This document shows positions 1 to 64,000 of a stretch of 64,000 nucleotides of DNA, piece after piece (positions within the stretch are counted from its first letter, which is position 1; the number at the start of each line of letters is the position of its first letter). The notes under the pieces were generated by a model that searched no databases, was not told the origin of the DNA, and saw nothing but the letters and a program-made list of their open reading frames with translations. A program made the translations under genes and the position numbers. The stretch is from Parcubacteria group bacterium Greene0416_39. GTDB lineage: Bacteria > Patescibacteriota > Minisyncoccia > Minisyncoccales > UBA10102. The stretch is taken from positions 8,692 through 72,691 of the forward strand of contig VMEU01000003.1 of the NCBI GenBank assembly GCA_007375675.1, written 5' to 3'.

Positions 1-969
1 TTTGGCGTTGGCATTCCACCCAGGGTTATTGGCAAAAAAATAGGGGAAACCATATATTCTTTGAATCTTTTGCCCATTGGAGCTTTTGTGAAGCTTTTAG
101 GGGAAGAAAAAAGCATGAAAGACCCCAGGAGCTTTAGCGAGAAATCCCTATTTCAGAAGGTTGTTATTGTGGCAGCAGGAGTTGTTGCCTTTTGGCTGTT
201 TTCTATCGTGACGTTTATGATCTTGGCAGCAAGTTCTGGCATTCCAATGGCAGTTGAAGATGAAACGACACAAAGAATATCAAATTCTCATGTTCAAGTT
301 GTGGGAATAGCTCCTGATTCTCCCGCAAAAGAGGCAGGTCTTAAACTTGGAGACAGGATTGTAGAAGTTGTCTCGCGAGAGGTAGACAAAGTAAGCGAGG
401 TGCAAGAGGCAACAGAAAAACTAAAAGGCAAGGAAGCAACTTTTACTATTCAAAGAGGAAAAGAAACATTACAAGTAAACCTTGTGCCAAGAGCAGATCC
501 TCCTGAAGGGGAAGGCCCTATGGGAGTGGCTTTGTCTCGGCAAGCTTTTGTGCACTATAGCTGGTATGAGGCGCCTGTTCAGGGTGTTGTAATAACAGCA
601 AGGGTGACCTGGGAGATAATTCAACAGCTTGGAGGCACGCTTGCAAGGGTGTTTGCAGGTAAGGGTCTTCCAGGAGGCATTGACGTTGCAGGGCCCATTG
701 GTATTGTGCAGATTCTTTCAGGTTCTCTTGCTTTGGGCCTGCCTTCTTATCTTTCGTTTCTTGCAACTCTTTCTATTTACCTTGCTTTGTTTAACATTCT
801 TCCCATTCCCGCAGTAGACGGCGGGAGATTGTTCTTTTTGGGTTTGGAGTTTTTGAGAAAGAAACCTCTTTCTGAAAAGTTTGAAGGCCGCGTAAACGCA
901 GTTTCTTTTGGCATTCTCATTTTCATCTTGCTCGCCGTCACCTTCCGCGACCTCACCAAACTCTTTTAG
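1..969 (+). CDS. rseP: RIP/site-2 metalloprotease RseP, C-terminal part (5' end outside window)
   Basis: Frame 1 is open from base 1 (FGVGIPPRVIGKKIGETIYSLNLLPIGAFVKLLGEE). PDZ-like GIAPDSPAKEAGLKLGDRIVEV. C-terminal TM helices with NILPIPAVDGGRL. Confidence 0.85.
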   Translation, partial: FGVGIPPRVIGKKIGETIYSLNLLPIGAFVKLLGEEKSMKDPRSFSEKSLFQKVVIVAAGVVAFWLFSIVTFMILAASSGIPMAVEDETTQRISNSHVQVVGIAPDSPAKEAGLKLGDRIVEVVSREVDKVSEVQEATEKLKGKEATFTIQRGKETLQVNLVPRADPPEGEGPMGVALSRQAFVHYSWYEAPVQGVVITARVTWEIIQQLGGTLARVFAGKGLPGGIDVAGPIGIVQILSGSLALGLPSYLSFLATLSIYLALFNILPIPAVDGGRLFFLGLEFLRKKPLSEKFEGRVNAVSFGILIFILLAVTFRDLTKLF

Positions 970-1073
970 TGCGTCATTCATTATACATACGTTTATCTAA
1001 GTAAGCAGCGTTTTTGCGCAAGAGTGGGTATGCCAGGCGTTGCGCTTACTTATTGAACTCGCACCACAAATTC

Positions 1074-1102
1074 TTGACATCTAAGACCGCATATGCTATA
1101 CT
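1074..1102 (+). promoter_or_regulatory. sigma70-type promoter TTGACA-17-TATACT
   Basis: TTGACA at 1074-1079, 17-nt spacer, TATACT at 1097-1102, upstream of the GC-rich ORF 1212..1586. Confidence 0.6.
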
Positions 1103-1211
1103 ATAATCGTTAATCAAAGATTAACCCCGCTAAGGGATGCGCAAGCATCCCAGTGCGCCTCTTCCAGGGCGCAAGTCTACTGACAGAGCGGGAAAGCACA
1201 AGGAGGACACC

Positions 1212-1586
1212 ATGGAAGAACGCAGGTACATTCGTAACCTTGCCCGAAGCATGATAGGTCAGCTCCGCATCAAACCCTTGGACCTCGGTCAGTCCGGGGC
1301 TCACGGCCTGTATGCGAATAGGAACGAAGAGATTAAGGCCCTGCTTTGCCAGATGCGTCCGGAGAAGTTGGGGCAGATCGCCTCGTTCGGGAGGGCCTGG
1401 GGGGGAGACGTGTACGGCACCTCGCTGTATGGGGCGCACAACGCGACCTGGCTGTCCAAGCATGCGGATGGAATGACACTTCTCCGTGAGATCGCCTGTA
1501 CGGCGATCGTGGCGGAGATGGCGGACATCCTACGGCTCCGCATGGAGCTTGACGCACGCGTCAACACATCCGTATCTAGGGCCTGA
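1212..1586 (+). CDS. hypothetical protein (GC-rich ORFan, 124 aa)
   Basis: ATG at 1212 lies 5 nt after AAGGAGGA. It has its own promoter and terminator. No family recognised. The track ORF 1137..1586 starts further upstream without an RBS. Confidence 0.55.
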   Translation: MEERRYIRNLARSMIGQLRIKPLDLGQSGAHGLYANRNEEIKALLCQMRPEKLGQIASFGRAWGGDVYGTSLYGAHNATWLSKHADGMTLLREIACTAIVAEMADILRLRMELDARVNTSVSRA

Positions 1587-1608
1587 CCCTCCGTTCCGCG
1601 TCCAAGAC

Positions 1609-1661
1609 CCCCAGCACGAAGTTCTTCACCCGAAGTTCTTAGTGCTGGGGCTCTTCATTTT
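1609..1661 (+). terminator. hairpin terminator
   Basis: CCCCAGCAC (1609-1617) pairs with GTGCTGGGG (1642-1650), followed by a T-rich tract. Confidence 0.55.
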
Positions 1662-1722
1662 GGGTGGGGTTTTGCGCCCCGGCTCTTTTGTTTTTGGGAA
1701 ATTTCATGTATAGTTGAGGAAC

Positions 1723-2970
1723 ATGAGGCAGTTTCAATTATTCACAAAGACTTCTCGGAATGCTCCCAAAGACGAGGAGAGCAAAAACGCAAAGCTGCTG
1801 ATCCAGGCAGGTTTTATTCGCAAGGAAATGGCAGGCGTGTATTCGTTTTTGCCTTTTGGCCTTCGGGTGCTGAACAAAATCATTGGCATTATTCGAGAGG
1901 AGATGAACGCAATTGGAGGTCAAGAGCTTTTGCTGACTACGCTTCAGGATCCGGAAGTATGGAAAAAGACCGGAAGGTGGGTGGAGGAAGAAGCAGATCC
2001 CCAGCATGGCCTTCCTTGGTTTAAAACAAAACTCGTGAACAAGGGAGAGCTTGGCCTTGCCAATACCCATGAGGAACCTTTGACCAATCTCATGCGAGAG
2101 CACGTTGCCTCATACCGTGACCTCCCCCGGTATGTGTACCAGTTTCAAACAAAGTTCAGAAACGAACTGCGAGCAAAGAGCGGGATTATGAGAACGAGAG
2201 AGTTTATTATGAAAGACCTATACTCGTTCAGCCGCAATGAAGAGGAATTCCGCGCGTTTTACGAGCAGTGCGCAGAGGCATACATGAAGATTTTTACTAG
2301 GGCGGGCATTGGGGAGCGCACATATCGCACATTTGCAAGCGGGGGTTCATTCAGCAAGTTTTCAGACGAGTTCCAAACTATATGCCAGGCCGGCGAAGAC
2401 ACCATTTACGTTGACAAGAAAAAGAATATTGCAGTGAACAAAGAAGTCTACAATGACGAAATTCTTATGGAGCTTGGCCTCAAGAAAAACGAAATGTCTG
2501 AAGAACGCGCCATAGAAGTTGGAAACATTTTCCCTTTGGGCACTAAGTTTTCTGTGCCGCTCGGCCTTACTTTTAAGACAGCGGAAGGAAGCGAAAAACC
2601 TGTCATTATGGGTTCTTACGGCATTGGGCCAGCCCGTCTCATGGGAACCGTAGTTGAGATGTTATCGGATGAGAAAGGAATTGTATGGCCTGAATCTATT
2701 GCGCCATTTTCTGTTCACCTTCTTGCACTTGAAGGAGGAGAGAAGGAAGCTAAAGCTCTCTACGAGAGGCTTGAAAAGCAAGGAATGGAAGTGTTATACG
2801 ATGACAGAACTGACAAAAGCTCAGGAGAAAAGCTTGTAGACGCAGACTTGTTGGGAATTCCAACAAGAATTGTTGTGAGCGCGAGAACCCTTGAACAGGG
2901 AAGCGTTGAAGTAAAAAAAAGAAATGAAGAAAAACACGAACTTGTAAAACTTGATGCGCTCACTCTTTAG
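1723..2970 (+). CDS. proS: prolyl-tRNA synthetase (short form without INS domain)
   Basis: MRQFQLFTKTSRNAPKDEESKNAKLLIQAGFIRKEMAGVYSFLPFGLRVL is a typical ProRS N-terminus. Class II core. TATAGT at 1709-1714 lies 8 nt before the ATG. Confidence 0.92.
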   Translation: MRQFQLFTKTSRNAPKDEESKNAKLLIQAGFIRKEMAGVYSFLPFGLRVLNKIIGIIREEMNAIGGQELLLTTLQDPEVWKKTGRWVEEEADPQHGLPWFKTKLVNKGELGLANTHEEPLTNLMREHVASYRDLPRYVYQFQTKFRNELRAKSGIMRTREFIMKDLYSFSRNEEEFRAFYEQCAEAYMKIFTRAGIGERTYRTFASGGSFSKFSDEFQTICQAGEDTIYVDKKKNIAVNKEVYNDEILMELGLKKNEMSEERAIEVGNIFPLGTKFSVPLGLTFKTAEGSEKPVIMGSYGIGPARLMGTVVEMLSDEKGIVWPESIAPFSVHLLALEGGEKEAKALYERLEKQGMEVLYDDRTDKSSGEKLVDADLLGIPTRIVVSARTLEQGSVEVKKRNEEKHELVKLDALTL

Positions 2971-4015
2971 CAAAATTCTTTCGTATCTTGGCCAAGACAT
3001 TGCAATTGACCTTGGCACTGCAAACTCTCTTGTATACCTAAGAGGCCGCGGCATTGTCATTCAAGAGCCCTCGGTTGTTGCGGTGAATCAAAAAACCGGC
3101 CAGATTTTAGCTATTGGCCAGGAAGCAAAGAAAATGGTAGGCAGAACCCCTGCCCATATTGTGGCTACACGCCCCTTGAGAAAAGGAGTCATCTCTGACT
3201 TTGAAGTAACCGAGCAAATGCTCCGCTATTTCATACACAAGGTACAAAAGAAAAAGCTGCCTGTGAGCCCTGGGCCCAGAGTAATTGTTGGCATTCCCTT
3301 TGGAGTTACCGAAGTTGAGAAAAAAGCAGTGCGTGACGCGTCGCTCAACGCAGGAGCGCGGGAAGTCTATCTTATTGAGGAACCCATGGCAGCTGCCATT
3401 GGGGCGCGGCTTGCAGTGCAAGAGGCAGGAGGCAACTTTATTGTTGACATCGGAGGAGGAACCACCGAGGTTGCGGTGATATCTCTAGGAGGAATTGTGT
3501 TTGCAAAATCTTTGCGCATTGCAGGAGACAAGCTCAACGAAGATATCATTCACTACGCCCAAGAGCAGTTTAAGCTTCTCATTGGCGAGCGCACGGCAGA
3601 AGCAGTCAAGATAGGCATTGGGTCTGCGTTTCCCCTGAAAGAGAAAAAAGAAATGCCGCTGCGCGGGAGAAACGTGGTGACAGGCCTGCCTGAAGAAATC
3701 ATGGTGTCAGATGAAGACATCAGAAGAGCAATGGAACGTTCGGTGCGCCAGATTGTCAACGAAGTGAAGGCGGCTGTGGAAGCAACTCCGCCTGAGCTTT
3801 TGGCAGACATTATGGCAAGTGGTTTATATCTTTCAGGAGGAGGAGCACTGCTCCGCGGGCTTGATACCCTTATAGCAAAAGAAACAAAGATTCCCACGAA
3901 AGTGGTAGAAGACCCGCTCACTGCTGTGGCTCGCGGCGCAGGCCTTGTGTTGGAGAATTTAGATGAACTGGAAGAAGTATTGGTCGAGACAGAAGAACTA
4001 GAGCCACCTAGGTAA
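2954..4015 (+). CDS. mreB: rod shape-determining protein MreB
   Basis: DIAIDLGTANSLVYLRGRGIVIQEPSVVAV and DIGGGTTEVAVISLGG actin-like motifs. Confidence 0.93.
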   Translation: MRSLFSKILSYLGQDIAIDLGTANSLVYLRGRGIVIQEPSVVAVNQKTGQILAIGQEAKKMVGRTPAHIVATRPLRKGVISDFEVTEQMLRYFIHKVQKKKLPVSPGPRVIVGIPFGVTEVEKKAVRDASLNAGAREVYLIEEPMAAAIGARLAVQEAGGNFIVDIGGGTTEVAVISLGGIVFAKSLRIAGDKLNEDIIHYAQEQFKLLIGERTAEAVKIGIGSAFPLKEKKEMPLRGRNVVTGLPEEIMVSDEDIRRAMERSVRQIVNEVKAAVEATPPELLADIMASGLYLSGGGALLRGLDTLIAKETKIPTKVVEDPLTAVARGAGLVLENLDELEEVLVETEELEPPR

Positions 4016-4017
4016 AG

Positions 4018-4085
4018 CTACGAAATACGAAAAAATACGAATATACGAAAATTTCGTACATTCGTACAAAATTCGTAATTCGTAG
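4018..4085. repeat. AT-rich imperfect palindrome (TTCGTA variant of the intergenic cassette family)
   Basis: CTACGAAATACGAAAAAATACGAATATACGAAAAT / ATTTCGTACATTCGTACAAAATTCGTAATTCGTAG. It fills the mreB-gatC spacer. Confidence 0.7.
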
Positions 4086-4092
4086 AGAATTC

Positions 4093-4380
4093 ATGATTAC
4101 CAAAGAAGAGGTACAACATATTGCAAAACTTGCGAGGATAGAGCTTGCCGACGAAGAACTGAAGAAATTCCAAAAAGATTTCTCTCAGATTCTGGAGTTT
4201 TTTGAGACGCTCAAGGACGTTGACGTGTCAGACGAGAAATCCACGGCCTATTCCATCGCTCTTAACAACGTGACCAGAGATGACATATCAAGAAGAGAAA
4301 AACCGGAAGTAGTTGAAAAACTTATTCGTATGACGCCTCAAATAGAAGGAAATTATGTGAAAGTGCCCAAAGTATTATGA
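4093..4380 (+). CDS. gatC: Asp/Glu-tRNA amidotransferase subunit C
   Basis: MITKEEVQHIAKLARIELADEELKKFQKDFSQILEFFETLKDVDV. Overlaps gatA by 4 nt. Confidence 0.9.
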   Translation: MITKEEVQHIAKLARIELADEELKKFQKDFSQILEFFETLKDVDVSDEKSTAYSIALNNVTRDDISRREKPEVVEKLIRMTPQIEGNYVKVPKVL

Positions 4381-5804
4381 CCATAGAAGAAATCAGAACA
4401 GGTCTTTTGAAAAAAGAATTTTCCGCCGTGGAGCTTGCAGAGCAGTATTTGGCGCGCATTCGGGAGAAAGACCAGGAACTCCACGCGTTTCTCAACGTGA
4501 CAGAAAAACTTGCCCTTGCACAAGCGCGTGAAATTGATGAGAAAATAGCCCGCCTGCCGGCGAGGCAGGCAACGGGAGAGGAATTACCTCCTTTAGCTGG
4601 AGTTCCGTGTTCTGTGAAAGATGCAATTTTAGTAGAGGGAGTTTTGTGCACGGCAGGTTCTCGTATGCTTGAAAACTATATTGCTCCGTATGACGCAACC
4701 GTGGTACAAAAGATAAAGAAGGCAGGAGCTCTTATTGTAGGCAAGACCAATATGGATGAGTTTGGCATGGGAAGTTCCACAGAGAATTCTGCGTTTGGGC
4801 CAACCAAGAATCCCTATGACCCAACTCGAGTGGCAGGCGGAAGTTCAGGAGGGTCTGCAGCGAGCGTAGCAACGGGGGAGTGCGCTGTTTCCCTGGGAGA
4901 GGATACCGGAGGGTCTATTCGTCTTCCCGCCTCTTTTTGCGGAGTTGTGGGGTTAAAACCTACCTACGGAGCAGTTTCTCGTTACGGGATTATTGCAATT
5001 GCTTCTTCTTTGGATCAGGTAGGGCCCATGGCAAAGACGGTAGAGGACTGCGAAACATTGTTCCATGTGATTCGCGGGAAAGACCCGATGGATTCTACGT
5101 CAGTGGAATCAAAAATTTCTAATGACGAATTTCTAATTTCTAAACTTCGGATCGGGGTTCCAAAAGAATACTTTGGAGAGGGATTAGATCCGCAGGTTGA
5201 GAAGGTTATCCGAGGAGCTATTGAAAAACTTGAACATGCTGGAGCAAAGATTATAGAAGTGAGCCTGCCGCATTGCTCGTACGCGTTGGCTGACTACTAT
5301 ATTATAAATATGTCTGAGATTTCTGCAAACCTTGCGCGGTATGACGGCATACGATACGGAGCCTCTGTTTCTGGGGGAAATCTTTTGGCAACGTATATGC
5401 GCTCGCGTGGAGAAAAACTTGGAGCTGAAGTGAAAAGGAGAATCATGCTGGGCACATATGCCTTGTCTGCAGGTTACTATGAGCAGTACTATGTAAAGGC
5501 TCAAAAGGTGCGAGCACTTTTACGAAAGGACTTTGACCAAGTATTTGAAAAAGTTGATGTGATCGCAGGTCCGGTGAGCCCGTTTCTTCCCTTCAAAATC
5601 GGGGAAAAGGTGGGAAACCCGCTCGCAATGTACCTTGTTGATATGTACACAGTAACCCTTAACTTGGCAGGCCTTCCAGGGTTATCTGTGCCCGCTGGAT
5701 CGGTACAAGGTCTCCCGGTAGGGCTTCAACTGATTGCCCCTGCATTTCAAGAGCAGACTCTTTTTGAAACAGGAAAAGCGTTTGAAAAAATTCGAACATT
5801 CTAA
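4377..5804 (+). CDS. gatA: Asp/Glu-tRNA amidotransferase subunit A
   Basis: Amidase signature GGSSGGSAASVA. Full-length GatA-like. Confidence 0.95.
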   Translation: MTIEEIRTGLLKKEFSAVELAEQYLARIREKDQELHAFLNVTEKLALAQAREIDEKIARLPARQATGEELPPLAGVPCSVKDAILVEGVLCTAGSRMLENYIAPYDATVVQKIKKAGALIVGKTNMDEFGMGSSTENSAFGPTKNPYDPTRVAGGSSGGSAASVATGECAVSLGEDTGGSIRLPASFCGVVGLKPTYGAVSRYGIIAIASSLDQVGPMAKTVEDCETLFHVIRGKDPMDSTSVESKISNDEFLISKLRIGVPKEYFGEGLDPQVEKVIRGAIEKLEHAGAKIIEVSLPHCSYALADYYIINMSEISANLARYDGIRYGASVSGGNLLATYMRSRGEKLGAEVKRRIMLGTYALSAGYYEQYYVKAQKVRALLRKDFDQVFEKVDVIAGPVSPFLPFKIGEKVGNPLAMYLVDMYTVTLNLAGLPGLSVPAGSVQGLPVGLQLIAPAFQEQTLFETGKAFEKIRTF

Positions 5805-5821
5805 CATTCAAACATTATTAC

Positions 5822-6340
5822 ATGCCAGACATTTTTTACCTTTTTTCTCTGCTCGTATCTCCTGCCGTGCAAGATCACCTTTTAATCCCAAAGATCACCC
5901 TCGGCGCGCTAAGCGCAGTGCTTCTTGGGTTTATCGTATGGGCATTCTTTAATACGTCGTGGTTTCAGTATGCGTTTTTTACTGATCTGCGGGAGTTTCT
6001 TACGTTTCGTTCCTATGGGCTTCGCAAAATGATCGATAGGTGGCAGAAGACACTTGCAAGGTTGGAAACCGCCCAGGAAGCTGAATACAAACTCGCGGTT
6101 ATTGAAGCAGACGCCATGCTTGACGACGCCTTAAAAAGAATGGCCTTCCCCGGAGCAACGGTGGACGAGCGCTTGCAGAATCTTAGCGCAGCCATTGTTG
6201 CTAATGTGGAGGAAGTACAAAAAGCGCATGCCTTGCGAAATAACGTTGTGCATGACCCAAACTTTCGTTTGTCTTTAGACGAGGCAAGAAAAACCCTCTC
6301 TACATTTGAGAAAGCATTCCAGAGCCTTGATTTGATTTAG
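5822..6340 (+). CDS. hypothetical membrane protein
   Basis: 172-aa ORF with two N-terminal hydrophobic helices. No family recognised. Confidence 0.55.
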   Translation: MPDIFYLFSLLVSPAVQDHLLIPKITLGALSAVLLGFIVWAFFNTSWFQYAFFTDLREFLTFRSYGLRKMIDRWQKTLARLETAQEAEYKLAVIEADAMLDDALKRMAFPGATVDERLQNLSAAIVANVEEVQKAHALRNNVVHDPNFRLSLDEARKTLSTFEKAFQSLDLI

Positions 6341-6344
6341 TTTG

Positions 6345-6416
6345 TTGCGGGGGCCGGATTTGCACCGGCGATCTCAAGGTTATGGGCCTCGTATGCTACT
6401 GCTGCACCACCCCGCA
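6345..6416 (-). tRNA. tRNA with CAU anticodon (Met or Ile2), non-canonical loops
   Basis: Reverse complement folds as TGCGGGG TG GTGC AGCAGTA GCAT A CGAGG CCCATAA CCTTG AGATC GCCGG TGCAAAT CCGGC CCCCGCA A. It has C33 instead of U33 and a TGC instead of TTC T-loop. Confidence 0.65.
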
Positions 6417-6493
6417 TGAGTATTCTATCTCAAGCATAAAGGATTGTAAAGTCCTTGATGTAAGACTTATTTTCCTGTATATTCAACCTGTGT

Positions 6494-6570
6494 GCCGGCG
6501 TAGCTCAGTGGTTTAGAGCAGGGCCTTCATAAGGCCAAGGTCGGAGGTTCGATCCCTCCCGTCGGCACCA
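6494..6570 (+). tRNA. tRNA with CAU anticodon (Met elongator or Ile2), CCA encoded
   Basis: GCCGGCG TA GCTC AGTGGTTTA GAGC A GGGCC TTCATAA GGCCA AGGTC GGAGG TTCGATC CCTCC CGTCGGC A CCA. Confidence 0.85.
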
Positions 6571-6581
6571 AGAGAAATGAT

Positions 6582-7252
6582 ATGCCAATCCCTCGAACAA
6601 AAGATGAGACTTTCTTTAAGAGATGGACGCCAGAAATGGCTTACGTTCTGGGATTTATTACTGCGGATGGAGCTCTAATCAAAAATAAAAGAGGCGCAAA
6701 GTTTATAGAAATCCAATCGATAGATAAAGAATTGTTTATAAGATCCGAGAGGCACTACGATCAAATCTGGCGGTTGGAGAGTATCAACCAAAGCATCCGA
6801 ATCAAAATAAAAGATACCGACTCCAGATTGGTTCTAAACGGATGTATGCAGATTTATTGAAGCTTGGCCTTGTTGCTAGAAAAGCTTATCGAGTTCGAAT
6901 TCCAACAATTCCTTTTAATTATATAAGAGATTTTCTCCGTGGTTATTTTGATGGAGACGGAGGAGTATCCCTCTACCTATCTCATAAGAAAGATAGAAAA
7001 ACTCCTACAAGGGTACTATTGACCACATTCACAAGTTGTAGTAAGGGAATGCTTGACGATGTTGCTATAGTACTTTCTAAGGGAGGAGGTACTCGTTTGA
7101 AAATTTCTCAGAAGAAATGGGGTGACAATGCGTTTGAATTACGGTATAGTACTGTTGATAGTAGAAAGATCTATTACTTCCTTTATAGGAACCAGGATCA
7201 GTTATTTCTTAGAAGGAAAAAGATAGTTTTTGAGAAATATTTGCGGGCGTAG
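6582..7252 (+). pseudogene. free-standing double-motif LAGLIDADG homing endonuclease, -1 frameshifted
   Basis: Motif 1 is YVLGFITADGAL (ORF 6582..6860). Motif 2 is FLRGYFDGDGGV (ORF 6842..7252). The second frame is already open from 6728 and reads IVYKIREALRSNLAVGEYQ...YRLQIGSKRMYADLLKLGL, so the frames join near 6728-6735. Confidence 0.8.
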
Positions 7253-7317
7253 AGGAGTCTGGAGTCCTCGGATCCCTGTCACGGATCAAATCGTGGGTTC
7301 AAATCCCATCGCCCGCG
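7243..7317 (+). tRNA. tRNA-Asp (GUC)
   Basis: GCGGGCG TA GAGG AGTCTGGAGT CCTC G GATCC CTGTCAC GGATC AAATC GTGGG TTCAAAT CCCAT CGCCCGC G. Its first 10 nt overlap the LAGLIDADG stop codon. Confidence 0.9.
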
Positions 7318-7350
7318 CAGAAGATTTGGAATACAAGAATGAGAGGTGAT

Positions 7351-7545
7351 ATGCAAATTATTCGCTGGTTCTTTCTAGGTATTGTGGTGGATGTAGTGTT
7401 GGTGGAGTATATAGGAGTATATCTCTGCATAAGAATTCCAGTCAGCATTGTCACAAAAAAGGATCCTAGTTCTTTTGAATTCCGATTTGCGCCTTGGATT
7501 GATCGTCTGCTTGGGTATCCAAGACCTCATGGCGGTTTTCGCTAA
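7351..7545 (+). CDS. hypothetical small protein (weak call)
   Basis: 64-aa ORF with a hydrophobic N-terminus, followed by a good terminator. No RBS or family support. Confidence 0.25.
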   Translation: MQIIRWFFLGIVVDVVLVEYIGVYLCIRIPVSIVTKKDPSSFEFRFAPWIDRLLGYPRPHGGFR

Positions 7546-7561
7546 CCATCTTGGGACAAGT

Positions 7562-7593
7562 CCGCTAGCCCCCCGTGCTAGCGGCTTTTATTT
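7562..7593 (+). terminator. rho-independent terminator
   Basis: CCGCTAGC (7562-7569) / GCTAGCGG (7577-7584), then CTTTTATTT. Confidence 0.6.
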
Positions 7594-7620
7594 GACAAAA
7601 CCCAAGAGTTTCGATAAAAG
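7592..7620 (+). promoter_or_regulatory. candidate promoter TTGACA-17-TAAAAG
   Basis: TTGACA at 7592-7597. The -10 is weak. Confidence 0.4.
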
Positions 7621-7674
7621 AGTAGTAGCACCCTAACAACCGAAGGGTGAGTTTATACGAGGAAGGAGAGTGAT

Positions 7675-8397
7675 ATGCTCCAAGTTCCATCGGGCCGTGT
7701 CTTTGATGCATACGACGAACAAATGCTGAGGAAGTTTGTGCAGTATGGCTTTGTTCGCTGGAGCGAGGAACCTATAACTTTGAAGTCCGGAGTGCAAAGC
7801 CATGTCTATGTGTTCGGGAGGGAGGACCTTACCGACCACCCGGACCTGGAATGGCTTGTGGGGCGGAAGATTGCTGTCCTTGTGGCGGAGAATGCCCAGG
7901 AACGGTCAGACCTCAAACAGCAGTGCCTGATCGGCGTGCCGACAGCTGGCACGGCACTTGCCCAAGCAGGAAGCATGGTAAATTATATTCAGAAACGCCA
8001 CCTGGGAGGACCTTCTGCACTACGGGTTATCCATCGCATCATGCGAGAAGACCTGAAGATCCATGGGGCGCATCCTGACTGGGTGAACGGGAAGGCGCAG
8101 CCGGAGCTTCATACCTACTGGACAGTAGATAACGTAGTTACGGATGGCGGGTCCAAGCTGGAGACCCAGAATCGACTGCAGGAAAGCGGTTATCCCGTAG
8201 AGGATATGCCCTCTCTCGTGTTCGTGGACAGGCAGCAAGGCGGCATTGTCAACATGGAAAAAGCCGGATTCCGCAACATCGTTGTCGCCTATAACCTCCT
8301 AGATATCACCTTTGCCCTTGGTAAACTCGAGCTCTGGCCAAGGGACGCGGTGCAGGCCGTAGGGGAGGAAATCGAGGCACATCAGCTCATTTCATAG
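7675..8397 (+). CDS. type I phosphoribosyltransferase, OPRT(PyrE)-like
   Basis: ITLKSGVQSHVYVFG (OPRT-like N-terminal motif) and PRPP loop TVDNVVTDGGSKLE. SD GGAAGGAG. GC-richer than its neighbours. Confidence 0.6.
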   Translation: MLQVPSGRVFDAYDEQMLRKFVQYGFVRWSEEPITLKSGVQSHVYVFGREDLTDHPDLEWLVGRKIAVLVAENAQERSDLKQQCLIGVPTAGTALAQAGSMVNYIQKRHLGGPSALRVIHRIMREDLKIHGAHPDWVNGKAQPELHTYWTVDNVVTDGGSKLETQNRLQESGYPVEDMPSLVFVDRQQGGIVNMEKAGFRNIVVAYNLLDITFALGKLELWPRDAVQAVGEEIEAHQLIS

Positions 8398-8426
8398 AGC
8401 AATAGAGTATGGGGAATCGTGCTCAG

Positions 8427-8460
8427 GCCGCCAGACACCTGTCCTGGCGGCTTTTTGTTT
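8427..8460 (+). terminator. rho-independent terminator
   Basis: GCCGCCAG / CTGGCGGC followed by TTTTTGTTTT. Confidence 0.7.
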
Positions 8461-8623
8461 TCGTAAACTATCTTGTTATCATTGCCATAGCAGAATTAAC
8501 AAGATATCTCACAATTGTTGCTCGAGCATAAATAAAGAGAATTGGGGATATTTACCCCTGTGGAAAAGATGTCTCCAAAGGAGTTGATTTCCCCTTTATT
8601 TTAAGGTAAAATAGATAGGGCGT

Positions 8624-9751
8624 ATGAACATTGAGATCAGCTTAAAAGAAGAGCAGGAACTAAGAAAATTGCTCCAAAAAAGAGATGATCCGGAAGCCAA
8701 AAGAATGCTTCGGTTTTTGAATATGCCGGATTTATCGCGTACGCAAGGCAGTCCGATTGCGGCAATCATAGAACGGGTGAAAAAAGTGCCTGTGTTGAAA
8801 AACTTTGACGATATTACTATCCCCGAGATTGTTTCAACCCATGTTCTTTTCGATCTCTTCAATATGCCTCCCGGTCATCCGGCTCGCAGCACATCAGACT
8901 CTTATTATGTAGATGAGGGGCACATCCTGATAACCCACGACACCGTGATGTGGTATTTCTATCTGAACCACCCTGATATAAAGAAAAAGATCGAGCAGGG
9001 TGAAGACCTGGGGGTCATCTGCTACGCCAAAGTCTACCGCAAAGACGAAATAGACAGAGAGCACATGAACGTTTTCCATCAGTTTGGCGGACTGTATTTG
9101 GTGCGCGACGATAAAAAAACCTTGACCATTGAGGATTTGAAGAACGCCCTTACCGAGATAGCGCAGAGCATTTTTAACAAAGGCATAAAGATCCGCTTCA
9201 ACCCGGACAATTTTCCCTACACAGATCCCAGTTTAGAAATGGAGATTGAGATAAACGGTCAGTGGATCGAGATGCTAGGTTGTGGTATGGCCCGTAAAAG
9301 CGTTTTGGCCAATTTTGGTCTTACCGGATACCACGGCTGGGCGTTCGGCTTCGGGCTTGAACGCATGGCCATTGTCAGCATGCAGTTGCCTGATATTCGG
9401 CTGTTGTGGTCAGAGGATCCTCGGGTAAAAAAGCAGCTTACGCTAGACAATGTCTATATTCCAGTGAGCAAGTACCCTGCGATCACCCGGGACATATCTT
9501 TTGTCGTGGACAAAGATTTCGTGCCCAACAACTACTTTGACCTGATACGTGATATCGCAGGCGACCTGGCTGAGGAGGTTCAACTCATTGATACGTATGA
9601 AGACGCAGAGAAGTTTGGGTCTGGGGTAAGTTATACGTATCGAATAATATACCAAAGTACTGAAAAAACATTAACGAGTGCAGAGATTGACCTGCTCCAA
9701 GACCAACTATATAAACAGACAGCCAAACAATTTAGTGCTGTGTTTCGTTAA
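8624..9751 (+). CDS. pheS: phenylalanyl-tRNA synthetase, single-chain form (alpha-type catalytic core fused to FDX-ACB/B8-like anticodon-binding domain)
   Basis: GHPARSTSDSYY, VYRKDEIDREHMNVFHQFGG, FPYTDPSLEMEI, GWAFGFGLERMA. C-terminal SKYPAITRDISFVVDKD...YRIIYQSTEKTLTSAEID resembles the PheT C-terminal domain. gyrB starts 2 nt after the stop. Confidence 0.85.
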   Translation: MNIEISLKEEQELRKLLQKRDDPEAKRMLRFLNMPDLSRTQGSPIAAIIERVKKVPVLKNFDDITIPEIVSTHVLFDLFNMPPGHPARSTSDSYYVDEGHILITHDTVMWYFYLNHPDIKKKIEQGEDLGVICYAKVYRKDEIDREHMNVFHQFGGLYLVRDDKKTLTIEDLKNALTEIAQSIFNKGIKIRFNPDNFPYTDPSLEMEIEINGQWIEMLGCGMARKSVLANFGLTGYHGWAFGFGLERMAIVSMQLPDIRLLWSEDPRVKKQLTLDNVYIPVSKYPAITRDISFVVDKDFVPNNYFDLIRDIAGDLAEEVQLIDTYEDAEKFGSGVSYTYRIIYQSTEKTLTSAEIDLLQDQLYKQTAKQFSAVFR

Positions 9752-9752
9752 A

Positions 9753-11684
9753 ATGAAAGAAAAACCTACAAATAAATACACGGCTAAGGACATTGACGTT
9801 CTGCAAGGGTTAGAGCCAGTGCGGAAAAGACCTGCCATGTATATTGGTTCCACAGGCCCTGACGGCTTGCACCATTTGATTTGGGAAATTCTAGATAATG
9901 CCATTGACGAAGCAATGGCAGGATATGCAAAAAACATTGATATTACCTTGCTGCCTGAAGATAAGGTTTTTGTGAAAGATGACGGCCGAGGAATTCCCAT
10001 AGACATACATCGCCAAACAAAGAAATCTGCCCTAGAAACCGTTTTGACAACCTTGCACGCCGGAGCAAAGTTTGGAGGCAAAGCATACCAGGTTTCAGGA
10101 GGTTTGCATGGGGTGGGAGCTTCAGTGGTGAACGCGCTCTCGCTTCACATGAAGGCCCAGGTATGCCGGGAAGGAACAAGGTATGAACAAGAGTATGCAA
10201 AAGGGAAAGCCATAACAAAACTTAAAAAAGTGGGGCCGTGCAGGGACCGCGGCACGACAATTGAGTTTGAGCCAGATAGAAGTATTTTTGGACAAGTTAT
10301 CAAGTTTGAGGATAAACGCATTCTCAACCACCTTCGCCAGCAAGCGTATCTCACTTCAGGGGTGCGAATAACGTTTCTTGACGCAAGAGAAAAAGGTAAA
10401 CTGCCATACACCTTCTATTTTGAAGGAGGAGTGGCTTCCTACGTGAAATACCTTACGAGAGGAGTTTCTCCTCATCACGAGAATTTGTTCTATATAAAAG
10501 GAGAGAAAGAAGAAATTCTCGTGGAAGTTGCATTCCGATACACGGAGGAATTTGAGATTTACGAGGAGAGCTTTGCCAATAACATTCCTACTAAAGAAGG
10601 AGGAACGCACCTTACAGGATTCAAAGCAGCTCTAACCCGCGGCATCAACGATTACGCAAAGAAAAATAATGTGTTTAAAAACGGCGACGAAGGGCTTACC
10701 GGAGATGATGTGAGAGAAGGGTTGACCGCAGTGGTCTCGGTAAAAATTAAGGAGCCGCAGTTTGAGGGCCAGACAAAGGCAAAACTTGGAAACCCTGAAG
10801 CAAAAAATGCCGTGGAGTCAGTAGTGGCAGAAGGGCTTGCGGATTTCTTTGAAAGAAATCCGCAAGACGCAAAGCTCATCATTGAGAAATGTTTGCTGTC
10901 TTCTAAGGCTCGCAAAGCCGCCAAGGCGGCCCGCCAAACCATTTTAAGAAAAGGGATTTTAGAAGGCCTCGCTCTGCCAGGCAAGCTCGCAGACTGCGCG
11001 TCCAAAGACCCAGAAGAATCAGAACTATACCTGGTGGAAGGAGAGTCTGCGGGCGGCTCGGGCAAGCAGGCGCGAGACAGAAGGTTCCAGGCGATTTTGC
11101 CCCTACGAGGAAAAATTCTTAACGTGGAGCGGGCTCGTTTGGATAAGATGCTTGAGTCAAAAGAGATCAAAAACCTTATCATCGCGTTGGGTACTGCCAT
11201 AGCAGAAGATTTTGACATTGAAAAACTCCGCTACCATAGAGTTATAATCATGTGCGACGCAGATTCAGACGGAAACCATATTCGCACCCTTATCCTTACA
11301 CTGTTTTATCGGTACTTCCGTGTTTTGGTTGAACGAGGATATATCTATATTGCCCAGCCGCCCTTATATAAAATCCAAACGGGAAAACGCCTTGAATACG
11401 CCTATTCAGAAGAGGGGAAAGACAAGATTGTAGCAGCACTCAAAAAAGAAGGGAACGTCTCCCAAAAGCCAAATCTCCAGCGCTACAAAGGGTTGGGAGA
11501 AATGAACCCAATGGAACTTTGGGAAACCACCATGAACCCTGAAAAGCGCACACTCTTGCAGGTGACCATTGAAGACACAAAAGAAGCAGACCGCATCTTT
11601 GACATTTTAATGGGCGACGAGGTACTACCCAGGAAAAAGTTTATACAGACGTATGCCAAATCAGTGAGAAACCTTGACATTTAG
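9753..11684 (+). CDS. gyrB: DNA gyrase subunit B
   Basis: LEPVRKRPAMYIGSTG, GHKL ATPase and TOPRIM (EGESAGGS), PLRGKILNVE. Start chosen at MKEKPTNKY (ATG 9753). Confidence 0.95.
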   Translation: MKEKPTNKYTAKDIDVLQGLEPVRKRPAMYIGSTGPDGLHHLIWEILDNAIDEAMAGYAKNIDITLLPEDKVFVKDDGRGIPIDIHRQTKKSALETVLTTLHAGAKFGGKAYQVSGGLHGVGASVVNALSLHMKAQVCREGTRYEQEYAKGKAITKLKKVGPCRDRGTTIEFEPDRSIFGQVIKFEDKRILNHLRQQAYLTSGVRITFLDAREKGKLPYTFYFEGGVASYVKYLTRGVSPHHENLFYIKGEKEEILVEVAFRYTEEFEIYEESFANNIPTKEGGTHLTGFKAALTRGINDYAKKNNVFKNGDEGLTGDDVREGLTAVVSVKIKEPQFEGQTKAKLGNPEAKNAVESVVAEGLADFFERNPQDAKLIIEKCLLSSKARKAAKAARQTILRKGILEGLALPGKLADCASKDPEESELYLVEGESAGGSGKQARDRRFQAILPLRGKILNVERARLDKMLESKEIKNLIIALGTAIAEDFDIEKLRYHRVIIMCDADSDGNHIRTLILTLFYRYFRVLVERGYIYIAQPPLYKIQTGKRLEYAYSEEGKDKIVAALKKEGNVSQKPNLQRYKGLGEMNPMELWETTMNPEKRTLLQVTIEDTKEADRIFDILMGDEVLPRKKFIQTYAKSVRNLDI

Positions 11685-11742
11685 GAAGAACTGATCTACA
11701 ATGGGGGTATAATGGCCCTTAGGGCCGTTTTAACAAAGACGT

Positions 11743-11934
11743 ATGAATGCTTTTTCTCGCATTGTTGAATTTTTAAAGGAGGCAAGGGTTGAAGCGAAGA
11801 AAGTGGCTTGGCCGTCTAAAAAACAAGTGGTGCGCCATACTATAGTAGTGGTTGCGTTATCTTTGTTTGTTGCAGTTATCCTCGGGGCCTTTGATTTCAT
11901 TTTTGCAACCATTCTTGAAAGATTTATCTTGTAA
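11743..11934 (+). CDS. secE: preprotein translocase subunit SecE
   Basis: 63 aa, EARVEAKKVAWPSKKQ plus a single TM helix. Located upstream of nusG. Confidence 0.85.
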   Translation: MNAFSRIVEFLKEARVEAKKVAWPSKKQVVRHTIVVVALSLFVAVILGAFDFIFATILERFIL

Positions 11935-11946
11935 GGAAAAGCGAAC

Positions 11947-12492
11947 ATGGCTAAACAACAGCTTGCCCAAGAAAGAAACTGGTACGTCATTCATACCTAT
12001 TCAGGGTATGAAGACGCGGTAGCAAGAAACCTCAAGCAGAGAATTGAGTCTTTGGGCATGCAAGACAAAATCTTTTCTGTTTTGGTTCCCAAAGAAAAGA
12101 AAATCAAAATCAAGAATGGGAAGAGAAAGCTCGTGGAAGAGAAAATTTATCCAGGATACGTGTTAGTTGAGATGATTGTTACCGATGATTCTTGGTATGT
12201 GGTGCGCAACACGCCAAACGTGACAGGATTTGTGGGTTCTGGCACCACGCCAATTCCTGTGGAGACGGCAGAGATTGAATCTTTGAAGAAACGCATGGGC
12301 GTGGATGAACCTCTCTACCTAATTGAAGTGGAGCCAGGAGATGTGGTAAAGATAACAGACGGGCCCTTTCGCGACTTTGAAGGCAAGGTTTCCAATGTGG
12401 ATCAGGAACGGGGCAAGGTAAAGGTGCTGGTGAATATGTTTGGCCGAGATACCCCTGTTGAGTTAGATTCCCTGCAAATTAAGAAGTTATAA
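11947..12492 (+). CDS. nusG: transcription termination/antitermination factor NusG
   Basis: WYVIHTYSGYEDAV NGN domain and KOW (GDVVKITDGPFRDFEGKV). Confidence 0.93.
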   Translation: MAKQQLAQERNWYVIHTYSGYEDAVARNLKQRIESLGMQDKIFSVLVPKEKKIKIKNGKRKLVEEKIYPGYVLVEMIVTDDSWYVVRNTPNVTGFVGSGTTPIPVETAEIESLKKRMGVDEPLYLIEVEPGDVVKITDGPFRDFEGKVSNVDQERGKVKVLVNMFGRDTPVELDSLQIKKL

Positions 12493-12568
12493 TGCAAATC
12501 CACGAATGATATGCGAATGCCGCAAATATATATTCGCATCATTCGCATAGATTTGTAGATTAGCATTA
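12490..12568. repeat. AT-rich palindromic intergenic cassette (copy B)
   Basis: TAATGCAAATCC...ATGCGAATGCCGCAAATA...TTCGCATAGATTTGTAGATTAGCATTA. Its TAA is the nusG stop. TTCGCA-16-CATTAT lies 6 nt before the rplK ATG. Confidence 0.75.
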
Positions 12569-12575
12569 TATTTTT

Positions 12576-12998
12576 ATGGCAAAAAAAATCAAAAAACTTG
12601 TAAGATTGCACATTGCTGCGGGGGCCGCAACGCCTGCCCCTCCTGTTGGCCCGAGCCTAGCTCAGCACGGCGTGAATATTGGGGAGTTTTGCAAAAAATT
12701 CAATGACCTTACGAAAGATAAGGCAGGCTTTAAGATTCCCGTTGATATTACAATTTATGAAGATCGGAGCTATGATATGAAACTCCACGAGCCGCCAGCT
12801 TCCTCGTTGCTCAAAAAGGCTGCTGGGGTTGAAAAGGGCTCTGGAACTCCAAACAAAACAAAGGTAGGCAAAATCTCAAAAAGTCAGCTTGAAGACATTG
12901 CCCGCCAAAAAATGGTTGACTTGAATACAGAAGACCTTCAGAGTGCAATAAGAATTATTGAGGGCACAGCGAAGAACATGGGTATTACAATAGAATAA
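12576..12998 (+). CDS. rplK: 50S ribosomal protein L11
   Basis: [34 protein letters not shown]. Confidence 0.95.
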
Positions 12999-13001
12999 AG
13001 T

Positions 13002-13583
13002 ATGATACTTTCTGACCAAGACATTAAAAAATATATTGCAGAAGGCAAGATACAAGTGTACCCTGCGCCGGATTTTGAAGCTCAGCTTGGGCCTTGTTCT
13101 CTTGACCTTCACTTGGGCAGCAGCTTTAAGGTTTTTAGGCAATCTCAATACCCCTACATTGATCTCAAACGTAAGATTAACCTTGAAGAAGTGATGGAAG
13201 AAATTCAGGTTGCAGAAGACGGCGGCCCGTTTATACTTCAGCCAAAAGATTTTGTGTTGGCAATCACAAAAGAATCTTTTACGCTTCCAAATGATCTGAT
13301 GGGGCGTCTCGACGGAAGGAGTTCACTTGGCCGCCTTGGCATGGTGGTACATTCCACTGCTGCTCGTTTTGACCCTGGTTGGTCAGGAAAGGCAGTGATG
13401 GAACTCGGAAACCTTGGAATTATGCCCGTGGTTCTGTATTCTGGGATGAGAGTGTGTGCCCTCACATTTGAGACGCTCTCGAGCCCCTGTGAAACCCCCT
13501 ATGGCACAAAATCAACACATAAATACGCTTCCCAAGAGTCTCCCCAAGCAAGCAAAATCAACAAGGAGTTTGAAGGAAAATAG
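13002..13583 (+). CDS. dcd: dCTP deaminase
   Basis: MILSDQDIKKYI...GPCSLDLHLG, GRSSLGRLG, DPGWSG motifs. Confidence 0.85.
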   Translation: MILSDQDIKKYIAEGKIQVYPAPDFEAQLGPCSLDLHLGSSFKVFRQSQYPYIDLKRKINLEEVMEEIQVAEDGGPFILQPKDFVLAITKESFTLPNDLMGRLDGRSSLGRLGMVVHSTAARFDPGWSGKAVMELGNLGIMPVVLYSGMRVCALTFETLSSPCETPYGTKSTHKYASQESPQASKINKEFEGK

Positions 13584-13584
13584 A

Positions 13585-14538
13585 TTAGAAGCCGCCAACG
13601 ACGGTGATTTCGCCTTTGATTGGGGGGTGGGGGTCGTAGCCTTCGATGGTAATATCGTCGAACGTAAACTCGTCGATATTTTTTATTTGAGGATTCAGCT
13701 TGAGCGTGGGGAATGGGCGTGGGTCTCTTAAAAGCTGTTCTTTCACCTGGTCGAAGTGGTTGTTGTATATATGCACGTCGCCGAATGTGTGCACAAACTC
13801 GCCAGGTTCGTATCCCGTCACGTGAGCTATCATATGGGTCAACAAGGCATAGCTTGCGATATTAAAAGGCACTCCAAGAAACATATCTGCGGAGCGTTGA
13901 TACAGCTGGAGCGATAGTTTTCCGTTCGCTATATAAAACTGGAACATGGTGTGGCAAGGAGGCAAGGCCATTGCCTGTTCTGGGGTTGCTGCCATTTCAT
14001 AGACATATTCCGGGTTCCAGGCCGAAACAATATAATGTTTGCGGTCAGGGTGTGACTTGAGTTTTGGAACTACCCAAGCTAATTGATCAATTTCTCTGCC
14101 ATCGGATGTTTTCCACCTCCGCCACTGTTTTCCATAGACTGGTCCAAGCTCGCCCCATTGTTTGGCAAATTCATTATCTTCTTTAATCTTCGTGGTAAAG
14201 TCGTCTTGGCTCATTTTGGGAACTGCGCCGGTTTCCATCGCTTTCTTGTAATTTTTATATGCCCATTCGTCCCAAATGTGCACATTATTATCTACAAGAT
14301 ATTTAATATTCGAATCGCCCTTCAAAAACCACAAAAGCTCGTGAACAATCCCTCTCCAAAAAACCTTTTTTGTAGTTAAGAGAGGGAATCCCTGTGAAAG
14401 ATCAAATCGGATTTGCCTGCCAAACACCGATTTTATCTCAGCATCGGTATTGTGTACTCCTTTTGTTACCCCACTTCCTAAAATATCTCTGAGTAGATTG
14501 AGATATTGGTACTCGGGATGTTGAGAATTGGAAATCAT
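13585..14538 (-). CDS. thyA: thymidylate synthase ThyA (long, L. casei-type with small-domain insert)
   Basis: [27 protein letters not shown], catalytic [29 protein letters not shown] at 14538. The track's upstream TTG is at 14556. Confidence 0.92.
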
Positions 14539-14555
14539 TATGATACTATACCACA

Positions 14556-15047
14556 ATGAAAGCGTTTATCATAGCAGCCCTCACCGCAGACGGGTTTATC
14601 GCAAAAAGTTCCCAGCATCTTACAGATTGGACAAGCAAGGAAGACAAACATTTTTTTGTGGAGAAAACCAAGCAGGCAGGGGTAGTCGTATTTGGCCAGA
14701 ATACCTTTGAAACCATTAGGAAACCGTTGAAAGATCGTTTGACCATTGTCTATTCCAAAGATAAGCAGTATGAGGGCGTAGAGGTGACACAAAAAGATCC
14801 TCGAGAGCTTTTGGAAGATTTGGAAAAAAGGGGATACAAAGAGGTTGCAATCTGCGGGGGAGCGACTATTTACACCATGTTTATGCAAGCAGGAGTGGTA
14901 GACAAACTATACTTGAGCGTTGAACCAGTGTTTTTTGGCCAGGGTCTTACGCTTTTTACTAAAGAGCTCGACAAGAAATTAGAGCTTGTATCTGTACAAA
15001 AACTTGGCGACCACACCGTTCTTTTGGAATACATCGTAACAAACTAA
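14556..15047 (+). CDS. folA: dihydrofolate reductase family protein (RibD_C-like)
   Basis: 163 aa, [16 protein letters not shown]...[12 protein letters not shown]...AICGGATIY. Located next to thyA. Confidence 0.7.
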
Positions 15048-15048
15048 T

Positions 15049-15603
15049 ATGGTTCTGGGAATTAAGGAATTGCAAATACTTGTAAAAGAAAAGGGTCTTG
15101 TGCAAGGACTTTCTGAACGCGAACTCACCAACCCAGAGGGCGCGGGATTTGATTTGAGGATAGGGGAGTTGTATGAGGTTTCAGGCCAGGGATTTCTTGG
15201 GATAGAGCAGAGAGAAACTCCTGAAATGAAATTGATAGAGAAATATGAAGCGAGCACGTCCGCCGACGAGGCGGAAAAAATAGTACTACTTAAGCCCCAT
15301 ACCTATTACGTAATGAAAACCGTGGAAGAGGTGAATATGCCAGAAAATTTGCTGGCAATTATGACTCCACGTTCTACGTTATTTCGTTCTGGCGTGTATG
15401 TCTTTGGAGGCCAGGTTCCTCCAGGGTACAAAGGAGGGCTCAGTATGGGTATCTATAATTATCGAGACACCGATTTTCGCCTAGAGATGGGCGCACGAGT
15501 GGTGCACATTATGTTTTTTGAGGTTAAGGGAGAAGGAAATCTGTACCGCGGCCAGTGGCAAGGCGGCAGAGTAACCACAGACCAAAAAGAAACCCAAGTA
15601 TAA
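15049..15603 (+). CDS. dCTP deaminase/dUTPase-superfamily protein (second paralog)
   Basis: PEGAGFDLRIG, TPRSTLFRSG, PPGYKGGL. These are Dcd/Dut-fold motifs. Confidence 0.7.
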   Translation: MVLGIKELQILVKEKGLVQGLSERELTNPEGAGFDLRIGELYEVSGQGFLGIEQRETPEMKLIEKYEASTSADEAEKIVLLKPHTYYVMKTVEEVNMPENLLAIMTPRSTLFRSGVYVFGGQVPPGYKGGLSMGIYNYRDTDFRLEMGARVVHIMFFEVKGEGNLYRGQWQGGRVTTDQKETQV

Positions 15604-16286
15604 TGCAAAAGAATACGTATCCGGGGAAATTTATTGTGTTTGAGGGGATTGATGGTTCGGGGAAATCTATACAGTTAAAATTATTGCTTAATCGTCTGAA
15701 AAAAGAAGGGTACAATACTGCGTTTTTTGATTTTCCTCAATACGGGAAAAAATCTGCTGGTCTAGCAGAGGAATATCTATCTGGTGCATATGGGTCTGCC
15801 AGAGAGGTGGGGCCTTTTCGTTCTTCCATTTTTTATGCTTGCGATAGGTATGACGCGAGTTTTCAGTTGAAGAAATATCTTAAAGAAGGAAGAATTGTTG
15901 TGAGTGACCGCTATGTTGGATCAAATATGGCCCATCAAGGAGGGAAGATAAAATCTCAAAAAGAAAGAGAGAAATTCTTCGCTTGGCTCCATGAACTGGA
16001 ATATGAGATATTTGGAATTCCAAAACCAACAAAGTCTTTCTTTTTGCATGTACCCCTAGAGATAGCAGGCAAACTTCGGGAAAATCCTGAGCGCCGAAAG
16101 AAAAAGAAAAAAGATATTCACGAAACAGACTTTGAACATCTCAAAAATGCCCAGCACGCGTATCTTCATGCAATGAAGGTATTTCCAAAAGATTTCACCG
16201 CCATTGAATGCGCGCCCAAAGGAATATTGCTTGCGCCTAAAATAATCCATGAAAAAATCTGGAAAGAAGTAAAAAAGCTTCTATGA
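15603..16286 (+). CDS. tmk: thymidylate kinase
   Basis: FIVFEGIDGSGKS P-loop. ATG overlaps the preceding stop (TAATG). Confidence 0.9.
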   Translation: MQKNTYPGKFIVFEGIDGSGKSIQLKLLLNRLKKEGYNTAFFDFPQYGKKSAGLAEEYLSGAYGSAREVGPFRSSIFYACDRYDASFQLKKYLKEGRIVVSDRYVGSNMAHQGGKIKSQKEREKFFAWLHELEYEIFGIPKPTKSFFLHVPLEIAGKLRENPERRKKKKKDIHETDFEHLKNAQHAYLHAMKVFPKDFTAIECAPKGILLAPKIIHEKIWKEVKKLL

Positions 16287-17731
16287 AATATATTCCTACT
16301 ATTGGCCTTGAAATTCATGCAGAGCTCAAAACAAAAAGCAAGATGTTTTGCTCTTGTTTAAACGATCCTTTGGAAAAGCACCCGAACGTGAACATTTGCC
16401 CCATTTGTATGGGGCACCCCGGAACGCTTCCTACAGCGAATGGAGAAGCGATCAATAAGGTGATTAAGGTTGGGCTTGCCTTGGGCTGCGCCATCCCTGA
16501 AAAATCAAAATTTGACCGAAAAAGTTATTTCTACCCAGACCTTCCCAAAGGGTACCAGATAAGCCAGTATGATATGCCATTCTGCGCTAAGGGCATTTTG
16601 AAGGTGGGGGAGCGAGATATACATATCACGAGGGTGCATCTTGAAGAAGATACCGGGCGGCTCATTCATCCCGCAGGAGCAGACTATTCTTTGGTTGATT
16701 TTAATAGGGCAGGCGTTCCGCTCATGGAACTTGTTACCGAACCAGATATCACTTCTGCAAAAGAGGCCTCTGCTTTTGCTCAAGAACTCCAAGTTATCTT
16801 GCGATATCTTGGTGCTTCTGATGCGGATATGGAACGGGGGCAGATGAGAGTGGAAGCTAATATTTCGGTAAGACCGGAGGGGCAGAAGACATTAGGAACA
16901 AAAGTAGAGGTTAAGAACCTCAACTCATTCCGATCTGTTCACGACGCCATTGAATTTGAGATTAAGAGACAGATAGAGGTTCTTGAGTCAGGAACCAAGG
17001 TTGTACAAGTAACCATGGGGTGGAATTCAACTACTGGGACTACGTTTGTCCAAAGAGAAAAAGAGTCTGCGCATGACTATAGGTATTTCCCAGAACCAGA
17101 CCTCCCTCCGTTTCACTTTACCAAAGAATACATTACTTCTCTCAAGGCAAAGCTTCCCGAGCTTCCTCAGGCAAGGAAACAGCGATTTTTAACAGAATAT
17201 AAGCTTTCACCCAATGAAGTTGAGATTTTGGTACAGGAAAAGGATCTTGGCGAATACTTTGAGAAAGTGTTGAGCGAGCTTGGAGAGAATATTCCCAAGG
17301 ATTTGCTTTATCGCAAGATAAAACTTTCTGCAAACTATATTCTTTCTGACCTTTTGGGACTTTTACAGGGAGCTTCTGTAAAAGAAGAAGATTTTCTTAT
17401 TACCCCAGAAAACTTTGCAGAACTCGTCAACCTCATTGATGAAAATAAAATCTCAAGCGCAATTGCAAAGCAAGTGTTGAAAGAAATGTTTGCCAAAGGC
17501 GGCGACCCGTCTCATATCATTGAAGAAAGGGGATTGGCCCAAGTGACCAATGAAAAAGAAATAGAAACCATCGCAAAAGAAGTTATTGCTCAAAATCCCA
17601 AAGCCGTAGAGGATTTCAAAAAAGGTAAATCAAACGCCTTGCAGTTTTTGGTAGGTCAGCTCATGTCCAAAACCAAAGGAACGGCAAATCCACAGATTAT
17701 CCAGGGGGTCTTGACAAAATTACTCGGGTAG
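16283..17731 (+). CDS. gatB: Asp/Glu-tRNA amidotransferase subunit B
   Basis: MKYIPTIGLEIHAELKTKSKMFCSC..., C-terminal GatB/YqeY domain. Confidence 0.95.
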   Translation: MKYIPTIGLEIHAELKTKSKMFCSCLNDPLEKHPNVNICPICMGHPGTLPTANGEAINKVIKVGLALGCAIPEKSKFDRKSYFYPDLPKGYQISQYDMPFCAKGILKVGERDIHITRVHLEEDTGRLIHPAGADYSLVDFNRAGVPLMELVTEPDITSAKEASAFAQELQVILRYLGASDADMERGQMRVEANISVRPEGQKTLGTKVEVKNLNSFRSVHDAIEFEIKRQIEVLESGTKVVQVTMGWNSTTGTTFVQREKESAHDYRYFPEPDLPPFHFTKEYITSLKAKLPELPQARKQRFLTEYKLSPNEVEILVQEKDLGEYFEKVLSELGENIPKDLLYRKIKLSANYILSDLLGLLQGASVKEEDFLITPENFAELVNLIDENKISSAIAKQVLKEMFAKGGDPSHIIEERGLAQVTNEKEIETIAKEVIAQNPKAVEDFKKGKSNALQFLVGQLMSKTKGTANPQIIQGVLTKLLG

Positions 17732-17739
17732 TGTATAAT
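17711..17739 (+). promoter_or_regulatory. consensus sigma70 promoter TTGACA-17-TATAAT (inside the gatB 3' end)
   Basis: TTGACA at 17711-17716, TATAAT at 17734-17739. Confidence 0.65.
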
Positions 17740-17778
17740 AGGGATTAGTCAGGTTATTGTCGGAAGGGGGAAAGATCT

Positions 17779-18129
17779 ATGGAGACCAAGTTTGCAGTTC
17801 TGCGGAAGGTAAGTGGGAGGAACTTCCAATCCCTAATCAGTGTCAAGGAGAGGCAGAATGCCCAGTTCTTTTACTACTCAATTGTCAGTATGCTGCAAGC
17901 ATCGGACAAGGGTCGAGCAGGTCTCTACGAGAATTACCAGTCAGGCGTAGAGATAAGCGCAATCACCCAGGAAGAAGGGAAAGAATTGGAGCAGAAAGTG
18001 ACCGAGATGATGCTCCAAGCTCTCGCCTGGGAGGCAGGGACCGGGACCCTTACGATCACCGCCGTTGCCTACCAGCCAGCCCTACCTGCGGTTGGGACCA
18101 CCATTGAGCCCGTGGCTCTACGTTCGTAG
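17779..18129 (+). CDS. hypothetical protein (GC-rich ORFan, 116 aa)
   Basis: ATG preceded by GGAAGGGGG. Own promoter and terminator. No family recognised. Confidence 0.55.
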   Translation: METKFAVLRKVSGRNFQSLISVKERQNAQFFYYSIVSMLQASDKGRAGLYENYQSGVEISAITQEEGKELEQKVTEMMLQALAWEAGTGTLTITAVAYQPALPAVGTTIEPVALRS

Positions 18130-18187
18130 GTTCCAAGCCTCAAAGGGCTCACAGGAACAAGAGGTATGCCCGCCAGGTCAACTAAGG

Positions 18188-18229
18188 CCCCCGATGAGTT
18201 ACTTGCATCCTGCAAGAACTTATCGGGGG
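18188..18229. terminator. long imperfect hairpin, bidirectional terminator between the ORFan and miaA
   Basis: CCCCCGATGAGTTACTTGCA / TGCAAGAACTTATCGGGGG, T-rich on the + side. Confidence 0.6.
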
Positions 18230-18239
18230 TTATATGTTT

Positions 18240-19160
18240 TTATAAAAGAAATTGGCGAACTAAGATTTCTGCTTCTTGAGAACTTTTTATCCAGTGGATG
18301 CGGGGATCTTTTTTGAACCAGGTCATCTGGCGGCGGGCGAAATCTTTGATTGCTTTTTGAAGTTTTGATTTCATTTCTTCCAAGGAAAGTTTTTCCTGGA
18401 GATATTGCGCAATAAATCGATATTCAAGGCCTAATTCTTCCAAGCGTTTCCACGACAAACCTTGTTTGTGGAGGTTTGCGACTTCCTCGATCATGCCCTG
18501 CTTGAAGCGTTTTGTGAGGCGTTGAGTAATAAGTTTTTGGATTTCGGATTTTGACTTTTTGATTCCAATAAATAAGACATCACTAGCATACCATGGTGCT
18601 GTAGTGAGTATGGATTTTTGAAGTGGGGGAACAGGTTTTCCAGTGGAAAGGACAATCTCGAGGGCGCGGATAAGGCGTCTTTTATTCCTGCCTTGTCCTG
18701 AGCTTTGTTGAAGGGTTCTTGCCCTTTCAGGGTCGAGCTTTTTCAGCTTGAGAAAGAGTTCCTGGACTGATAGTTTTTCCAGTTTTTTGCGCAAGAGGGG
18801 ATTGGGTTTCACCGCAGGAATAGTCCAGCCGTCAACAACCGAGTAGATGTAAAAAGGGCTTCCGCCAACAAGAATGGGAAGTTTCCCTTGCCGTGCAATT
18901 GAAGCCATGGCTTCAATTGCACGTGAACGATACTGCGATACGGTAAATCTTTTCTTTGGAGAAGCAACATCCAAAAGATGATGGGGGATTCCCATCATTT
19001 CTTTTTGAGTGATTTTTCCTGTTCCAATAGTAAGCCCCTTGTATACCTGTCTTGAATCGGCAGATATAATTTCTCCATTGAATTTCTTTGCCAACTGTAC
19101 GCCAAGAGCGCTCTTCCCGGATGCAGTTGGACCCAAGAGAACAACAAGTTTTTTCATCAT
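18240..19160 (-). CDS. miaA: tRNA dimethylallyltransferase
   Basis: GPTASGKSALGVQLAKKFNGEIISADSRQVYKGLTIGTGK. Confidence 0.93.
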   Translation of the reverse strand: MMKKLVVLLGPTASGKSALGVQLAKKFNGEIISADSRQVYKGLTIGTGKITQKEMMGIPHHLLDVASPKKRFTVSQYRSRAIEAMASIARQGKLPILVGGSPFYIYSVVDGWTIPAVKPNPLLRKKLEKLSVQELFLKLKKLDPERARTLQQSSGQGRNKRRLIRALEIVLSTGKPVPPLQKSILTTAPWYASDVLFIGIKKSKSEIQKLITQRLTKRFKQGMIEEVANLHKQGLSWKRLEELGLEYRFIAQYLQEKLSLEEMKSKLQKAIKDFARRQMTWFKKDPRIHWIKSSQEAEILVRQFLL

Positions 19161-19193
19161 TCGTATATTCGTACGAAATTCGTAATTCGTAGA
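19160..19193. repeat. short TTCGTA-type palindromic spacer element
   Basis: ATTCGTATATTCGTACGAAATTCGTAATTCGTAG between the 517-aa gene and miaA. Confidence 0.5.
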
Positions 19194-19196
19194 TTT

Positions 19197-20750
19197 CTAA
19201 TGGATTTCTTCCTTTTTCTCCTTCCAGAAGTTTCTCAACTGCTCAATGAACTCCACAAACACCTGAAACGGAGCTTCAATAAGCACGTTGAGCATTACTA
19301 CGAGAACGTTGTAGCGAGCGAGCTTCCCTGAAAACCATTTTCCGGTTTGAACAATAGGAAGAGTAAAGAAATCAAAGAGTCCAGATAAGAATCCTTCTTT
19401 TTGTTCTAAAATCATGAGCTCTCTTGAACGCTGACGTATTTTTGTTCCCGCAAAGGCAACGAGAGAAAAGAAGAAAAGAAAAATGAGAATAGAGGGTAGG
19501 GTAAACTGGAGCTTGATAAGCCCCCAGGCAACAGCTCCAAATGAAACAAAGAATGTTGCCAGATACACGGTTTTTACAATAAAACTCACGAGGCCCTTCT
19601 TTTTTCTTTTGGGGAACGCAACTTCATGTCTATCTTTTCGTTCAGTTTCATAGGTAATCTTCATTATTTCTAAAAGAACTTTCTGAAGATTTTCTTCAGA
19701 AGAAGACGTCACGGTTAAAACCAAAAAGAGCAAAAACAGCGGGGGAATGGCAATGCTTAAAGCAGTTGCTTTTAGATTAAACTCATGGACTACATATTTG
19801 TCAAAAGGAACCTCCAGGGAAAGCGCAATCAAGACTTTTGAGAGGAATACCGAGACGGTACTGAAGAACGCGGCGCGGCCCATTCTTCCCTCAAGTTTTT
19901 TTAGGCGCGCATAGTATGCTTTCTTTAGGGTTTCCTCAAACTCTGCAGATACGAGAGCAAGACGAGAAAAGTCATTGGGATTTAAAGTCATGAGATCTCC
20001 AAGGAGCAAATAGGGAGTATCCAACCGTTCTATTACTTGATAAAACCTTTCTCCAACAGCATCGTGCAGGAGTTTTTCAATGCGTTTTCTTGCTTCAATG
20101 GGTTGCTCATGCCATTGAGGATAAAACTTTTCTAAAAGATGCAAAGAAATGGTTGCTTCGTCAAGCTTAAACAAAGCTCTTTGAACCGCGATTTCTATGT
20201 GAAGTTTTCGGTCTTCGTCTGAAAGTTCAGCTTCGTCTTTTTTTCTCAAGAATACCCGGGTCGCCATGTCTTGGCTCATGCACTCAATGAGGGCCCGTTC
20301 TCTTCTCGGATTGGAAAAAATTTCCTCAATTTTGCACGCTCCAATGGTAAGAATCCAGTCTTTTATGTCTTTTTGGTCTTTTGATTCAACGTGGTCGTGC
20401 AAAAAGACATATTTGTTCACAATAACCTGCACGGTCTCTACCATAGAAACAGGAACGCGCTTGTTGGGAAGATGGCCTCCCCGGATGAGTTCTTGTAAAA
20501 AGGCTTCGGCAAAATCTTTTTGGTCTCCTGCGAAGAGCACGCGACGCTTAAAGATTCTTTCAATCGCAGTTTTCCTTAAGAGATGCTCTTCTCTCCAATC
20601 AACAACCCCGCGAATCTTCTCGTAAAATGAAGCTACAGATGCCGCTACTTCATCAACGCTCAACACGGCTTCAGCTTCTTTTGGCTGGAGTTCTTGGTAC
20701 CACAACTGATATTGTTCAAGCAATTTTTTTGTTCCCTGTGACAATTCCAT
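19197..20750 (-). CDS. hypothetical multi-pass membrane protein (517 aa)
   Basis: Long ORF with a soluble N-terminal half and several C-terminal TM helices. No family recognised. Confidence 0.65.
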   Translation of the reverse strand: MELSQGTKKLLEQYQLWYQELQPKEAEAVLSVDEVAASVASFYEKIRGVVDWREEHLLRKTAIERIFKRRVLFAGDQKDFAEAFLQELIRGGHLPNKRVPVSMVETVQVIVNKYVFLHDHVESKDQKDIKDWILTIGACKIEEIFSNPRRERALIECMSQDMATRVFLRKKDEAELSDEDRKLHIEIAVQRALFKLDEATISLHLLEKFYPQWHEQPIEARKRIEKLLHDAVGERFYQVIERLDTPYLLLGDLMTLNPNDFSRLALVSAEFEETLKKAYYARLKKLEGRMGRAAFFSTVSVFLSKVLIALSLEVPFDKYVVHEFNLKATALSIAIPPLFLLFLVLTVTSSSEENLQKVLLEIMKITYETERKDRHEVAFPKRKKKGLVSFIVKTVYLATFFVSFGAVAWGLIKLQFTLPSILIFLFFFSLVAFAGTKIRQRSRELMILEQKEGFLSGLFDFFTLPIVQTGKWFSGKLARYNVLVVMLNVLIEAPFQVFVEFIEQLRNFWKEKKEEIH

Positions 20751-20754
20751 AAAA

Positions 20755-20833
20755 ATAATGCGAATTTACGAATAATATGCGAATGCCGCGAATATACTTA
20801 TTTGTACATTCGCAATCATTTGTTGATTTGCAT
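20755..20833. repeat. AT-rich palindromic intergenic cassette (copy D)
   Basis: ATAATGCGAATTTACGAATAATATGCGAATGCCGCGAATA...TTTGTACATTCGCAATCATTTGTTGATTTGCAT. It contains the thrS stop and last codons. Confidence 0.75.
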
Positions 20834-22576
20834 TTTAATTTCGTCTTCGACCTTCTTCAAGAATTCAGCAATGTTCATTTGCCCGAGATCTCCTTTTCCC
20901 CGAGCCCTGACACTCACGGTGTTGCTTTGGGTTTCGCGTTCTCCAACAATAAGCAAATAAGGAATTTTTTGCAGCTCTCCTTCCCGGATTTTCTTCCCCA
21001 ATGTTTCGTTTTCTTCCCTAACCACAACTCGCAGCGCAGTCCCCACTAATGCTTGAGCGATTTCACGGGCATAGGCGGCAAACTTATCTGATAAAGGAAG
21101 AATCCAAATTTGCTCTGGGGCCAGCCACAGAGGAAAGGCGCCGGCATAGTGTTCAATCAAAATTCCAAGAAAACGCTCGGTAGAACCCAATATGGCTCGA
21201 TGCAATACGATGGGTTGTTGTTTTTCTCCCTTCTCATCAGTATATTCCAGTTTAAATCTTCCGGGAAGATTCATATCCAGCTGTATGGTAGAGAGCTGCC
21301 ATTCACGGCCTAAGGCGTCTTTTAAAAGAAAATCAAGTTTTGGGCCGTAAAACGCAGCCTCGCCCTCGCCAATTTGATGCTTCCATCCGCGCTTTTCGAT
21401 AAGGCGTGAAAGCGCTTTCTCAGATTCATTCCAAATCTTTTCATCTCCAATGTATTTTTTCTTGATTTTTGGGTCTCGCGTTGAAACCCTCACCCAGAAA
21501 TCCTTAAAACCAAACTTTGCGTATGTTTCTTGAATCATGTCCAGCATAAGATTTATCTCTTGAGCGATCTGGTCTTGGCGTAAGAACACGTGGCAGTCGT
21601 CTTGTGTGAGCGCGCGAACCCTTGTGAGCCCAAACAACTCTCCAGATTTTTCATAGCGGTAATTTGTCGTAGTAGAAGTCCAGCGCACTGGCAAATCCCG
21701 ATACGAATGCCCAATCGTTTTATATAGCACCATAAAATGAGGGCAGTTCATTGGTTTTAGATAATAATTTGTCTCGCTCTCCAACTTCATAGGAGGATAC
21801 AAAGCGTCGAATTTGTCTAGATGGCCAGATGTTTTATACAGTTCTCCTTTTGTAATATGCGGGATCCAAATGGGTTTGTACCCTTTCCGTTCTTGGAGCT
21901 CAACAATATAATCTTCTACTATTCGGCGCAGTATGGCGCCTTTTGGGTAGAACATGGGAAGTCCCGGACCCACATCTTCTGCAATTGCAAACAATTCGAG
22001 CTCCTTTCCGAGTTTTCGGTGATCGCGCTTCTCTGCTTCTTTGAGTATTGCAATATGGCTCTCTAATTCCTTCCTAGTTGAAAACGCCAGACCGTACACC
22101 CTTGTGAGCATAGGGTTTTTTTCACTTCCTCTCCAATAGGCACCCGCAACTCTCGTGAGTTTGAAAGCGTCCAAGGGCAGCTCTCTAGTGTTCTTCACGT
22201 GGCCGCCTCGGCACAAATCCAAAAACACCTTGCCCATTGCAACCATTCCAACTTTTTTAGTGCCTTCTTTCTTAAGATCTTTGACGAGTTCTCTTTTGTA
22301 AGGTTGGGGGTCTTTCTTGGTAAAGTAAGCTGTTGCTTTTAAGGGCGTCCAAAGCTCTTTCTGAAACACGTTGTTTTCTTGCCCGATCTTTCGCATTTCT
22401 TCTTCAATCTTTGGCAGATCTTCGTCGGTAAGTCTTATATTCCCGAAGTCATAGTAAAACCCGTTTTCAATAACAGGTCCAATGCCAAGCTTTGCCTTTG
22501 GGTAAAGCTTTTTGACTGCAGCAGCCAAAAGATGCGCAAACGAATGCCGTATATGTTCAATATTCGTTGGTTGCAT
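20816..22576 (-). CDS. thrS: threonyl-tRNA synthetase (no N-terminal TGS domain)
   Basis: HSFAHLLAAAV editing-domain motif, class II core, C-terminal anticodon-binding domain. Confidence 0.95.
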   Translation of the reverse strand: MQPTNIEHIRHSFAHLLAAAVKKLYPKAKLGIGPVIENGFYYDFGNIRLTDEDLPKIEEEMRKIGQENNVFQKELWTPLKATAYFTKKDPQPYKRELVKDLKKEGTKKVGMVAMGKVFLDLCRGGHVKNTRELPLDAFKLTRVAGAYWRGSEKNPMLTRVYGLAFSTRKELESHIAILKEAEKRDHRKLGKELELFAIAEDVGPGLPMFYPKGAILRRIVEDYIVELQERKGYKPIWIPHITKGELYKTSGHLDKFDALYPPMKLESETNYYLKPMNCPHFMVLYKTIGHSYRDLPVRWTSTTTNYRYEKSGELFGLTRVRALTQDDCHVFLRQDQIAQEINLMLDMIQETYAKFGFKDFWVRVSTRDPKIKKKYIGDEKIWNESEKALSRLIEKRGWKHQIGEGEAAFYGPKLDFLLKDALGREWQLSTIQLDMNLPGRFKLEYTDEKGEKQQPIVLHRAILGSTERFLGILIEHYAGAFPLWLAPEQIWILPLSDKFAAYAREIAQALVGTALRVVVREENETLGKKIREGELQKIPYLLIVGERETQSNTVSVRARGKGDLGQMNIAEFLKKVEDEIKMQINK

Positions 22577-22584
22577 ACGTTTTC

Positions 22585-23229
22585 TTATCCTAGCACAATT
22601 TGAGGAAAGTGGAAACGGAGAAACTGTTCAATGGGAATTCGTACGGCAGGGTCGTCCCAGACATAGTCGTGCCCTTTCATGTGCCAAACGTCTAAAATGG
22701 AGCGGCCTTGGAACGTTCCTATGTTTGCTGCAACCACAAGGCAGGCCTTGAGCAGAACAATTAGGAATGCAAAAAAGGGGCCTGACGTAAAGGCATCATC
22801 TTTTCTTTGGAGCTGAAGAATGCGTTCCTGCGCAGGAGAATGAATAAAAAAAGGAGGTCCTATTTGAATAGAATACAGGCGCGACTCGTAAGGGAGCCTC
22901 TTCATTGTGGAAATATTGACAATTGCTCCAAGAGAGTAGCCAACAAGAACAATGCAACGCCCAGGAAACGCTTTAAGAGTTGTTTGTAGTTCTTGCGCAA
23001 GGTTTTGAGAAGCTTGCTTGTAGCCAAGAAGAAGATCCCAAGCGGCTTTGGCGTGCTTTCCAAACGTAAGAAAGCGCAGTCTGTCAAAAACTTGCACTCG
23101 GCACTTCCAACCTTGGGAAACGAGAACCCGGGAGATTCCTTCAAGAACGCCTCTTTCTTCGTGCGCTCGTTCTAACCCCCCGTCTCCCCATCCTCCCCGG
23201 TTTAAAATAATGAGAACTTCCTTTGCCAT
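22585..23229 (-). CDS. hypothetical protein, possible alpha/beta hydrolase
   Basis: Nucleophile-elbow-like VLVGYSLGA. Otherwise unrecognised. Confidence 0.45.
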   Translation of the reverse strand: MAKEVLIILNRGGWGDGGLERAHEERGVLEGISRVLVSQGWKCRVQVFDRLRFLTFGKHAKAAWDLLLGYKQASQNLAQELQTTLKAFPGRCIVLVGYSLGAIVNISTMKRLPYESRLYSIQIGPPFFIHSPAQERILQLQRKDDAFTSGPFFAFLIVLLKACLVVAANIGTFQGRSILDVWHMKGHDYVWDDPAVRIPIEQFLRFHFPQIVLG

Positions 23230-23235
23230 AGAAAT

Positions 23236-23316
23236 ATAATGCGAATTTACAAATAATATGCGAATGCCGCGAATACTCGTATTTGTACATTCGCAGTCAT
23301 TTGTGGATTTGCATTA
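23236..23316. repeat. AT-rich palindromic intergenic cassette (copy E)
   Basis: Near-identical to copy D and the reverse complement of copy F. The dnaE stop TAA lies in its TAATGCA end. On the minus strand, CATTAT lies 6 nt before the ATG at 23229. Confidence 0.75.
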
Positions 23317-26300
23317 CTCTACGATTTCTTCAACTGCGTCTGCAATAAACTTACGTTCGCCGTTTCTGGTATCTACCCTTCCTTCCACAAACACAATCTT
23401 GTTTTCTTGGAACGCCCCGGGATTCTTTTCCATAACCGTGGGAAACGCAACCACCTCAATATTGTCGGTTAAATCCTCAAGGCGAATAAACAGCATAGGT
23501 TTTCCAACTCTCGTGAGGATCTTTTTCATAGAAGAAATAATGCCTCCAATTCTCATCCGTTTTTGCAGTCCAGGAGATTCGGGAGATGCGTTCAACACCT
23601 TCGTGATGGAAATGGTTTTTTGCTCAAGAAAGTTTTTCATGTGCGCCAAAGGATGAGAACTCACGTAGAGGCCCAAGAGTTCTTTTTCCCAAAGAAGAAG
23701 CTCTTTTTCTTTTGCAGGCGGCGCAGGTTCAAGTTTTATTCCGTTGTTTAAACCTTCTTGAGAACCAAAAAGGGATTTTTGCGAACCGGCGTTGATTTTG
23801 TTGTTTTCCCTCGCAATTTCTAAAAGCTTTTCCATATTTTTCAAAAACTGATTCCTCTCTCCAAATCGGTCGAACACGCCTGCCTTAACCAAACTTTCAA
23901 ATGATTTTTTGTTCAAGTCTTTTGAATGAACGCGTGATACAACGTCTGAAATGGAAGTGTATGGCCCTTGCTCTTTGCGTTCCTTAATAAGAACCTCTAC
24001 GATTCCTTCTCCCACATTTTTTATTGCAAGCAATCCAAAGCGTATCTTTGAGTCCTTGAGCACTACAGAAAAGTAGCTGAAACTTTCGTTAATGTCCGGG
24101 GGCAAGACCTCAATGCCCATTTTTCTTGTTTCATCAATGAGAAAGGCAATGCGTTCAATATCATTTCTCTCTGAAGTCAGCAGAGCTGACATAAACTCGA
24201 GCGGGTAGTACGTTTTGAGCCACGCAGTCTGGTAGGTGATCATGGCGTATGAGGCGCTATGGCTTTTATTAAACCCATAGTGCGCAAATGGAAGAATCCA
24301 TTCCCAGAGTTTTTCTGCAATGTTCTTGGCAATCTGATTTTTTACGGCTCCTTGGATGAACTTTTCTTTTTGCTCCAAAAGCAGTTTTTCAATTTTCTTT
24401 CCCACGGCCTTTCTTAAGACGTCTGCTTCACCCATGGTAAACCCGGCAATATCTCTTGCTATTTGCATGAGTTCTTCTTGGTAAATGCAGATCCCCTGGG
24501 TTTTTTCTAAGATCGGCTTGAGTTTTGGGTGGAGATATTCAACTTTTTTCTTTCCGTGTTTACGCGCAATGTACTCAGGAATAAGCTCCATGGGGCCTGG
24601 ACGATACAAGGCAATCATTGCCACAATGTCTTCAAACTCGGTAGGTTTTAACTCTTTTAAATAGCGGCGCATACCCTCTGATTCAACCTGGAATACGCCT
24701 ACCGTATTTGCGACGCGAAACAGCTCGTAGACCTTGTCGTCATCAAACGGGATAGAATCTAAATTTATATTCTTTCCGTGAATTGCGTAGATTCTTTTTA
24801 GGGTGTCTTCAATAATGGTAAGGTTTTTTAAACCCAAAAAATCCATTTTCAAAAGGCCCAGGTCCTCAATAGAGTGCATCTCATACTGCGTTACAATGTG
24901 TTCTTCTCCCTGGGTTGGATGCTGTACGGGAACAAGGTTTTCAAGGGGCTCGGGAGCTATCACCACTCCACATGCATGGGTTGAGGCATGGCGCACAACT
25001 CCTTCAAGTTTTTTGGCGAGATCAATAAGGCGTTTGGCGCGTTCGTCAGAGTTATACAATTCTTTGAACTCTTCAACTACTGTAAGGCTTTCTTCAAGAG
25101 TCATGCCAAAAGGAATCATTTTTGCAAGCCGGTCGCAATAGAGGTACTCGTATGCTAAGGCTCGCCCTACGTCACGCACCACGGCACGCGAGGCCATGGT
25201 TCCAAACGTGATTATTTGAGCTACTTTGTCATGCCCGTATTTTTCTCCCACGTATGTGATCACCTCGTCTCTCCGGTAATCAGCAAAGTCAAGATCAATA
25301 TCTGGAAGCGAAATGCGTTCAGGATTCAAGAATCTTTCAAACAAAAGATTGTACTTCAAAGGATTAATGTTTGTAATTCCCAATAGGTACGCGGCGAGCG
25401 AACCTCCTACAGAACCACGCCCTGGCCCCACAACAATACGGTGTTCTTTTGCCCAGTTCACAAAGTCTTGCACAATGAGAAAGTAAGCGGCAAAGCCTGT
25501 TTTTTGAATCACGTCAAGCTCATATTCCAGCCGTTCCTTTGCTTCTTTAGAATCTTTAAGCTCCAAGCGCTTTTCAAGGCCCAGGAGGCAAAGTTCTCTC
25601 AAATACTCTTCAGCGGTTTTCCCTGGAGGCAGGGGATACACAGGTAATTTATTCACGCCCAAGGCAATGGTGAAATTGCACATCTCACTAATTTTTTGAG
25701 TGTTCTCAAGAGCTTCTGGAACATCCTGGAAAAGTTTCTCCATATCCGCGGGGCTTTTTAAAGAAAAATCGTCTGATTTGAGGGTAATCCTTTCGGGGTC
25801 ATCTGGCCTTGCTCCTGTGTTGATGAGCATTAAAATGTCTTGGGCGTCTGCGTCTTCAGGCCGCAGGTAGTGGGAATCTGCTGTGGCAACAAGCGGGATG
25901 CCGGTTTTTTTTGCCAGAGCAATGAGTCCTTCATTCACAACTTTTTGCTCCCTAATATTCGGGTGATCCTGCAGTTCAAGATAAAAATTATCTTTCCCAA
26001 AGATTTCTTGGTAACGCAGCGCGGCATTTTCTGCCTCTTGCAACTTTTTCGCAAGAATCAATCTTGGAATTTTGCCTGTAAGGCATGAAGAAAGCGCAAT
26101 AAGGCCTGATGAATATTCTTGAAGCCACGTCTCGTCAATGCGAGGTTTGTAGTAAAATCCTTCAAGGTATGCCTTGGTGAGGAGTTTTACTAAGTTGCGA
26201 TACCCCTGCTCGTTCTTTACCAAAAGAATGAGGTGATGAGATGTGTCATCAATACCAGGGCGTTTTTGGGAAGCCGCATCTAAAGCAATATACATTTCAC

Positions 26301-26499
26301 CTCCCAGAATGGGCTTGATGCCCCGTTCTTTTGCTGCCTTGTAAAACTCAATTGCGCCGTACATGTTGCCGTGGTCTGTTAAAGCAACAGAATCCATTCC
26401 GAGTTCTTTCACCCTATCCAAAAGCAGGTCTATTTTGGGAAGACCGTCGAGCAAAGAGTAGTGAGAGTGAACGTGGAGATGAGTAAACTTTTGAGACAT
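23314..26499 (-). CDS. dnaE: DNA polymerase III alpha subunit
   Basis: PHP domain FTHLHVHSHYSLLDG, palm/fingers, OB fold. Start at MSQKF (26499). Confidence 0.95.
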   Translation of the reverse strand: MSQKFTHLHVHSHYSLLDGLPKIDLLLDRVKELGMDSVALTDHGNMYGAIEFYKAAKERGIKPILGGEMYIALDAASQKRPGIDDTSHHLILLVKNEQGYRNLVKLLTKAYLEGFYYKPRIDETWLQEYSSGLIALSSCLTGKIPRLILAKKLQEAENAALRYQEIFGKDNFYLELQDHPNIREQKVVNEGLIALAKKTGIPLVATADSHYLRPEDADAQDILMLINTGARPDDPERITLKSDDFSLKSPADMEKLFQDVPEALENTQKISEMCNFTIALGVNKLPVYPLPPGKTAEEYLRELCLLGLEKRLELKDSKEAKERLEYELDVIQKTGFAAYFLIVQDFVNWAKEHRIVVGPGRGSVGGSLAAYLLGITNINPLKYNLLFERFLNPERISLPDIDLDFADYRRDEVITYVGEKYGHDKVAQIITFGTMASRAVVRDVGRALAYEYLYCDRLAKMIPFGMTLEESLTVVEEFKELYNSDERAKRLIDLAKKLEGVVRHASTHACGVVIAPEPLENLVPVQHPTQGEEHIVTQYEMHSIEDLGLLKMDFLGLKNLTIIEDTLKRIYAIHGKNINLDSIPFDDDKVYELFRVANTVGVFQVESEGMRRYLKELKPTEFEDIVAMIALYRPGPMELIPEYIARKHGKKKVEYLHPKLKPILEKTQGICIYQEELMQIARDIAGFTMGEADVLRKAVGKKIEKLLLEQKEKFIQGAVKNQIAKNIAEKLWEWILPFAHYGFNKSHSASYAMITYQTAWLKTYYPLEFMSALLTSERNDIERIAFLIDETRKMGIEVLPPDINESFSYFSVVLKDSKIRFGLLAIKNVGEGIVEVLIKERKEQGPYTSISDVVSRVHSKDLNKKSFESLVKAGVFDRFGERNQFLKNMEKLLEIARENNKINAGSQKSLFGSQEGLNNGIKLEPAPPAKEKELLLWEKELLGLYVSSHPLAHMKNFLEQKTISITKVLNASPESPGLQKRMRIGGIISSMKKILTRVGKPMLFIRLEDLTDNIEVVAFPTVMEKNPGAFQENKIVFVEGRVDTRNGERKFIADAVEEIVE

Positions 26500-26684
26500 T
26501 AGAATATTATAGAAGATTTTTACATACAAGAGAATACCTCAAGGAGCTGTGCACATCGGATGCGCACAAGATCACAACTATTAACCGAAAGAAATCTATG
26601 TTATCATATCTTTACTCCTCAATATCGCGAGAAACTTGCGTGCAGAGCTATATGCTCGAAGGTGAAGGAGAAAGGAAGGAAAAG

Positions 26685-27008
26685 ATGGGGTCCTATAATC
26701 TTCACATAGAAGGATCTCCGAATAAAAGGCTGGTAATACTGACGCCAGCGGGCGAAAATGAGCAGTGGTATTCCTCTGCCAGACACGAGAAGGTCCTGAG
26801 GCTTAGGCGGATCGCAACCCAGACTGATGCTGAAGCCAAGGTCACGGCGATACATGTAGGAGAGCATCCGAGGGTAGAGATACTCTTCTCAAGAGAGGAG
26901 GCGATAGGAGACTTCTTCGTGACCCTTGTGCGCTCGGAGGACTCGGAGGAAGTCCAGGAAGATGCCCCAATCCAGGATTCTGTTTTGGTTAGACTTCCAG
27001 TCCACTAG
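26685..27008 (+). CDS. hypothetical protein (GC-rich ORFan, 107 aa)
   Basis: ATG at 26685 follows GAAGGAGAAAGGAAGG. No family recognised. Confidence 0.5.
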   Translation: MGSYNLHIEGSPNKRLVILTPAGENEQWYSSARHEKVLRLRRIATQTDAEAKVTAIHVGEHPRVEILFSREEAIGDFFVTLVRSEDSEEVQEDAPIQDSVLVRLPVH

Positions 27009-27053
27009 CATCCTCCTGCTGAAGCGTAAAATCACGCTGAAGAGGACGTTCCA

Positions 27054-27105
27054 AAAACCCTGGTTTTCACTACGAAAGCGGTGAGCCAGGGTTTTAAATT
27101 TTTCT
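27054..27105 (+). terminator. rho-independent terminator
   Basis: AAAACCCTGG (27054-27063) / CCAGGGTTTT (27086-27095), then a T-run. Confidence 0.6.
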
Positions 27106-27123
27106 TTTTGGTATAATATGTAA

Positions 27124-27744
27124 ATGAAATATCCAACCCTGAACGAAGAAAAGAAACTTTGGAAAAGGGGATATAAGGTTGTTGCGTGCATTGACGAGGT
27201 AGGCAGGGGGCCGTTGGCAGGACCAGTGGTCGCGTGCGCAGTATGTGTAGACCCCCAAATACTAAATACTAAATACAAGATACAAAAACTTCGTGATTCC
27301 AAACAACTCTCTGCAAAACAGCGAGAATATTGGTATAACATCTTCTCTTTCCATCCAACTGTCCAGTGGGGGATTGGGAGCGTGTCTCCTCAAGTGATTG
27401 ATCAGATCAATATCTACCAAGCAACAAAGCTTGCAATGAAAAGAGCACTTATGAATTTGCACCACAAAATTGATTTTGTAATGCTCGACGGGAATATGAG
27501 TATTGACGTGCCCATACCTCAAGAATCTATTATAAAAGGAGATGAAAAAGTATTTTCCTGCGCCATTGCTTCTATTATTGCGAAGGTGAGAAGAGACAGG
27601 ATGATGGTAAAGTATCACAGAAAATACCCGCACTTTCGCTTTGACAAACACAAGGGTTATGGAACCCGACTTCATTTCCAAGAACTCCAAGAACACGGCC
27701 CATGCAAAATCCATAGGAAAAGCTTCGCGCCTTGCAATCTGTAA
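27124..27744 (+). CDS. rnhB: ribonuclease HII
   Basis: CIDEVGRGPLAGPVVACAV. TATAAT at 27112-27117 lies 6 nt before the ATG. Confidence 0.92.
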   Translation: MKYPTLNEEKKLWKRGYKVVACIDEVGRGPLAGPVVACAVCVDPQILNTKYKIQKLRDSKQLSAKQREYWYNIFSFHPTVQWGIGSVSPQVIDQINIYQATKLAMKRALMNLHHKIDFVMLDGNMSIDVPIPQESIIKGDEKVFSCAIASIIAKVRRDRMMVKYHRKYPHFRFDKHKGYGTRLHFQELQEHGPCKIHRKSFAPCNL

Positions 27745-27768
27745 TATTCCTTGCTATACTTTTGAATC

Positions 27769-27990
27769 ATGGCAGTTCCAAAGCAACATCGATCAAGCTC
27801 TAGGCGAGACCAGAGGAGAATGCACCTCTTTTTAAAGAGCCCCGGGTTGGTTTTGTGCAAAAAGTGTACAAAAAAGATTCTTCCTCATACCGTATGCCCT
27901 TATTGCGGCATGTACCGGGGACGACAGGTTGTAGATGTGCTTGGCCAGCTTGCCAAGAAAGAGAAGAAAGCAAAAGAAAAAGTAAAATAA
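27769..27990 (+). CDS. rpmF: 50S ribosomal protein L32
   Basis: MAVPKQHRSSSRRDQRRMH plus C-x2-C...C-x2-C. Confidence 0.9.
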   Translation: MAVPKQHRSSSRRDQRRMHLFLKSPGLVLCKKCTKKILPHTVCPYCGMYRGRQVVDVLGQLAKKEKKAKEKVK

Positions 27991-28070
27991 TAATGCAAAT
28001 CTGCAAATGACGGCGAATGTACAAATACGAGTATTCGCGGCATTCGCATATTATTCGTAGATTCGCATTA
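27991..28070. repeat. AT-rich palindromic intergenic cassette (copy F)
   Basis: TAATGCAAATCTGCAAATGACGGCGAATGTACAAATACGAGTATTCGCGGCATTCGCATATTATTCGTAGATTCGCATTA. TTCGCA-17-CATTAT lies 6 nt before the nusB ATG. Confidence 0.75.
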
Positions 28071-28077
28071 TACATAT

Positions 28078-28518
28078 ATGGCTTCACGACACCTCGCACG
28101 ATCTATTTGTATGCAATCCTTGTACGAATGGGATTTTTTTGGGAAAAAGCAAGGCGGATTAGACTCTATTATAGAAAGAAACATCAAAGAGTTTGGCCCA
28201 GGGCTGGACGAATCAAATCAGCAGTTTGTGCGCAATCTTGCAGAAGGCGTGTTAGAACACCTCCCCCAGCTTAATGCCATTATTGAAAAAGCTGCTCCCG
28301 AATGGCCTCTTAACCAAATTACCATTGTAGACAGAAACGTTCTCCGCCTGGGGCTATACGAGCTTCTCTTTGGAGATAAAGAGGCGGTTCCTCCTAAGGT
28401 TGCCATCAACGAGGCCATTGAACTCGGCAAAAACTTTAGCGGTGAGAGTTCGGGCAAGTTTGTGAACGGAGTGTTGGGCACGGTATTCCGGGAAACGCAA
28501 GAACAAACAAATCTATGA
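28078..28518 (+). CDS. nusB: transcription antitermination factor NusB
   Basis: [18 protein letters not shown]...NGVLG. Confidence 0.9.
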
Positions 28519-29210
28519 AGGATCTTTCATTATTAGAAAAAAAACTAAAGGTAGAGTTTTCAGATAAGTCGCTTTTGAGAAATGCGTTCACACACCGATC
28601 GTACCTAAACGAAAACAAAGATTTTGATGGGAAGCACAACGAACGCCTGGAATTCCTTGGAGACGCAGTGCTGGAGCTTGTGGTGACAGAGTACCTGTAT
28701 AAGAACTACCCCGATAAACCAGAGGGTGAGTTAACCACCTGGCGGGCAGCGCTTGTTAATGCAAAAATATTGTCTGCAACCGCAAAAGAGCTTGAATTCA
28801 ACGACTATCTGTTGCTCTCAAAGGGCGAGGAAAAAGAAACTGGCAAGGCAAGAGACTATATTTTGGCAAACTCGTTTGAATCCTTTCTGGGCGCCCTGTA
28901 TCTTGACCAAGGCTTTAAAGTATGCGAAAAGTTTATAGCGAGGCACCTTTCCCCCAAGCTCCCCCATATTCTTGAAACAAAGGGGTTTGAAGACGCAAAG
29001 TCCCGCTTCCAGGAAATGGCCCAGGAAAAGGAAAGCACTACCCCAAACTACAAAACCTTGGAAGAGTGGGGGCCAGACCATGCAAAGCATTTTAAGATAG
29101 GCGCGTTTCTCAATACAGAATTAGTGGCAGAAGGGGAGGGATCTTCAAAACAGGAAGCAGAGGAAGACGCGGCAAGTAATGCCTTGAGAGTAAAGAAGTG
29201 GGCATTTTAG
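28515..29210 (+). CDS. rnc: ribonuclease III
   Basis: [21 protein letters not shown] signature and a C-terminal dsRBD. Confidence 0.93.
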
Positions 29211-29238
29211 CGAACCCTTACAATATAATTATACGAAT

Positions 29239-29601
29239 ATGCTAGTCATACGCTTACATCGCACGGGAAGGAAGAATTATCCTTCATATAAAATCGTTGT
29301 GACGGAAAAACAAAAATCCTCAACCAGAGGCCGTTTTGTGGAGCAAGTTGGATTTTACAATCCCGCAAACAAAGAAAAAATACTGAAAGGGGACAGGATA
29401 AAATACTGGATTTCAGTGGGAGCCCAGCCCTCCGCAACCATTCACAACCTATTAATACAGGAGAAAGTGATTGAGGGCAAAAAAATCCCCAAGCACAAAA
29501 AATCCAAGAAACCCGCCCCCACTCCTGTTGCGTCTCCTTCCTCACAAACACCTCCTGCCGTTCCCACTCCTCCCACGCCACCCCCTACGGTGGCTGCTTG
29601 A
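29239..29601 (+). CDS. rpsP: 30S ribosomal protein S16 with Pro-rich C-terminal tail
   Basis: MLVIRLHRTGRKNYPSYKIVV...GFYNP. Confidence 0.93.
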   Translation: MLVIRLHRTGRKNYPSYKIVVTEKQKSSTRGRFVEQVGFYNPANKEKILKGDRIKYWISVGAQPSATIHNLLIQEKVIEGKKIPKHKKSKKPAPTPVASPSSQTPPAVPTPPTPPPTVAA

Positions 29602-29626
29602 CAATTCCCAAAGTCCATGCTATACT
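29598..29626 (+). promoter_or_regulatory. sigma70 promoter TTGACA-17-TATACT
   Basis: TTGACA at 29598-29603 overlaps the rpsP stop. TATACT at 29621-29626. Confidence 0.65.
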
Positions 29627-29673
29627 GTTGGTATAGCTGAATTTAAGGTTTTTAGAGGGAAGAAGAATAAACC

Positions 29674-29955
29674 ATGGATGATTACAATACCATGGAGGGA
29701 CTGATCACCAAACTGACTGGCTCTTGGATGACTGGCTCGGAACAGGGGACAGTCTCTCCGGTGGCGTTCATGGAAGCGCTAGAAATCCTCGGGAGGTTGC
29801 AGACCTCAGTAAGGAGTCGGCACTCCGAGTTGGAGGAATTCGTTGCTGCTCCAACGCCGGATAAAGCCACCGTCCTTCTTGCGTCAATAGAAGAGGCTCG
29901 GAAAGAAGGACGGACTCGTATGGCCCGGCTGGAGGAACTGGGACCTCCGATCTAG
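29674..29955 (+). CDS. hypothetical protein (93 aa)
   Basis: GC-rich ORF after a consensus promoter. No family recognised. Confidence 0.5.
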   Translation: MDDYNTMEGLITKLTGSWMTGSEQGTVSPVAFMEALEILGRLQTSVRSRHSELEEFVAAPTPDKATVLLASIEEARKEGRTRMARLEELGPPI

Positions 29956-30146
29956 CAAACAGGGCGAGGGAAGAGAGTCTAAACAAAAAAAGACTCGCTA
30001 GTACCTCGCCTACACACTTGAGTCTCGAACAGAAGTTGGAGCTTCAAGTGTGTGGAAAGTTCTTTGAGAATATTGTGTAATGAGTGACCTGCTGTTCGTG
30101 AACCATTCGTGACCAGCAGGGCGCTCATTCAAATATAAAGGGGGTC

Positions 30147-30383
30147 ATGACAGTGGCACAACAAAAGAAGCGGTCACTAAGGGAACTCAGGGAACGGGCA
30201 AAGCCTGCGATCAAGGAGAAAAAACTGGTGATGATTGCGCAATACTCTACTCCAAGCGCAGCATACGATCTTACCATCCTCAACAACGCCAATGAGGAGT
30301 TGGCACAGGCCTGTCGATGGCTCGCCATGATCCGGCGAGACTACGGCGCAGAGGCGTTTAAGGAGGCTACCCAAGCAGAGTAA
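30147..30383 (+). CDS. hypothetical protein (78 aa)
   Basis: ATG after AAAGGGGG. No family recognised. Confidence 0.5.
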   Translation: MTVAQQKKRSLRELRERAKPAIKEKKLVMIAQYSTPSAAYDLTILNNANEELAQACRWLAMIRRDYGAEAFKEATQAE

Positions 30384-30443
30384 CCTGGATCCTATAGCAC
30401 GCCACGGCACAAAACTTAGTGCCACGGCACGTAAAGGAGCTCC

Positions 30444-30575
30444 ATGTTCACGACTCTTCAGTGCACGAAATGCCGGGTATACTTTAATGCCAACACCTAT
30501 AATGGACTCCATTGTCCTTGCTGCAGAGGATTGCTCAAAATCGTTACCGTTTTCCTCTGCTGCTGCCACTACTGA
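30444..30575 (+). CDS. 43-aa Cys-rich mini-protein (zinc-ribbon-like CxxC...CxCC, C-terminal LCCCHY)
   Basis: Not in the track (under 60 aa). ATG follows AAAGGAG. MFTTLQCTKCRVYFNANTYNGLHCPCCRGLLKIVTVFLCCCHY. Confidence 0.4.
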   Translation: MFTTLQCTKCRVYFNANTYNGLHCPCCRGLLKIVTVFLCCCHY

Positions 30576-30742
30576 TTGACCACCACCTAACCACAAGGTT
30601 GCATAAACCATCCAGGGGGAATCTTCTGAGGGTCCGAGCGCCAATCTTCAGGAATTCCCCCCGATCCCTTAAGCCCAAGGCTAGGCCTTGTGCCAATGCC
30701 GTGGGTTTAAGAGATTGGAAGTTCTTTCAAAAGTCTTCACAA

Positions 30743-30822
30743 CGGCGAAATGGACATTAGCTAGAAACACTCAAGAATATGACTGATTGGAGTGAAAGAC
30801 AGAGTTAGTGTTCATCTCGCCG
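30743..30822. repeat. long-hairpin repeat B, copy 1
   Basis: CGGCGAAATGGACATTAG (30743-30760) pairs over 18 positions (1 mismatch) with TTAGTGTTCATCTCGCCG (30805-30822). Same arms as copy 2, different interior. Confidence 0.6.
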
Positions 30823-30857
30823 CTCTGGAGAAAATCTGGCGTGAAAGGAGGTGTCGC

Positions 30858-30932
30858 ATGGCAGACCGCGGCATTTGCGACCAATGCGGGAAGGTCCGCA
30901 TATTAATTCACAAAGATGGGAAGGAAAAGTGA
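30858..30932 (+). CDS. 24-aa CxxC mini-ORF
   Basis: AAAGGAGG then ATG. MADRGICDQCGKVRILIHKDGKEK. Directly follows repeat B1. Confidence 0.3.
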   Translation: MADRGICDQCGKVRILIHKDGKEK

Positions 30933-31031
30933 AGCAAGAGGAGAGTTGATAAGCGTAAGTTTCTCAATTCTACCCTCGCTTCAGAAATGTTCTTTCTCTG
31001 AAATTTATAGCGAGGAAAGGAGGTGAGGACC

Positions 31032-31307
31032 ATGGGCTTGGACCTAGGTCTCTACCTCAGGAAGGAGGAAGGGAGCTTCTTCGTAGGTTCCACGAACTTA
31101 TCAAGTGGGGGCAAAACCCCCATGCGAGAGTTCACGAACCTCGAGGAGGCCCTAGCGTTTGTGCAGCTTGAGCGAATCAGGCTGCCCTACGAGGACTTTG
31201 ACGTGGCAGGCTTTGCCACGTACAAGAAAGTTCTCCACGCAAGGATCAACTCGGAAGTCAGCGAAGAGCTGGCAGAAGAGTTGTCGGCTGCCCTTGAGAA
31301 CGAGTAG
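31032..31307 (+). CDS. hypothetical protein (91 aa)
   Basis: AAAGGAGG 8 nt before the ATG. No family recognised. Confidence 0.5.
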   Translation: MGLDLGLYLRKEEGSFFVGSTNLSSGGKTPMREFTNLEEALAFVQLERIRLPYEDFDVAGFATYKKVLHARINSEVSEELAEELSAALENE

Positions 31308-31377
31308 CCGTCCTTTCCAAAGGGGGGAGAGTTACCGGTTCGCAAAAGCATTACGCCAAGCGAATCCTCCCCCCTCT

Positions 31378-31413
31378 CCATCAAAGTTCACAAACATTTG
31401 CGGATTCTGATGG
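31378..31413. repeat. hairpin repeat A, copy 1 (diverged)
   Basis: CCATCAAAGTTCACAAACATTTGCGGATTCTGATGG, preceded by the GGGGGGAG...CTCCCCCC stem. Confidence 0.55.
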
Positions 31414-31446
31414 GGGAAAATAAATCTGTAAGTGGAGAAAGAAACA

Positions 31447-31779
31447 ATGCCCCTAGCAGAACTTTTGGAAAAAAGATACGGCAATAAGTATACGTACCTT
31501 CACATCGGCAGAACATCCAACCTCACGTTTTTGAAGCCAAATAGGTTTCACATACAAGGTCGTCTTCCTACCTTTTGGGTCTTTGTGACAACTGTGGAAT
31601 TCGTCTGCGAGTGGGCGATCTTTATAGGCGAGCTTGGCCCAGCCTACCTCTATGGGATCCGCGAACAAGATCTTCCTCCTAACTACGCGCTCGAGGAAGG
31701 AATCAATGGCTGGGATCGTGGCGATATACGGATTGTCACAGAACACCTAATTCCCGTTACATACCTAAGAGAAGTTTAG
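31447..31779 (+). CDS. hypothetical protein (110 aa)
   Basis: ATG at 31447 after GTGGAGAAAG. No family recognised. Confidence 0.5.
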   Translation: MPLAELLEKRYGNKYTYLHIGRTSNLTFLKPNRFHIQGRLPTFWVFVTTVEFVCEWAIFIGELGPAYLYGIREQDLPPNYALEEGINGWDRGDIRIVTEHLIPVTYLREV

Positions 31780-31843
31780 TTTTCTCTAAAGGAAGACTTT
31801 ATGGGGCGTGAAGATATGCACTTCAATTACTGCACGCCCCTCT

Positions 31844-31884
31844 CCATCAAAGTTCAAGAAACTATTTCGTGGATTTTGATGGGG
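31844..31884. repeat. hairpin repeat A, copy 2
   Basis: CCATCAAAGTTCAAGAAACTATTTCGTGGATTTTGATGGGG, identical over 41 nt to copy 3. Preceded by the GGGGCGTG...CACGCCCC stem. Confidence 0.7.
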
Positions 31885-32000
31885 TTAGAATCAAAGTCTT
31901 GATTCTAACGGGCAAATTAGTGAGCTTTAACGAACGTTAAAATTTGCCCTGGGGTTTGCGAAAGCAAACTACCTTACATCCCAGAGCACTTTTACACAAA
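31885..32000 (+). ncRNA. candidate structured RNA segment (unclassified)
   Basis: Back-to-back perfect hairpins: TTAGAATCAA/TTGATTCTAA. GGGCAAATT/AATTTGCCC enclosing TTTAACG/CGTTAAA. CTGGG...CCCAG enclosing GTTTGC-GAAA-GCAAAC (GNRA loop). No ORF. Confidence 0.35.
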
Positions 32001-32008
32001 CTTCATAG

Positions 32009-32093
32009 CGGCGAAATGAACATTAGTTAATTCAGGACCACAAGTTATTGATTCGTTACAGAGATCCAAAGAGAATTAGTGTTCAGCTTGCCG
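32009..32093. repeat. long-hairpin repeat B, copy 2
   Basis: CGGCGAAATGAACATTAG (32009-32026) / TTAGTGTTCAGCTTGCCG (32076-32093). Confidence 0.6.
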
Positions 32094-32114
32094 CGGTGGA
32101 GTGCTTCAAAAGAA

Positions 32115-32207
32115 TTACTGCTTGCGGGGTTTGGGATTGTAGAGGAAAGCCACCGTAATCATTAGTATACCCACGAGAACCCCGACGATTGTAAGAAGAG
32201 TAGTCAT
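32115..32207 (-). CDS. 30-aa single-TM micro-protein
   Basis: MTTLLTIVGVLVGILMITVAFLYNPKPRKQ. Third ORF of a tight tandem. Confidence 0.4.
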   Translation of the reverse strand: MTTLLTIVGVLVGILMITVAFLYNPKPRKQ

Positions 32208-32212
32208 GTTAT

Positions 32213-32311
32213 TTATTGTTTAGCATTTTTTGCGATGATAAAAATACCAAGACTTACAAGTCCGATAATAATATATGCAAGAAGAAGTTGATCAGTAATA
32301 GTAAAGTTCAT
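32213..32311 (-). CDS. 32-aa single-TM micro-protein
   Basis: MNFTITDQLLLAYIIIGLVSLGIFIIAKNAKQ. Lies 4 nt after the 63-aa ORF. Confidence 0.4.
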   Translation of the reverse strand: MNFTITDQLLLAYIIIGLVSLGIFIIAKNAKQ

Positions 32312-32315
32312 ACGA

Positions 32316-32507
32316 TTATTTTTGTAGGTAAATACTTATTACAAGCGTACCCATCGCAACAGTTGCCCCAACCATAAATACAGAAAAGGGAACCGATCCG
32401 ATGGCCGTAGGCACGAAGAACCCAATCACGGTAGAAGCAACTAAGATTTTGGAAATATCAGAGAAATACTTTGAGAGAGCATCAACCTGTTGATTGTTCA
32501 ATATCAT
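32316..32507 (-). CDS. 63-aa two-TM membrane protein
   Basis: MILNNQQVDALSKYFSDISKILVASTVIGFFVPTAIGSVPFSVFMVGATVAMGTLVISIYLQK. Confidence 0.5.
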   Translation of the reverse strand: MILNNQQVDALSKYFSDISKILVASTVIGFFVPTAIGSVPFSVFMVGATVAMGTLVISIYLQK

Positions 32508-32516
32508 GATACTTTG

Positions 32517-32546
32517 AGTATAGAAGTTTTATATCAATGATGTCAA
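32517..32546 (-). promoter_or_regulatory. promoter TTGACA-18-TATACT, 9 nt before the ATG (near-leaderless)
   Basis: Reverse complement of 32541-32546 is TTGACA and of 32517-32522 is TATACT. Confidence 0.6.
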
Positions 32547-32664
32547 GCAAATATCTAATCTCTCAAGCTCACCACCGAAGTGATGGGTTTAAGAGATCGT
32601 TCAGATTCTGAAGAATCTTCAGATTCGATGAATTGGACAGCACCTTAAAGTAAGAGGAGGAGTA

Positions 32665-32907
32665 ATGCCAGAAGAAATCGACTTGGATCAAGTTAGTGTT
32701 TCTCCTAATATGCACAGCACATGGGAAGCGATCACCACATCTATGGCAGAACTCTTGCATCGACATGGAATCTTGCTGAGCGAAGTAGACGAGAAGGCAC
32801 GAGTTGAGGGAGACGGAAGCTTGACGATTTTCGCTAAGCTGCCCATGGGAGAGGTTTCGCTTCGCGTACCTCCTAGAGAGTGGGCATATCGCTTTCCCAG
32901 AAATTAA
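32665..32907 (+). CDS. hypothetical protein (80 aa)
   Basis: TAAGAGGAGG before the ATG. No family recognised. Confidence 0.5.
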   Translation: MPEEIDLDQVSVSPNMHSTWEAITTSMAELLHRHGILLSEVDEKARVEGDGSLTIFAKLPMGEVSLRVPPREWAYRFPRN

Positions 32908-32951
32908 AGAAGGGTTCCGCTGGAGACCAGAAAGGAGAATCCATCCAGCAC

Positions 32952-32992
32952 CCATCAAAGTTCAAGAAACTATTTCGTGGATTTTGATGGGG
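32952..32992. repeat. hairpin repeat A, copy 3
   Basis: 41 nt identical to 31844-31884. Preceded by the GCTGGA...TCCAGC stem. Confidence 0.7.
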
Positions 32993-32993
32993 C

Positions 32994-33023
32994 TTGACAC
33001 TTCTCTTGAATCTACGATACGAT
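32994..33023 (+). promoter_or_regulatory. candidate promoter TTGACA-18-TACGAT for the KH gene
   Basis: TTGACA at 32994-32999 immediately after repeat A3. Confidence 0.45.
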
Positions 33024-33091
33024 ATTTGCAGAACACCGATAAACAGAATGGCAAAGGTCGAAGCATTGAATTGAACACACGAATTGCATAT

Positions 33092-33397
33092 ATGGCAGAA
33101 GAAACACCAGAATACCAGAATCTTCTAGACTATGTGGTGAAGGCATTGGTAGACCACCCAACAGACGTTGTAGTAGACCGCAGGGTAGACGAAATGGGTG
33201 TTCTCCTTCTCTTGAAAGTGCACCCCGAAGACATGGGCCAAATAATTGGCCGCGAGGGTTCCACTGCAAGAGCAATACGAACCATTATTCGTATTTCAGG
33301 GCTCAAGAACCACGCTCGCGTGAACCTCAAAATTGAGGAGCCCGAGGGCGGAAGAGGCCCAAGAGCAAAAGAACCTCTGGAAGATCTGAAGATTTAA
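33092..33397 (+). CDS. KH-domain RNA-binding protein (YlqC/UPF0109 family)
   Basis: LLDYVVKALVDHPTDVVVD...HPEDMGQIIGREGSTARAIRTII. This is the usual partner of rpsP. Confidence 0.85.
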   Translation: MAEETPEYQNLLDYVVKALVDHPTDVVVDRRVDEMGVLLLLKVHPEDMGQIIGREGSTARAIRTIIRISGLKNHARVNLKIEEPEGGRGPRAKEPLEDLKI

Positions 33398-33420
33398 CTT
33401 TGTAATTGTGAGCGAATTGT

Positions 33421-33456
33421 GAGCGAAAAAGCGGGGTCTGTCCCCGCTTTTTCGCT
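33421..33456 (+). terminator. rho-independent terminator
   Basis: GAGCGAAAAAGCGGGG tctgt CCCCGCTTTTTCGCT. Confidence 0.7.
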
Positions 33457-33460
33457 ACAT

Positions 33461-33691
33461 ATGGAGATCGTCGAGGAGCAGGTCTCGCCGACCTGCACCG
33501 CCTGCCTCCCGGCTGACCAGGCGGGTCCGCCCGCAACCCAGGCCACCTTCCAGTGCCCAAACGGACACTTCAGTTACACCACCAAGTGCGGGATCTGTGG
33601 ACAGGAGTCCGCGGGGCTCTACACCTGGCACGGAGGTCCGTGCCAGTACTGCCCAAAGGAGGAAGGATTAGTGGCTGTAGAAAGCTACTAA
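33461..33691 (+). CDS. Cys-rich zinc-ribbon-like protein (76 aa)
   Basis: CTAC, CPNGH, CGIC, CQYC. No obvious RBS. Confidence 0.4.
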   Translation: MEIVEEQVSPTCTACLPADQAGPPATQATFQCPNGHFSYTTKCGICGQESAGLYTWHGGPCQYCPKEEGLVAVESY

Positions 33692-33745
33692 TTCTCCTGC
33701 TAACCGCCAAATGATCTGGCGGGATATAAAAAAGGTCTATAGAGA

Positions 33746-33777
33746 AACCCCAGGGCTGCATCGCGCAACCTGGGGTT
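33746..33777. terminator. bidirectional hairpin terminator
   Basis: AACCCCAGG / CCTGGGGTT between convergent genes. Confidence 0.6.
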
Positions 33778-33792
33778 TTAACTTTGGCAACT

Positions 33793-34146
33793 TCAGGACA
33801 GGTCAACGCCGAGCTTGTCGCGGATCACTGTTTTGAGACGGTTGAGGTCATGTTTCATAATGGTGAATTCATCTTCCATGTCGGTCATACGCTTAAGGAA
33901 TTTATCAAGAGTTGTGATAAGACGATCCATTTTCTGATTAAAACGCTCCTCCAGCTGTCCCATTCTTCGATCGAGCATTTCTACTTTTGAATCAACGAGT
34001 TCAATGCGTTTTTCAAGCAAAAGAAACTTTCCGTCTTGTCGTGTAAACTTCTCATCAACCGCATCCAGAATGGTACGCGTTTGACCATCTAAGAGTTTCT
34101 CGATGTGTGCCACTGTAGGCACTTGGACAGCTTGTTTTTTTAACAT
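33793..34146 (-). CDS. coiled-coil protein (117 aa)
   Basis: Heptad-rich LLEKRIELVDSKVEMLDRRMGQLEERF. TACAAT lies 6 nt before the ATG. Confidence 0.6.
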   Translation of the reverse strand: MLKKQAVQVPTVAHIEKLLDGQTRTILDAVDEKFTRQDGKFLLLEKRIELVDSKVEMLDRRMGQLEERFNQKMDRLITTLDKFLKRMTDMEDEFTIMKHDLNRLKTVIRDKLGVDLS

Positions 34147-34191
34147 AGATTCATTGTAAGTCTTCAGGAGGAGGAAAGAGTACCTTAAACT

Positions 34192-34512
34192 TTAGACAAC
34201 TGGATGAAGCTTTGTTTCGAGGTTGCCGACGCGGTGTTTAACCGCAGCAAATTCATCACGATCCACTTTGTCCTTAAGGCCGTGTTTGATAGTTTGCACT
34301 GTAACCTTGATTACTTCAACGTCATCTCTAAGCGCATCAACTTTTTCGGGCAATTCTTCAAGCCGATCCAAACGCTGGTTGGCGACTTCTACTCCCTCCA
34401 ACACTTGTTTTACGTCTGACTGAACAGCCTCAACCGTGACTCCGACTTCCCTGATATCTTTCCGCAAACCTTCAGTGGCTTCTTCGATAATTTTCTTGAT
34501 GTCGTCTGCCAT
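34192..34512 (-). CDS. coiled-coil protein (106 aa from MADDIKK)
   Basis: TTGACA-16-TATAAT lies 7 nt upstream of the ATG at 34512. The track ORF extends to a TTG at 34581. Confidence 0.6.
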   Translation of the reverse strand: MADDIKKIIEEATEGLRKDIREVGVTVEAVQSDVKQVLEGVEVANQRLDRLEELPEKVDALRDDVEVIKVTVQTIKHGLKDKVDRDEFAAVKHRVGNLETKLHPVV

Positions 34513-34620
34513 ATAGTTCATTATAGAAGCCGTATCTATGATGTCAATGTCTCCATCGAAGTCTGAAAAAAGATTCCGCAAGGATCCTGGAATTGAAAAT
34601 TTACGAGAGATAATGCTACA

Positions 34621-35364
34621 ATGCAGCGGAAACGCTGTTTTCTGTTTACTATGATAACCTTTGACGTCATCACAATCTTTCCAGAACTTGTTGAGGCCTT
34701 TGGGAAAGAGTCGTTGTTAAAACGCGCGCAAAAAAAGAAGTTACTGAAAATCCAAGCCCACGATCTCAGGAAATGGGCAAAAGATAAACACAAGACTGTG
34801 GACGATAAGCCTTTCGGCGGAGGATTGGGAATGGTTTTGCGAATTGAACCGATATACAAAGCGGTCACCGCTTTGAAATCCGAAGCACGAAATTCGAAAT
34901 CCGAAACAAATTCGAAATTCAAAAGCTCACAATCTAAAACGATACTATTCACTCCTCGGGGAAAAAAGTTCACGCAGAAAATGGCGTATGAGTTTTCAAA
35001 GTTCAACCAGCTCATTTTTATCTGCGGAAGATATGAGGGAGTAGACGAAAGAGTGGCAAAGCACATTGCAGACGAGGAGCTTTCAATTGGAGACTATGTT
35101 CTTATGGGAGGGGAGATCCCTGCAATGACGGTTATTGAGGCTGTAGCCCGCCTTATTCCAGGAGTGGTAGGCAAGCCAGCCTTCCTCAAAGAAAGGCTCA
35201 TAAAGGGCTCTGGGGGGCCTAAAAACGGGTTTATAGAGTATCCCCAGTATACCCGCCCTGAAACGTTTAAAGAGTGGAGGGTGCCAAGAGTTCTGGTTTC
35301 TGGAAACCATCAAAAAATAGGGGAGTGGAAAGCAAAACATGGACAAATTGTTGGCAAACAGTAA
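34621..35364 (+). CDS. trmD: tRNA (guanine37-N1)-methyltransferase TrmD
   Basis: MITFDVITIFPELV, GRYEGVDERV, GDYVLMGGE. GATAAT lies 6 nt before the ATG at 34621. An alternative start is the ATG at 34651. Confidence 0.9.
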   Translation: MQRKRCFLFTMITFDVITIFPELVEAFGKESLLKRAQKKKLLKIQAHDLRKWAKDKHKTVDDKPFGGGLGMVLRIEPIYKAVTALKSEARNSKSETNSKFKSSQSKTILFTPRGKKFTQKMAYEFSKFNQLIFICGRYEGVDERVAKHIADEELSIGDYVLMGGEIPAMTVIEAVARLIPGVVGKPAFLKERLIKGSGGPKNGFIEYPQYTRPETFKEWRVPRVLVSGNHQKIGEWKAKHGQIVGKQ

Positions 35365-35389
35365 AATCTATGCTACATATTTATGATAG

Positions 35390-35471
35390 GGGCGGTTCGT
35401 ATAGCGGCAATTACGCCACGCTGTAGACGTGGTGCCTTCGGGCTTCAGGGGTTCGAGTCCTCTACCGCCCA
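35390..35471 (+). tRNA. tRNA-Tyr (GUA), long variable arm
   Basis: GGGCGGT...CCACG CTGTAGA CGTGG TGCCTTCGGGCTTC AGGGG TTCGAGT CCTCT ACCGCCC A. Confidence 0.85.
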
Positions 35472-35489
35472 CAGTCGGGGTGATTTGAT

Positions 35490-35560
35490 GCCGAGGTAGC
35501 TCAATGGTAGAGCACGTCATTGGTAATGACGCGACAAGAGTTCAATTCTCTTTCTCGGCT
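35490..35560 (+). tRNA. tRNA-Thr (GGU)
   Basis: GCCGAGG TA GCTC AATGGTA GAGC A CGTCA TTGGTAA TGACG CGAC AAGAG TTCAATT CTCTT TCTCGGC T. Confidence 0.85.
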
Positions 35561-35572
35561 CATAATCAATAA

Positions 35573-35649
35573 TAATGCAAATTTACGTATGACTACGAAT
35601 GCCGCAAATAATATTTGTACATTCGCATATCATTTGTAGATTGGCATCA
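35573..35649. repeat. AT-rich palindromic intergenic cassette (copy G)
   Basis: TAATGCAAATTTACGTATGACTACGAATGCCGCAAATA...ACATTCGCATATCATTTGTAGATTGGCATCA. TTCGCA-17-CATCAT lies 6 nt before the rpmG ATG. Confidence 0.7.
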
Positions 35650-35656
35650 TAATTGT

Positions 35657-35833
35657 ATGGCAACAAAAAGAAAAGCGTATACAAGATTGCAGTGCACGGT
35701 GTGCAAGAATCTAAACTATTCCGCGCACAAGTCCAAGATGTCGAAGATGAAAGAAGGAGAAGGCAAATTGGCATTTAAAAAGTTCTGCAGGCACTGCAGA
35801 AAGCATACAAGCCACAAGGAGACAAAGAAGTAA
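35657..35833 (+). CDS. rpmG: 50S ribosomal protein L33
   Basis: MATKRKAYTRLQCTVCKNLNY...CRHCRKHTSHKETKK. Confidence 0.9.
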   Translation: MATKRKAYTRLQCTVCKNLNYSAHKSKMSKMKEGEGKLAFKKFCRHCRKHTSHKETKK

Positions 35834-35887
35834 GATCAAAAGGAATGTGTGAGGAATGTGTGAAGACCAGCTTCACACATTCAAGTT

Positions 35888-35961
35888 AGGGGTGTGGTGA
35901 AGTGGTATCACGAAGGTCTCCAAAACCTTCGTCGGAGGTTCGATTCCTCCCGCCCCTGCCA
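35888..35961 (+). tRNA. tRNA-Trp (CCA), CCA encoded
   Basis: AGGGGTG TG GTGA AGTGGTA TCAC G AAGGT CTCCAAA ACCTT CGTC GGAGG TTCGATT CCTCC CGCCCCT G CCA. Confidence 0.9.
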
Positions 35962-36100
35962 GGCACCATACGGCACCTGGCCAGATGCAAGACTGTATCT
36001 GGCCAGGCACAATTCTGCGCCTGGCTACGCCAATTGGCTTAGCCAGAAGCAGAATTGGGACTGTGGGAGGTGCCGACTGGTACCTCCCCAGTTTTTAGTT
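35962..36100. repeat. GC-rich hairpin array (left flank of the GIY-YIG gene)
   Basis: GGCACCATACGGCACCTGG. CTGGCCAGAT/ATCTGGCCAG. CAATTCTGC/GCAGAATTG enclosing CTGGCTA/TAGCCAG. GGGAGGT/ACCTCCC. Confidence 0.55.
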
Positions 36101-36112
36101 GATAATAAGGGA

Positions 36113-36373
36113 ATGAAATTCTACTACGTTTACGTTCTACGTAATAAACTTAAGAATTTTACTTATATTGGATACTCCGAGAATCTTCAGCAAAGGTTCC
36201 GCGAACATAATGAAGGTAAATCGAAATCTACAAAACATTACGTTCCTCTAGAACTTATTCACTATGAAGCATACAGAAACAGTAGAGACGCAAAGCGGCG
36301 AGAGGAGTATCTCAAAACAAATCGCGGCAGAACAACTTTGATGACAATGCTTAAGGAGTATTTTGCCAATTAA
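36113..36373 (+). CDS. GIY-YIG nuclease-family protein (86 aa)
   Basis: FYYVYVLRNKLKNFTYIGYSENLQQRFREHNEGKSKSTK...YLKT. The track ORF 35894.. reads through tRNA-Trp and is not accepted upstream of the ATG at 36113. Confidence 0.8.
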   Translation: MKFYYVYVLRNKLKNFTYIGYSENLQQRFREHNEGKSKSTKHYVPLELIHYEAYRNSRDAKRREEYLKTNRGRTTLMTMLKEYFAN

Positions 36374-36408
36374 AGAATCGCCAACAAGGCGAGTTTTTGA
36401 CAGGGATC

Positions 36409-36437
36409 TTGCAATTACGCAGGATTTTTGCTATCAT
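36409..36437 (+). promoter_or_regulatory. candidate promoter TTGCAA-17-TATCAT
   Basis: Upstream of ORF 36482. Confidence 0.5.
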
Positions 36438-36481
36438 AGTCCGGTGGGAGAGCAAAATTAGAGAAAGGAGGATCTAGTTCA

Positions 36482-36688
36482 ATGGGGGCAATTCTTCAGC
36501 CAGGTGATATTGTCGCCTCGCACATAACAATCCGGAATGGTCGCAATGGCAATGTAATTCGGGCAGGCACTTATGGTATCGTTGTCGACAGGCTGTCGCA
36601 GAAGATCGCAGTGCAATTCGAAAAGGGCGATAACGAGACCACCGAACCCCTCCTCTGTTTGCGTTCAAACCTCCGCCTTCTGTCCTAA
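36482..36688 (+). CDS. hypothetical protein (68 aa)
   Basis: AAAGGAGG before the ATG. Terminator GCACCG/CGGTGC followed by TTTTTT downstream. Confidence 0.5.
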   Translation: MGAILQPGDIVASHITIRNGRNGNVIRAGTYGIVVDRLSQKIAVQFEKGDNETTEPLLCLRSNLRLLS

Positions 36689-36699
36689 CCTATCCTAGT

Positions 36700-36921
36700 T
36701 CATAGGGTCTGGCACCGTACCCGACAACGGTGCTTTTTTATTCCACGTCTTTTCGGCAAAATAGAAAACGCCCTTCGACTTCGCTCAGGGCGTTTTCTTT
36801 CAATGAAATAAGGCGCAGCCAGGCACCATACGGCGCCTGGTCGGGTACAGAATTGTACCCGAAACTGTGCCTTACACAAGGTACCAGTCGGCACCTTGTA
36901 GTAGGGCACCGACTGGTGCCC
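36700..36921. repeat. GC-rich hairpin array (right flank of the GIY-YIG region)
   Basis: GAAAACGCCC/GGGCGTTTTC, CCAGGCACCATACGGCGCCTGG (same motif as 35962), CGGGTACA/TGTACCCG, TAGGGCACC/GGTGCCCTA. Confidence 0.5.
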
Positions 36922-37241
36922 TACACCATGTTGGAACCTGGAAGCGGCAAGCCGAGCTTTCCAAGGTTGCGCAAAATGGATCCTGCCAGGGCTACAACCA
37001 CAAGTATAAAGGCAACCGGCGCAAGGAAGGAAAGGGAAGGTTGAGCAGCAGCAGCCATTTGGACCACTGCAAATCCCAAAACATACCCTACCACCATTTT
37101 CTTCATAAAGTCTGCGGCTCTGCTCAAACGGAAGTCCTTTTTCATAAGCGCTCCAAGAACGCCGAGAATCACGTCAACTCCAACAAGAATCAAGATAATC
37201 TGTACTTGGGAGCTTGCAAAAAGTTCAGAAGATAGCGGCAT
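36921..37241 (-). CDS. small 3-TM membrane protein, holin-family-like
   Basis: ILILVGVDVILGVLGALMKKDFRLSRAADFMKKMVVGYVLGF resembles the phage holin family 4 pattern. Recalled similarity only. Confidence 0.45.
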   Translation of the reverse strand: MPLSSELFASSQVQIILILVGVDVILGVLGALMKKDFRLSRAADFMKKMVVGYVLGFAVVQMAAAAQPSLSFLAPVAFILVVVALAGSILRNLGKLGLPLPGSNMV

Positions 37242-37361
37242 TTGAAAGTATGATATAGTAAAGAAGTTATAAAAGAATGAATCTCCGACCTTTCAACCAG
37301 TATACCAAGAGCAAGCAAGAGAGGGAAGGAAGTTATCCACACCCCAAAATCACCCCGCCTT

Positions 37362-37829
37362 ATGCTTAAAATTTTTACCTATCCATTGCCAATACTGCAA
37401 TCCCGCGCACAAGAGATTGAACGTATTGACGAGGAAACTCTATCGTTGATTCTGCAAATGAAACAAACCATGGATGCAAACAATGGAATTGGCCTTGCCG
37501 CTCCTCAAATTGGGGTTTCAAAACGCATTATTATTGTGAAAGACAAGAAGGAAAACCACGCATTTTTGAACCCCCAGATTCTCAAACAAAGCAGGAAAAA
37601 AGAAGAAGACGAAGAAGGATGTTTGAGTCTCCCCGGACTTTTTATGCAAGTAAAAAGAGCCAAACGGGTTGAAGTGCTTGCTTTAACGCCAGAAGGCAAA
37701 GAGGTAAAGATAGAAGCTGAAGGGTTGACGAGCCGCATTTTTCAGCACGAGATTGACCACCTCAATGGAAAACTCATTATTCATCGCGTAAGCTTATGGA
37801 CTCGATTGTTAAGGCATTTCAAAAAGTGA
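37362..37829 (+). CDS. def: peptide deformylase
   Basis: GIGLAAPQIG, EGCLSLPG, QHEIDHLNG. Confidence 0.93.
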   Translation: MLKIFTYPLPILQSRAQEIERIDEETLSLILQMKQTMDANNGIGLAAPQIGVSKRIIIVKDKKENHAFLNPQILKQSRKKEEDEEGCLSLPGLFMQVKRAKRVEVLALTPEGKEVKIEAEGLTSRIFQHEIDHLNGKLIIHRVSLWTRLLRHFKK

Positions 37830-37830
37830 A

Positions 37831-38745
37831 ATGAAGCGGACATGGCTCAACCTTGCAGGAGTTCTCGGGCTGATGATTCTCGCCCTTTGGCTTTCCGTAC
37901 AAATATCAGCTCCTCTTCGCTTTACTGCTAAAACAGGGATTGTTGTTATAATTGAAAAGGGGCAGGGGACTAAAGATATTGCAAAATATCTTGAACGACA
38001 GAAATTTATCCGTTCCTCTTTCTTTTTTCAGGCCTACAGTTTCCTTACTGGAGCTTCACACAAACTTCAGGCGGGAGAATATCTTTTAAGTCCTTCGCTT
38101 TCTTTGTCTCAGATCGTACGCAAACTTGCTACGGGAGATGTTCATAAAGAAGCCGTGACCTTTGTGGAAGGCTGGAGTGTAAAAGACTATCCAATCCTTC
38201 TTGAGTTCCTCAATTTTGAGGGGTACCTATTTCCTGATACCTATTTTGTGAGAACCGACGAAACTCCAGAATCCATTGTGCGAAGAATGCTCCAGAACTT
38301 TGACAAACATTTTACCCCGCAACTCAGAACAGAAACACAAAGACAGAAGAAAACAATCTTTCAAGTGGTCACCATGGCCTCTCTTCTTGAGAAAGAGGTA
38401 CCCGGGCTTCAAGACCGCAAAATAGTTGCCGGAGTTCTCTGGAAAAGACTCAAGGCCGGAGTAGCCCTCCAAGTAGATGCAACAGTTTTATATGTAAAAG
38501 GGGAACACACGGTAAAGATATCCAAAGAAGACACGCAAATTGACTCGCCCTACAATACCTACAAGTATCCGGGGCTCCCTGTGGGCCCTATTGGAAACCC
38601 TGGGATGGAAAGCATTCTCGCCGCCTTGTACCCAACAGAAAGCCCTTACTGGTACTATCTCTCTACGCTCACAGGAGAAACCATTTTCAGCAAAACCTTA
38701 GAAGACCACAACCTTGCCAAGGCAAAATACCTCAAGGGGTATTGA
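37831..38745 (+). CDS. mltG: endolytic transglycosylase MltG (YceG-like)
   Basis: N-terminal TM helix. PYNTYKYPGLPVGPIGNPG motif. Confidence 0.88.
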   Translation: MKRTWLNLAGVLGLMILALWLSVQISAPLRFTAKTGIVVIIEKGQGTKDIAKYLERQKFIRSSFFFQAYSFLTGASHKLQAGEYLLSPSLSLSQIVRKLATGDVHKEAVTFVEGWSVKDYPILLEFLNFEGYLFPDTYFVRTDETPESIVRRMLQNFDKHFTPQLRTETQRQKKTIFQVVTMASLLEKEVPGLQDRKIVAGVLWKRLKAGVALQVDATVLYVKGEHTVKISKEDTQIDSPYNTYKYPGLPVGPIGNPGMESILAALYPTESPYWYYLSTLTGETIFSKTLEDHNLAKAKYLKGY

Positions 38746-38770
38746 CAAGAATATGCGCATTTGCTAAAAA
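38742..38770 (+). promoter_or_regulatory. candidate promoter TTGACA-17-TAAAAA
   Basis: TTGACA overlaps the mltG stop. Confidence 0.45.
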
Positions 38771-38776
38771 GCAGGT

Positions 38777-39027
38777 AGGTTCGTTCAATGCTCATGCATG
38801 GGGGCAGGGAACGCGCTGAAAGAGGGGGGCGTGGGCAGCTCTGCTGCCGTCGCGACGTGTTTACACGTTGGAGCCCGCAACACGCCTCTCTCCAACTTCC
38901 ACAGACCGTAGGTCTCCGAAGGAGACACTGAGCCGTAAGGCGAAGTGCTACCAAAAGAGTAAATCCTACGCAGGAAATAACAGTAAGACTGTGTTCTTGT
39001 GTCTGTGGAAACAGGCATTTTCTTTTT
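38777..39027 (+). ncRNA. candidate ~250-nt structured RNA or rplJ (L10) leader with attenuator
   Basis: 12-bp helix GAGGGGGGCGTG (38822-33) / CACGCCTCTCTC (38881-92) enclosing GGCAGC-tct-GCTGCC and CGACGTG-ttta-CACGTTG. GTCTCC-gaa-GGAGAC. GCC-GTAA-GGC. Terminator TGTCTGT-ggaa-ACAGGCA followed by TTTTCTTTTT. Track ORFs here are short, overlapping and on both strands, with no RBS. Confidence 0.4.
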
Positions 39028-39083
39028 AGTATCAGCATAAATCAGCTATAATCCGCATAAATCCGCGGTGAGCAGCAGCGAAC

Positions 39084-39596
39084 ATGGCAAAAACAAAAGC
39101 ACAAAAGCAGACAATAATAGATAAGCTTGAACAGCAAGTTGAAAAAACGCCGTCCATGGTGTTTGTTGACGTTGCAGGATTAAAGATTAAAGACTTGGGG
39201 GTGTTGAGAGCAAGCCTCAAAAAAACAGGAGCGAAGCTCCAGGTTGTGAAAAAAACCTTGCTTGCCAAAACTCTCGATAAGAAGGGGATTAAGGCTGAAT
39301 TGAAAACCATGACAGGAGAGATTGCGGCAATCTTTTCGCAAGATCCGTTTGCAGTTTTAAAGCTTGCGTACGCCTTTTCAAAGAAAAACGAACATTTCAA
39401 GTTAAGAGGAGGGAATCTAGATGGAGCAGTGCAAAACGAAACAGCAGTAATCCTGCTTGCCCAGCTTCCAGCAAGAGAAGAATTGCTTAGCCAACTGATG
39501 AGAACGCTCACTGGTCCAGTATCTGGATTTATGAACGTACTGCAAGGCAATACCAAAGGTCTGATACGAGTTTTGGCACAGGCCAAAACATCGTAA
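39084..39596 (+). CDS. rplJ: 50S ribosomal protein L10
   Basis: 170 aa, typical L10. Located upstream of rplL. Confidence 0.93.
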   Translation: MAKTKAQKQTIIDKLEQQVEKTPSMVFVDVAGLKIKDLGVLRASLKKTGAKLQVVKKTLLAKTLDKKGIKAELKTMTGEIAAIFSQDPFAVLKLAYAFSKKNEHFKLRGGNLDGAVQNETAVILLAQLPAREELLSQLMRTLTGPVSGFMNVLQGNTKGLIRVLAQAKTS

Positions 39597-39630
39597 ATAA
39601 CAAATTACAAAATCCAAATTCCAAATACTT

Positions 39631-40047
39631 ATGGAAGAACAAAAAGAGATAATAGAAATTCCCGAGAAGTTCAAAGCGCTCGTCGCAAGCATTGAAAAAC
39701 TCACGGTGCTTGATCTTGCCGAATTGGTAAAGATCCTTGAAAAGAAGTTTGGAGTTTCGGCGGCTGCTCCAATAGCAGTTGCAGCAGCACCCGAGGCAGC
39801 TTCAGCGGAGGCGGGCGACGACGAAAAAACCTCCTTTAACGTCGTGCTTACAGGAGTAGGGGACAAGAAAATTGAGGTCATCAAGGTGGTGCGCGACGCA
39901 ACAACCAAAGGATTGAAAGAAGCAAAAGATCTTGTGGATGCCACAGCTTCAGGGCCGCAAGTTGTTGCAGAAAATCTGAAAAAAGAAGACGCCCAAGAAC
40001 TCAAGAAAAAGTTTGACGCTGCCGGAGCAAAAGTTGAGCTCAAGTAG
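39631..40047 (+). CDS. rplL: 50S ribosomal protein L7/L12
   Basis: Ala-rich hinge, KIEVIKVVRDATTKGLKEAKDLVD. Confidence 0.93.
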   Translation: MEEQKEIIEIPEKFKALVASIEKLTVLDLAELVKILEKKFGVSAAAPIAVAAAPEAASAEAGDDEKTSFNVVLTGVGDKKIEVIKVVRDATTKGLKEAKDLVDATASGPQVVAENLKKEDAQELKKKFDAAGAKVELK

Positions 40048-40050
40048 TTT

Positions 40051-40890
40051 TCACTTAAACAGGAGGGAACCTAGCATCAAGACGGCGTAGAGCAACACAA
40101 CAAGAACGATTTTCTTTTTTGCAGAAAGCGGAAGAGAACGGAAAAAAGAAACCTGGAGAAACGCCTCCGGGTTTCTTTTTGGTTGCGTGAGAAGGGGAAG
40201 TTCTTCAATAACCCCAACAAACAAAACCCCAGCTACTTTATGAAGCTCTTTTTCTTTTTGCTTGAGAAGTTCTTGGTACTGCTTTTGTTCTTTGAGAAAC
40301 GCAAAATCTCGCAGAAGATCGCGCGACTCCAAAAATGAGGAGAGTTCATGGGTTGCTACTATGAGCTTATCTTGAGCAAAAAGCTTTCCCACAACTGCGC
40401 TTTCAAGAGTTTTATCCTTTGCAATGTTTACAAGCTGGTTTTTCCTAGCCAAAAACACTTGCGTATTGCCAGATTTTGCAAGAGAGAACGTAACCTTGTG
40501 AGCCCTCGGGAAAAAAGAGAACGCAACAAGAACAAGATGAAGGTTGCCGAGCCAGTCAACATTACCTTGTTTTTTTTCTTTTAGCAAGAAGCTATCAACT
40601 TCTCTAAGCGCTTTTTTAAAGACGATTTCTGGGGTCACAACACTTTTCCCTTGGGTTCGCCCCGTCATTCGACGGGGCGGGGAGTCGGATGACTCCCCGT
40701 ATTCCTCGCTCACAACATGCGCAATTGTATCAAGAAAGCTGGAGTTCTGGGGAAGGACATTGGAAAGCTCCCCAATGCCATACACATTGGTTGTAAAATC
40801 TTTTCCAACAAGAACTTTTTCAAATGAAAACGTTTTGAAAAACCGGTCTTTCTTTGCTTTGGGATTAAAATGAAACTCAAAGATTCGCAT
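40051..40890 (-). CDS. hypothetical protein with C-terminal TM anchor (279 aa)
   Basis: Long ORF. No family recognised. Confidence 0.55.
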   Translation of the reverse strand: MRIFEFHFNPKAKKDRFFKTFSFEKVLVGKDFTTNVYGIGELSNVLPQNSSFLDTIAHVVSEEYGESSDSPPRRMTGRTQGKSVVTPEIVFKKALREVDSFLLKEKKQGNVDWLGNLHLVLVAFSFFPRAHKVTFSLAKSGNTQVFLARKNQLVNIAKDKTLESAVVGKLFAQDKLIVATHELSSFLESRDLLRDFAFLKEQKQYQELLKQKEKELHKVAGVLFVGVIEELPLLTQPKRNPEAFLQVSFFRSLPLSAKKKIVLVVLLYAVLMLGSLLFK

Positions 40891-40930
40891 GTTCTCATTA
40901 TATCAGATTCGTGGTATACGCAAACCTAAA

Positions 40931-41002
40931 GGGCGGTTAGTTTAATGGTAAAACAGTGCATTCACATTGCACAGAGCATAGGTTCGATTCCTATACCGCC
41001 CA
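40931..41002 (+). tRNA. tRNA-Val (CAC)
   Basis: GGGCGGT TA GTTT AATGGTA AAAC A GTGCA TTCACAT TGCAC AGAGC ATAGG TTCGATT CCTAT ACCGCCC A. Confidence 0.88.
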
Positions 41003-41004
41003 CT

Positions 41005-41352
41005 ATGTTTGCTACTGACAAAAAGAGTTTGGATAAGGATACAAAGGTTTGGTTCTTCCGAAGTTCTTCAGGGCCTGGAGGACAAAACGTGAACAAGGTT
41101 GCGAGCGCGGTAAGGATATGGCACGTTCCAAGCGGCGTAGTCATTGTGGTGAGAAGCGAGCGAACCCAAGCGCAGAACAAAAGGGTTGCCTTCGAACGCC
41201 TGAAGAAGCGCCTGGAGGCATTAAACAGACCGCGCAAACCAAGAAAACTGCGTACGAAACCTTCACCAGCCGCGCAACGAAAACGCTTGGAAGAAAAACG
41301 CAAGCAATCCCAAAAGAAAGAATCAAGGCAACCTCCTCGCCTTGAATCCTAG
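41005..41352 (+). CDS. arfB: ArfB/YaeJ-like peptidyl-tRNA hydrolase (class I RF GGQ domain plus basic tail)
   Basis: [12 protein letters not shown] and a Lys/Arg-rich C-terminus. The N-terminal part of the track ORF overlaps tRNA-Val and is rejected. Confidence 0.8.
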
Positions 41353-41371
41353 GATATGATAGAATACGGAA

Positions 41372-41752
41372 ATGATTTTTAGCATTGCTTTTGAATATGT
41401 CGTATGGCATTTTGCGCAAATGCCTTTGGAAATTGCCAAGGCCTGGAGAAATATTCTCCTGTTTAACCTGGAATACTTTTCGCTCCCTGTGCTTTTGAAA
41501 ACGCTTTTTGCTCCCTGGAGAAAAATCCAGTTTGCAGCAGGAAAAGGATTTAATATTGCAAAGTTGCTTGAAGCAGCAGCTTCCAACCTCATCTCAAGAA
41601 TTTTGGGAGCTTTGATACGAAGCGTTCTCATTATTGCGGGCCTTGCAACAGAAGCAGCGCTTCTTGCAACTGCCTTGGCAACCCTTATTGCATGGTTCCT
41701 TTTGCCCATTGCCATTGTACTTGGATTTTCTTATGGATTTTCCACCCTCTAA
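41372..41752 (+). CDS. hypothetical membrane protein (126 aa)
   Basis: Hydrophobic ORF overlapping the Clp-like gene start by 20 nt. Confidence 0.45.
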   Translation: MIFSIAFEYVVWHFAQMPLEIAKAWRNILLFNLEYFSLPVLLKTLFAPWRKIQFAAGKGFNIAKLLEAAASNLISRILGALIRSVLIIAGLATEAALLATALATLIAWFLLPIAIVLGFSYGFSTL

Positions 41753-44171
41753 AGCAGTCGCATTTTATCGGTTTTTTTACCTTGGACTTCTCAAAAAAGT
41801 AAGGGTTTTGGCCTACTGGCTCTTCTGGATCTTTCTTGGCATTTTTCTCTATGGATTTTTAGGCAATCGCTATGAAGAAACACTTCTTACCAAGCTCTCT
41901 GGTTTCACAGTTCTTTCCCTTTCTTTATTTGGCGCCATCTTAGTTTTGGAACTGTTTCAAGAAAAATTGAAATCTGCAAAGGGACAAGATCTTTCTTTTG
42001 AGCTTGCGCTCGCCTTGAACTTGTCGAAGGGCTCTGCTTCCCGCCTTCTTGTTTTGCTCCTTAAACAAGACAAACTTTTTGAAAACCTGCTCAACCGCGC
42101 CCTTCTTGACACAGCAACTCTTCTCAAGTTGTTGCAGAATTCAAAAGAACCCTTAGGCATTGATGAAGTGATTAAGAAAGGAATCGTCAACACAGGAGAC
42201 GCGTTGGTGGCGCTTGCGGAACACCACCCCGTGTTCCAAAAAACTCTGGTGCAGGCAAACCTATTTACAAAGGACATACGCAACCTTGCAGATTGGGCAG
42301 AATCTCTTGAAACACAAAGAAAAGAACGAAAAAAATTCTGGGGAATGAAGAACCTTCGCAGAAGAGGAACTCTTGCGCGGAACTGGACCGCAGGCTACAC
42401 CCCAACCTTAGACGCTTTTTCTTCAGACCTTTCAGAGATTGCAAGAAAACAAGGCGTTCCTCTTACCATAGGCCACGAAGACGAACGCTCCTCGTTGGAG
42501 AGAATTCTCAGCCAGCAGCAAACCAATAATGCCTTGCTCGTGGGAGAACCAGGTTCAGGCCGCAGGAACCTTGTGCTCAACCTTGCGTATGAGGCCGCTC
42601 TTGGAGAAACCTTGAACGAGATAAACTACAAACGGTTTGTGGAGCTGGATATCCAGGCGCTTGTTGCAAGAATAACCCAACCAGAAGAACTTGAGAAAAC
42701 CTTAGATAAAATCTTCAGGGAAGTTGCGGGGGCAGGAAACGTAGTGCTTATTATTGACGAGTTGCATAACTTTGTTGGCGGCTCAGGTCGATCTGGCGCA
42801 GATCGACCTGGCGCAATAGATATTACCGGAGTTTTGGCTCCGTATCTTCGTGTTACAAACTTTCCTTTTATTGGCATCACCACGTTTCAAGGGCTCCACA
42901 AATATCTTGAGCAGAACGCTTCTCTGATGGCGCTTTTGGCGCCAGTGGAACTTGGCGAAATCACCGATGAACAAACCCTTCCTGTGCTGGAACAATTTGT
43001 TGGGGGGCTTGAACAAAAACACAAAAGAATCATTTCGTATCCTGCTCTCCGCGACGCGATTGCGCTTTCCTCAAAGTATGTGCAGGGAGTGCCCCAGCCC
43101 AGAAAATCTATTGAGCTATTAGAAGAAGCAATGGCATACCTTAGCTCATCGAGTCTGAAGACTCATCAGAGTCTGAACGACCAAACAAAAGAAAAAGTTC
43201 TTTTGCCAAGGCATATTGCATACGTGCTCTCTGAAAAAACCCAGATTCCCATAGGGGAAATTGAAACAAAAGAAAGGGAAGTACTCTTGAGCCTTGAAGA
43301 CCTTCTCCACAAAAGAATCATTAACCAGGAAGAAGCAATAGGAGAAGTGTCTTCGGCTTTGAGGAGAGCGCGTTCTGAAGTGTCTAAACGGTCAGGGCCT
43401 ATGGGAAGCTTTCTCTTTTTAGGGCCTACTGGAGTAGGCAAAACAGAAACCGCAAAAGCATTGGCCGCAGTGTACTTTGGTTCAGAAAACCGAATGATTC
43501 GCCTTGACATGTCTGAATTTCAAAACCCAAAAGACGTGGAGCGTTTGCTGGGTTCAGCCGAACAACAGGGATTGCTCACCACGCAAGTGAGAGAGAATCC
43601 ATTTTCTTTGGTGCTTTTAGACGAGCTGGAAAAAGCGCACCCAAACATTCTCAACCTATTCCTTCAAGTGCTTGACGAAGGCCATATCACAGACGGCCTT
43701 GGAAGAAAAGTGAGCTTCCAGCACACCATTATTATTGCTACGTCTAACGCAGGGTACCAGCTCATTCTTGAGGCAATAAAAGAAAACAAAGATTTTAATC
43801 TGTTAAAGCGGGAAATGATTGACTATCTTTTCAAACAAGGAATATACCGGCCTGAATTTCTCAACAGGTTTGACGGCGTCATGCTCTTTAAACCCTTAAC
43901 AAAAGAGCATCTCCTTTCTATTGCAGAGTTAATGCTTTCTAAGGTAAAGAAAGGATTGGCAGAAAAGGGGATTGAGTTTGTCATCACTGGGCAGCTCAAA
44001 GAAAAAATGGTAGAATTAGGGTATGATCCAATCTTTGGAGCCAGGCCTATGAAACGAGTGATTCAAGACAAGGTAGAAGACGCCTTGGCTGTTGGCCTTT
44101 TGAAAAGGGAGTTGATACGGGGAACAAAGGTTGAAGTTGACCCTTCTGACTTTAGCCTTAAAATCTCATAA
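41733..44171 (+). CDS. membrane-anchored double-AAA+ Clp/Hsp100-type ATPase
   Basis: N-terminal TM helices replace Clp_N. D1 is GEPGSGRRNLV (degenerate Walker A) plus VLIIDELHNFVG. D2 is GPTGVGKTETAKAL, LLDELEKAHPNILNLFLQVLDEG. Confidence 0.85.
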   Translation: MDFPPSKAVAFYRFFYLGLLKKVRVLAYWLFWIFLGIFLYGFLGNRYEETLLTKLSGFTVLSLSLFGAILVLELFQEKLKSAKGQDLSFELALALNLSKGSASRLLVLLLKQDKLFENLLNRALLDTATLLKLLQNSKEPLGIDEVIKKGIVNTGDALVALAEHHPVFQKTLVQANLFTKDIRNLADWAESLETQRKERKKFWGMKNLRRRGTLARNWTAGYTPTLDAFSSDLSEIARKQGVPLTIGHEDERSSLERILSQQQTNNALLVGEPGSGRRNLVLNLAYEAALGETLNEINYKRFVELDIQALVARITQPEELEKTLDKIFREVAGAGNVVLIIDELHNFVGGSGRSGADRPGAIDITGVLAPYLRVTNFPFIGITTFQGLHKYLEQNASLMALLAPVELGEITDEQTLPVLEQFVGGLEQKHKRIISYPALRDAIALSSKYVQGVPQPRKSIELLEEAMAYLSSSSLKTHQSLNDQTKEKVLLPRHIAYVLSEKTQIPIGEIETKEREVLLSLEDLLHKRIINQEEAIGEVSSALRRARSEVSKRSGPMGSFLFLGPTGVGKTETAKALAAVYFGSENRMIRLDMSEFQNPKDVERLLGSAEQQGLLTTQVRENPFSLVLLDELEKAHPNILNLFLQVLDEGHITDGLGRKVSFQHTIIIATSNAGYQLILEAIKENKDFNLLKREMIDYLFKQGIYRPEFLNRFDGVMLFKPLTKEHLLSIAELMLSKVKKGLAEKGIEFVITGQLKEKMVELGYDPIFGARPMKRVIQDKVEDALAVGLLKRELIRGTKVEVDPSDFSLKIS

Positions 44172-44174
44172 CGT

Positions 44175-44567
44175 ATGGATTCTTCATATTTTGCAAACGG
44201 AAAAGTGTATGCTTGGGAGGGAACGTTTGCTGTAGTAAAAGCAAAACAGCCGATTGCTGGCGCTTTTGCCGTGCTTCAAGACAAGAATGAGATCACGGTT
44301 GTAATAGAACAAAGTAGAATAGGGGAGCATCAAAACGATATTTTAGAATCGAGCAACGACTGGAACATCATTACCTTTGACATGTTATTGTCCTTGAACA
44401 TGGTAGGGTTTATTGCGCACGTTACTTCAGCTCTTGCAAAAAAAGGGGTAGACGTTCTCACGTTTTCTGCATATTCTACCGAACACGTGCTCGTGCAGAG
44501 CAAAGACCTTGCAAAAGCGCTCACAGTACTGGAACACCTCGGATGCAAAATCTCAAGTAACTCTTAA
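44175..44567 (+). CDS. ACT-domain-like small protein
   Basis: 130 aa. VGFIAHVTSALAKKGVDVLTFSAYSTEHVLV pattern. Confidence 0.45.
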   Translation: MDSSYFANGKVYAWEGTFAVVKAKQPIAGAFAVLQDKNEITVVIEQSRIGEHQNDILESSNDWNIITFDMLLSLNMVGFIAHVTSALAKKGVDVLTFSAYSTEHVLVQSKDLAKALTVLEHLGCKISSNS

Positions 44568-44636
44568 AGTGGTATACTGAATAAAGGCATTAAAAGGTCG
44601 AGGCAGTTACAAACTAACTAAAGAAAACATTTTCAT

Positions 44637-44846
44637 ATGAAACTTCTTGGTCCAGTCGCATCATTGCTCACCGTCATTGGAGGATTAAACTGGGGGCTCG
44701 TAGCCCTTGCCAACTTCAATTTGGTAGACACAATCTTTGGCAGCGTTCCCGCAGTTGGAAAGATTGTCTACGTTTTGATAGGCCTTTCGGCATTATACGT
44801 GGCAATCACCATGCTTCCAAAGCAATTTAGTACGCCAAAGCCGTAG
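44637..44846 (+). CDS. DUF378-like small membrane protein
   Basis: GGLNWGLVALANFNLV motif. Confidence 0.6.
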   Translation: MKLLGPVASLLTVIGGLNWGLVALANFNLVDTIFGSVPAVGKIVYVLIGLSALYVAITMLPKQFSTPKP

Positions 44847-44937
44847 CAATACATTGAAATAAAAGCCGCCCAAGCGAAAGCAAAGGCGGCTTTTATTTCA
44901 GATTTCCTCGATTTTTTGATAAAGTGAAGTATTATAT

Positions 44938-45696
44938 ATGAAAGTTGGTACTCGAGGGTTTACCTTAATTGAGCTTTTGATTGTTATTGCCATTATTGGA
45001 ATTTTGGCTGGTATTGTGCTTGTTTCGTTTGGGGGCATACGAGAACGCGCAGAAATCGCAAAGGGGCAGAACTTCAACAGACAGCTCACCCAAAGCATTG
45101 GATTATTTTTGCTTTCTTCTTGGAGTTTTTACAACGGCACAGCAAACGACCAAGCTCAAGGGCAGAATAACGCCACGCTCCTCGGAGGCGTGGAAAGCAC
45201 AGAGGGCATGACAAACAATGCTCTCCAATTCAACGGCACAAACGCGTTCGCGCAGTTTCCTTATGCATTTTTTAACTCTGCTCCTTCTGAATTCACCGTT
45301 TCTTTATGGGCAAGGCCTTCTGCCATGCCCCAAAGCGAGGATGCAGTTTTATTTTACAGCACGCGAAACGTTGAATTTATGGTGGGATATTCCACCCAAG
45401 GAAAGTTTTTCACTTCCTATAAACTTGATCCTTCCGGATGGGAAGGAGTGACCGCACAAAAAACAAGTTCTCCTAACACATGGTATCATATTGCTGCTTC
45501 GTGGAGTTCAAACGAAGTCGTTCTGTATGTTAACGGTTCGGTTGCCGGCAGAAGGGTGCCGACGGGAAGCGCGTTTGCCACCACCCCAAGCGGGTACCCC
45601 GCCTTTGCGGCTTTTGTTCGGCCTACTGGCACACGAAACTATTTTGCCGGCATTCTAGACGAAATCTACCTGTACACAAAAGCCGTGCCCCAGTAA
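44938..45696 (+). CDS. type IV pilin-like protein with LamG/concanavalin-like C-terminal domain
   Basis: Prepilin signal GFTLIELLIVIAIIGILAGIVL. LamG pattern WYHIAASW...LYVNG...FAGILDEIYLY. Confidence 0.8.
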   Translation: MKVGTRGFTLIELLIVIAIIGILAGIVLVSFGGIRERAEIAKGQNFNRQLTQSIGLFLLSSWSFYNGTANDQAQGQNNATLLGGVESTEGMTNNALQFNGTNAFAQFPYAFFNSAPSEFTVSLWARPSAMPQSEDAVLFYSTRNVEFMVGYSTQGKFFTSYKLDPSGWEGVTAQKTSSPNTWYHIAASWSSNEVVLYVNGSVAGRRVPTGSAFATTPSGYPAFAAFVRPTGTRNYFAGILDEIYLYTKAVPQ

Positions 45697-45757
45697 CATC
45701 TTTCTAATGGACAAAAGAAAAGAAGTGTTGTAGAATCTTTTTCAGAAAGGAGGAACT

Positions 45758-45868
45758 ATGCCAACTTGGCAAGGCAAAAAATCAGGGGGAGGCCATACAA
45801 CCTTAATTGAAGCGGCAGTGCCTTTGGTAAAGGCAGCAGAAAAGCTTCCCGAGGTTACAAAGCCTTAA
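45758..45868 (+). pseudogene. truncated paralog of ORF 53106..53390
   Basis: MPTWQGKKSGGGHTTLIEAAVPLVKAAEKLPEVTKP* versus MPNWQGKKSGGTHTTLIDAAEPLVKAAEKLPEVTKIVLG... Homology (also in the upstream region) stops at about 45866. Confidence 0.5.
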
Positions 45869-45925
45869 CTTGCATAGTTTTGGGTCGTACTTGCATAGTT
45901 TCTATGACTATGGTAAGATAGCGAC

Positions 45926-46513
45926 ATGAATGAAAAGCTTTTAAATATACGAGAAGCTGCCCAATTTCTTGGAGTTTCTGTTGACACGCTTAGACGCTGG
46001 GATAAAAGCGGTAAGTTAGTTGCGCTTAGAAAACCTGGGGGGACCCACCGCTATTACGCAGTAAGGGATTTAGAGATATTTTCCAGTGACTTAATAAAAC
46101 TTGCGAGTGAATGGGCGCTTTCCAGAAAAGAAATATCGCCAGATTTGTATTGTTCCAATAGTGCGGTTTTTCAGGCAAGGTTAATGAGGATGCAAGATGA
46201 GATGCTAGCCTCTGCAAAAGAGCAAGGATTCGTTTCTCTTGTGACAGCTGTTGCCGGTGAGATTGGCAATAACTCCTACGACCACAACTTGGGGAATTGG
46301 CCTGTAGCATTCACAGAAATGCTCTCTGGTCGCGCACCGGAGGAACGAGGGAATGGTTTGAAATTTGTCCGCAAGGTTATTTCGCAAAACCCCATCAGCC
46401 TGTGTTTTCAGACTGGAGATGCAGAGTTGGGTTTAGAGAGAGGAAATGGAGATCTACGCATCAGAAAGACAAAAAACGAGATTCAAGGATGTCTCGCAGT
46501 GATCAGGTTCTAA
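45926..46513 (+). CDS. MerR/excisionase-type HTH fused to a GHKL-ATPase-like remnant
   Basis: LLNIREAAQFLGVSVDTLRRWDKSGKL. N-box-like EIGNNSYDHNLGNW. G-box-like ERGNGLKFV. The segment between the boxes seems shortened. Confidence 0.55.
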   Translation: MNEKLLNIREAAQFLGVSVDTLRRWDKSGKLVALRKPGGTHRYYAVRDLEIFSSDLIKLASEWALSRKEISPDLYCSNSAVFQARLMRMQDEMLASAKEQGFVSLVTAVAGEIGNNSYDHNLGNWPVAFTEMLSGRAPEERGNGLKFVRKVISQNPISLCFQTGDAELGLERGNGDLRIRKTKNEIQGCLAVIRF

Positions 46514-46519
46514 GACTTC

Positions 46520-46783
46520 ATGATTATTGAACTCAACAAGTTCGGAACTACTCTTGTATCCCGTCAAGCCGGTCGAGAAGCTTGGGCTGCTTTCCAACCG
46601 ACTCTTCGAACCATAACCTCCCAAGAAAATATCGAAGTTAGCTTTGATGGCGTTTTAACATTCTCGCCTTCTTGGGCAGACGAGTTTATCACAACGCTCA
46701 AAAAGCAGTTTGGCGACCGGGTTATTTTGTCCGCGAGCGATAATCCTTCTGTAAAAGCGACATTGGATATTCTTGGGATATAG
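46520..46783 (+). CDS. STAS-like (DUF4325-type) small protein
   Basis: 87 aa, GTTLVSRQAGRE...VSFDGVLTFSPSWADEF pattern recalled for DUF4325. Lies 6 nt after the HTH-ATPase gene. Confidence 0.5.
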   Translation: MIIELNKFGTTLVSRQAGREAWAAFQPTLRTITSQENIEVSFDGVLTFSPSWADEFITTLKKQFGDRVILSASDNPSVKATLDILGI

Positions 46784-46886
46784 AAAAGCCTGCCCCGAAC
46801 CGCACTGGTTCTGTGGGTGATTTTTTGCTTACACTGAGTTTATCGAAGGGCTTGCCCAGAGCTCGTCGAAAGGATACTATAAATGT

Positions 46887-47354
46887 ATGCCACACATTCA
46901 TGAATCCATTGACTGGACTGTAGTAGCCTACGTTGTGTATCAAAACAAAGTACTCTTCGTATTTCACAAAGAGCTCCAAAAATGGTTGCCTTTGGGCGGA
47001 CATATTGAACTAAGCGAAGATCCAGATCAAGCTCTTGTGCGAGAGGTCGAAGAGGAAAGCGGTATTCAAGAATTGGAGGTGCTGGCAACGAAACCCGACA
47101 TTAAAGTGGATGCTGTAGAGCGAAAATTTCTGTACACCCCAGCATATGTGGATATCCACACTATCAATGAGAAGCACAGACACATCGGACTTGTTTACTT
47201 TCTTCGGGCTAAAACCAATGTGATCCGTCTTGCAGAACAAGAACACACCGAAATCCGTTGGCTCACAGAGGAGGAGCTTGATAATCCGGAGTTCCGTTTG
47301 GAGCACAGTATAAAGTTCTATGCAAAAGAAGCTCTGCAGCGAGCTGCACAATAA
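46887..47354 (+). CDS. NUDIX hydrolase
   Basis: Nudix box GGHIELSEDPDQALVREVEEESG. TACTAT lies 6 nt before the ATG. Confidence 0.85.
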   Translation: MPHIHESIDWTVVAYVVYQNKVLFVFHKELQKWLPLGGHIELSEDPDQALVREVEEESGIQELEVLATKPDIKVDAVERKFLYTPAYVDIHTINEKHRHIGLVYFLRAKTNVIRLAEQEHTEIRWLTEEELDNPEFRLEHSIKFYAKEALQRAAQ

Positions 47355-47566
47355 AACTTAAGTCGATTAAGTTATCCAAGGGTTTTAGTGTAACAAAAAG
47401 AAACGGCATAGCTGCAAATTGTGTAAACCGCATTAGCAAGAAACTGCGCAGGAGAGAAGCGAAAGAAGCCTCAGCCCATCCTTAGCTCGGTTAAGGTTAA
47501 AGCAGACGATCGCCAAACTGGCGATTTTTTGATACAGTAGTTAGGTGGAAAATGCGAATAAAGCAT

Positions 47567-47597
47567 CTATGATACATAATTTACTGAAACAACATTA
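47567..47597 (+). repeat. 31-bp perfect direct repeat, left copy
   Basis: CTATGATACATAATTTACTGAAACAACATTA. Includes the recQ start codon. Confidence 0.9.
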
Positions 47598-48828
47598 CGG
47601 ATTCACTGAATTTAGGCCCGGCCAAGAAGAAGTTATACAGAGTATTTTAGAGGGGCATGACACCTTGGCGGTAATGCCCACGGGCGGAGGCAAATCGCTT
47701 TGCTACCAACTGCCAGCCCTAGCTCTTGGTGGCACAACCCTGGTGGTATCTCCTTTAATTGCCCTTATGAAAGACCAGGTTGATGTATTGCAAAAAAGAG
47801 GAGTGGCAGCTTCGTTTATTAATTCATCTCTCACAGAAAAAGAAGTTACAAAGAGAACCAAAGAGGCATTGGCAGGCAAAATAAAAATTCTCTATATCGC
47901 TCCCGAGCGTTTAAACAGCGACTTTAGCCAGGTTTTGCAAAATATTCCCATAGAACTGGTTGCAATTGATGAGGCGCATTGCGTTTCAACCTGGGGACAT
48001 GACTTTAGGCCAGACTATCGATTAATTAAAGAACGCATTGATTCTTTGCCAAAGCGCCCTGTTGTTTCTGCGTTTACCGCCACCGCCACGCCCGAGGTAA
48101 GAGAAGATATTGCGGAGCGTTTGGGTTTAAAAAAGCCTCATATTTTTGTTCGCGGATTTGACCGGCCCAACCTGCGGTTTTTCACCCGCGGCTGGCTAAA
48201 CGAGTTTCTACGAGACGAAGAAGTATTACGCCTTGCAAAATCTCTGCCCAAACCCGGCATTATATATGCTGGCAAGCGCAGTAAATCAGAGGAGCTTGCA
48301 ACGTATTTAACACAAAATGGAGTTTCTGCCTTGCCGTATCACGCAGGGCTCAAAACAGAAACGAGAATAGAAACTCAAGAAGCATTCATGAAAGATAAAG
48401 TACCGGTGATAGTAGCCACCATTGCCTTTGGCATGGGCGTTGATAAGGCTGATGTCCGTTTTGTTATTCATGCAGGCATGCCAAGTACCTTAGAAGGATA
48501 TTACCAAGAAGCAGGCCGCGCCGGCAGAGACGCAAAACCCGCCACCTGCGTTTTGTTGCACAGCGGAGAAGACAGCGCCCTGCAAAACTACTTTATTCAA
48601 AAGGCATATGAGGATTCCATAGATCGGGGCAAACCAGAGGCGGAGGCCGAGGCGGTGCGCGATGTAAAATATCAAAAGTTAAAAACAATGGAGCAATATG
48701 TTATGGCAAATGCATGCCGCAGAAAGATGATTCTTAATTACTTTGGCGACGAAGCCTCCAGCAAAACCGCCAACTGTGGCGCCTGCGACCATTGCCTTTC
48801 TGTGCATATCCGATGTGCACAGAGTTGA
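47569..48828 (+). CDS. recQ: RecQ-family DNA helicase (short, no HRDC)
   Basis: FGFTEFRPGQEEVI, MPTGGGKSLCYQLPAL, DEAHCVSTWGHDFRPDY, Zn-binding CRRK...CGACDHC. Confidence 0.88.
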   Translation: MIHNLLKQHYGFTEFRPGQEEVIQSILEGHDTLAVMPTGGGKSLCYQLPALALGGTTLVVSPLIALMKDQVDVLQKRGVAASFINSSLTEKEVTKRTKEALAGKIKILYIAPERLNSDFSQVLQNIPIELVAIDEAHCVSTWGHDFRPDYRLIKERIDSLPKRPVVSAFTATATPEVREDIAERLGLKKPHIFVRGFDRPNLRFFTRGWLNEFLRDEEVLRLAKSLPKPGIIYAGKRSKSEELATYLTQNGVSALPYHAGLKTETRIETQEAFMKDKVPVIVATIAFGMGVDKADVRFVIHAGMPSTLEGYYQEAGRAGRDAKPATCVLLHSGEDSALQNYFIQKAYEDSIDRGKPEAEAEAVRDVKYQKLKTMEQYVMANACRRKMILNYFGDEASSKTANCGACDHCLSVHIRCAQS

Positions 48829-48897
48829 AGGCCCGAGCTTTGCCGAACGGCGGATTTTTGGTAGGATTACAACTAGCATTAAGAAGGGAGGAAAAAG

Positions 48898-49476
48898 ATG
48901 GCAAAAGCCGCACCGTGGACTCCTAAACAGGATGCACTTCTTCGGAGGTACCACGGGGTACTTTCCAGAGAAGAAATCGCAAGATTGGCTGGGCGACGAA
49001 CTGTAATGGCATACGGCGTGCGTGCCTCAAGGTTGGGCATTCGGAGTTTGCGTACCGGGGACATTGCCCCGGAACTTGGAGTAAGTATTGTGACTGTTGT
49101 GCGGTGGATTAAAAAAGGATTCCTGCAGGCGAGAAGGACAGTAACAATAACCTACAAGGGTAAGCAGAATCCGCAGTGGTACGAGATCCAGGAGGAAGCA
49201 ATTATTCAATTCCTCCAAACTCACTACCTAAGGTATGATCCCTCCCGGCTCGTGGAACGCTGGCAGAAATATGTGCCGTGGAAAGAACGGGCGAAATGGA
49301 TTTCTATCTCCGAAGCCTCCAAGCAACATAGCTACGGTTACCAGTGGTTTTATCAGCGCATTTGGAGAGGAGAGATTCGCGTCACAAAAGGACGGAACCC
49401 CACACGAGCAGGAGAGATAACCTATCTGTTCCGTGAAGATATTGAATCGGTAATGAAGCGAATACAGACCATGTAG
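48898..49476 (+). CDS. multi-HTH DNA-binding protein (Myb/SANT-like plus excisionase-like HTH)
   Basis: WTPKQDALLRRYHGVLSREEIARLAG, IAPELGVSIVTVVRWIKKGFL. AAGGGAGG RBS. Confidence 0.5.
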   Translation: MAKAAPWTPKQDALLRRYHGVLSREEIARLAGRRTVMAYGVRASRLGIRSLRTGDIAPELGVSIVTVVRWIKKGFLQARRTVTITYKGKQNPQWYEIQEEAIIQFLQTHYLRYDPSRLVERWQKYVPWKERAKWISISEASKQHSYGYQWFYQRIWRGEIRVTKGRNPTRAGEITYLFREDIESVMKRIQTM

Positions 49477-49481
49477 CAGGT

Positions 49482-49527
49482 AAGAGGAGGTTATCTGGCA
49501 AGGTAACCCTCCTCTTTTTCTTTTTTT
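49482..49527 (+). terminator. rho-independent terminator
   Basis: AAGAGGAGG / CCTCCTCTT followed by a T-run. Confidence 0.7.
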
Positions 49528-49650
49528 CAGATTTCTTTAAAACTTAACCGAGCTAAGTTTGAACGTACAAGCTTGCTCTGAACCGTACTGGTTCTTGGGA
49601 CGATTTTTTGTTAAGTAAGACCTGGTCTTCCTTGAATTAAAGTAAAGGGC

Positions 49651-49680
49651 TTGACAGGTATGTTTGATGTACGCTATAAT
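49651..49680 (+). promoter_or_regulatory. promoter TTGACA-18-TATAAT with ATGTACGC direct repeats flanking the -10
   Basis: TATAAT at 49675-49680 lies 8 nt before the ATG at 49689. Confidence 0.65.
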
Positions 49681-49688
49681 GTACGCAT

Positions 49689-50069
49689 ATGGATTCAAGA
49701 CGCACCCTCTCTATTACGGAAGCCAGAAAACGCATCTTTGAAATTATAGACGAGGTGCAGAAACCAGACACCTACTACACGCTCACGGAAAATGGCAAAC
49801 CAAAAGCCGTGATTTTGTCTGTGGAAGAGTTTGAATCCTTGTGGGAGACTATTGGAACCTTGGAAGATATTCCTGACTTGGCAAAGGATATTGAAGAGTA
49901 CAAACGAGATAAGAAAACAGGGGCCGATAAATCTTACGCTACCCTTGAACAGATCCTTGAAAAGGAGGGATTTGTGGTTGCAGATAAAGGGAAAGAAAAG
50001 TATGGAGTACACTATACGGCTCACGCCGTCAGCAGAAAAGGAAAAAGAAAAGCTTCCGGAAAAAGATAG
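49689..50069 (+). CDS. Phd/YefM-family antitoxin
   Basis: LSITEARKRIFEIIDEVQKPDTYYTLTENGKPKAVILSVEEFESLWET. The 3' end overlaps the toxin ORF by 68 nt. Confidence 0.75.
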   Translation: MDSRRTLSITEARKRIFEIIDEVQKPDTYYTLTENGKPKAVILSVEEFESLWETIGTLEDIPDLAKDIEEYKRDKKTGADKSYATLEQILEKEGFVVADKGKEKYGVHYTAHAVSRKGKRKASGKR

Positions 50070-50256
50070 ACTAAGGCTCTCGGTTGTTTTTGCGGTACTG
50101 AGGTCAAATCCGTATCTGGGTAAAAAGCTACGGTGGAAATTTGCCGGTTTTTACGCTTTGCGTTCGTGGCCATACCGAATAGTCTACGAAGTAGACGATA
50201 CGCAGAAAATGGTAACGATTATTCGCATAAGACATAGAAAAGATTCTTACGCATGA
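50002..50256 (+). CDS. RelE/ParE-family toxin
   Basis: MEYTIRLTPSAEKEKEKLPEKDRLRL...YRIVYEVDDTQKMVTIIRIRHRKDSY. Confidence 0.8.
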   Translation: MEYTIRLTPSAEKEKEKLPEKDRLRLSVVFAVLRSNPYLGKKLRWKFAGFYALRSWPYRIVYEVDDTQKMVTIIRIRHRKDSYA

Positions 50257-50963
50257 AAAATTCTTTTACCGTGCGCGATCTTCCTATAGAAGAACGCCCC
50301 AGAGAACGGCTTGCGCAGTTTGGAGCTGAATCCTTGTCTGCTCAAGAGCTTCTTGCGCTTATCTTGGGCAGGGGAGTCAGGGAAGAATCCGTCATGATGA
50401 CAGCTCAAAAGCTTCTTTCTACGTTTGGTTCGCTTCAAGGAGTTACGGAAGCTTCCCTTGAAGAGTTACAACAGGTACACGGTATTGGAATAGCAAAGGC
50501 AGCGCAGATTAAGGCCTGCCTGGAGATTGGAAAACGGGCAAAAACCCAGAACATCAGCGTTCAAGATAAGACAGCAAAGAAACAAGACAAGAGGGTTACT
50601 TCTCCTCAAAAGGTGCACGAGCTCGTAAAAGGCAGGCTTCGCAATTATTCCAAGGAGCATTTCTTTGTGCTTTCTTTTGACGTTCGCAACAAACTTCTGG
50701 GCATGGACATGGTTTCTGTGGGTACGCTCAACGCAAGTTTGGTGCATCCCAGGGAAGTATTTGAGGCCGCAATACGCCGCCATGCAGACCATATTATTGT
50801 GGTACACAACCATCCTTCAGGGGAGTTAGAACCCTCACAAGAAGACAAGGAAATTACAAAGCTGCTTACAGAGTCTGGAAGAGTGCTTGGCATTACACTG
50901 GTTGACCATTGTATTGTGGGAACAGACTCGTATCTAAGTTTTAAAGAACAGGGCCTTCTATGA
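50253..50963 (+). CDS. radC: RadC-like JAB/MPN domain protein
   Basis: RPRERL...ELLALILG HhH region and the HNHPSGELEPSQEDKEIT JAMM motif. ATGA overlap with relE. Confidence 0.88.
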   Translation: MKNSFTVRDLPIEERPRERLAQFGAESLSAQELLALILGRGVREESVMMTAQKLLSTFGSLQGVTEASLEELQQVHGIGIAKAAQIKACLEIGKRAKTQNISVQDKTAKKQDKRVTSPQKVHELVKGRLRNYSKEHFFVLSFDVRNKLLGMDMVSVGTLNASLVHPREVFEAAIRRHADHIIVVHNHPSGELEPSQEDKEITKLLTESGRVLGITLVDHCIVGTDSYLSFKEQGLL

Positions 50964-51472
50964 CAGTAGAATTCCTTCTTTTGCGAATTTTGAGGCGCCA
51001 AAATTTTCAGGTCCACGAAGCGCTTGGAGTCGCATACGGTGGTGTAGAAGAAGAGTTCCCTAAAGAAAAGGATCTTATCAAGGCGCATTTGGTGGTGGCG
51101 TTGCTGGAGCAGTGTAAATATCCGACGAACGCTATTCAAGTGAACAAGTTTGTGGGTACTGCGCAAGGATTAAGGGAAACAGATGTTCTCGCGTTCAACA
51201 GAGCAAAAGAGCCGTTTCTACTCGCAGCAGTTGAAGTACCCCAACTGTATGAAGAACGTATGGAAGCTGCAATGCGTGATCTTTACATGCAGGCCGCCCC
51301 GCAAGATCAATCAAAAAGCGTACGCTGGCTCCTTTATTACACCAGGTGGTACGCAACAAAAGGCGTATTGCATAAGAAACACATTGCGGTGGACTACCAA
51401 GGGTTTCCCACGTTTGACTCTTGGCATGCAGCCGGCAGCCCCGCCAGATCCTTTATTCCTCCTTATGCTTAA
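50960..51472 (+). CDS. hypothetical protein, possible PD-(D/E)xK / HsdR-N-like fold
   Basis: 170 aa. ETDVLAFNR...LLAAVEVP pattern is only suggestive. Confidence 0.4.
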   Translation: MTVEFLLLRILRRQNFQVHEALGVAYGGVEEEFPKEKDLIKAHLVVALLEQCKYPTNAIQVNKFVGTAQGLRETDVLAFNRAKEPFLLAAVEVPQLYEERMEAAMRDLYMQAAPQDQSKSVRWLLYYTRWYATKGVLHKKHIAVDYQGFPTFDSWHAAGSPARSFIPPYA

Positions 51473-51473
51473 A

Positions 51474-51504
51474 CTATGATACATAATTTACTGAAACAAC
51501 ATTA
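51474..51504 (+). repeat. 31-bp perfect direct repeat, right copy
   Basis: Identical to 47567-47597. Here it is followed immediately by a stop (..CAACATTAA). Confidence 0.9.
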
Positions 51505-51536
51505 AAGAGAAGGGGATTAATATTGTGCGGCGTTTC

Positions 51537-51565
51537 TTGACTTTTTAGAGTCTTGCTAGTATCTT
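51537..51565 (+). promoter_or_regulatory. candidate promoter TTGACT-17-TATCTT (repeated module)
   Basis: Same module (GTTTGTTGACTTTTTAGAGT) recurs near 53620. Confidence 0.45.
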
Positions 51566-51611
51566 TGGGGTAGCATGGAATGATACGAGACGAGAGGACG
51601 AGGAAATTTCT

Positions 51612-51794
51612 ATGGAGAAATTACCGTGGTGGTATTACATACTATTGGTGATTACCGCAACCGCCATAGTAGCGGTGACCGATGGCGTGTTGGGTCTTCC
51701 TGTCATAGTAAGTTTTCCAAGTACGCTTGCCGGTGCACTGCTCGTGGCAGTACTAACCCGCAAGGCCATAAACAGAAGGAGACGGATCTCATAA
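51612..51794 (+). CDS. small 2-TM membrane protein (60 aa)
   Basis: MEKLPWWYYILLVITATAIVAV... Paralog of 53708..53878. Confidence 0.55.
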   Translation: MEKLPWWYYILLVITATAIVAVTDGVLGLPVIVSFPSTLAGALLVAVLTRKAINRRRRIS

Positions 51795-51845
51795 GATCTG
51801 CCTCTTTTTATTTCAGATTTTTCCGGTTTTTTGGTAGGATACGGT

Positions 51846-53003
51846 ATGGAACCTCTGGCTTCAAAAATTAGGCCCAAGAGCTTGAAAGAATTTGTGGGCC
51901 AAGAACATTTAGTAGGGGAAGGAAAACCTTTGAACATTGCGATTGCTCAAAAGCATCTGTTCTCATTTATCTTGTGGGGGCCGCCTGGTTCTGGGAAAAC
52001 AACTCTGGCAAGAATATATGCCAATAGTCTCAATGCAAAGCTCTATGCGCTTTCTGCTGTATCTGCCGGCAAGGCCGACATTAAGGCAATATTAGAAGAC
52101 AAGACAGAAGGCCAGCCAAAGGAGGGTGCAGTCCTGTACCCTCCAAAGCTTTTATTTCTTGACGAGATTCACAGGTTTAACAAGGCACAGCAAGATTTTC
52201 TTTTGCCGTATGTGGAAACCGGAGAAATTACTCTTGTAGGAGCTACAACCGAAAACCCAAGTTTTGAGGTTATTTCACCCCTGCTTTCAAGGTGCCGTGT
52301 TTTTGTGCTCAACGAACTCTCTGGCCAAGAGATGACAACAATCATTAAACATACAGGATTTAAGTTAGACAAAAAGGCAAACGACTGGCTTGTTGCAATG
52401 GCGAATGGAGACGCCAGGCAGGCTATTTCAATGCTTGAAAATACCAAAGAGCTGTATGGCACTATTACCCTCGCAACACTCAAAGATACGCTACAGGCAA
52501 AGTTTCTTCGCTATGACAAGAAAGGGGAGGAGCACTACAATACCATTTCGGCTTTTATTAAGAGCATGAGAGCTTCACAGCCCAATGCCGCCCTGTACTA
52601 CTTGGCGAGAATGATTGACGCAGGAGAAGATCCCAAGTTTATTGCAAGAAGAATGGTTATTTTTGCTTCAGAAGATATTGGACTTGCCCATCCCACAGCT
52701 CTTGTTGTTGCAAATGGGGTATTTCGAGCAGTGGAGATTATTGGACTCCCGGAGTGTGCCATAAACCTTGCGCATGGCGTGGCATATTTATGCGAATGCA
52801 AAAAAGACAGGAGTGCATATGACGCATATTTTAAGGCCGTAGATGATGTGAAAGAACATGGAAACCTGCCGGTTCCTTTAAAATTGAGAAATGCTCCCAC
52901 CAAGCTCATGGAAGAATTGGAGTACGGAAAGGATTACGAAAAATATACAGAAGAAGATTTATTGCCAGAAAAGTTAAAAGGAAAAAAGTATCTTTTTAAG
53001 TAA
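51846..53003 (+). CDS. rarA: replication-associated recombination protein RarA/MgsA
   Basis: [33 protein letters not shown], MgsA C-terminal domain. Confidence 0.92.
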
Positions 53004-53105
53004 CGAGGGTCTGACCCTTGTAATAGAGGATTAATACTGTGCGAGATTTCTGGACAAAAGAAAGAAAATATGGAATAATTTGAGTTAGAAAGGAGGGCTA
53101 TAACT

Positions 53106-53390
53106 ATGCCAAACTGGCAGGGCAAGAAATCGGGAGGAACTCACACAACCCTTATCGATGCGGCAGAACCCCTCGTAAAGGCAGCAGAAAAGCTGCCAGA
53201 GGTCACCAAGATAGTCCTTGGTTTTATCAAGGCAACTCCTGGTAAGAAGGGGAAAAGGAGGGTAAAGTTTACTATAACCAGGAGCGGGTTCTTGATGATC
53301 GTGCGCGGGAACACGTCTGTTCAGGAAATCCGTATCTATACGGATTCTCCCAAAGAAGTAAAACAAAACTTGGAAAAGGTTCGTCTATAG
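53106..53390 (+). CDS. hypothetical protein (94 aa)
   Basis: AAAGGAGGG RBS. Full-length paralog of the fragment at 45758. Terminator GGCCTCAG/CTGAGGCC. Confidence 0.55.
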   Translation: MPNWQGKKSGGTHTTLIDAAEPLVKAAEKLPEVTKIVLGFIKATPGKKGKRRVKFTITRSGFLMIVRGNTSVQEIRIYTDSPKEVKQNLEKVRL

Positions 53391-53707
53391 GCCTCAGCGG
53401 GAAACTCTGAGGCCTTGAACTTTAGTTAATTTTGATTGATAGCAGCGCAGAGGAGTGGTATACATACCTCAGAGCATCTTGCAAAAGAAATTCTTGAAGC
53501 GTGGTTTTCAACCAAATTCGACGAAGAAGGCCTTAACGAAGCCCATAAACTCGACGAATAAAAAAGGTTGAAATCTATTTTGTAAAAAGGTGTTAACCTC
53601 ACCGTTGTGCGATGTTTGTTGACTTTTTAGAGTTTTTCTATCATCTTTAAACTAGCATTTGAGCTAGCAAGAAAGGAAAACGTGATAAAGACATACGAGG
53701 ACGGGGA

Positions 53708-53878
53708 ATGAGACAATTGCCGTTGTGGTACTACGCAATCCTGATTGTTACCGTACTCACCGTAGGGGTGGTGACAAATAAGCTCGGTTTTTCTCCAGTG
53801 AGAAGCTTGGTAATTACGGTGGGGGCATTGTTTATTGCGGTAGGGATACTCCGAGCAATACTAAAGAAGGCACCCTAG
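53708..53878 (+). CDS. small 2-TM membrane protein (56 aa)
   Basis: MRQLPLWYYAILIVTVLTVGVV... Not in the track. Terminator AAGGCAC/GTGCCTT. Confidence 0.5.
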   Translation: MRQLPLWYYAILIVTVLTVGVVTNKLGFSPVRSLVITVGALFIAVGILRAILKKAP

Positions 53879-53894
53879 TGCCTTCTTTCTTTGA

Positions 53895-53923
53895 TTGACA
53901 GCAGCGCAGGGGAGGGGAATAAT
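53895..53923 (+). promoter_or_regulatory. promoter TTGACA-17-AATAAT, 5 nt before the ATG
   Basis: The module TTGATTGAYAGCAGCGCAGRGGAG also occurs at 53433. Confidence 0.5.
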
Positions 53924-53928
53924 GGAGT

Positions 53929-54165
53929 ATGAACAAAAAGACCCCAAAAAATGAGAACAAGCGTGACCGATTTCGCCGCTTAGCTCAACGCAGGACGAAT
54001 ATAGTTATTAACCGGCTGCGAATTCTTGGAAATTGCGCAGACAAGGGAAGGTACGAATACGCAAAAGAAGACATGGAGCGCATCTTTTCTGCCATTGATA
54101 GACGGCTCAACAAAATAAAAGCAAAGTTTGATCTTCCCACCGATAGGGAAGAGTTCAAGCTTTAA
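53929..54165 (+). CDS. hypothetical basic protein (78 aa)
   Basis: ORF convergent with and abutting the recombinase stop. Confidence 0.5.
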   Translation: MNKKTPKNENKRDRFRRLAQRRTNIVINRLRILGNCADKGRYEYAKEDMERIFSAIDRRLNKIKAKFDLPTDREEFKL

Positions 54166-56382
54166 CTACTTCAGGTTTTTGCCGCTGTGGAACTGGCGGT
54201 GGACATCACGAAGCTGTTTTGAAGTCACGTGAGCGTATATTTGGGTTGTAGCTGGATTTTTATGCCCCAGGAATTCTTGGATTAACCGAAGGTCTACCCC
54301 CTGCGAGAGAAGGTCGGTGGCAAAGGAGTTATGGCTTATAAACCCATCAGTGATAAGGTTGCCATGCCATCTACTAATGCCAAAGTCATATACCGAATAA
54401 CGAGGCGAAGAAGAAACTTTCGTTTTTTCATGGAGCTTCAACCATTGAATGGTATCTGCATACGCAATCTTTTTTAACTGGGCCAAGTACTGGGAATTGT
54501 AGCCAGCGTCTTCTAGTTGCTGTACAATATGTTGCACAGTTTTGCGGCTTGGGTTGAGTTTTTCTATGTATCTGCCTATATCGTTGATGCTGTAGTTTCT
54601 CCGCAAGGCCTGGATCCACTGAATCTTTTTTCGTGTTGTATCCTTTCGTATGACTTCAAGGAGCGGTCCCACTGGTAGTTTCTGGCCCTGGAAATGTTTT
54701 TCTACGTTCAGAAAACGTCTTTTGAATGTTTTTATGTGTTCCAAAAATAGCTCCTGATCCGGTTTGTGGAGGATATGGAGCGTATAAAATTTGTGGGAGA
54801 ATAAACGCTTTTGAGGCAATATTACTGTTCTATTGCGCCAGTTGAGATGGGAGTCTATTCCAAACCTCAAGAGTCCCATTTGAACGTCTTTAAGGAGTTC
54901 TACGCTTGAAGAAAATATCCTTATATTGCCCGAGTTTCCTTCGGCATCGTAGAATCCTGCGAGAAACTCGGCTAGTTCGTTCAGTGGCGCAGAAAGCATT
55001 TCCTTGGGCATTCGTCGGCCATTAGCGCCTGGTTCAAAACCAATCTGGAGTAGAAACTCCACAAGCTCGGCGTTATAAACAGTAAGCTGCCAAGAGTTGC
55101 TGACTTTACTTTTTTTTAGGGTTGGGACGACATAGAACAATTCATTAATCCAATTCATATAACTCTTGAGCATCTCTTTGTTTTTGTCTGTAAGAAGAAC
55201 CGCGCGCCTAGCTCTACTTACCGTACCGTCTCCGTAGATATACCCAAGGATTCTTGCAAAACGGGGATGTACGAATGGCTTTCCTTGGATTGTTATCTTT
55301 TTCACTCCCATGACGTAGTCACCAATCTTTAGCTCCCTTGCTTGTTTTTCTTCTATGCCTTTTTTCCCTATCGTGAAAAGTCTGTGATTGGGGGAACAAA
55401 GAAGGTTATAGCCACCAGCCCATAAAGAAAGGAGAGGAGTAATATGGTAGCTTCGCTCTTTCAGAGTAAGATTTTGGAATTGAAAACCTGCCCATTCGAG
55501 TGCCTGAACTTCTGCGGACGTTTTAAAATATAAATCCCGTGCCGATACAATACCATCACGTAAAACTATTCGCGTGGTAGGGGAGAGGCAGTGGCGCAAC
55601 GTATGAGGAGTGGTAAAAGAGGGGACACCCGCACGGAGTGCGTATTGCTTCACGATATTCTCAATAGAACGGGCGGAGAGTCGTTTTGAGGCGTTTTTTG
55701 GCCCCCTGTAATTGATGAATAAGGGTTTTTCATCGTCTCTCCGGGTCTTAAGATATTCCTTGAGAGCGTTTACGGCACGCTCCGAAAAGTAGACTGGGCG
55801 AACTCGCCCACCCTTTCCGGTGATTACCACTTCAAGCTGCGTAGTATCGGAAGATATCTTGATCTGTTCTCGGTCAAGACTCACAAGTTCCGCCACCCGC
55901 AGGCCCGTAGAGAAGAAACTTTCGAGGATCGCACGATCCCGCAGTCCTGCATTTGTGGAAGAATTGGGTGCCGCGAGAAGTTTCTTGAGCTGTTCGAGAT
56001 TTAAAAACTTTACTTTGCGTTCTTCTTTTTCCCGGATAAGTTTTATTTTATCTGCTGGGAGAGAAAGAATGTTTCGTTCGGTAAAGAATGACAGCAGGGA
56101 TCTTACAGCTATAAGATAATAGTTCTGCGTAGAACGCTTCAGAGGTTCTTTAGTAGTCTTGTGGAGGGTTTGAGAAAGAAAGAGGCGATAGTCCCAGATG
56201 TGCTGGTCGTCAAGCTCGTGAGGTTTTAGGGATTGGAGGTTTTGTGAGGAAAACCAATCAGAAAATTTTTTTAAGAATCTTGCGTATGTTTCCTGGCTTT
56301 TGTATCCCAAACCTTTCTCAACGTCACAATATTCAAGAAAATCTTTTATATGTTCAGTAATGGTTTTTTTGCTTTTTTGCAT
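54166..56382 (-). CDS. Xer/phage-integrase-family tyrosine recombinase containing an intein
   Basis: Exteins are residues 1-264 and 686-738: SAM-like N-domain, STGLRVAELVSL, TPHTLRH | SFATDLLSQGVDLRLIQEFLGHKNPATTQIYAHV. Confidence 0.88.
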   Translation of the reverse strand: MQKSKKTITEHIKDFLEYCDVEKGLGYKSQETYARFLKKFSDWFSSQNLQSLKPHELDDQHIWDYRLFLSQTLHKTTKEPLKRSTQNYYLIAVRSLLSFFTERNILSLPADKIKLIREKEERKVKFLNLEQLKKLLAAPNSSTNAGLRDRAILESFFSTGLRVAELVSLDREQIKISSDTTQLEVVITGKGGRVRPVYFSERAVNALKEYLKTRRDDEKPLFINYRGPKNASKRLSARSIENIVKQYALRAGVPSFTTPHTLRHCLSPTTRIVLRDGIVSARDLYFKTSAEVQALEWAGFQFQNLTLKERSYHITPLLSLWAGGYNLLCSPNHRLFTIGKKGIEEKQARELKIGDYVMGVKKITIQGKPFVHPRFARILGYIYGDGTVSRARRAVLLTDKNKEMLKSYMNWINELFYVVPTLKKSKVSNSWQLTVYNAELVEFLLQIGFEPGANGRRMPKEMLSAPLNELAEFLAGFYDAEGNSGNIRIFSSSVELLKDVQMGLLRFGIDSHLNWRNRTVILPQKRLFSHKFYTLHILHKPDQELFLEHIKTFKRRFLNVEKHFQGQKLPVGPLLEVIRKDTTRKKIQWIQALRRNYSINDIGRYIEKLNPSRKTVQHIVQQLEDAGYNSQYLAQLKKIAYADTIQWLKLHEKTKVSSSPRYSVYDFGISRWHGNLITDGFISHNSFATDLLSQGVDLRLIQEFLGHKNPATTQIYAHVTSKQLRDVHRQFHSGKNLK
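54328..55590 (-). mobile_element. 421-aa intein with LAGLIDADG homing-endonuclease domain
   Basis: Cys1 codon TGC at 55590-55588 (CLSPTTRIVLRDG). CSPNHRLF block B. ILGYIYGDGTV and FLAGFYDAEGN. Terminal ..GFISHN (AAC at 54330-54328) followed by Ser+1. Confidence 0.85.
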
Positions 56383-56530
56383 GGGGAGTGTGATACTGGT
56401 ATGTCAAGCTTCGCTAAAGGTACATTATGCGAAGTATACTATACTTATACCATATCCCTCCCCTTAGGGGTATGTCAACCCTCCTGTTAGAGATACCAAA
56501 GAAGGCCTTATTTTAGGCCTCTAGGATGGC

Positions 56531-56782
56531 CTAGGGCACGAGATTCTCGGTTCCTGCAGGTAGATTGCCCTTGATAAGGTCTATGATCTTAGAAAGCCAG
56601 GGCGTAAAGAGTCCCTTGTAGAAGTTCCAGTCGTCCTGAAACACCTGGCTGAATGCGGTTTTGAAGGCATCCCAGGAAGGATTCTGGAAAAAGTCGGCAA
56701 AGGGCGCCAACTGCACCTTTCCAAACACTACTGGAACGAGGAAGAATATAAGAAACAGAACGATTGCTTTTTTGAGGGTCAT
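56531..56782 (-). CDS. small secreted/membrane-anchored hypothetical protein (83 aa)
   Basis: N-terminal signal/TM helix LFLIFFLVPVVFG. Overlaps the gltX stop by 4 nt. Confidence 0.5.
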   Translation of the reverse strand: MTLKKAIVLFLIFFLVPVVFGKVQLAPFADFFQNPSWDAFKTAFSQVFQDDWNFYKGLFTPWLSKIIDLIKGNLPAGTENLVP

Positions 56783-58194
56783 GAAAGGAGTTGTATTGCT
56801 TCTTGTATGCGCTCGACCGTTTTTTCTTTTCCTAAGACTGAAGCGATTTCAAATGGCCCTGCTGACGCCTCTTTTCCTGAAAGCGCAACTCTCAATGGCC
56901 AGAGTAAGTATCCCCTGTCCCCCATTGTAGCTTTGGCAAGAAATACCTGTTCAAGTTTTTCTTTTGTCCATTCATCTGCTTTCAAAGACGCGGCAATGTT
57001 TTCGCACTGCTCAAGAGCGTCTTTTGCATCCTTTTCAGTATACTTCTTCCAGCGCAACATGTCTTTTGGATAACTTAGCTTGTCTTTAAAGAAAAAATCC
57101 GCGAATCCCACAATTTCTGAAAGTTTTTTCAGGCGTTCCTGGTATAGAGAAACAACTTTCTCAAGAAGTGGGAGGTCAACGTCAAATCCTGCGGATTCCA
57201 GGTACGGCTTGCAGAATTCTGCCAATTCTTTCAAAGATTTTTTGCGGATGTACGAACCGTTGATCCAGTCTAAACGCTTGGGGTTAAAGACTGCTCCTCC
57301 TTTATGAACCCTTTCTAGTGAAAACTCTTTCACGAGTTCTTCTAGGGTGAAGAGTTCGCGGTTGTCTCCAGGGTTCCAGCCAAGCAACACAAGAAAATTC
57401 ACAATTGCCTCAGGAAGATACCCCTGTATTCTGAACTGCGTCACGGAATTATCCCCGTGGCGTTTGCTCAACTTTGTACGATCTCCTCCTAAAACCAAAG
57501 GAAGATGCGCGTATGCAGGCCTCGTGAAACCAAGGGCTTCCTGGAGAAGAATCTGCTTTGGGGTGTTGGAAATATGGTCTTCTCCTCGGATCACGTGGGT
57601 GATAGTCATCTCAAAATCATCAACAACCACCGAAAAGTTATACAGAGGCGTTGTCAGGTCTTTTGCAATTACTATATCCCCCATTAACCCGGCATCAAAC
57701 TTCACCTGGCCCCGAATAAGGTCATGGAACGAAACAATTTTTGCTGGAACAAGAAAACGAATCACGCAAGGTTTTTTTTCTTGGAGATTTTTTTCAAGTT
57801 CTTTTGGAGTAAGAGTTCTGCACGTTCCTTTGTAAGAAGGCGCTACTCCCCTGCTCAACTGGTCTTGGCGTTGCGCTTCCAGGTCTTCTTCTTTGCAAAA
57901 GCAGTAATATGCCTTTCCCTGCGTTAAAAGCTGCGTGAGATATTTTGCGTAAATTTCTGTTCGTTCGCTCTGGCGATAGAATTCATCCCATTCAAGGCCA
58001 AGCCATGTGAGATTGTCTACAATATCCTGTTCCCATTCTGGTTTGGAACGTTCCTTATCAGTATCTTCAATACGCAAGACAAAAGTTCCTTCTGTATGTT
58101 TTGCAAAAAGATAGTTGAACAACGCAGCCCTTACATTCCCCATATGCAAAGCACCCGTAGGAGAAGGCGCAAACCGTGTGCGAACCTTTTTCAT
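56779..58194 (-). CDS. gltX: glutamyl-tRNA synthetase
   Basis: RFAPSPTGALHMGNVRAA (HIGH-type) and KLSKRHG (KMSKS). Confidence 0.95.
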   Translation of the reverse strand: MKKVRTRFAPSPTGALHMGNVRAALFNYLFAKHTEGTFVLRIEDTDKERSKPEWEQDIVDNLTWLGLEWDEFYRQSERTEIYAKYLTQLLTQGKAYYCFCKEEDLEAQRQDQLSRGVAPSYKGTCRTLTPKELEKNLQEKKPCVIRFLVPAKIVSFHDLIRGQVKFDAGLMGDIVIAKDLTTPLYNFSVVVDDFEMTITHVIRGEDHISNTPKQILLQEALGFTRPAYAHLPLVLGGDRTKLSKRHGDNSVTQFRIQGYLPEAIVNFLVLLGWNPGDNRELFTLEELVKEFSLERVHKGGAVFNPKRLDWINGSYIRKKSLKELAEFCKPYLESAGFDVDLPLLEKVVSLYQERLKKLSEIVGFADFFFKDKLSYPKDMLRWKKYTEKDAKDALEQCENIAASLKADEWTKEKLEQVFLAKATMGDRGYLLWPLRVALSGKEASAGPFEIASVLGKEKTVERIQEAIQLLS

Positions 58195-58209
58195 ACCTCA
58201 ACCGTACCA

Positions 58210-59361
58210 CTAACTTTTGAGATACTCAAGGATGTACTGTGCAAGAGTTTTGGCGGCGGCGGGTTTTGCGAAACTTAAAGCGGCTTGAGACATCTTCTGG
58301 AGCTCTTGGGGATTGTGAAGCAGATACCTAAGTTTCTCCAGAAAAAAATGCGGGGTGAGGTTTGATTCCTCAAGCACAATTGCTGCTCCGGTTCTTGCAT
58401 ACTCATAGGCGTTCTCAAGTTGATGGCCTTGAGCGGATTCTGGAAGCGGAATCAAAATAGAGGGCTTTCCCAAAGCTGCAACTTCAAAAATGATTCCAGA
58501 CCCTGCCCTGCTCACAACAAAATCTGAAACTGCGTAGGCGTGCTTGAGTTCGTTTTCAGGAAGAAACGGCCTTGGATGATACAAAGCATCTTTTGGAGAT
58601 TTCATCACTACCTTTGCTTCGGCCACAACTTGGTCAAAGTTTTTCTCCCCTGTTTGGTGGATGATTTCGCATACATCCAAAGCATCGTTCAGAGCAAGCA
58701 AAAGCATATCGTTTATTCTTTGAGCTCCTTGAGACCCCCCAAGAACCAATAGAACGGGCTTGTCTCCTTTGGAGGGTACAGTACTGTACCCTCCTTTGAG
58801 CTTGAAAATTTCAGCAGCCTCTGCTTTTGAGCCTGCAAGTATTTCCTTGCGTATAGGGTTTCCTATCGCCATTGCCTTTTCTAAAGAAAGATTCTTTGTA
58901 CGAGGAAAAGAGGTAAAAAGTTTCAAGGCAAACGTTGCCCCAATTCTGTTGGCAAGGCCGGCAACCGAATCTGACTCATGCAAGAATATGGGTATTCGCA
59001 AAAGCCAGCCTGCAATGGTTGCGGGAAGCGCGCCGTATCCCCCTTTGGAAACGATAACGTCGGGAGCAAGGACAAAGAGTTTCCAGAACGCCTGCATAAT
59101 GCCAAAGGGCACAAAAAAGAAAAGATCAACAATATTTTGAAGAATTGCTTTTACTCCGCCGTATCTTCTCAGCTTTCCTGCCAGCACTTTTGACACCTTA
59201 ATCCCCTCTTGAGAAAGGAACATTGTTCCAAAGTCATCTTGCGGGCCAAGGTAAAAAAATTCCACGTCTTTACTCCCGGAGATTTTACGTATCTCCCTTG
59301 CAATTGCGACAATGGGCAAAATGTGCCCGCCTGTTCCGCCCCCTGTAAACAAAATCTTCAT
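58210..59361 (-). CDS. murG: UDP-GlcNAc:lipid I GlcNAc transferase MurG
   Basis: MKILFTGGGTGGHILP... Confidence 0.93.
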   Translation of the reverse strand: MKILFTGGGTGGHILPIVAIAREIRKISGSKDVEFFYLGPQDDFGTMFLSQEGIKVSKVLAGKLRRYGGVKAILQNIVDLFFFVPFGIMQAFWKLFVLAPDVIVSKGGYGALPATIAGWLLRIPIFLHESDSVAGLANRIGATFALKLFTSFPRTKNLSLEKAMAIGNPIRKEILAGSKAEAAEIFKLKGGYSTVPSKGDKPVLLVLGGSQGAQRINDMLLLALNDALDVCEIIHQTGEKNFDQVVAEAKVVMKSPKDALYHPRPFLPENELKHAYAVSDFVVSRAGSGIIFEVAALGKPSILIPLPESAQGHQLENAYEYARTGAAIVLEESNLTPHFFLEKLRYLLHNPQELQKMSQAALSFAKPAAAKTLAQYILEYLKS

Positions 59362-59396
59362 GGTAAGTTATCCCATCATACCTTGGTTTTTCGAAT

Positions 59397-59427
59397 AAAA
59401 AAAGCCCGGCGAGTAGCAGTTGCCGGG
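59397..59427 (-). terminator. rho-independent terminator after rpoD
   Basis: Minus strand reads CCCGGC aactgctactc GCCGGG CTTTTTTTA. Confidence 0.65.
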
Positions 59428-59468
59428 TCTTTGGAAGAAGGGCTGACGAGACAGGTCAGCCCCTCTCC

Positions 59469-60896
59469 TTATTCGTTGTAGGATTGCAGCTTCTCTGCAG
59501 CGCTGGGGTGCCGGAGTTTGCGCAGCGCCTTGGCCTCAAGCTGGCGGATGCGTTCCCTCGTTATCCCATATTCTCGTCCCACCTGTTCTAAAGTCCATGG
59601 ACGTCCGTCCACGAATCCGAACCGCAGCTGCAGTATTCGCTTTTCCCTCGCAGTAAGGGTTTTTTCAAGCACTTCTTGCATCGTATTTTGCAGGTCTGTG
59701 CGTTCTGCTGCGTCCCCAGGGGTTGGTGCGCCGCGGTCTACGATGAAATCTTCCAGGTCCTTTTCGTTGTTTTCTTCTCGGTTGTATATGGGGGTTTGCA
59801 GAGACACGGGTTCTTGGGAGATTGCCAGGATTTCTTCTACCCTTTCTGAAGGCAGATTCACGGCCTGCCCTATTTCTTCTGTTGTGGGCTCATGGCCATA
59901 TTGCTGGGCCAGCCGACTCTGCTGACGCATGAGCTTGCTGATAGTTTCCACCATGTGCACGGGGACGCGTATGGTCCTTGCCTGGTCTGCAATGGCCCGG
60001 GTTACAGCTTGACGAATCCACCACGTGGCGTAGGTTGAGAACTTGTAGCCTTTGCGGTAATTAAACTTTCCTACCGCACGAATGAGGCCAATGTTGCCCT
60101 CCTGAATCATGTCCAGAAGAGCCAGGCCCCGGTCCTGATGTCTCTTTGCAATGCTCACCACCAAGCGCAGATTTGCCTCAGTCAGCTTGGCCCGAGCTTG
60201 CTCGCCCTCTGCCAGGATGCGGTTAAAGTGGTTCTGAAATAGGAGGTTCAAGCGTTCCCAGTCAACACCTTCTTGGCCTTCAGTAAGTTTTGCGTCCAGC
60301 TGATCCAGGTTCTGGTTGCCCAAAACCTCAACTGCTTCTTTTGGGAGCAGGAGGGTAGCCAAAGACAAGTCTATCACTTCTTGGAGCGCCTCTTGAGGGG
60401 CTATGCCCAAGGATTCAGCCGCCCTCACAACCATGTCCTCATCTGGCTTCCAGTCAATGGATGCCCTCAATTCCGGGATCGTGATTATCTGCTTGAGGGT
60501 TAGGCAGGTTTCTGGGAGCTCCAAGTCTTTGGCTATGGCAACCAGCACAGGAGCTTTCCCAACCACCTGGTGCAGCAATGCAACCACGGTTTCCCACGCT
60601 TCCGGGGCCCGCGTCATTACTAAGGTAAACTGTGCCTCCAACTCTTTGAGATGCCATGCGACGTCTCTCTGGCGGGCCAATACAGGTTCTTCAGTTGGTT
60701 TCAGTAGCTTTACCTTGCCAATCTCCCAAAGATACATGCGTACCGGGTCTTCGAATACCTCCTCGGTGCTGTCGTTTGGCGTCTCCGGCTGTAGATCATC
60801 CAATTCTTCCTTCTTAGCCTCGAGCTCGACTTGAATAGACGCTTCTTCCTCTTCTCCTAGAGGAAAAACTCCTAGGACATGACTATTCTCTTCCAT
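59469..60896 (-). CDS. rpoD: primary-type sigma-70 factor
   Basis: Regions 1.2-4 ([71 protein letters not shown]). GGGAGG RBS before the ATG at 60896. Confidence 0.92.
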
Positions 60897-60957
60897 GCTT
60901 TTCCTCCCGTCTGCGTTCCAGATGTATAGATAGCGATAAGAACTTCTGCTGTGTTTA

Positions 60958-62067
60958 CTATACCCGTTTTGAGATGTTAAGCAATATTCCCAAAGCAATC
61001 AATTCGGTGAGAAGCGCGGAACCGCCGTAGCTGATGAAAGGCAAAGGAATCCCGGCTAAAGGAAAGATGCCTGTCATAGAACCAATGTTCACCAATGCCT
61101 GCAAGGTTATCCAAAAGGCAATGCCCAAGGCAGTCAACCGTGCAAAAAAGTCTTGCGCCCGTTGAGCAATGACAAAACTTCTCCAGGCAAATGCCAAGAA
61201 CACAAGAAGAAGGAACGCGCTTCCCACAAAGCCCATTTCTTCCGCAAAAATTGCAAAAATGGAATCTGAAATGGGCTCTGGCAAGGTGCCAAATTTCTGA
61301 AAACTCAAGCCAAGCCCCACCCCTGTTAATCCTCCAGATCCTATTCCAATCAACGCCTGTTTTATCTGATACCCTTGTCCCAAAGGATCAAGACCTGGGT
61401 TCAAAAACACCGCAAGCCTGCTAAAACGATAGGGAGCTACGTGGACAAGAAAAAAAAGAAGTCCTGCTCCTAAAACAAGCATTGCCCCGGTGTGCCATAA
61501 GGGAGTAGAAGCCAAGAAATACATCGCAACTCCTGTAAGAGCTAAAATCCCTAATGTGCTGATATCGGGTTGAAGAACCAAAAATACGCTCAGCAGGCCA
61601 AGGATGATTCCAAAAAACAACAACGTGCTACTTGAGCCGCCCCGAGAACGCAATGCCTTCTTTTCTGTTCTGGAGCTTAACCAAGCAGCAGTGTATAAGA
61701 TAAAAGCAAGTTTCAAAAACTCAGAGGGCTGGAAGGAAATTGCGCCAAGAGAAACCCATCGGTATGCTCCTCTTATTTCTCCCCCGACTCCTGGGGCAAA
61801 GGTAAGAGCTAAAAAAAATACGCAAAAAAGAAGCAGAGGGAAGGCAAGTTTTTTCAGCGTCTGCAACGGAAGGAAAAATGCGACAATCCCAAAAAGAATG
61901 CCAGGCAACATACCATACAGCAACTGATGGGAGAAAAAGTAAAACGTGGTGCCGAATTTCTGCATGGAAAACGATGCAGAAACGCTCGCCAAAATCAAAA
62001 TGCCAAAAAATACTAAAGCACAACTTATGGCGAACAATATAATATCTGGGCTATGCGTTCTTTTCAT
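60958..62067 (-). CDS. ftsW: lipid II flippase/peptidoglycan polymerase FtsW/RodA family
   Basis: 10-TM SEDS protein. [13 protein letters not shown]. Confidence 0.9.
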
Positions 62068-63304
62068 TCCCTAACTTCTTTACCCATTTTATAAACTGCT
62101 CTCCCCTATCTTTATAATCTTTGAACATGTTAAATGATGAGGCGGCCGGAGACAAAATGCAGATTTTCCCTTTTGCGGTATGAAGATAAGCAAACCATAC
62201 CGCTTCTTGCATATTTTTTGCAAAGAAGTGTTTGGGAGGATTTTTTATACTCGCTAAAATCTTCTTTCCTGTCGTAGGAAAAAGAACGAGAACTCTCACA
62301 GAACTCTTCCCTATGTCTTTCCCTAACTTTTCAAAAGAGATTCCTCGGTCATAGCCGCCAGCAATAAGCGTATACACCTTGGGACCCAAAGCTTCAATTG
62401 CAGCAATCGTTGCCTCGGGAATGGTTGCCAAAGAATCGTTATAGAAAGTAACTCCCTTGAACTCCCCTACTTTTTCTAGCCGGTGAGGAAGCGGCTTGAA
62501 GTTACGAATAGCTTGCTGGATTTTCTTTTCGGGAATTCCGAAAAGTTTCCCAATGAGTATCGCGGGCTCTGTCGATGCAATCCATGAGTAGAGAAGCTCA
62601 GCTTCTTTCTGAGAAGGTGAGCTTCTTAAGTTTTTTCCAAACGGAAGTTTCTGCGCTTTTGAACTTTTTGCAATCTTGCAAACATCTGGATCTTTGGAGT
62701 TGTAGATAAGGAAATCTTCTTCGCTTTGGTGCTTCGTAATGTTTGCTTTTGCGTTGGCATAAGAACGAAAGTTTCCTCCATAGTAATCAAGATGTTCTGG
62801 ATAGAGATTGAGAAATACTGCAATATGCGGGCTCAATGAAAGATTGGTTAGTTGAAAGCTTGAGAGTTCGTATACAAACACATCTTCTGGCGTTGCTGTA
62901 TGAAGAAATTGCAGTACCGGAACCTCAATATTCCCAATGAGATGCGTTTTAATGCCCCCCTGTTTAAGAACGGCGTGCACGAGCGAAGCCGTCGTACTTT
63001 TTCCCTTTGTTCCTGTGATGCCAATAATTGTTCCAGGGCAGTTTTCAAAGAAAATTTCAGTTTGTGAAGTAATCTTTTGATTTTTGGTTATGAACGGAGC
63101 AATAACATAGGGAGGCACTCCAGGAGATTTGATGATAATGTCGTAGTTTTTTAGGGTTTTAAGATAATCTTTGTCAAATTTTTGATCAGCAATCCCAATG
63201 GTTTTTTTAGGGAATTTCTTTTTCAAAAATAAAAGCGTATCTCTCCCCTCTCGTCCAAACCCCAAAATGAGGATCTTTTTCTTTTTGAGCTCATCTAACA
63301 GCAT
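62051..63304 (-). CDS. murD: UDP-N-acetylmuramoylalanine--D-glutamate ligase
   Basis: GITGTKGKSTT P-loop. Mur ligase domains. Confidence 0.93.
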   Translation of the reverse strand: MLLDELKKKKILILGFGREGRDTLLFLKKKFPKKTIGIADQKFDKDYLKTLKNYDIIIKSPGVPPYVIAPFITKNQKITSQTEIFFENCPGTIIGITGTKGKSTTASLVHAVLKQGGIKTHLIGNIEVPVLQFLHTATPEDVFVYELSSFQLTNLSLSPHIAVFLNLYPEHLDYYGGNFRSYANAKANITKHQSEEDFLIYNSKDPDVCKIAKSSKAQKLPFGKNLRSSPSQKEAELLYSWIASTEPAILIGKLFGIPEKKIQQAIRNFKPLPHRLEKVGEFKGVTFYNDSLATIPEATIAAIEALGPKVYTLIAGGYDRGISFEKLGKDIGKSSVRVLVLFPTTGKKILASIKNPPKHFFAKNMQEAVWFAYLHTAKGKICILSPAASSFNMFKDYKDRGEQFIKWVKKLGNEKNA

Positions 63305-63322
63305 TGTATCCTCAACGTATCA

Positions 63323-63367
63323 CAAAATAAAAAAATGAGGGAGAGCTTGGTTCCTTTTGCTCTCCCT
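63323..63367 (-). terminator. rho-independent terminator
   Basis: GAGGGAGAGC / GCTCTCCCTC with a T-run on the minus strand. Confidence 0.7.
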
Positions 63368-63435
63368 CTTGGCACGTTGCCCCCAGTGGGCTACATGCCT
63401 TTGCCACGCTTTGGCCTTCTTAGAACTTGCCATGG

Positions 63436-63720
63436 CTACTCTTCTTTTTCCCGCAACTTCGCCTCACAGGTTGCGCAGCCGCATCCTATTCTTTTCTCAT
63501 CCCGATAGTTTTTAAGGATCAGGCAAGTAAGCTCTTTCTCGGTTAGACCGAAAGAAATCCCTATTGCAAAAAACTCTTTCATGCGCTTGAGCAAATCTTC
63601 CCGTCCTCGAGGGGAAAGTCCATCAAGATCTATAGATCTGCTGATCATTTGGAAGGCGTACCCTTGCAGTACCTCAAGATCCTCTCGCATCACTGCTTTT
63701 GGATCCGCTACAGTAAGCAC
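63436..63720 (-). CDS. hypothetical protein (94 aa, C-terminal CGCATC)
   Basis: GTG start 6 nt after AGGAGG. Promoter-like TAGACA-17-TATTAT upstream. GC-richer than neighbours. Confidence 0.5.
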   Translation of the reverse strand: MLTVADPKAVMREDLEVLQGYAFQMISRSIDLDGLSPRGREDLLKRMKEFFAIGISFGLTEKELTCLILKNYRDEKRIGCGCATCEAKLREKEE

Positions 63721-64000
63721 TTCTTTCCTCCTTTCACCTTTTCAGGTTTGGGTTAGTGGATAATAACTCTAGCAACAATACCTGTCTAGTGGAAAACTAA
63801 ACTCGCAGGCCTTCTTTCTTGTACGTGTCAATGGCTATTTTTGAGAATACTTTCAAATCGAGGTGGGAGGAAATGTTTTGCATTCCAAGAGCGAAGTAGA
63901 GGGTGTGTCTTTAGTTTCCTTTGAGAAAGCGAGAGCGCTGCCCTGCTTTCTGCAACAGTACCAACGCACTCAAACGGCTTGAGGCGTTTTTTGCCCGTGA

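Follow-up and report, generated by a model that had tools for sequence, protein, structure and literature searches.

The two look-alike hairpins on the + strand of the window (the whole 64,000-nt stretch of DNA analysed here), B1 and B2, belong to a strongly conserved family of RNA stem-loops from Parcubacteria (CPR bacteria). Because the hairpin stands behind a BoxA-like motif and ahead of tiny accessory genes, it is most likely a signal for control or processing at the transcript level, not a jumping element. We put at about even the chance that B1 and B2 are two copies of a conserved Parcubacteria RNA module that would act in cis, through BoxA and RNase III. To our knowledge, almost no regulatory RNAs have been described in CPR/Patescibacteria, whose genetics is not easily done. 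The family is an easily recognised RNA element, conserved in sequence and structure, and it precedes the ORFan micro-genes that constitute the variable islands of Parcubacteria genomes. It also appears to be connected with two universal machineries, Nus factors and RNase III.

Both hairpins are real and very stable, and the letters quoted for them in the original prediction stand where it placed them. B1 (30734..30831, + strand) has a 14-bp lower stem, a bubble of A.C and A-U, and 12-13 bp of upper stem (AUGGACAUUAGCU/AGUUAGUGUUCAU); its apical domain is of type 1, with the inner stem CACUC/GAGUG. B2 (32000..32103, + strand) shares the lower and upper stem, carries a type-2 apical domain, and is 86-87% identical to positions 15-116 of locus L040 and 181-282 of L053. 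As + strand RNA, B1 folds at -36.4 kcal/mol (z -5.6) and B2 at -36.0 kcal/mol (z -6.0); folding of the - strand is weaker (-30.4 and -23.2 kcal/mol, respectively). The arms had been said to pair over 18 positions, which is slightly generous, with 17/18 paired in B1 (fourteen Watson-Crick pairs and three G.U, plus one A.C) and 16/18 in B2 (thirteen Watson-Crick pairs and three G.U, plus one A.C and one A.G). That a G-to-A change in B2 makes A-U out of a G.U pair was correctly described, and the similarity noted outside the arms, CTTCA(C/T)A on one side and (C/G)TGGAG on the other, is real. Since these 5' and 3' sides base-pair with each other, the helix is lengthened to about 26 bp. With up to three mismatches, the 18-mer arm occurs three times in the window (both 5' arms and the reverse complement of the B1 3' arm), compared with 0.10 expected from shuffles. 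The interiors of B1 and B2 do differ completely, as described, yet both are conserved types that recur elsewhere. The reported positions relative to genes also hold: B1 sits 26 nt before the ATG (30858) of the 24-aa CxxC ORF, and B2 abuts the 3' end of the micro-protein operon, which lies on the minus strand (32115-32507). The stretch between the two holds three ORFs and other hairpin families.

The original prediction proposed scanning for further copies, and pattern scans together with a covariance model found about fifty more distinct ones. B1 itself scores 96 bits against the model (E 1e-19) and B2 72.5 bits (E 5e-14). Eight matches came from genomes, all of them Patescibacteria MAGs, and about thirty-five true loci from metagenomes, to which the covariance model adds further diverged copies; every named source genome is a Patescibacteria MAG. 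By the covariance model, this genome has only two copies in about 84 kb, 1.3-1.4 kb apart, and same-strand arrays of 2-3 copies are spaced by 560-2200 nt. The apical type of B1 (AGAAACAYUC-loop-GRRUGMAAAACAG, with a covarying 5-bp inner stem) is present in more than twenty-five other copies, and that of B2 (UUAAUUUGAUCUGCAAGUUUAGAUUCAUUACAGAGAUCCAAAGAGAA) in about ten. No Rfam 15 family matched B1 or B2 at the gathering score, and the sole match at E up to 10 was MIR2670, a hairpin-shaped chance match at 18 bits against a gathering score of 117. The further copies likewise match nothing in Rfam. We found no earlier description of the family in the literature searched. Three patterns run against viral contigs returned only terminator-like short perfect palindromes and, at the end of one contig, a solitary 5' arm, none of them convincing under the covariance model.

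The lower stem common to all copies is 14 bp long, (C)UUCAYAGCGGCGA / UYGCCGCURUGAAG, and above it come a 2-nt A-rich bubble and, in nearly all copies, an upper stem of 8-13 bp. The recognition pattern of the family is GCGGCGA-AA-UGNNC ... GNNCA-NN-UYGCCGC. Its geometry (14-bp lower stem, 2-nt bubble, at least nine paired positions above) is identical in 50/53 copies. Three pairs above the bubble are invariant (U-A at +0, G-C at +1 and C-G at +4), and the remaining upper-stem positions show up to five pair types. The sequence of the upper stem can be wholly replaced with pairing kept, as in at least nine different upper-stem sequences, all paired, and many family members have the entire upper part swapped for unrelated short stems. 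Compensatory changes also maintain the stem, as in L017 (GCGGCG/CGCCGC to GCUGUA/UACAGC). Across copies, thirteen pairs carry double changes, and the covariation score was reached by 0/500 shuffles; 87% of cells are paired, versus 38-45% in slid controls. Readings of the conserved core as a K-turn, attC core, dif-like or tRNA-like sequence were dismissed on inspection.

The folding strand is the sense strand. Wobble pairs in the core helix are 118 G.U versus five A.C, and at 11/11 syntenic loci the hairpin has the same sense as the backbone genes, both of which indicate RNA. Between loci L011 and L014, the hairpin plus leader is 80% identical, with compensatory changes in the inner stem, compared with 65% for the neighbouring khpA-trmD; identity above that of the flanking genes suggests that the hairpin is under purifying selection. 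Together, compensatory changes, strand-specific wobbles and sense orientation support the suggestion in the original prediction of an RNA whose stem is the functional part.

The hairpin is associated with a BoxA-like motif (GUUCUUUGAGA), which lies 3-5 nt upstream of the hairpin foot in about 20/25 copies. Letters for the module's motif include AGUUCUUUGAGAAAAU, AGUUCUUUGAGAA and GUUCUUUGAGAA. In B1 the motif is GTTCTTTCAAA (30721..30731, + strand), a 10/11 match to GYTCTTTRANA, 3 nt before the foot; in B2 it is GCACTTTTACA (31986..31996, + strand; 9/11), 3-4 nt before the foot. A second motif, GTGCTTCAAAA (32101..32111, + strand; 9/11), overlaps the 3' foot of B2 and is homologous to AGTTCTTTGAGAGAAT, which precedes the same micro-protein block in L040. 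The gamma-proteobacterial BoxA consensus is GYTCTTTAANA (PMC5725501). Scored against GYTCTTTRANA, from which the host's own rRNA-leader BoxA may differ, fifty copies gave seven matches at 11/11, eight at 10/11 and twelve at 9/11, with control windows at 0.3%, 0.7% and 5.6%, respectively; at least 10/11 positions matched in 15/50 copies (0.9% of control windows) and at least 9/11 in 27/50 (6.5%). Position 8 of the motif is G rather than A. Gram-positive BoxA likewise has G at this position; the literature searched held no usable Gram-positive BoxA strings. Nearly half of the copies reach only 6-8/11 within 40 nt, and a common variant, GCACCUUGAGA, is changed at two positions. The 11-mer with one mismatch is not enriched over the whole window (forty found versus thirty expected), and no rRNA genes were found in the window, in the loci examined or in the 10 kb beyond one window end. 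The assignment as a BoxA stays putative, resting on an 11-nt resemblance. A sigma-70 promoter reading of the motif, with TTGAGA as -35 or TGAGAAAAT as extended -10, was rejected, because a usable partner hexamer is lacking and a start site after the motif would exclude the outer stem, which covaries.

A second hairpin, 'module C' (CGAUCCCUUAAGCCCA ... UGGGUUUAAGAGAUUG; 30661..30718, + strand), occupies a boxB-like position 5' of the B1 motif. It folds at -32.7 kcal/mol (z -5.6) and is, including its interior, 82-90% identical in L047 and L011. The same layout is built from unrelated hairpins at a sister junction (30010..30130, + strand; fold z -6.4), which consists of a hairpin (30010-30055), a BoxA match with zero mismatches (GTTCTTTGAGA, 30059-30069) and a long hairpin (30079-30130), followed by a Shine-Dalgarno sequence (SD) and a 78-aa ORF (30147). 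The original prediction had missed this conserved second hairpin before the motif, as well as the motif and the conserved interior types.

The hairpin is linked to the nusB-rnc-rpsP neighbourhood. In the window, the backbone operon directly upstream of the island contains nusB (28078-28518, + strand; Pfam NusB, 4e-33) and rnc, encoding RNase III (28515-29210, + strand; Ribonuclease_3 and a dsrm double-stranded RNA-binding domain), and nusG lies at 11947-12492. The products of nusB and rnc are the predicted trans-factors of the module. The backbone rnhB-rpmF-nusB-rnc-rpsP-khpA-trmD is present in at least eleven hairpin-bearing loci, and about one third of independent loci lie inside it, at four different junctions. 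Behind the B1 leader come an SD (AAAGGAGGTG, 30844-30853) and the 24-aa CxxC ORF (ATG 30858, stop 30932), together spanning 30844..30932 on the + strand; in roughly 60% of copies the next 100 nt or so contain an SD and a start codon. The 24-aa ORF belongs to no Pfam family, a homologue search with the 110-aa ORF returned nothing, leaving it an ORFan, and searches of the island ORFs against Pfam and PHROGs gave only a weak DUF6722 match. Anti-SD pairing of the upstream flank with the SD is good in B1 (UUCUUUCA with UGAAAGGA) and is not general across copies.

The hairpin is probably transcribed, judging from signals predicted around several copies. Canonical promoters are predicted 10-60 nt upstream in L047_1, L050 and L051. 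In L010, a predicted TTGACA-17-TGnTATACT stands about 7-10 nt before the stem and a predicted intrinsic terminator follows directly; this copy has no BoxA and resembles a stand-alone small RNA or attenuator. In both L010 and L019 the hairpin stands ahead of genes that include nusB and rnc.

On our best reading, the parts would form a nut-like or rrn-leader-like module, combining a NusB/S10 site with an RNase III-type stem. Its order would be fixed (upstream hairpin, single-stranded BoxA-like motif, B hairpin 3-5 nt on), and it would be transcribed within the leaders and intercistronic spacers of small accessory genes. The motif may load NusB/S10 onto the elongating polymerase, as in lambda nut sites and rRNA leaders, and so keep transcription running across long, structured, poorly translated stretches. 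The B hairpin would be the partner structure, a helix of about 26 bp with a sequence-conserved core surrounding the 2-nt A-rich bubble, above which the stem continues for one helical turn. Recognition may be by a protein, with RNase III the most plausible candidate; its cleavage at the bubble would then part the mRNA of the downstream small genes from the upstream transcript, the variable apical domain serving as cargo or spacer. We infer a functional BoxA, cleavage of the stem by RNase III and an effect on expression. If the BoxA reading is true, Nus-dependent antitermination extends well beyond rRNA in reduced genomes, and the read-through of long, highly structured, barely translated operons would be explained. 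The family also offers a putative RNA-protein pair that can be tested.

Comparison with known Nus-dependent signals shows both likenesses and differences. In lambda nut sites a hairpin follows boxA, and rrn leaders have the order boxB-boxA-boxC, with boxC part of the RNase III stem (PMC6614801). The Parcubacteria module shares with both a linear BoxA-like motif (compare GYUCUUUAANA) at a fixed short distance from a hairpin. As in rrn leaders, an extra hairpin stands upstream of the motif, cf. the order boxB-boxA, and the 5' strand of a long duplex begins right after it, as boxC does; moreover, nusB and rnc are encoded next door. In contrast to nut and rrn signals, the module lies outside rRNA operons and phages, in tandem before tiny protein genes. 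Its duplex encloses only 20-60 nt rather than the whole rRNA, the boxB of lambda is with 15 nt a much shorter hairpin, and no N-like protein was identified. BoxA also occurs in the mRNA leaders of suhB and of a ParE-like toxin gene in Citrobacter, a precedent for control by Nus factors outside rRNA (PMC5725501). There too the genes are non-ribosomal, some of them accessory genes of toxin-antitoxin type, and their start codon is within tens of nt of the BoxA (PMC5725501). Unlike our module, those leaders have no conserved long hairpin and the BoxA is <50 nt from the start codon; here the hairpin is interposed.

RNase III hairpins have a helix of at least about 20 bp, often with an internal loop where the enzyme cuts, and the B hairpin has 14 bp, a 2-nt bubble and 8-13 bp. 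Bubble-bearing hairpins of about two helical turns are known from the RNase III signals of the T7 early region (R1.1, for example) and from the rnc leader of E. coli. T7 R1.1-type signals likewise lie between the short cistrons of one operon and, being paralogous like the B hairpins, have a sequence-related core in common. In L010 and L019, as in E. coli, it is an rnc-containing operon whose leader carries the hairpin. The B hairpins differ in having no sequence similarity to these signals, and their cleavage is putative. RNase III of model organisms has weak sequence specificity; the sequence-conserved core may therefore be read by a different protein.

It is unlikely that the family is instead a mobile palindromic repeat (similar to MITEs, REP/REPIN, ERIC or Correia elements) that spreads from one intergenic site or genome to another, with any RNA effects as side effects. 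The arms are inverted repeats, as at the ends of a MITE, around a variable interior, and the element is 55-110 nt long, sits at different junctions of the conserved backbone and is located in islands of ORFan small genes. Near-identical copies occur in genomes whose housekeeping proteins are only 55-80% identical, and near-identity of the upper stem across such genomes could reflect horizontal spread. L053 has an orphan 5' arm beside a full copy and, relative to L040, the window has a 960-nt indel that starts exactly at the B2 3' foot. However, the MITE-like element of the original prediction is unsupported, because target-site duplication, dispersal and an adjacent transposase or integrase are all absent. 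Identical 4-mers flank only 2-3 of 38 copies, and both flanks are A-rich. The two copies in this genome are clustered, and elsewhere the copies form tandem groups of 2-3 without dispersed bursts. The window has no transposase, and no locus examined has an IS with the same ends as the B hairpins. An IS200/RAYT-like Y1_Tnp gene does lie about 5 kb past the right window end (L059 2273-2992; E 2e-7), but it is not flanked by B hairpins and the covariance model found no copy across the 21-kb locus L059. Constant sense orientation, strand-specific wobbles, fixed spacing to the upstream motif and compensatory changes between syntenic copies better conserved than their housekeeping neighbours also argue against mobility. 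ERIC/IRU, Correia and REP/REPIN elements are intergenic, are transcribed and form imperfect palindromes about 100 nt long, as the B hairpins do. The B family resembles ERIC, Correia and REP in its conserved ends, internal variants and conservation above that of neighbouring genes, but differs in its very low copy number, clustering and constant orientation, and has neither target-site duplications, a flanking RAYT or transposase, nor a sequence relation to them.

Also unlikely is that the hairpin is itself the product, either a small trans-acting or protein-sponging RNA or the precursor of an excised apical domain, with cis copies as extra operon-embedded genes. The predicted promoter, hairpin and terminator of L010 would make a unit of about 115 nt, there are few apical types, these and the internal-loop nucleotides are conserved, and sequence conservation exceeds that of the flanking genes. 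Most copies, however, have no promoter or terminator of their own and lie 25-60 nt ahead of an SD, and no target complementarity was found. Since the upper part is so often replaced by unrelated short stems, the conserved part is the base and not a cargo.

We consider it quite unlikely, too, that hairpin-BoxA-hairpin junctions are portable units of expression and exchange, with micro-gene cassettes swapped between Parcubacteria by recombination at the hairpin feet. Such a system would be integron-like with no known integrase, and every cassette (ORFans, hicAB, membrane micro-proteins) would either come with its own antitermination/processing signal or be inserted behind one. Genes between two hairpins are sometimes antisense (L049, L053 and also downstream of B2), which fits cassette boundaries better than leaders. 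Very unlikely is the related idea that the hairpin is an attC-like single-strand recombination site bounding micro-gene cassettes in an integron-like array whose integrase is not recognised. The B hairpins do share with attC a conserved stem base, a variable top, better folding of one strand, and same-strand arrays with cargo of small ORFan genes, hicAB pairs and membrane micro-proteins, inverted at times, and the indel relative to L040 begins at a hairpin foot. On the other side, the arms have no RYYYAAC/GTTRRRY core sites (R/L), and no integron integrase was found in the window or larger loci. The sole tyrosine recombinase, Xer-like and bearing an intein, is encoded 22 kb away. Recombination of attC uses the bottom strand, whereas here the better-folding strand is the coding strand. 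Moreover, B1 and B2 are separated by three ORFs and other hairpin families, the apical domains are conserved as types, and one copy has its own predicted promoter and terminator. The covariance model is a handle for locating Parcubacteria accessory-gene islands.

A generic structural element with no specific partner (a 5' stabiliser or factor-independent terminator/insulator) would suit the very stable helix and the position of B2, where transcription units converge and no canonical terminator is near, but is highly doubtful given an invariant core of about 20 nt and a fixed motif spacing, neither of which a generic stabiliser needs, and a stem with no U-tract after it. Finally, in about 12/52 copies the 3' strand could form an alternative hairpin with a downstream NNNAGCGAG segment, and complements of at least 6 nt were slightly more frequent in cognate (17%) than in non-cognate (10%) combinations, a weak difference (p 0.036).

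The sequences quoted for B1 (30734-30831) and B2 (32000-32103), two plus-strand hairpins, were confirmed at their coordinates. Their arms, which were predicted to pair over all 18 nt, pair at 17 of 18 positions in B1 (three of them G.U) and at 16 of 18 in B2. The flanking similarity (CTTCAYA and (C/G)TGGAG) is real and its two sides pair with each other, so that each hairpin has about 26 bp of helix, outer flanks included. The plus-strand RNAs fold at -36.4 kcal/mol (z -5.6) for B1 and -36.0 kcal/mol (z -6.0) for B2, and the minus strands fold clearly more poorly. The arm pattern was found three times in the window, where 0.1 occurrences would be expected. Rfam gave no match at B1 or B2; the family is missing from Rfam 15, and no description was found in the literature searched.

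Scanning genomes and metagenomes identified further copies in both. A two-arm pattern found eight loci in the genome collection, and with a degenerate pattern 44 loci were recovered from metagenomes, of which about 35 are genuine. Positions left free in the degenerate pattern are mostly unchanged in real copies, and the changes are from G.U to A-U. Wherever the source genome is named, it is a Patescibacteria MAG (Parcubacteria, Paceibacterota, Wildermuthbacteria, and a single 2-kb contig binned as Saccharibacteria); viral contigs contained no convincing copy. Trained on 41 distinct copies, a covariance model picked up a dozen additional diverged copies within the same loci.

Of 53 copies, 50 share one geometry. 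Its base is a lower stem of 14 bp ((C)UUCAYAGCGGCGA / UYGCCGCURUGAAG), above which come a 2-nt bubble (5' AA opposite a variable 3' K,Y) and then U-A, G-C, N, N, C-G, where the three named pairs are invariant in 50/50 copies; the upper stem runs on to 8-13 bp. The upper stem of B1 and B2, AUGRACAUUAG/UUAGUGUUCAU, is simply the commonest of at least nine sequences, all of them paired. The interiors of B1 and B2, originally described as unrelated, do differ from each other, but apical domains sort into a few conserved types across the family, so the two are conserved subtypes. B1 belongs to type 1, with a covarying 5-bp inner stem (CACUC/GAGUG, CAUUC/GAAUG, CGCUC/GAGUG), and B2 to type 2. About a quarter of copies (e.g. 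L012_1, L042_1, L053_3, L006, L005, and L034; L numbers denote loci outside the window and suffixes the copy), a set with weak statistics, also have a short segment, NNNAGCGAG, 4-10 nt 3' of the hairpin. It copies the 5' strand, can pair with the 3' strand and, once the RNA is cleaved, could fold into a small 5' hairpin. A segment of this type is also present at 30975-31017.

The original prediction offered two readings, a MITE-like element or an RNA whose stem is the functional part. The first is unsupported: no target-site duplications were found, the roughly 84 kb covered of this genome contain only two copies, and the window has no transposase or integrase except a Xer-like tyrosine recombinase 22 kb away (54166-56382, minus strand), which is split by an intein carrying a LAGLIDADG homing-endonuclease domain. 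There are signs of modular shuffling, including tandem hairpin arrays, genes that run antisense to the two hairpins on either side (L049, L053), and an orphan 5' arm in L053. In addition, B2 and the neighboring micro-protein block are 86-87 per cent identical between the window and L040, which carries two additional ORF units (960 nt) that start exactly at the hairpin 3' foot. The L053 orphan arm (CTTCACAGCGGCGAAATGG) lies about 45 nt upstream of a full copy (924-1013, minus strand), has its own BoxA-like motif, and may be a recombination scar. About 5 kb past the right window end, contig VMHA01000002.1 (L059 2273-2992) encodes a 239-aa, possibly RAYT-like protein with an IS200-like Y1_Tnp domain (E 2e-7). 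Against a transposable element, no B hairpin flanks this gene or is near; a 12-nt inverted repeat lies just upstream.

The functional-stem reading is supported by covariation, sense-strand folding, and conservation. None of 500 shuffles reached the covariation score. In the 41-sequence alignment, 87 per cent of cells pair versus 38-45 per cent with slid partners, and thirteen pairs show double changes; copy L017_2, for instance, has GCUGUA/UACAGC in place of GCGGCG/CGCCGC. The core helix contains 118 G.U cells and five A.C cells, which identifies the plus strand as the folding strand, and in 11/11 syntenic loci the hairpin is in sense orientation to the backbone genes. Its junction varies by genome (before rnhB, rnhB/rpmF, rpsP/khpA, or khpA/trmD). 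Housekeeping proteins are 55-80 per cent identical between hairpin-bearing genomes. Between L011 and L014, khpA-trmD DNA is 65 per cent identical and the hairpin plus leader 80 per cent, with a compensatory change in the inner stem; between L047 and L011, module C (a hairpin preceding the B hairpin) plus the 5' arm is 90 per cent identical and rnc-rpsP 66 per cent. Conservation above that of the flanking genes is what a constrained RNA would show, although horizontal transfer could contribute to it. Downstream of the hairpin in L011 (4055-4200) and L014 (14150-14350), a structured leader of about 190 nt (AGACGUCUUCCUCCGGACGUCU, GGCGAUUCCGCCUCAUCGGCGGAUGCC ...) is conserved up to the start codon, and the ORFs that begin there are not the same in the two genomes.

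A motif, AG(U/C)(U/A)C(U/C)UUGAGAAAAU, precedes the hairpin foot by 3-5 nt in about 20 of 25 copies. The BoxA consensus of gamma-proteobacteria is GYTCTTTAANA (PMC5725501). The upstream motif matches this consensus, with G at position 8. G at position 8 also occurs in Gram-positive rrn BoxA. In the 40 nt upstream, 15/50 copies have a match of 10/11 or better to GYTCTTTRANA versus 0.9 per cent of control windows, and 27/50 have one of 9/11 or better versus 6.5 per cent. Allowing one mismatch, the 11-mer shows no enrichment over the whole window, so the motif belongs to these junctions rather than being a general promoter-like word. Upstream of it lies another conserved hairpin, which is module C (30661-30718) at B1 and family A at B2. 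The island around B1 and B2 has three copies of family A (CCAUCAAAGUUC ... GGAUUUUGAUGG; 31371-31415, 31843-31883, 32951-32991), and further ones lie in Parcubacteria loci L012, L035, L042, L045, and L053, invariably with the BoxA-like motif downstream. Because differences between its stem and that of module C are compensated, the two may be one family. The same layout of hairpin, BoxA, hairpin, and Shine-Dalgarno is repeated at 30010-30130, with hairpins unrelated in sequence to A, B, and C, a perfect 11/11 BoxA match between them (GTTCTTTGAGA, 30059-30069), and a 78-aa ORF next; the whole stretch folds at z -6.4.

In lambda nut, boxA is followed by a hairpin; rRNA leaders have the order boxB, boxA, boxC, and boxC there supplies a strand of the duplex that RNase III processes (PMC6614801). 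The B-family junctions are compatible with both. About one-third of independent hairpin-bearing contigs, gathered by hairpin pattern alone, fall within the 8-kb backbone encoding NusB and RNase III. Shared ancestry accounts for part of this association; four different junctions are used, and in L010 and L019 the hairpin is ahead of genes including nusB and rnc. The best-supported mechanism, about which we are evenly balanced, is a nut-like or rrn-leader-like module serving small accessory genes. The structural and comparative observations are demonstrated; we infer that the BoxA-like motif would be the NusB/S10 site and the long stem with its conserved bubble core a likely target of RNase III or another protein.

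In L010, a predicted promoter (TTGACA-17-TGnTATACT) ends 7-10 nt before the GUGGCG stem and a predicted intrinsic terminator is directly 3' of the hairpin. Canonical promoters are likewise predicted a few tens of nt upstream of several other copies. About 60 per cent of copies have a Shine-Dalgarno and start codon of a small ORF within about 100 nt downstream, and these ORFs are unrelated; as predicted, B1 lies upstream of a 24-aa CxxC ORF, which its leader serves.

B1 and B2 sit in a 3.3-kb island of small ORFs that interrupts a conserved housekeeping row (rnhB, rpmF, nusB, rnc, rpsP, [island], khpA, trmD). No Pfam or PHROG family matched the island ORFs, and a search of 5.8 billion proteins returned no homologue of the 110-aa ORF that lies between B1 and B2. 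Canonical sigma-70 promoters directly after rpsP (29598-29626, 11/12, TG present) and ahead of khpA (32994-33023) indicate separate transcription starts for the island and for khpA. Convergent with B2 is a minus-strand operon (32115-32546; sigma-70 promoter, 11/12, at 32546-32517) for micro-proteins of 30, 32, and 63 aa with a TM helix and basic tail, which look like type I toxins; the 63-aa product weakly matches DUF6722. The block is 86 per cent identical to L040 1078-1579 over 503 nt, and homologues in L049 and L005 are antisense between two hairpins. Pairs of hicA/hicB toxin-antitoxin genes adjoin B-family hairpins on several independent contigs in either orientation (L002/L037/L038, L045, L053; also L016, L034). 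Two assemblies of this genome are identical over the 12 kb compared, except for an in-frame 39-nt indel at about 29686 (ORF 29674-29955; product 93 or 106 aa). Further along, a GIY-YIG domain ORF (35894-36373) overlaps the tRNA-Trp gene (35888-35961); the ORF probably begins further downstream and may represent a homing-endonuclease-like gene within the tRNA cluster.

Follow-up and report, generated by a model that had tools for sequence, protein, structure and literature searches.

The analyzed stretch of DNA, 64 kb long and called the window below, carries directly behind its tRNA-Trp gene a hairpin leader and a small GIY-YIG nuclease gene. Based on sequence comparison, this pair represents a single copy of a compact cassette, which is found behind many different tRNA genes across the ultra-small Patescibacteria and is apparently mobile. 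Judged by what the loci share, the conserved unit is a leader of ~80 nt plus the GIY-YIG ORF, about 0.4 kb. We found no description of such an arrangement of tRNA, leader and GIY-YIG gene in the literature. Searching beyond the locus for further GIY-YIG copies and hairpin motifs recovered 83 related genes as well as hairpins elsewhere, including inside two genes of the window, which itself holds one GIY-YIG gene of the cassette family.

A minimal nuclease gene behind tRNA-Trp

The cassette abuts the 3' end of the tRNA-Trp gene (35888-35961, plus strand; ARAGORN, Rfam tRNA 65.3 bits), whose encoded CCA is shared with the first hairpin. The hairpins from there on (array A, 35958-36095) fold at -91.9 kcal/mol, with z = -10.4 compared to shuffled sequences. 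An earlier, sequence-only reading of this DNA had counted four perfect hairpins in array A; there are really five or six, three of them with A.C or G.T mismatches. It had also recognized the 86-aa GIY-YIG gene beside tRNA-Trp (36113-36373, plus strand), which was confirmed by a match to PF01541 (E 9.2e-17, 61.6 bits compared to a cut-off of 22.6, residues 4-73).

The encoded protein is of the stand-alone, minimal Slx1/UPF0213-like type. In 26 aligned members, no variation was observed at Y5, Y7, Y18-I-G20, R28, H32, N33 and E52; the catalytic and metal-binding roles of these residues were assigned by analogy. The AF2 model (pLDDT 93.4) has the topology E-E-H-E-H-H and the GIY-YIG alpha/beta fold, in which helices flank a three-stranded sheet. 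The best Foldseek matches were the UPF0213 protein BH0048 (1zg2) and Slx1 (6seh), with TM values of 0.56-0.71 and a probability of 1.00. At the sequence level, PDB 1zg2 matched with E 1e-3, the identity to the UPF0213 family is only about 29%, and weak matches to TIGR01453 and PDB 1mk0 were obtained. With its catalytic residues kept and a predicted fold like that of Slx1/UPF0213, the nuclease looks intact. Neither the profile search nor the AF2 model revealed a DNA-binding domain beyond the GIY-YIG core within the 86 aa.

The stand-alone UPF0213/Slx1-like proteins (YhbQ, BH0048, EF2693), with a minimal domain of ~90 aa, are among the closest known counterparts and give the best sequence and structure matches; they have been described as a minimal, possibly ancestral form by Dunin-Horkawicz et al. 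(PMC1564403). Apart from the low identity, they differ in being regarded as cellular proteins with an unknown function or a role in repair, and we found no report in the literature of a tRNA-3' placement, a structured leader or hairpin repeats for them. In Patescibacteria, the annotation "GIY-YIG nuclease family protein" is one of the commonest: species representatives gave 403 matches, and the protein clusters number more than 580. If the cassette reading is true, this annotation would gain a function and a life-style.

Amino-acid identity of the nuclease amounts to 85%, compared to 44-75% for neighbouring housekeeping proteins. Recent transfer was ruled out as the source of this high value, because the third codon positions of the nuclease gene are near saturation. 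These values show strong long-term purifying selection, which is unusual for a purely selfish endonuclease and would suit a host function. The protein could accordingly serve the host as a UPF0213/YhbQ/Slx1-type housekeeping nuclease that takes part in DNA repair or tRNA/RNA metabolism and is expressed with a tRNA operon, with the leader as a cis-regulatory or processing RNA and with vertical inheritance interrupted by occasional duplication or loss. Such a role would agree with the long-term selection, with the catalytic residues being intact in 26/26 aligned members and with the single copy in the 64-kb window. It would also agree with the prokaryotic Slx1-like domain that is fused to a TrmH-like tRNA methyltransferase and for which a role in RNA metabolism was suggested by Dunin-Horkawicz et al. 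(PMC1564403). Nevertheless, we regard a pure housekeeping role as rather unlikely, and the evidence against it comes mainly from the leader and from the genomic distribution described below.

A covarying leader outside Rfam

A covariance model that was built without the window recovered the conserved leader at 36000-36089 on the plus strand at full length (78.2 bits, E 2e-17). Read in the direction of the gene, it consists of the P1 hairpin (36002-36025), which has inverted polarity and an A.C mismatch, a small palindrome (36025-36042), the segment a'' GCAGAATTGGGAC (36049-36061), whose complement lies in the loop region of P1, and the P2 hairpin (36065-36088), which has a G.T wobble and, with TTTTT following at 36092-36096, is terminator-like. 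Upstream of this canonical leader, repeat search and folding placed two extra P1-like 22-nt hairpins, H1 GCCAGGCACCATACGGCACCTGGC and H2 GCCAGATGCAAGACTGTATCTGGC (35958-36003, plus strand), in tandem with a period of 22 (spacing 22, 22).

In the leader alignment, 92.9% of the cells are paired and compensatory changes occur in 13/18 pairs, which was equalled by 0/500 shuffles. Covariation also links the long-range helix to the loop of P1, and when the complementarity between P1 loop and linker was permuted with P2 excluded, 0/5000 permutations reached the observed value; with P2 included, the test had no discriminating power, since P2 repeats P1 in inverted form. Covariation across the loci thus supports the leader structure as real. 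A full-length leader on the plus strand, ending just upstream of the ATG, was detected by the covariance model in 74/78 genome loci, and only two full-length solo leaders were detected within 600 kb. An Rfam 15 scan of 35300-37300 at E <= 10 was passed by the tRNAs alone and assigned the leader to no family; the best non-tRNA matches were miRNA models with 30 bits, compared to a threshold of 98. On these sequence-level grounds, the leader is a new conserved structured element outside Rfam, which can be used for annotating Patescibacteria genomes.

Another explanation of the hairpins would be that they are plain strong intrinsic terminators and mRNA stabilisers, their common motifs having arisen by chance or local duplication. 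The TTTTT after the P2 of the window, together with genuine terminators nearby (at 36378, 36711 and 36763), is in line with this. However, a T-run after P2 is present in the window and in a few relatives (L029, L048) and absent from most leaders, which finish 5-15 nt upstream of the ATG. Moreover, separate candidate phyla have the same leader architecture in common, and in some cases even the same 22-mers. The family motif was observed 11 times in the 64 kb compared to 0.13 expected matches. Covariation and conservation together exclude that the hairpins are chance terminators, leaving the plain-terminator explanation barely credible.

It is also conceivable that the leader RNA works together with the nuclease, as a guide, a scaffold or an antitoxin-like molecule rather than a mere expression element, and provides target specificity, which is missing from the 86-aa protein. 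The missing DNA-binding domain would agree with this, as would a leader that is obligately linked to the gene, conserved more strongly than synonymous sites and matched by no Rfam family. Against it, we saw no guide-like variable segment matching tRNA or other targets, the variable linker being complementary to the leader's own P1, and RNA-guided GIY-YIG enzymes have no known precedent. Moreover, the wobble pairs of P1 point to the antisense strand or to DNA, with 32 A.C compared to 1 G.U, whereas those of P2 are G.U on the coding strand. We therefore consider a partner RNA very improbable. For the housekeeping nuclease, the same data are divided: covariation-supported helices and coding-strand G.U wobbles in P2 would suit a cis-regulatory RNA, but the antisense wobbles of P1 are not explained by a plain mRNA leader.

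Short hairpins and CNNNG duplications

The hairpins form a strand-polar family of 22 nt that is concentrated at GIY-YIG genes: of 162 family hairpins, 143 are found in the 250 nt preceding the gene and about 19 outside leaders (640 kb). The 11 motif matches in the window comprise eight at the cassette locus, two family hairpins inside genes and one match (21925) that does not belong to the family. Exact 5-nt repeats flank 18/295 hairpins compared to 2.5 expected, and 17/18 of these repeats read CNNNG. In a rarA/mgsA-like gene (52117-52148, plus strand), an in-frame hairpin GAGGGTGCAGTCCTGTACCCTC stands between two copies of CAAAG, so that 22 nt plus the 5-nt duplication give 27 nt, and an alignment with E. 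coli RarA shows a gap at this site. A murG-like gene (58767-58798, minus strand) likewise carries in frame, on its coding strand, the hairpin GAGGGTACAGTACTGTACCCTC between two copies of CAAAG, at a 13-residue gap in the MurG alignment; the identical 22-mer occurs in another leader (L034), flanked there by CTTCG. Family hairpins were also found inside the loops of other hairpins and in the 3' end of the GIY-YIG gene itself. In the JGI metagenome collection, one hairpin subfamily was represented by only 11 stretches, and 3/7 independent sites had no flanking duplication; the duplication is therefore frequent, not universal.

A second group of family hairpins, array B (36811-36924), lies downstream of the nuclease gene and folds with z = -10 compared to shuffles. 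It starts with an outer hairpin AAGGCGCAG...CTGTGCCTT (36811-36875), in whose loop H7 (36818-36841, inverted polarity) and H8 (36841-36862) are nested, and continues with H9 (36876-36899, inverted) and H10 (36901-36924). The sequence-only reading had noticed two motifs common to both arrays, and these hold up against an expectation of about zero, at positions shifted by 2-8 nt: motif 1, CAGGCACCATACGGCRCCTGG, at 35960 and 36820 (expected 0), and motif 2, GYRCCGACTGGTRC, at 36070, 36881 (minus strand) and 36906 (expected 0.01). H1 and H7 differ by 1 nt, and 18 nt of P2 (36068-36085) are the exact reverse complement of 36879-36896 in H9. As a second complete leader array B was rejected, because the covariance model aligns the hairpin parts alone, with 38 and 36 bits, and deletes the linker. 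Nor is it the matching right end of the 0.9-kb block proposed earlier; its hairpins, stacked without a linker, belong to the same family but stand apart from the cassette.

These observations bear on the possibility of a REP/RAYT-like system, in which the 22-nt hairpins would be the primary, non-autonomous mobile elements, the GIY-YIG protein their dedicated and possibly domesticated transposase, and the position behind tRNA genes secondary. REP elements (REPINs) are comparable in being short, GC-rich, imperfect and strand-polar palindromes in both orientations around a small nuclease gene, whose product presumably moves them, and the window shows family hairpins with intrinsic strand polarity on both sides of the nuclease gene and in both orientations. 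Insertion with 5-nt CNNNG duplications, into hairpin loops and genes, would suit such a system, and the closest relatives of the array-A hairpins lie in array B, 0.8 kb away, suggesting local copying. In addition, Slx1, to which the protein is structurally close, cleaves DNA with branches or stem-loops (PMC6902002). However, RAYTs are HUH/Y1 enzymes, and there is no HUH/Y1 transposase here, the cassette protein being GIY-YIG. REPs are extragenic and number hundreds per genome, whereas the 22-nt hairpins are centred on nuclease genes, sometimes land inside genes with CNNNG duplications and remain in low copy, with two dispersed in the 64 kb and the few outside leaders and in metagenomes given above. 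The leader is also a fixed architecture tied to the ORF and not a variable cluster, and neither the abutment to tRNA 3' ends nor the tRNA-end repeats (see below) would be explained. The earlier suggestion of a REP-like system with an unusual nuclease partner thus holds as far as a repeat family inserting with target duplications is concerned, but not in copy number or genomic spread, and we judge a REP/RAYT-like origin to be improbable.

CNNNG is also the motif at which the GIY-YIG domain of I-TevI cleaves (PMC4065259, PMC12663268), so that the sequence duplicated around the hairpin insertions equals the cleavage motif of a protein with the same GIY-YIG core. Unlike I-TevI, the cassette has no intron, linker or DNA-binding domain and belongs to a different superfamily clade, and the 2-nt overhang left by I-TevI would alone be insufficient for a 5-nt duplication. 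One could nevertheless envisage a two-tier system, in which the nuclease homes the cassette into the T-arm DNA of many tRNAs and also cuts CNNNG sites, pasting in strand-polar 22-nt hairpins with 5-bp target duplications; we treat this as a doubtful, though not far-fetched, extension. If it is true, the leader hairpins would have a role beyond that of an mRNA leader, serving as cruciform or hairpin substrates at the DNA level, and the system would be previously undescribed, with the smallest transposable units known in bacteria, able to land in-frame in essential genes. If made by a GIY-YIG enzyme, the CNNNG-duplicating 22-nt insertions would represent a new, tractable minimal cut-and-paste or copy-in reaction, and so small a nuclease domain, preferring a short motif, would be of interest to nuclease engineering.

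tRNA hosts, insertion footprints and a possible homing cycle

Of the 83 family genes, 59 begin 70-230 nt after a co-oriented tRNA gene, and the host tRNAs are of eight identities (Trp, Gln, Met, Asn, Arg, Glu, Tyr and Asp). Most of the other 24 lie behind an intron-bearing tRNA or a degenerate tRNA 3' fragment, with an intact tRNA 1-3 kb upstream. At least six genomes contain more than one cassette copy, located behind different tRNAs. In a UPGMA tree of the 86-aa proteins, the members group partly by tRNA type, which points to long residence at a given tRNA; vertical and horizontal descent are not separable in this tree. A tblastn search of phage genomes returned one weak match and hence no evidence for a phage vector.

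We compared the window with tRNA-Trp loci lacking the cassette, as had been recommended in the earlier reading. The window and its closest relative (L006) carry it after tRNA-Trp, whereas three syntenic loci (L092, L093, L098) do not. Their gene order is tRNA-Tyr, tRNA-Thr, rpmG, tRNA-Trp, a 115-aa membrane ORF, holin and def, and between tRNA-Trp and the 115-aa ORF both the cassette and the hairpins are absent; the covariance-model scan also detected 0 leaders in these empty-site relatives. These three are distant relatives (holin 63% identical), and they may have lost the cassette rather than reflecting a gain elsewhere. The idea that the block had displaced secE-nusG and accounted for their absence was rejected, since block-free syntenic relatives also lack these genes here; in them, tRNA-Trp is likewise followed by the holin-like gene, def, yceG and rplJ.

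Further footprints lie at the 3' end of the gene. In 6/59 loci (L081, L091, L082, L026, L080, L054), the stop codon is immediately followed by a direct repeat comprising T-arm and acceptor 3' strand of the tRNA (p <= 1/300). The repeat in L081 is exact over 21 nt, and the duplicated target begins in the T-arm (TTCGATTCC...). For tRNA-Trp, such a repeat after the gene was undetectable in the window and in L006 (10/18 matches, p 0.93). In four loci (L058, L067, L070, L019), a second GIY-YIG subfamily is located between the tRNA and a displaced fragment with leader and gene. Solo leaders and P1 remnants occur as decayed copies. Sequences past the stop codon are unrelated between loci, barring occasional family hairpins, and thus define no conserved 3' end of the cassette.

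Eight tRNA hosts with two copies per genome behind different tRNAs, the absence from syntenic relatives, direct repeats of tRNA 3' ends bracketing the module, solo or decayed leaders, serial arrays and hairpins inserted even in the 3' end of the gene all argue against a housekeeping nuclease, which only the partial clustering by tRNA type would favour here. On balance, we lean towards a homing-endonuclease-like selfish cassette that would target tRNA 3' ends, as a chromosomal analogue of the phage endonuclease SegB, with a mechanism read from the footprints. The cassette, having no detectable promoter-like site of its own, would be transcribed by read-through from the tRNA, and tRNA 3' processing would free the leader. 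In this leader, P1 and the long-range helix would be alternatives and, along with P2 next to the start codon, would restrict or adjust translation. By analogy with SegB, the nuclease would then cut tRNA genes that lack the cassette, within or close to the DNA coding for the T-arm. Recombinational repair, templated by a copy with the cassette, would install a replacement tRNA 3' end, the leader and the gene, and the old tRNA 3' end would stay behind as the direct repeat observed after the stop codon. As a side effect or second activity of a putative enzyme, 22-nt hairpins of the leader family would be pasted into CNNNG, giving the observed 5-nt duplications; they would land mostly beside the nuclease gene, in the loops of other hairpins and occasionally in-frame in genes.

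The cleavage site of SegB within tRNA genes is RAWTSGAAC in the T-loop coding sequence, and in phages an enrichment of SegB homologues is seen up to 1 kb from tRNAs (PMC13096335). Both the free-standing SegB of phages T4/T6, encoded in a tRNA gene cluster, and the cassette combine a GIY-YIG gene with neighbouring tRNA genes, and the T-loop target corresponds to the T-arm start of the duplicated target in L081. In contrast to SegB, the cassette is chromosomal in Patescibacteria, is nearer to Slx1/UPF0213 with no phage relatives found, has a conserved hairpin leader (74/78) and lies co-oriented directly 3' of the tRNA (59/83). The phage protein presumably has a C-terminal DNA-binding region, whereas the cassette protein consists of the catalytic domain alone.

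Integrase-borne tRNA islands resemble the cassette in inserting at the 3' part of a tRNA, regenerating the tRNA and leaving the displaced 3' fragment as a direct repeat. The cassette differs in its size of only about 0.4 kb, and no tyrosine or serine recombinase was present beside it in the gene lists of the inspected loci or in the segments from tRNA to displaced fragment. Mitochondrial mobile GC clusters and double-hairpin elements are further examples of short mobile hairpins in compact genomes, and in Allomyces atp6 a free-standing GIY-YIG ORF has its insertion site at the 3' terminus of a conserved gene and brings a duplicated 3' end as a replacement. In contrast to the cassette, these mitochondrial elements are organellar, target protein genes and have hairpins of other sequences and sizes.

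Several observations weigh against the selfish cassette that we favour. The 3' repeat occurs only in 6/59 loci and neither in the window nor in L006, and the catalytic domain is present alone, without the domain that gives known homing endonucleases their specificity. The analogies to CNNNG cleavage and to SegB cross clades, because the protein belongs structurally to Slx1/UPF0213 and not to the I-TevI/Seg branch. The strong purifying selection, the partial clustering by tRNA type and the lack of relatives in phage genomes point in the same direction. If the homing reading is true, the SegB idea of a GIY-YIG endonuclease directed against the universally conserved T-loop would be extended from phages to cellular chromosomes, and gene-turnover hot spots at tRNA 3' flanks of integrase-poor genomes would be accounted for. 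Such cassettes would also explain assembly breaks at their loci.

Within the window, the cassette would be old: its 3' repeat would have faded, and an ORFan, terminators and the second hairpin pile would have accumulated since then before the next conserved gene. The suspicion of the sequence-only reading, a mobile or homing GIY-YIG cassette near a tRNA, is supported by the eight hosts, the empty relatives and the 6/59 repeats, but its 0.9-kb block is not the unit: the conserved module comprises ~0.4 kb, the sequence 3' of the stop codon varies between loci, and the ORFan is unique to this genome. Directly downstream of the gene lies a weak intrinsic terminator (36378-36399, plus strand; TCGCCAACAAGGCGA followed by GTTTTTG), and an element AATCGCCAA...GGCG...TTTTT also follows the GIY-YIG gene in L006 and L014. 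Outside the conserved cassette, 36409-36688 (plus strand) forms an independent ORFan unit with a promoter-like TTGCAA-17-TATCAT (36409-36437), a Shine-Dalgarno sequence AAGGAGG (36465-36471) and an ORF of 68 aa (36482-36688). This Shine-Dalgarno-led ORF had been reported before and is real; among 5.8 billion proteins, its only relative was itself, listed from Parcubacteria bacterium Greene0714_21, and a different small ORF occupies its position in L006. A second hairpin array had been placed at 36700-36921, of which the family hairpins at 36811-36924 were verified, but 36700-36800 turned out to hold two ordinary terminators: T1 with its T-run (36711-36734), which serves the ORFan, and the bidirectional T2 (36763-36798), which serves the minus-strand holin-like gene and is conserved in L006. 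That gene (36921-37241, minus strand; PF05105, E 5.6e-9) encodes a holin-family membrane protein. As a conserved neighbour, it delimits the variable region at its far end, and syntenic relatives have orthologues of it whether or not they carry the cassette.

The tRNA-Trp locus and its minimal GIY-YIG protein

In the window, tRNA-Trp (35888-35961), with trmD, tRNA-Tyr, tRNA-Thr and rpmG as upstream neighbours, is followed by a run of short, GC-rich hairpins (array A, 35958-36095; folding versus shuffles z = -10.4) and an 86-aa ORF with a GIY-YIG domain (36113-36373; PF01541, E 9e-17). A scan of the window found no promoter-like site between the tRNA and the ATG, and expression would depend on read-through from the tRNA. 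Further downstream, a 68-aa ORF (36482-36688) is equipped with a strong Shine-Dalgarno sequence, a terminator of its own and a promoter-like site; among 5.8 billion proteins it matched only its own entry, annotated as Parcubacteria group bacterium Greene0714_21. A second hairpin pile (array B, 36811-36924) extends to where a minus-strand holin-family gene has its stop codon. The sequence-only reading, which had described this tRNA, the nuclease gene, the small ORFan and two hairpin arrays, was borne out, with minor corrections as to how many hairpins there are, how perfect they are and where the motifs lie. The two motifs common to both arrays are real and, within the window, unique to this locus. 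The stretch 36700-36800, which had been counted as part of the second array, holds two ordinary terminators.

The 86-aa protein is a single minimal GIY-YIG domain with invariant catalytic residues and a confident AlphaFold model (pLDDT 93). Among solved structures, the UPF0213 protein BH0048 and the Slx1 nuclease domain come closest; Slx1 is a structure-selective endonuclease that cuts branched DNA (PMC6902002). Several hundred close relatives (588 clusters, E <= 1e-5; identity 65-88%) occur in Nealson-, Pace-, Gottesman-, Levy-, Woese-, Roizman-, Curtiss- and Saccharibacteria, among others. Compared with L006, a related locus carrying the gene at the same position, the GIY-YIG protein is 85% identical and thus far more conserved than its neighbours (TrmD 64%, L10 53%, L12 75%, Def 64%, YceG 44%). 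Third codon positions are near saturation (identity 0.39-0.67), which rules out recent transfer as the cause and, judged from these alignments, indicates long-term purifying selection.

A structured leader coupled to the nuclease gene

The segment that separates the tRNA from the ATG is built to one fixed plan across loci. Hairpin P1 begins at the first base past the tRNA and is followed by a short palindromic, CTTCGCCAGAAG-like linker, a segment (a'') complementary to the middle of P1, a box GAC(C)GCAG or GGACTGAG, and hairpin P2, whose end lies 5-60 nt upstream of the ATG. Covariation supports P1 and P2 (92.9% of cells paired, compensatory changes in 13/18 pairs, 0/500 shuffles as good). For the long-range helix between P1 and a'', covariation with the P1 loop is seen at pairs 12-60 (CG:11/AU:10) and 17-55 (UA:8/GC:7), and the complementarity of P1 loop and a'' was reached in 0/5000 permutations. 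These alternative helices of the leader might throttle translation.

A covariance model built without the window scored 78 bits (E 2e-17) at 36000-36089; on array B it aligned the hairpins alone. Of 78 genome loci, 74 have a full-length plus-strand leader directly ahead of the ATG; solo leaders of full length numbered just two in 600 kb, and the same search detected none in cassette-free relatives. No Rfam family matches the leader. Given this coupling, and since the sequence 3' of the stop codon is not conserved between loci, the unit comprises leader and ORF (~0.4 kb) and not the 0.9-kb block bracketed by both arrays that had been proposed. That the leader acts as an RNA partner would accommodate its coupling to the gene; we consider it very improbable.

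Placement behind tRNA genes and signs of insertion

For comparison, 80 genome loci and several metagenome loci were fetched, yielding 83 family genes. In 59 of these, a co-oriented tRNA gene lies 70-230 nt upstream of the gene start, whereas we estimate chance adjacency at <1%, with tRNA genes spaced at roughly 20 kb in genomes of this kind. The tRNAs occupied are Trp, Gln (two anticodons), Met, Asn, Arg (two anticodons), Glu, Tyr and Asp, and at least six genomes hold two copies, each behind a different tRNA. Among the 24 genes without a called tRNA, a tRNA 3' end still precedes the leader in most; many follow degenerate tRNA fragments (e.g. GGTTCTAACGTCGTTCACTAGCCCCTG), with the matching tRNA intact 1-3 kb upstream. 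Four tRNAs missed by the caller appear to carry a group-I-like intron. At these loci (L022, L034, L037, L063; region ~100-250 nt ahead of the leader), ARAGORN called no tRNA although a T-arm and an acceptor end can be seen, and group-I-intron-like P7 elements (..GTAGAGACTATATACCCGA...GATGAGATAGTCCA..) in the upstream sequence suggest intron-containing tRNA genes; L037 and L063 have family hairpins (22 nt, strand-polar) within the putative intron. Most metagenomic contigs bearing the GIY-YIG gene or the neighbouring holin gene measure only 0.5-3 kb, which suggests that short-read assembly breaks off here at the hairpin arrays or at cassettes present in several copies.

Three syntenic relatives keep the order tRNA-Tyr, tRNA-Thr, rpmG, tRNA-Trp ... 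holin, def, (methyltransferase), yceG, rplJ, rplL. In all three, a 115-aa membrane ORF directly follows tRNA-Trp, and the GIY-YIG gene and hairpins are absent. L006 has the cassette but another small ORF after it (57 aa, Cys-rich, unrelated to the 68-aa ORFan). At 6/59 loci, a direct repeat of the tRNA terminus (its final 15-30 nt, comprising T-arm and acceptor 3' strand) begins no more than a few bases from the stop codon (each p <= 1/300 versus shuffles), with 21 exact bases, TTCGATTCCCTCCAGGGTCGC, at locus L081. Some copies have decayed, either to solo leaders or to arrays of P1 alone. In L058 (1782-2063), L067 (1304-1597), L070 (~942-1199) and L019 (3542-3847), the intact tRNA is directly followed by a second, divergent GIY-YIG gene whose own two-hairpin leader differs in sequence, as serial insertion at one tRNA would leave it. 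This subfamily (35-46% identical) follows tRNA-Tyr or tRNA-Asn, so that tRNA-3' placement may be general for small GIY-YIG genes of these bacteria. In L009 (Nealsonbacteria), a LAGLIDADG endonuclease ORF (1471-1908) ~3 kb upstream of the cassette places a second type of homing endonuclease in its neighbourhood.

Position, tRNA-end repeats, the empty site, and serial and decayed copies are thus all in evidence, and the best-supported reading, which we favour by a modest degree, is a homing-endonuclease-like selfish cassette targeting the 3' part of tRNA genes. The 86-aa protein would cut, and repair would copy the cassette. Phage SegB offers the nearest precedent: this GIY-YIG homing endonuclease is statistically associated with tRNA genes of phage genomes and cuts within them at RAWTSGAAC, the reverse complement of the T-loop GTTCSAWTY (PMC13096335). 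Against a selfish cassette stand the lack of a tRNA-end repeat in the window, the lack of a DNA-binding domain in the 86-aa protein, the strength of purifying selection and the partial grouping of the proteins by tRNA type. A host nuclease co-expressed with tRNAs is still rather unlikely in our view, beside the repeats, empty site and decayed copies. While GIY-YIG homing endonucleases, SegB targeting of tRNAs, tRNA 3' ends as insertion sites and nuclease-associated palindromic repeats are known, we found no account in the literature or Rfam of tRNA genes across Patescibacteria being followed directly, on their 3' side, by a GIY-YIG gene of the minimal Slx1/UPF0213 type whose structured leader is obligate.

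Hairpin insertions and CNNNG repeats

All hairpins have the core GGYRC(A/C)-N4-(T/G)GYRCC. With 11 matches in the window versus 0.13 expected, eight of them at the tRNA-Trp/GIY-YIG locus, mere terminators or chance can practically be dismissed, even with the terminators beside array B. Their non-Watson-Crick pairs are G.U on one particular strand: on the coding strand in P2 (e.g. AU:14/GU:12 at one pair), and on the opposite strand in P1, where the coding strand shows A.C (32 vs 1). By this opposite polarity, P1 and P2 are inverted copies of a single hairpin type. Array B repeats an 18-nt core of the final leader hairpin as an exact reverse complement, and it consists of nested family hairpins, an outer one holding two in its loop and two more after it.

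Across 640 kb of related loci, 143/162 family hairpins lie within 250 nt upstream of a GIY-YIG start; the remainder carry insertion footprints. Exact 5-nt direct repeats flank 18/295 hairpins (2.5 expected), and 17 of the 18 fit CNNNG (CAAAG, CTTCG, CGAAG, CGCAG, CACAG, CGTAG, CACCG), where detection required complementary first and last bases and left C and G themselves free. The insertions land in conserved leader boxes (CTTCG and CGCAG), in the loops of further hairpins (L057, L020, L090, L072) and even at the 3' terminus of the GIY-YIG gene, whose TMLKEYF codons are left displaced. In the window, in-frame insertions of 22 + 5 = 27 nt occur in a rarA-like gene (52117-52148) and a murG-like gene (58767-58798), at gaps in E. 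coli RarA and P. aeruginosa MurG, respectively. The 22-mer in the murG-like gene is identical to one in the leader of L034 (Woesebacteria), where CTTCG flanks it. Our search of the literature and Rfam revealed no account of 22-nt hairpin insertions with CNNNG duplications.

Such insertions would also be expected of a REP/RAYT-like system with the hairpins as primary mobile elements, which we hold to be doubtful next to the tRNA-end repeats and the leader-gene coupling. Under the selfish-cassette reading, the same enzyme might make the CNNNG insertions. CNNNG is the cleavage motif of the I-TevI GIY-YIG domain (PMC4065259, PMC12663268), a lead and not proof, because the 86-aa protein sits in another branch of the superfamily.

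At L057 (2240-2340), P1-type hairpins stand three in tandem with CTTTG between them (period 27 = 22 + 5); a tRNA-Trp-like 3' fragment lies upstream and no GIY-YIG gene downstream, and the arrangement looks like repeated insertion at a duplicated target. In the window, a GC-rich stretch (33419-33700) in and around a 90-aa Cys-rich ORF, between a KH-domain gene and two minus-strand coiled-coil ORFs, holds a 15-bp palindrome that resembles a bidirectional terminator (33422-33456), as well as a hairpin of 9 bp (33625-33646). Two perfect hairpins, 22 nt each and of another sequence type (CGCCCCGTCATTCGACGGGGCG, CGGGGAGTCGGATGACTCCCCG), abut one another at 40658-40699. They lie within a minus-strand 279-aa ORF (40051-40890, no Pfam), ~230 nt ahead of tRNA-Val, and may represent a further palindrome inserted in frame.
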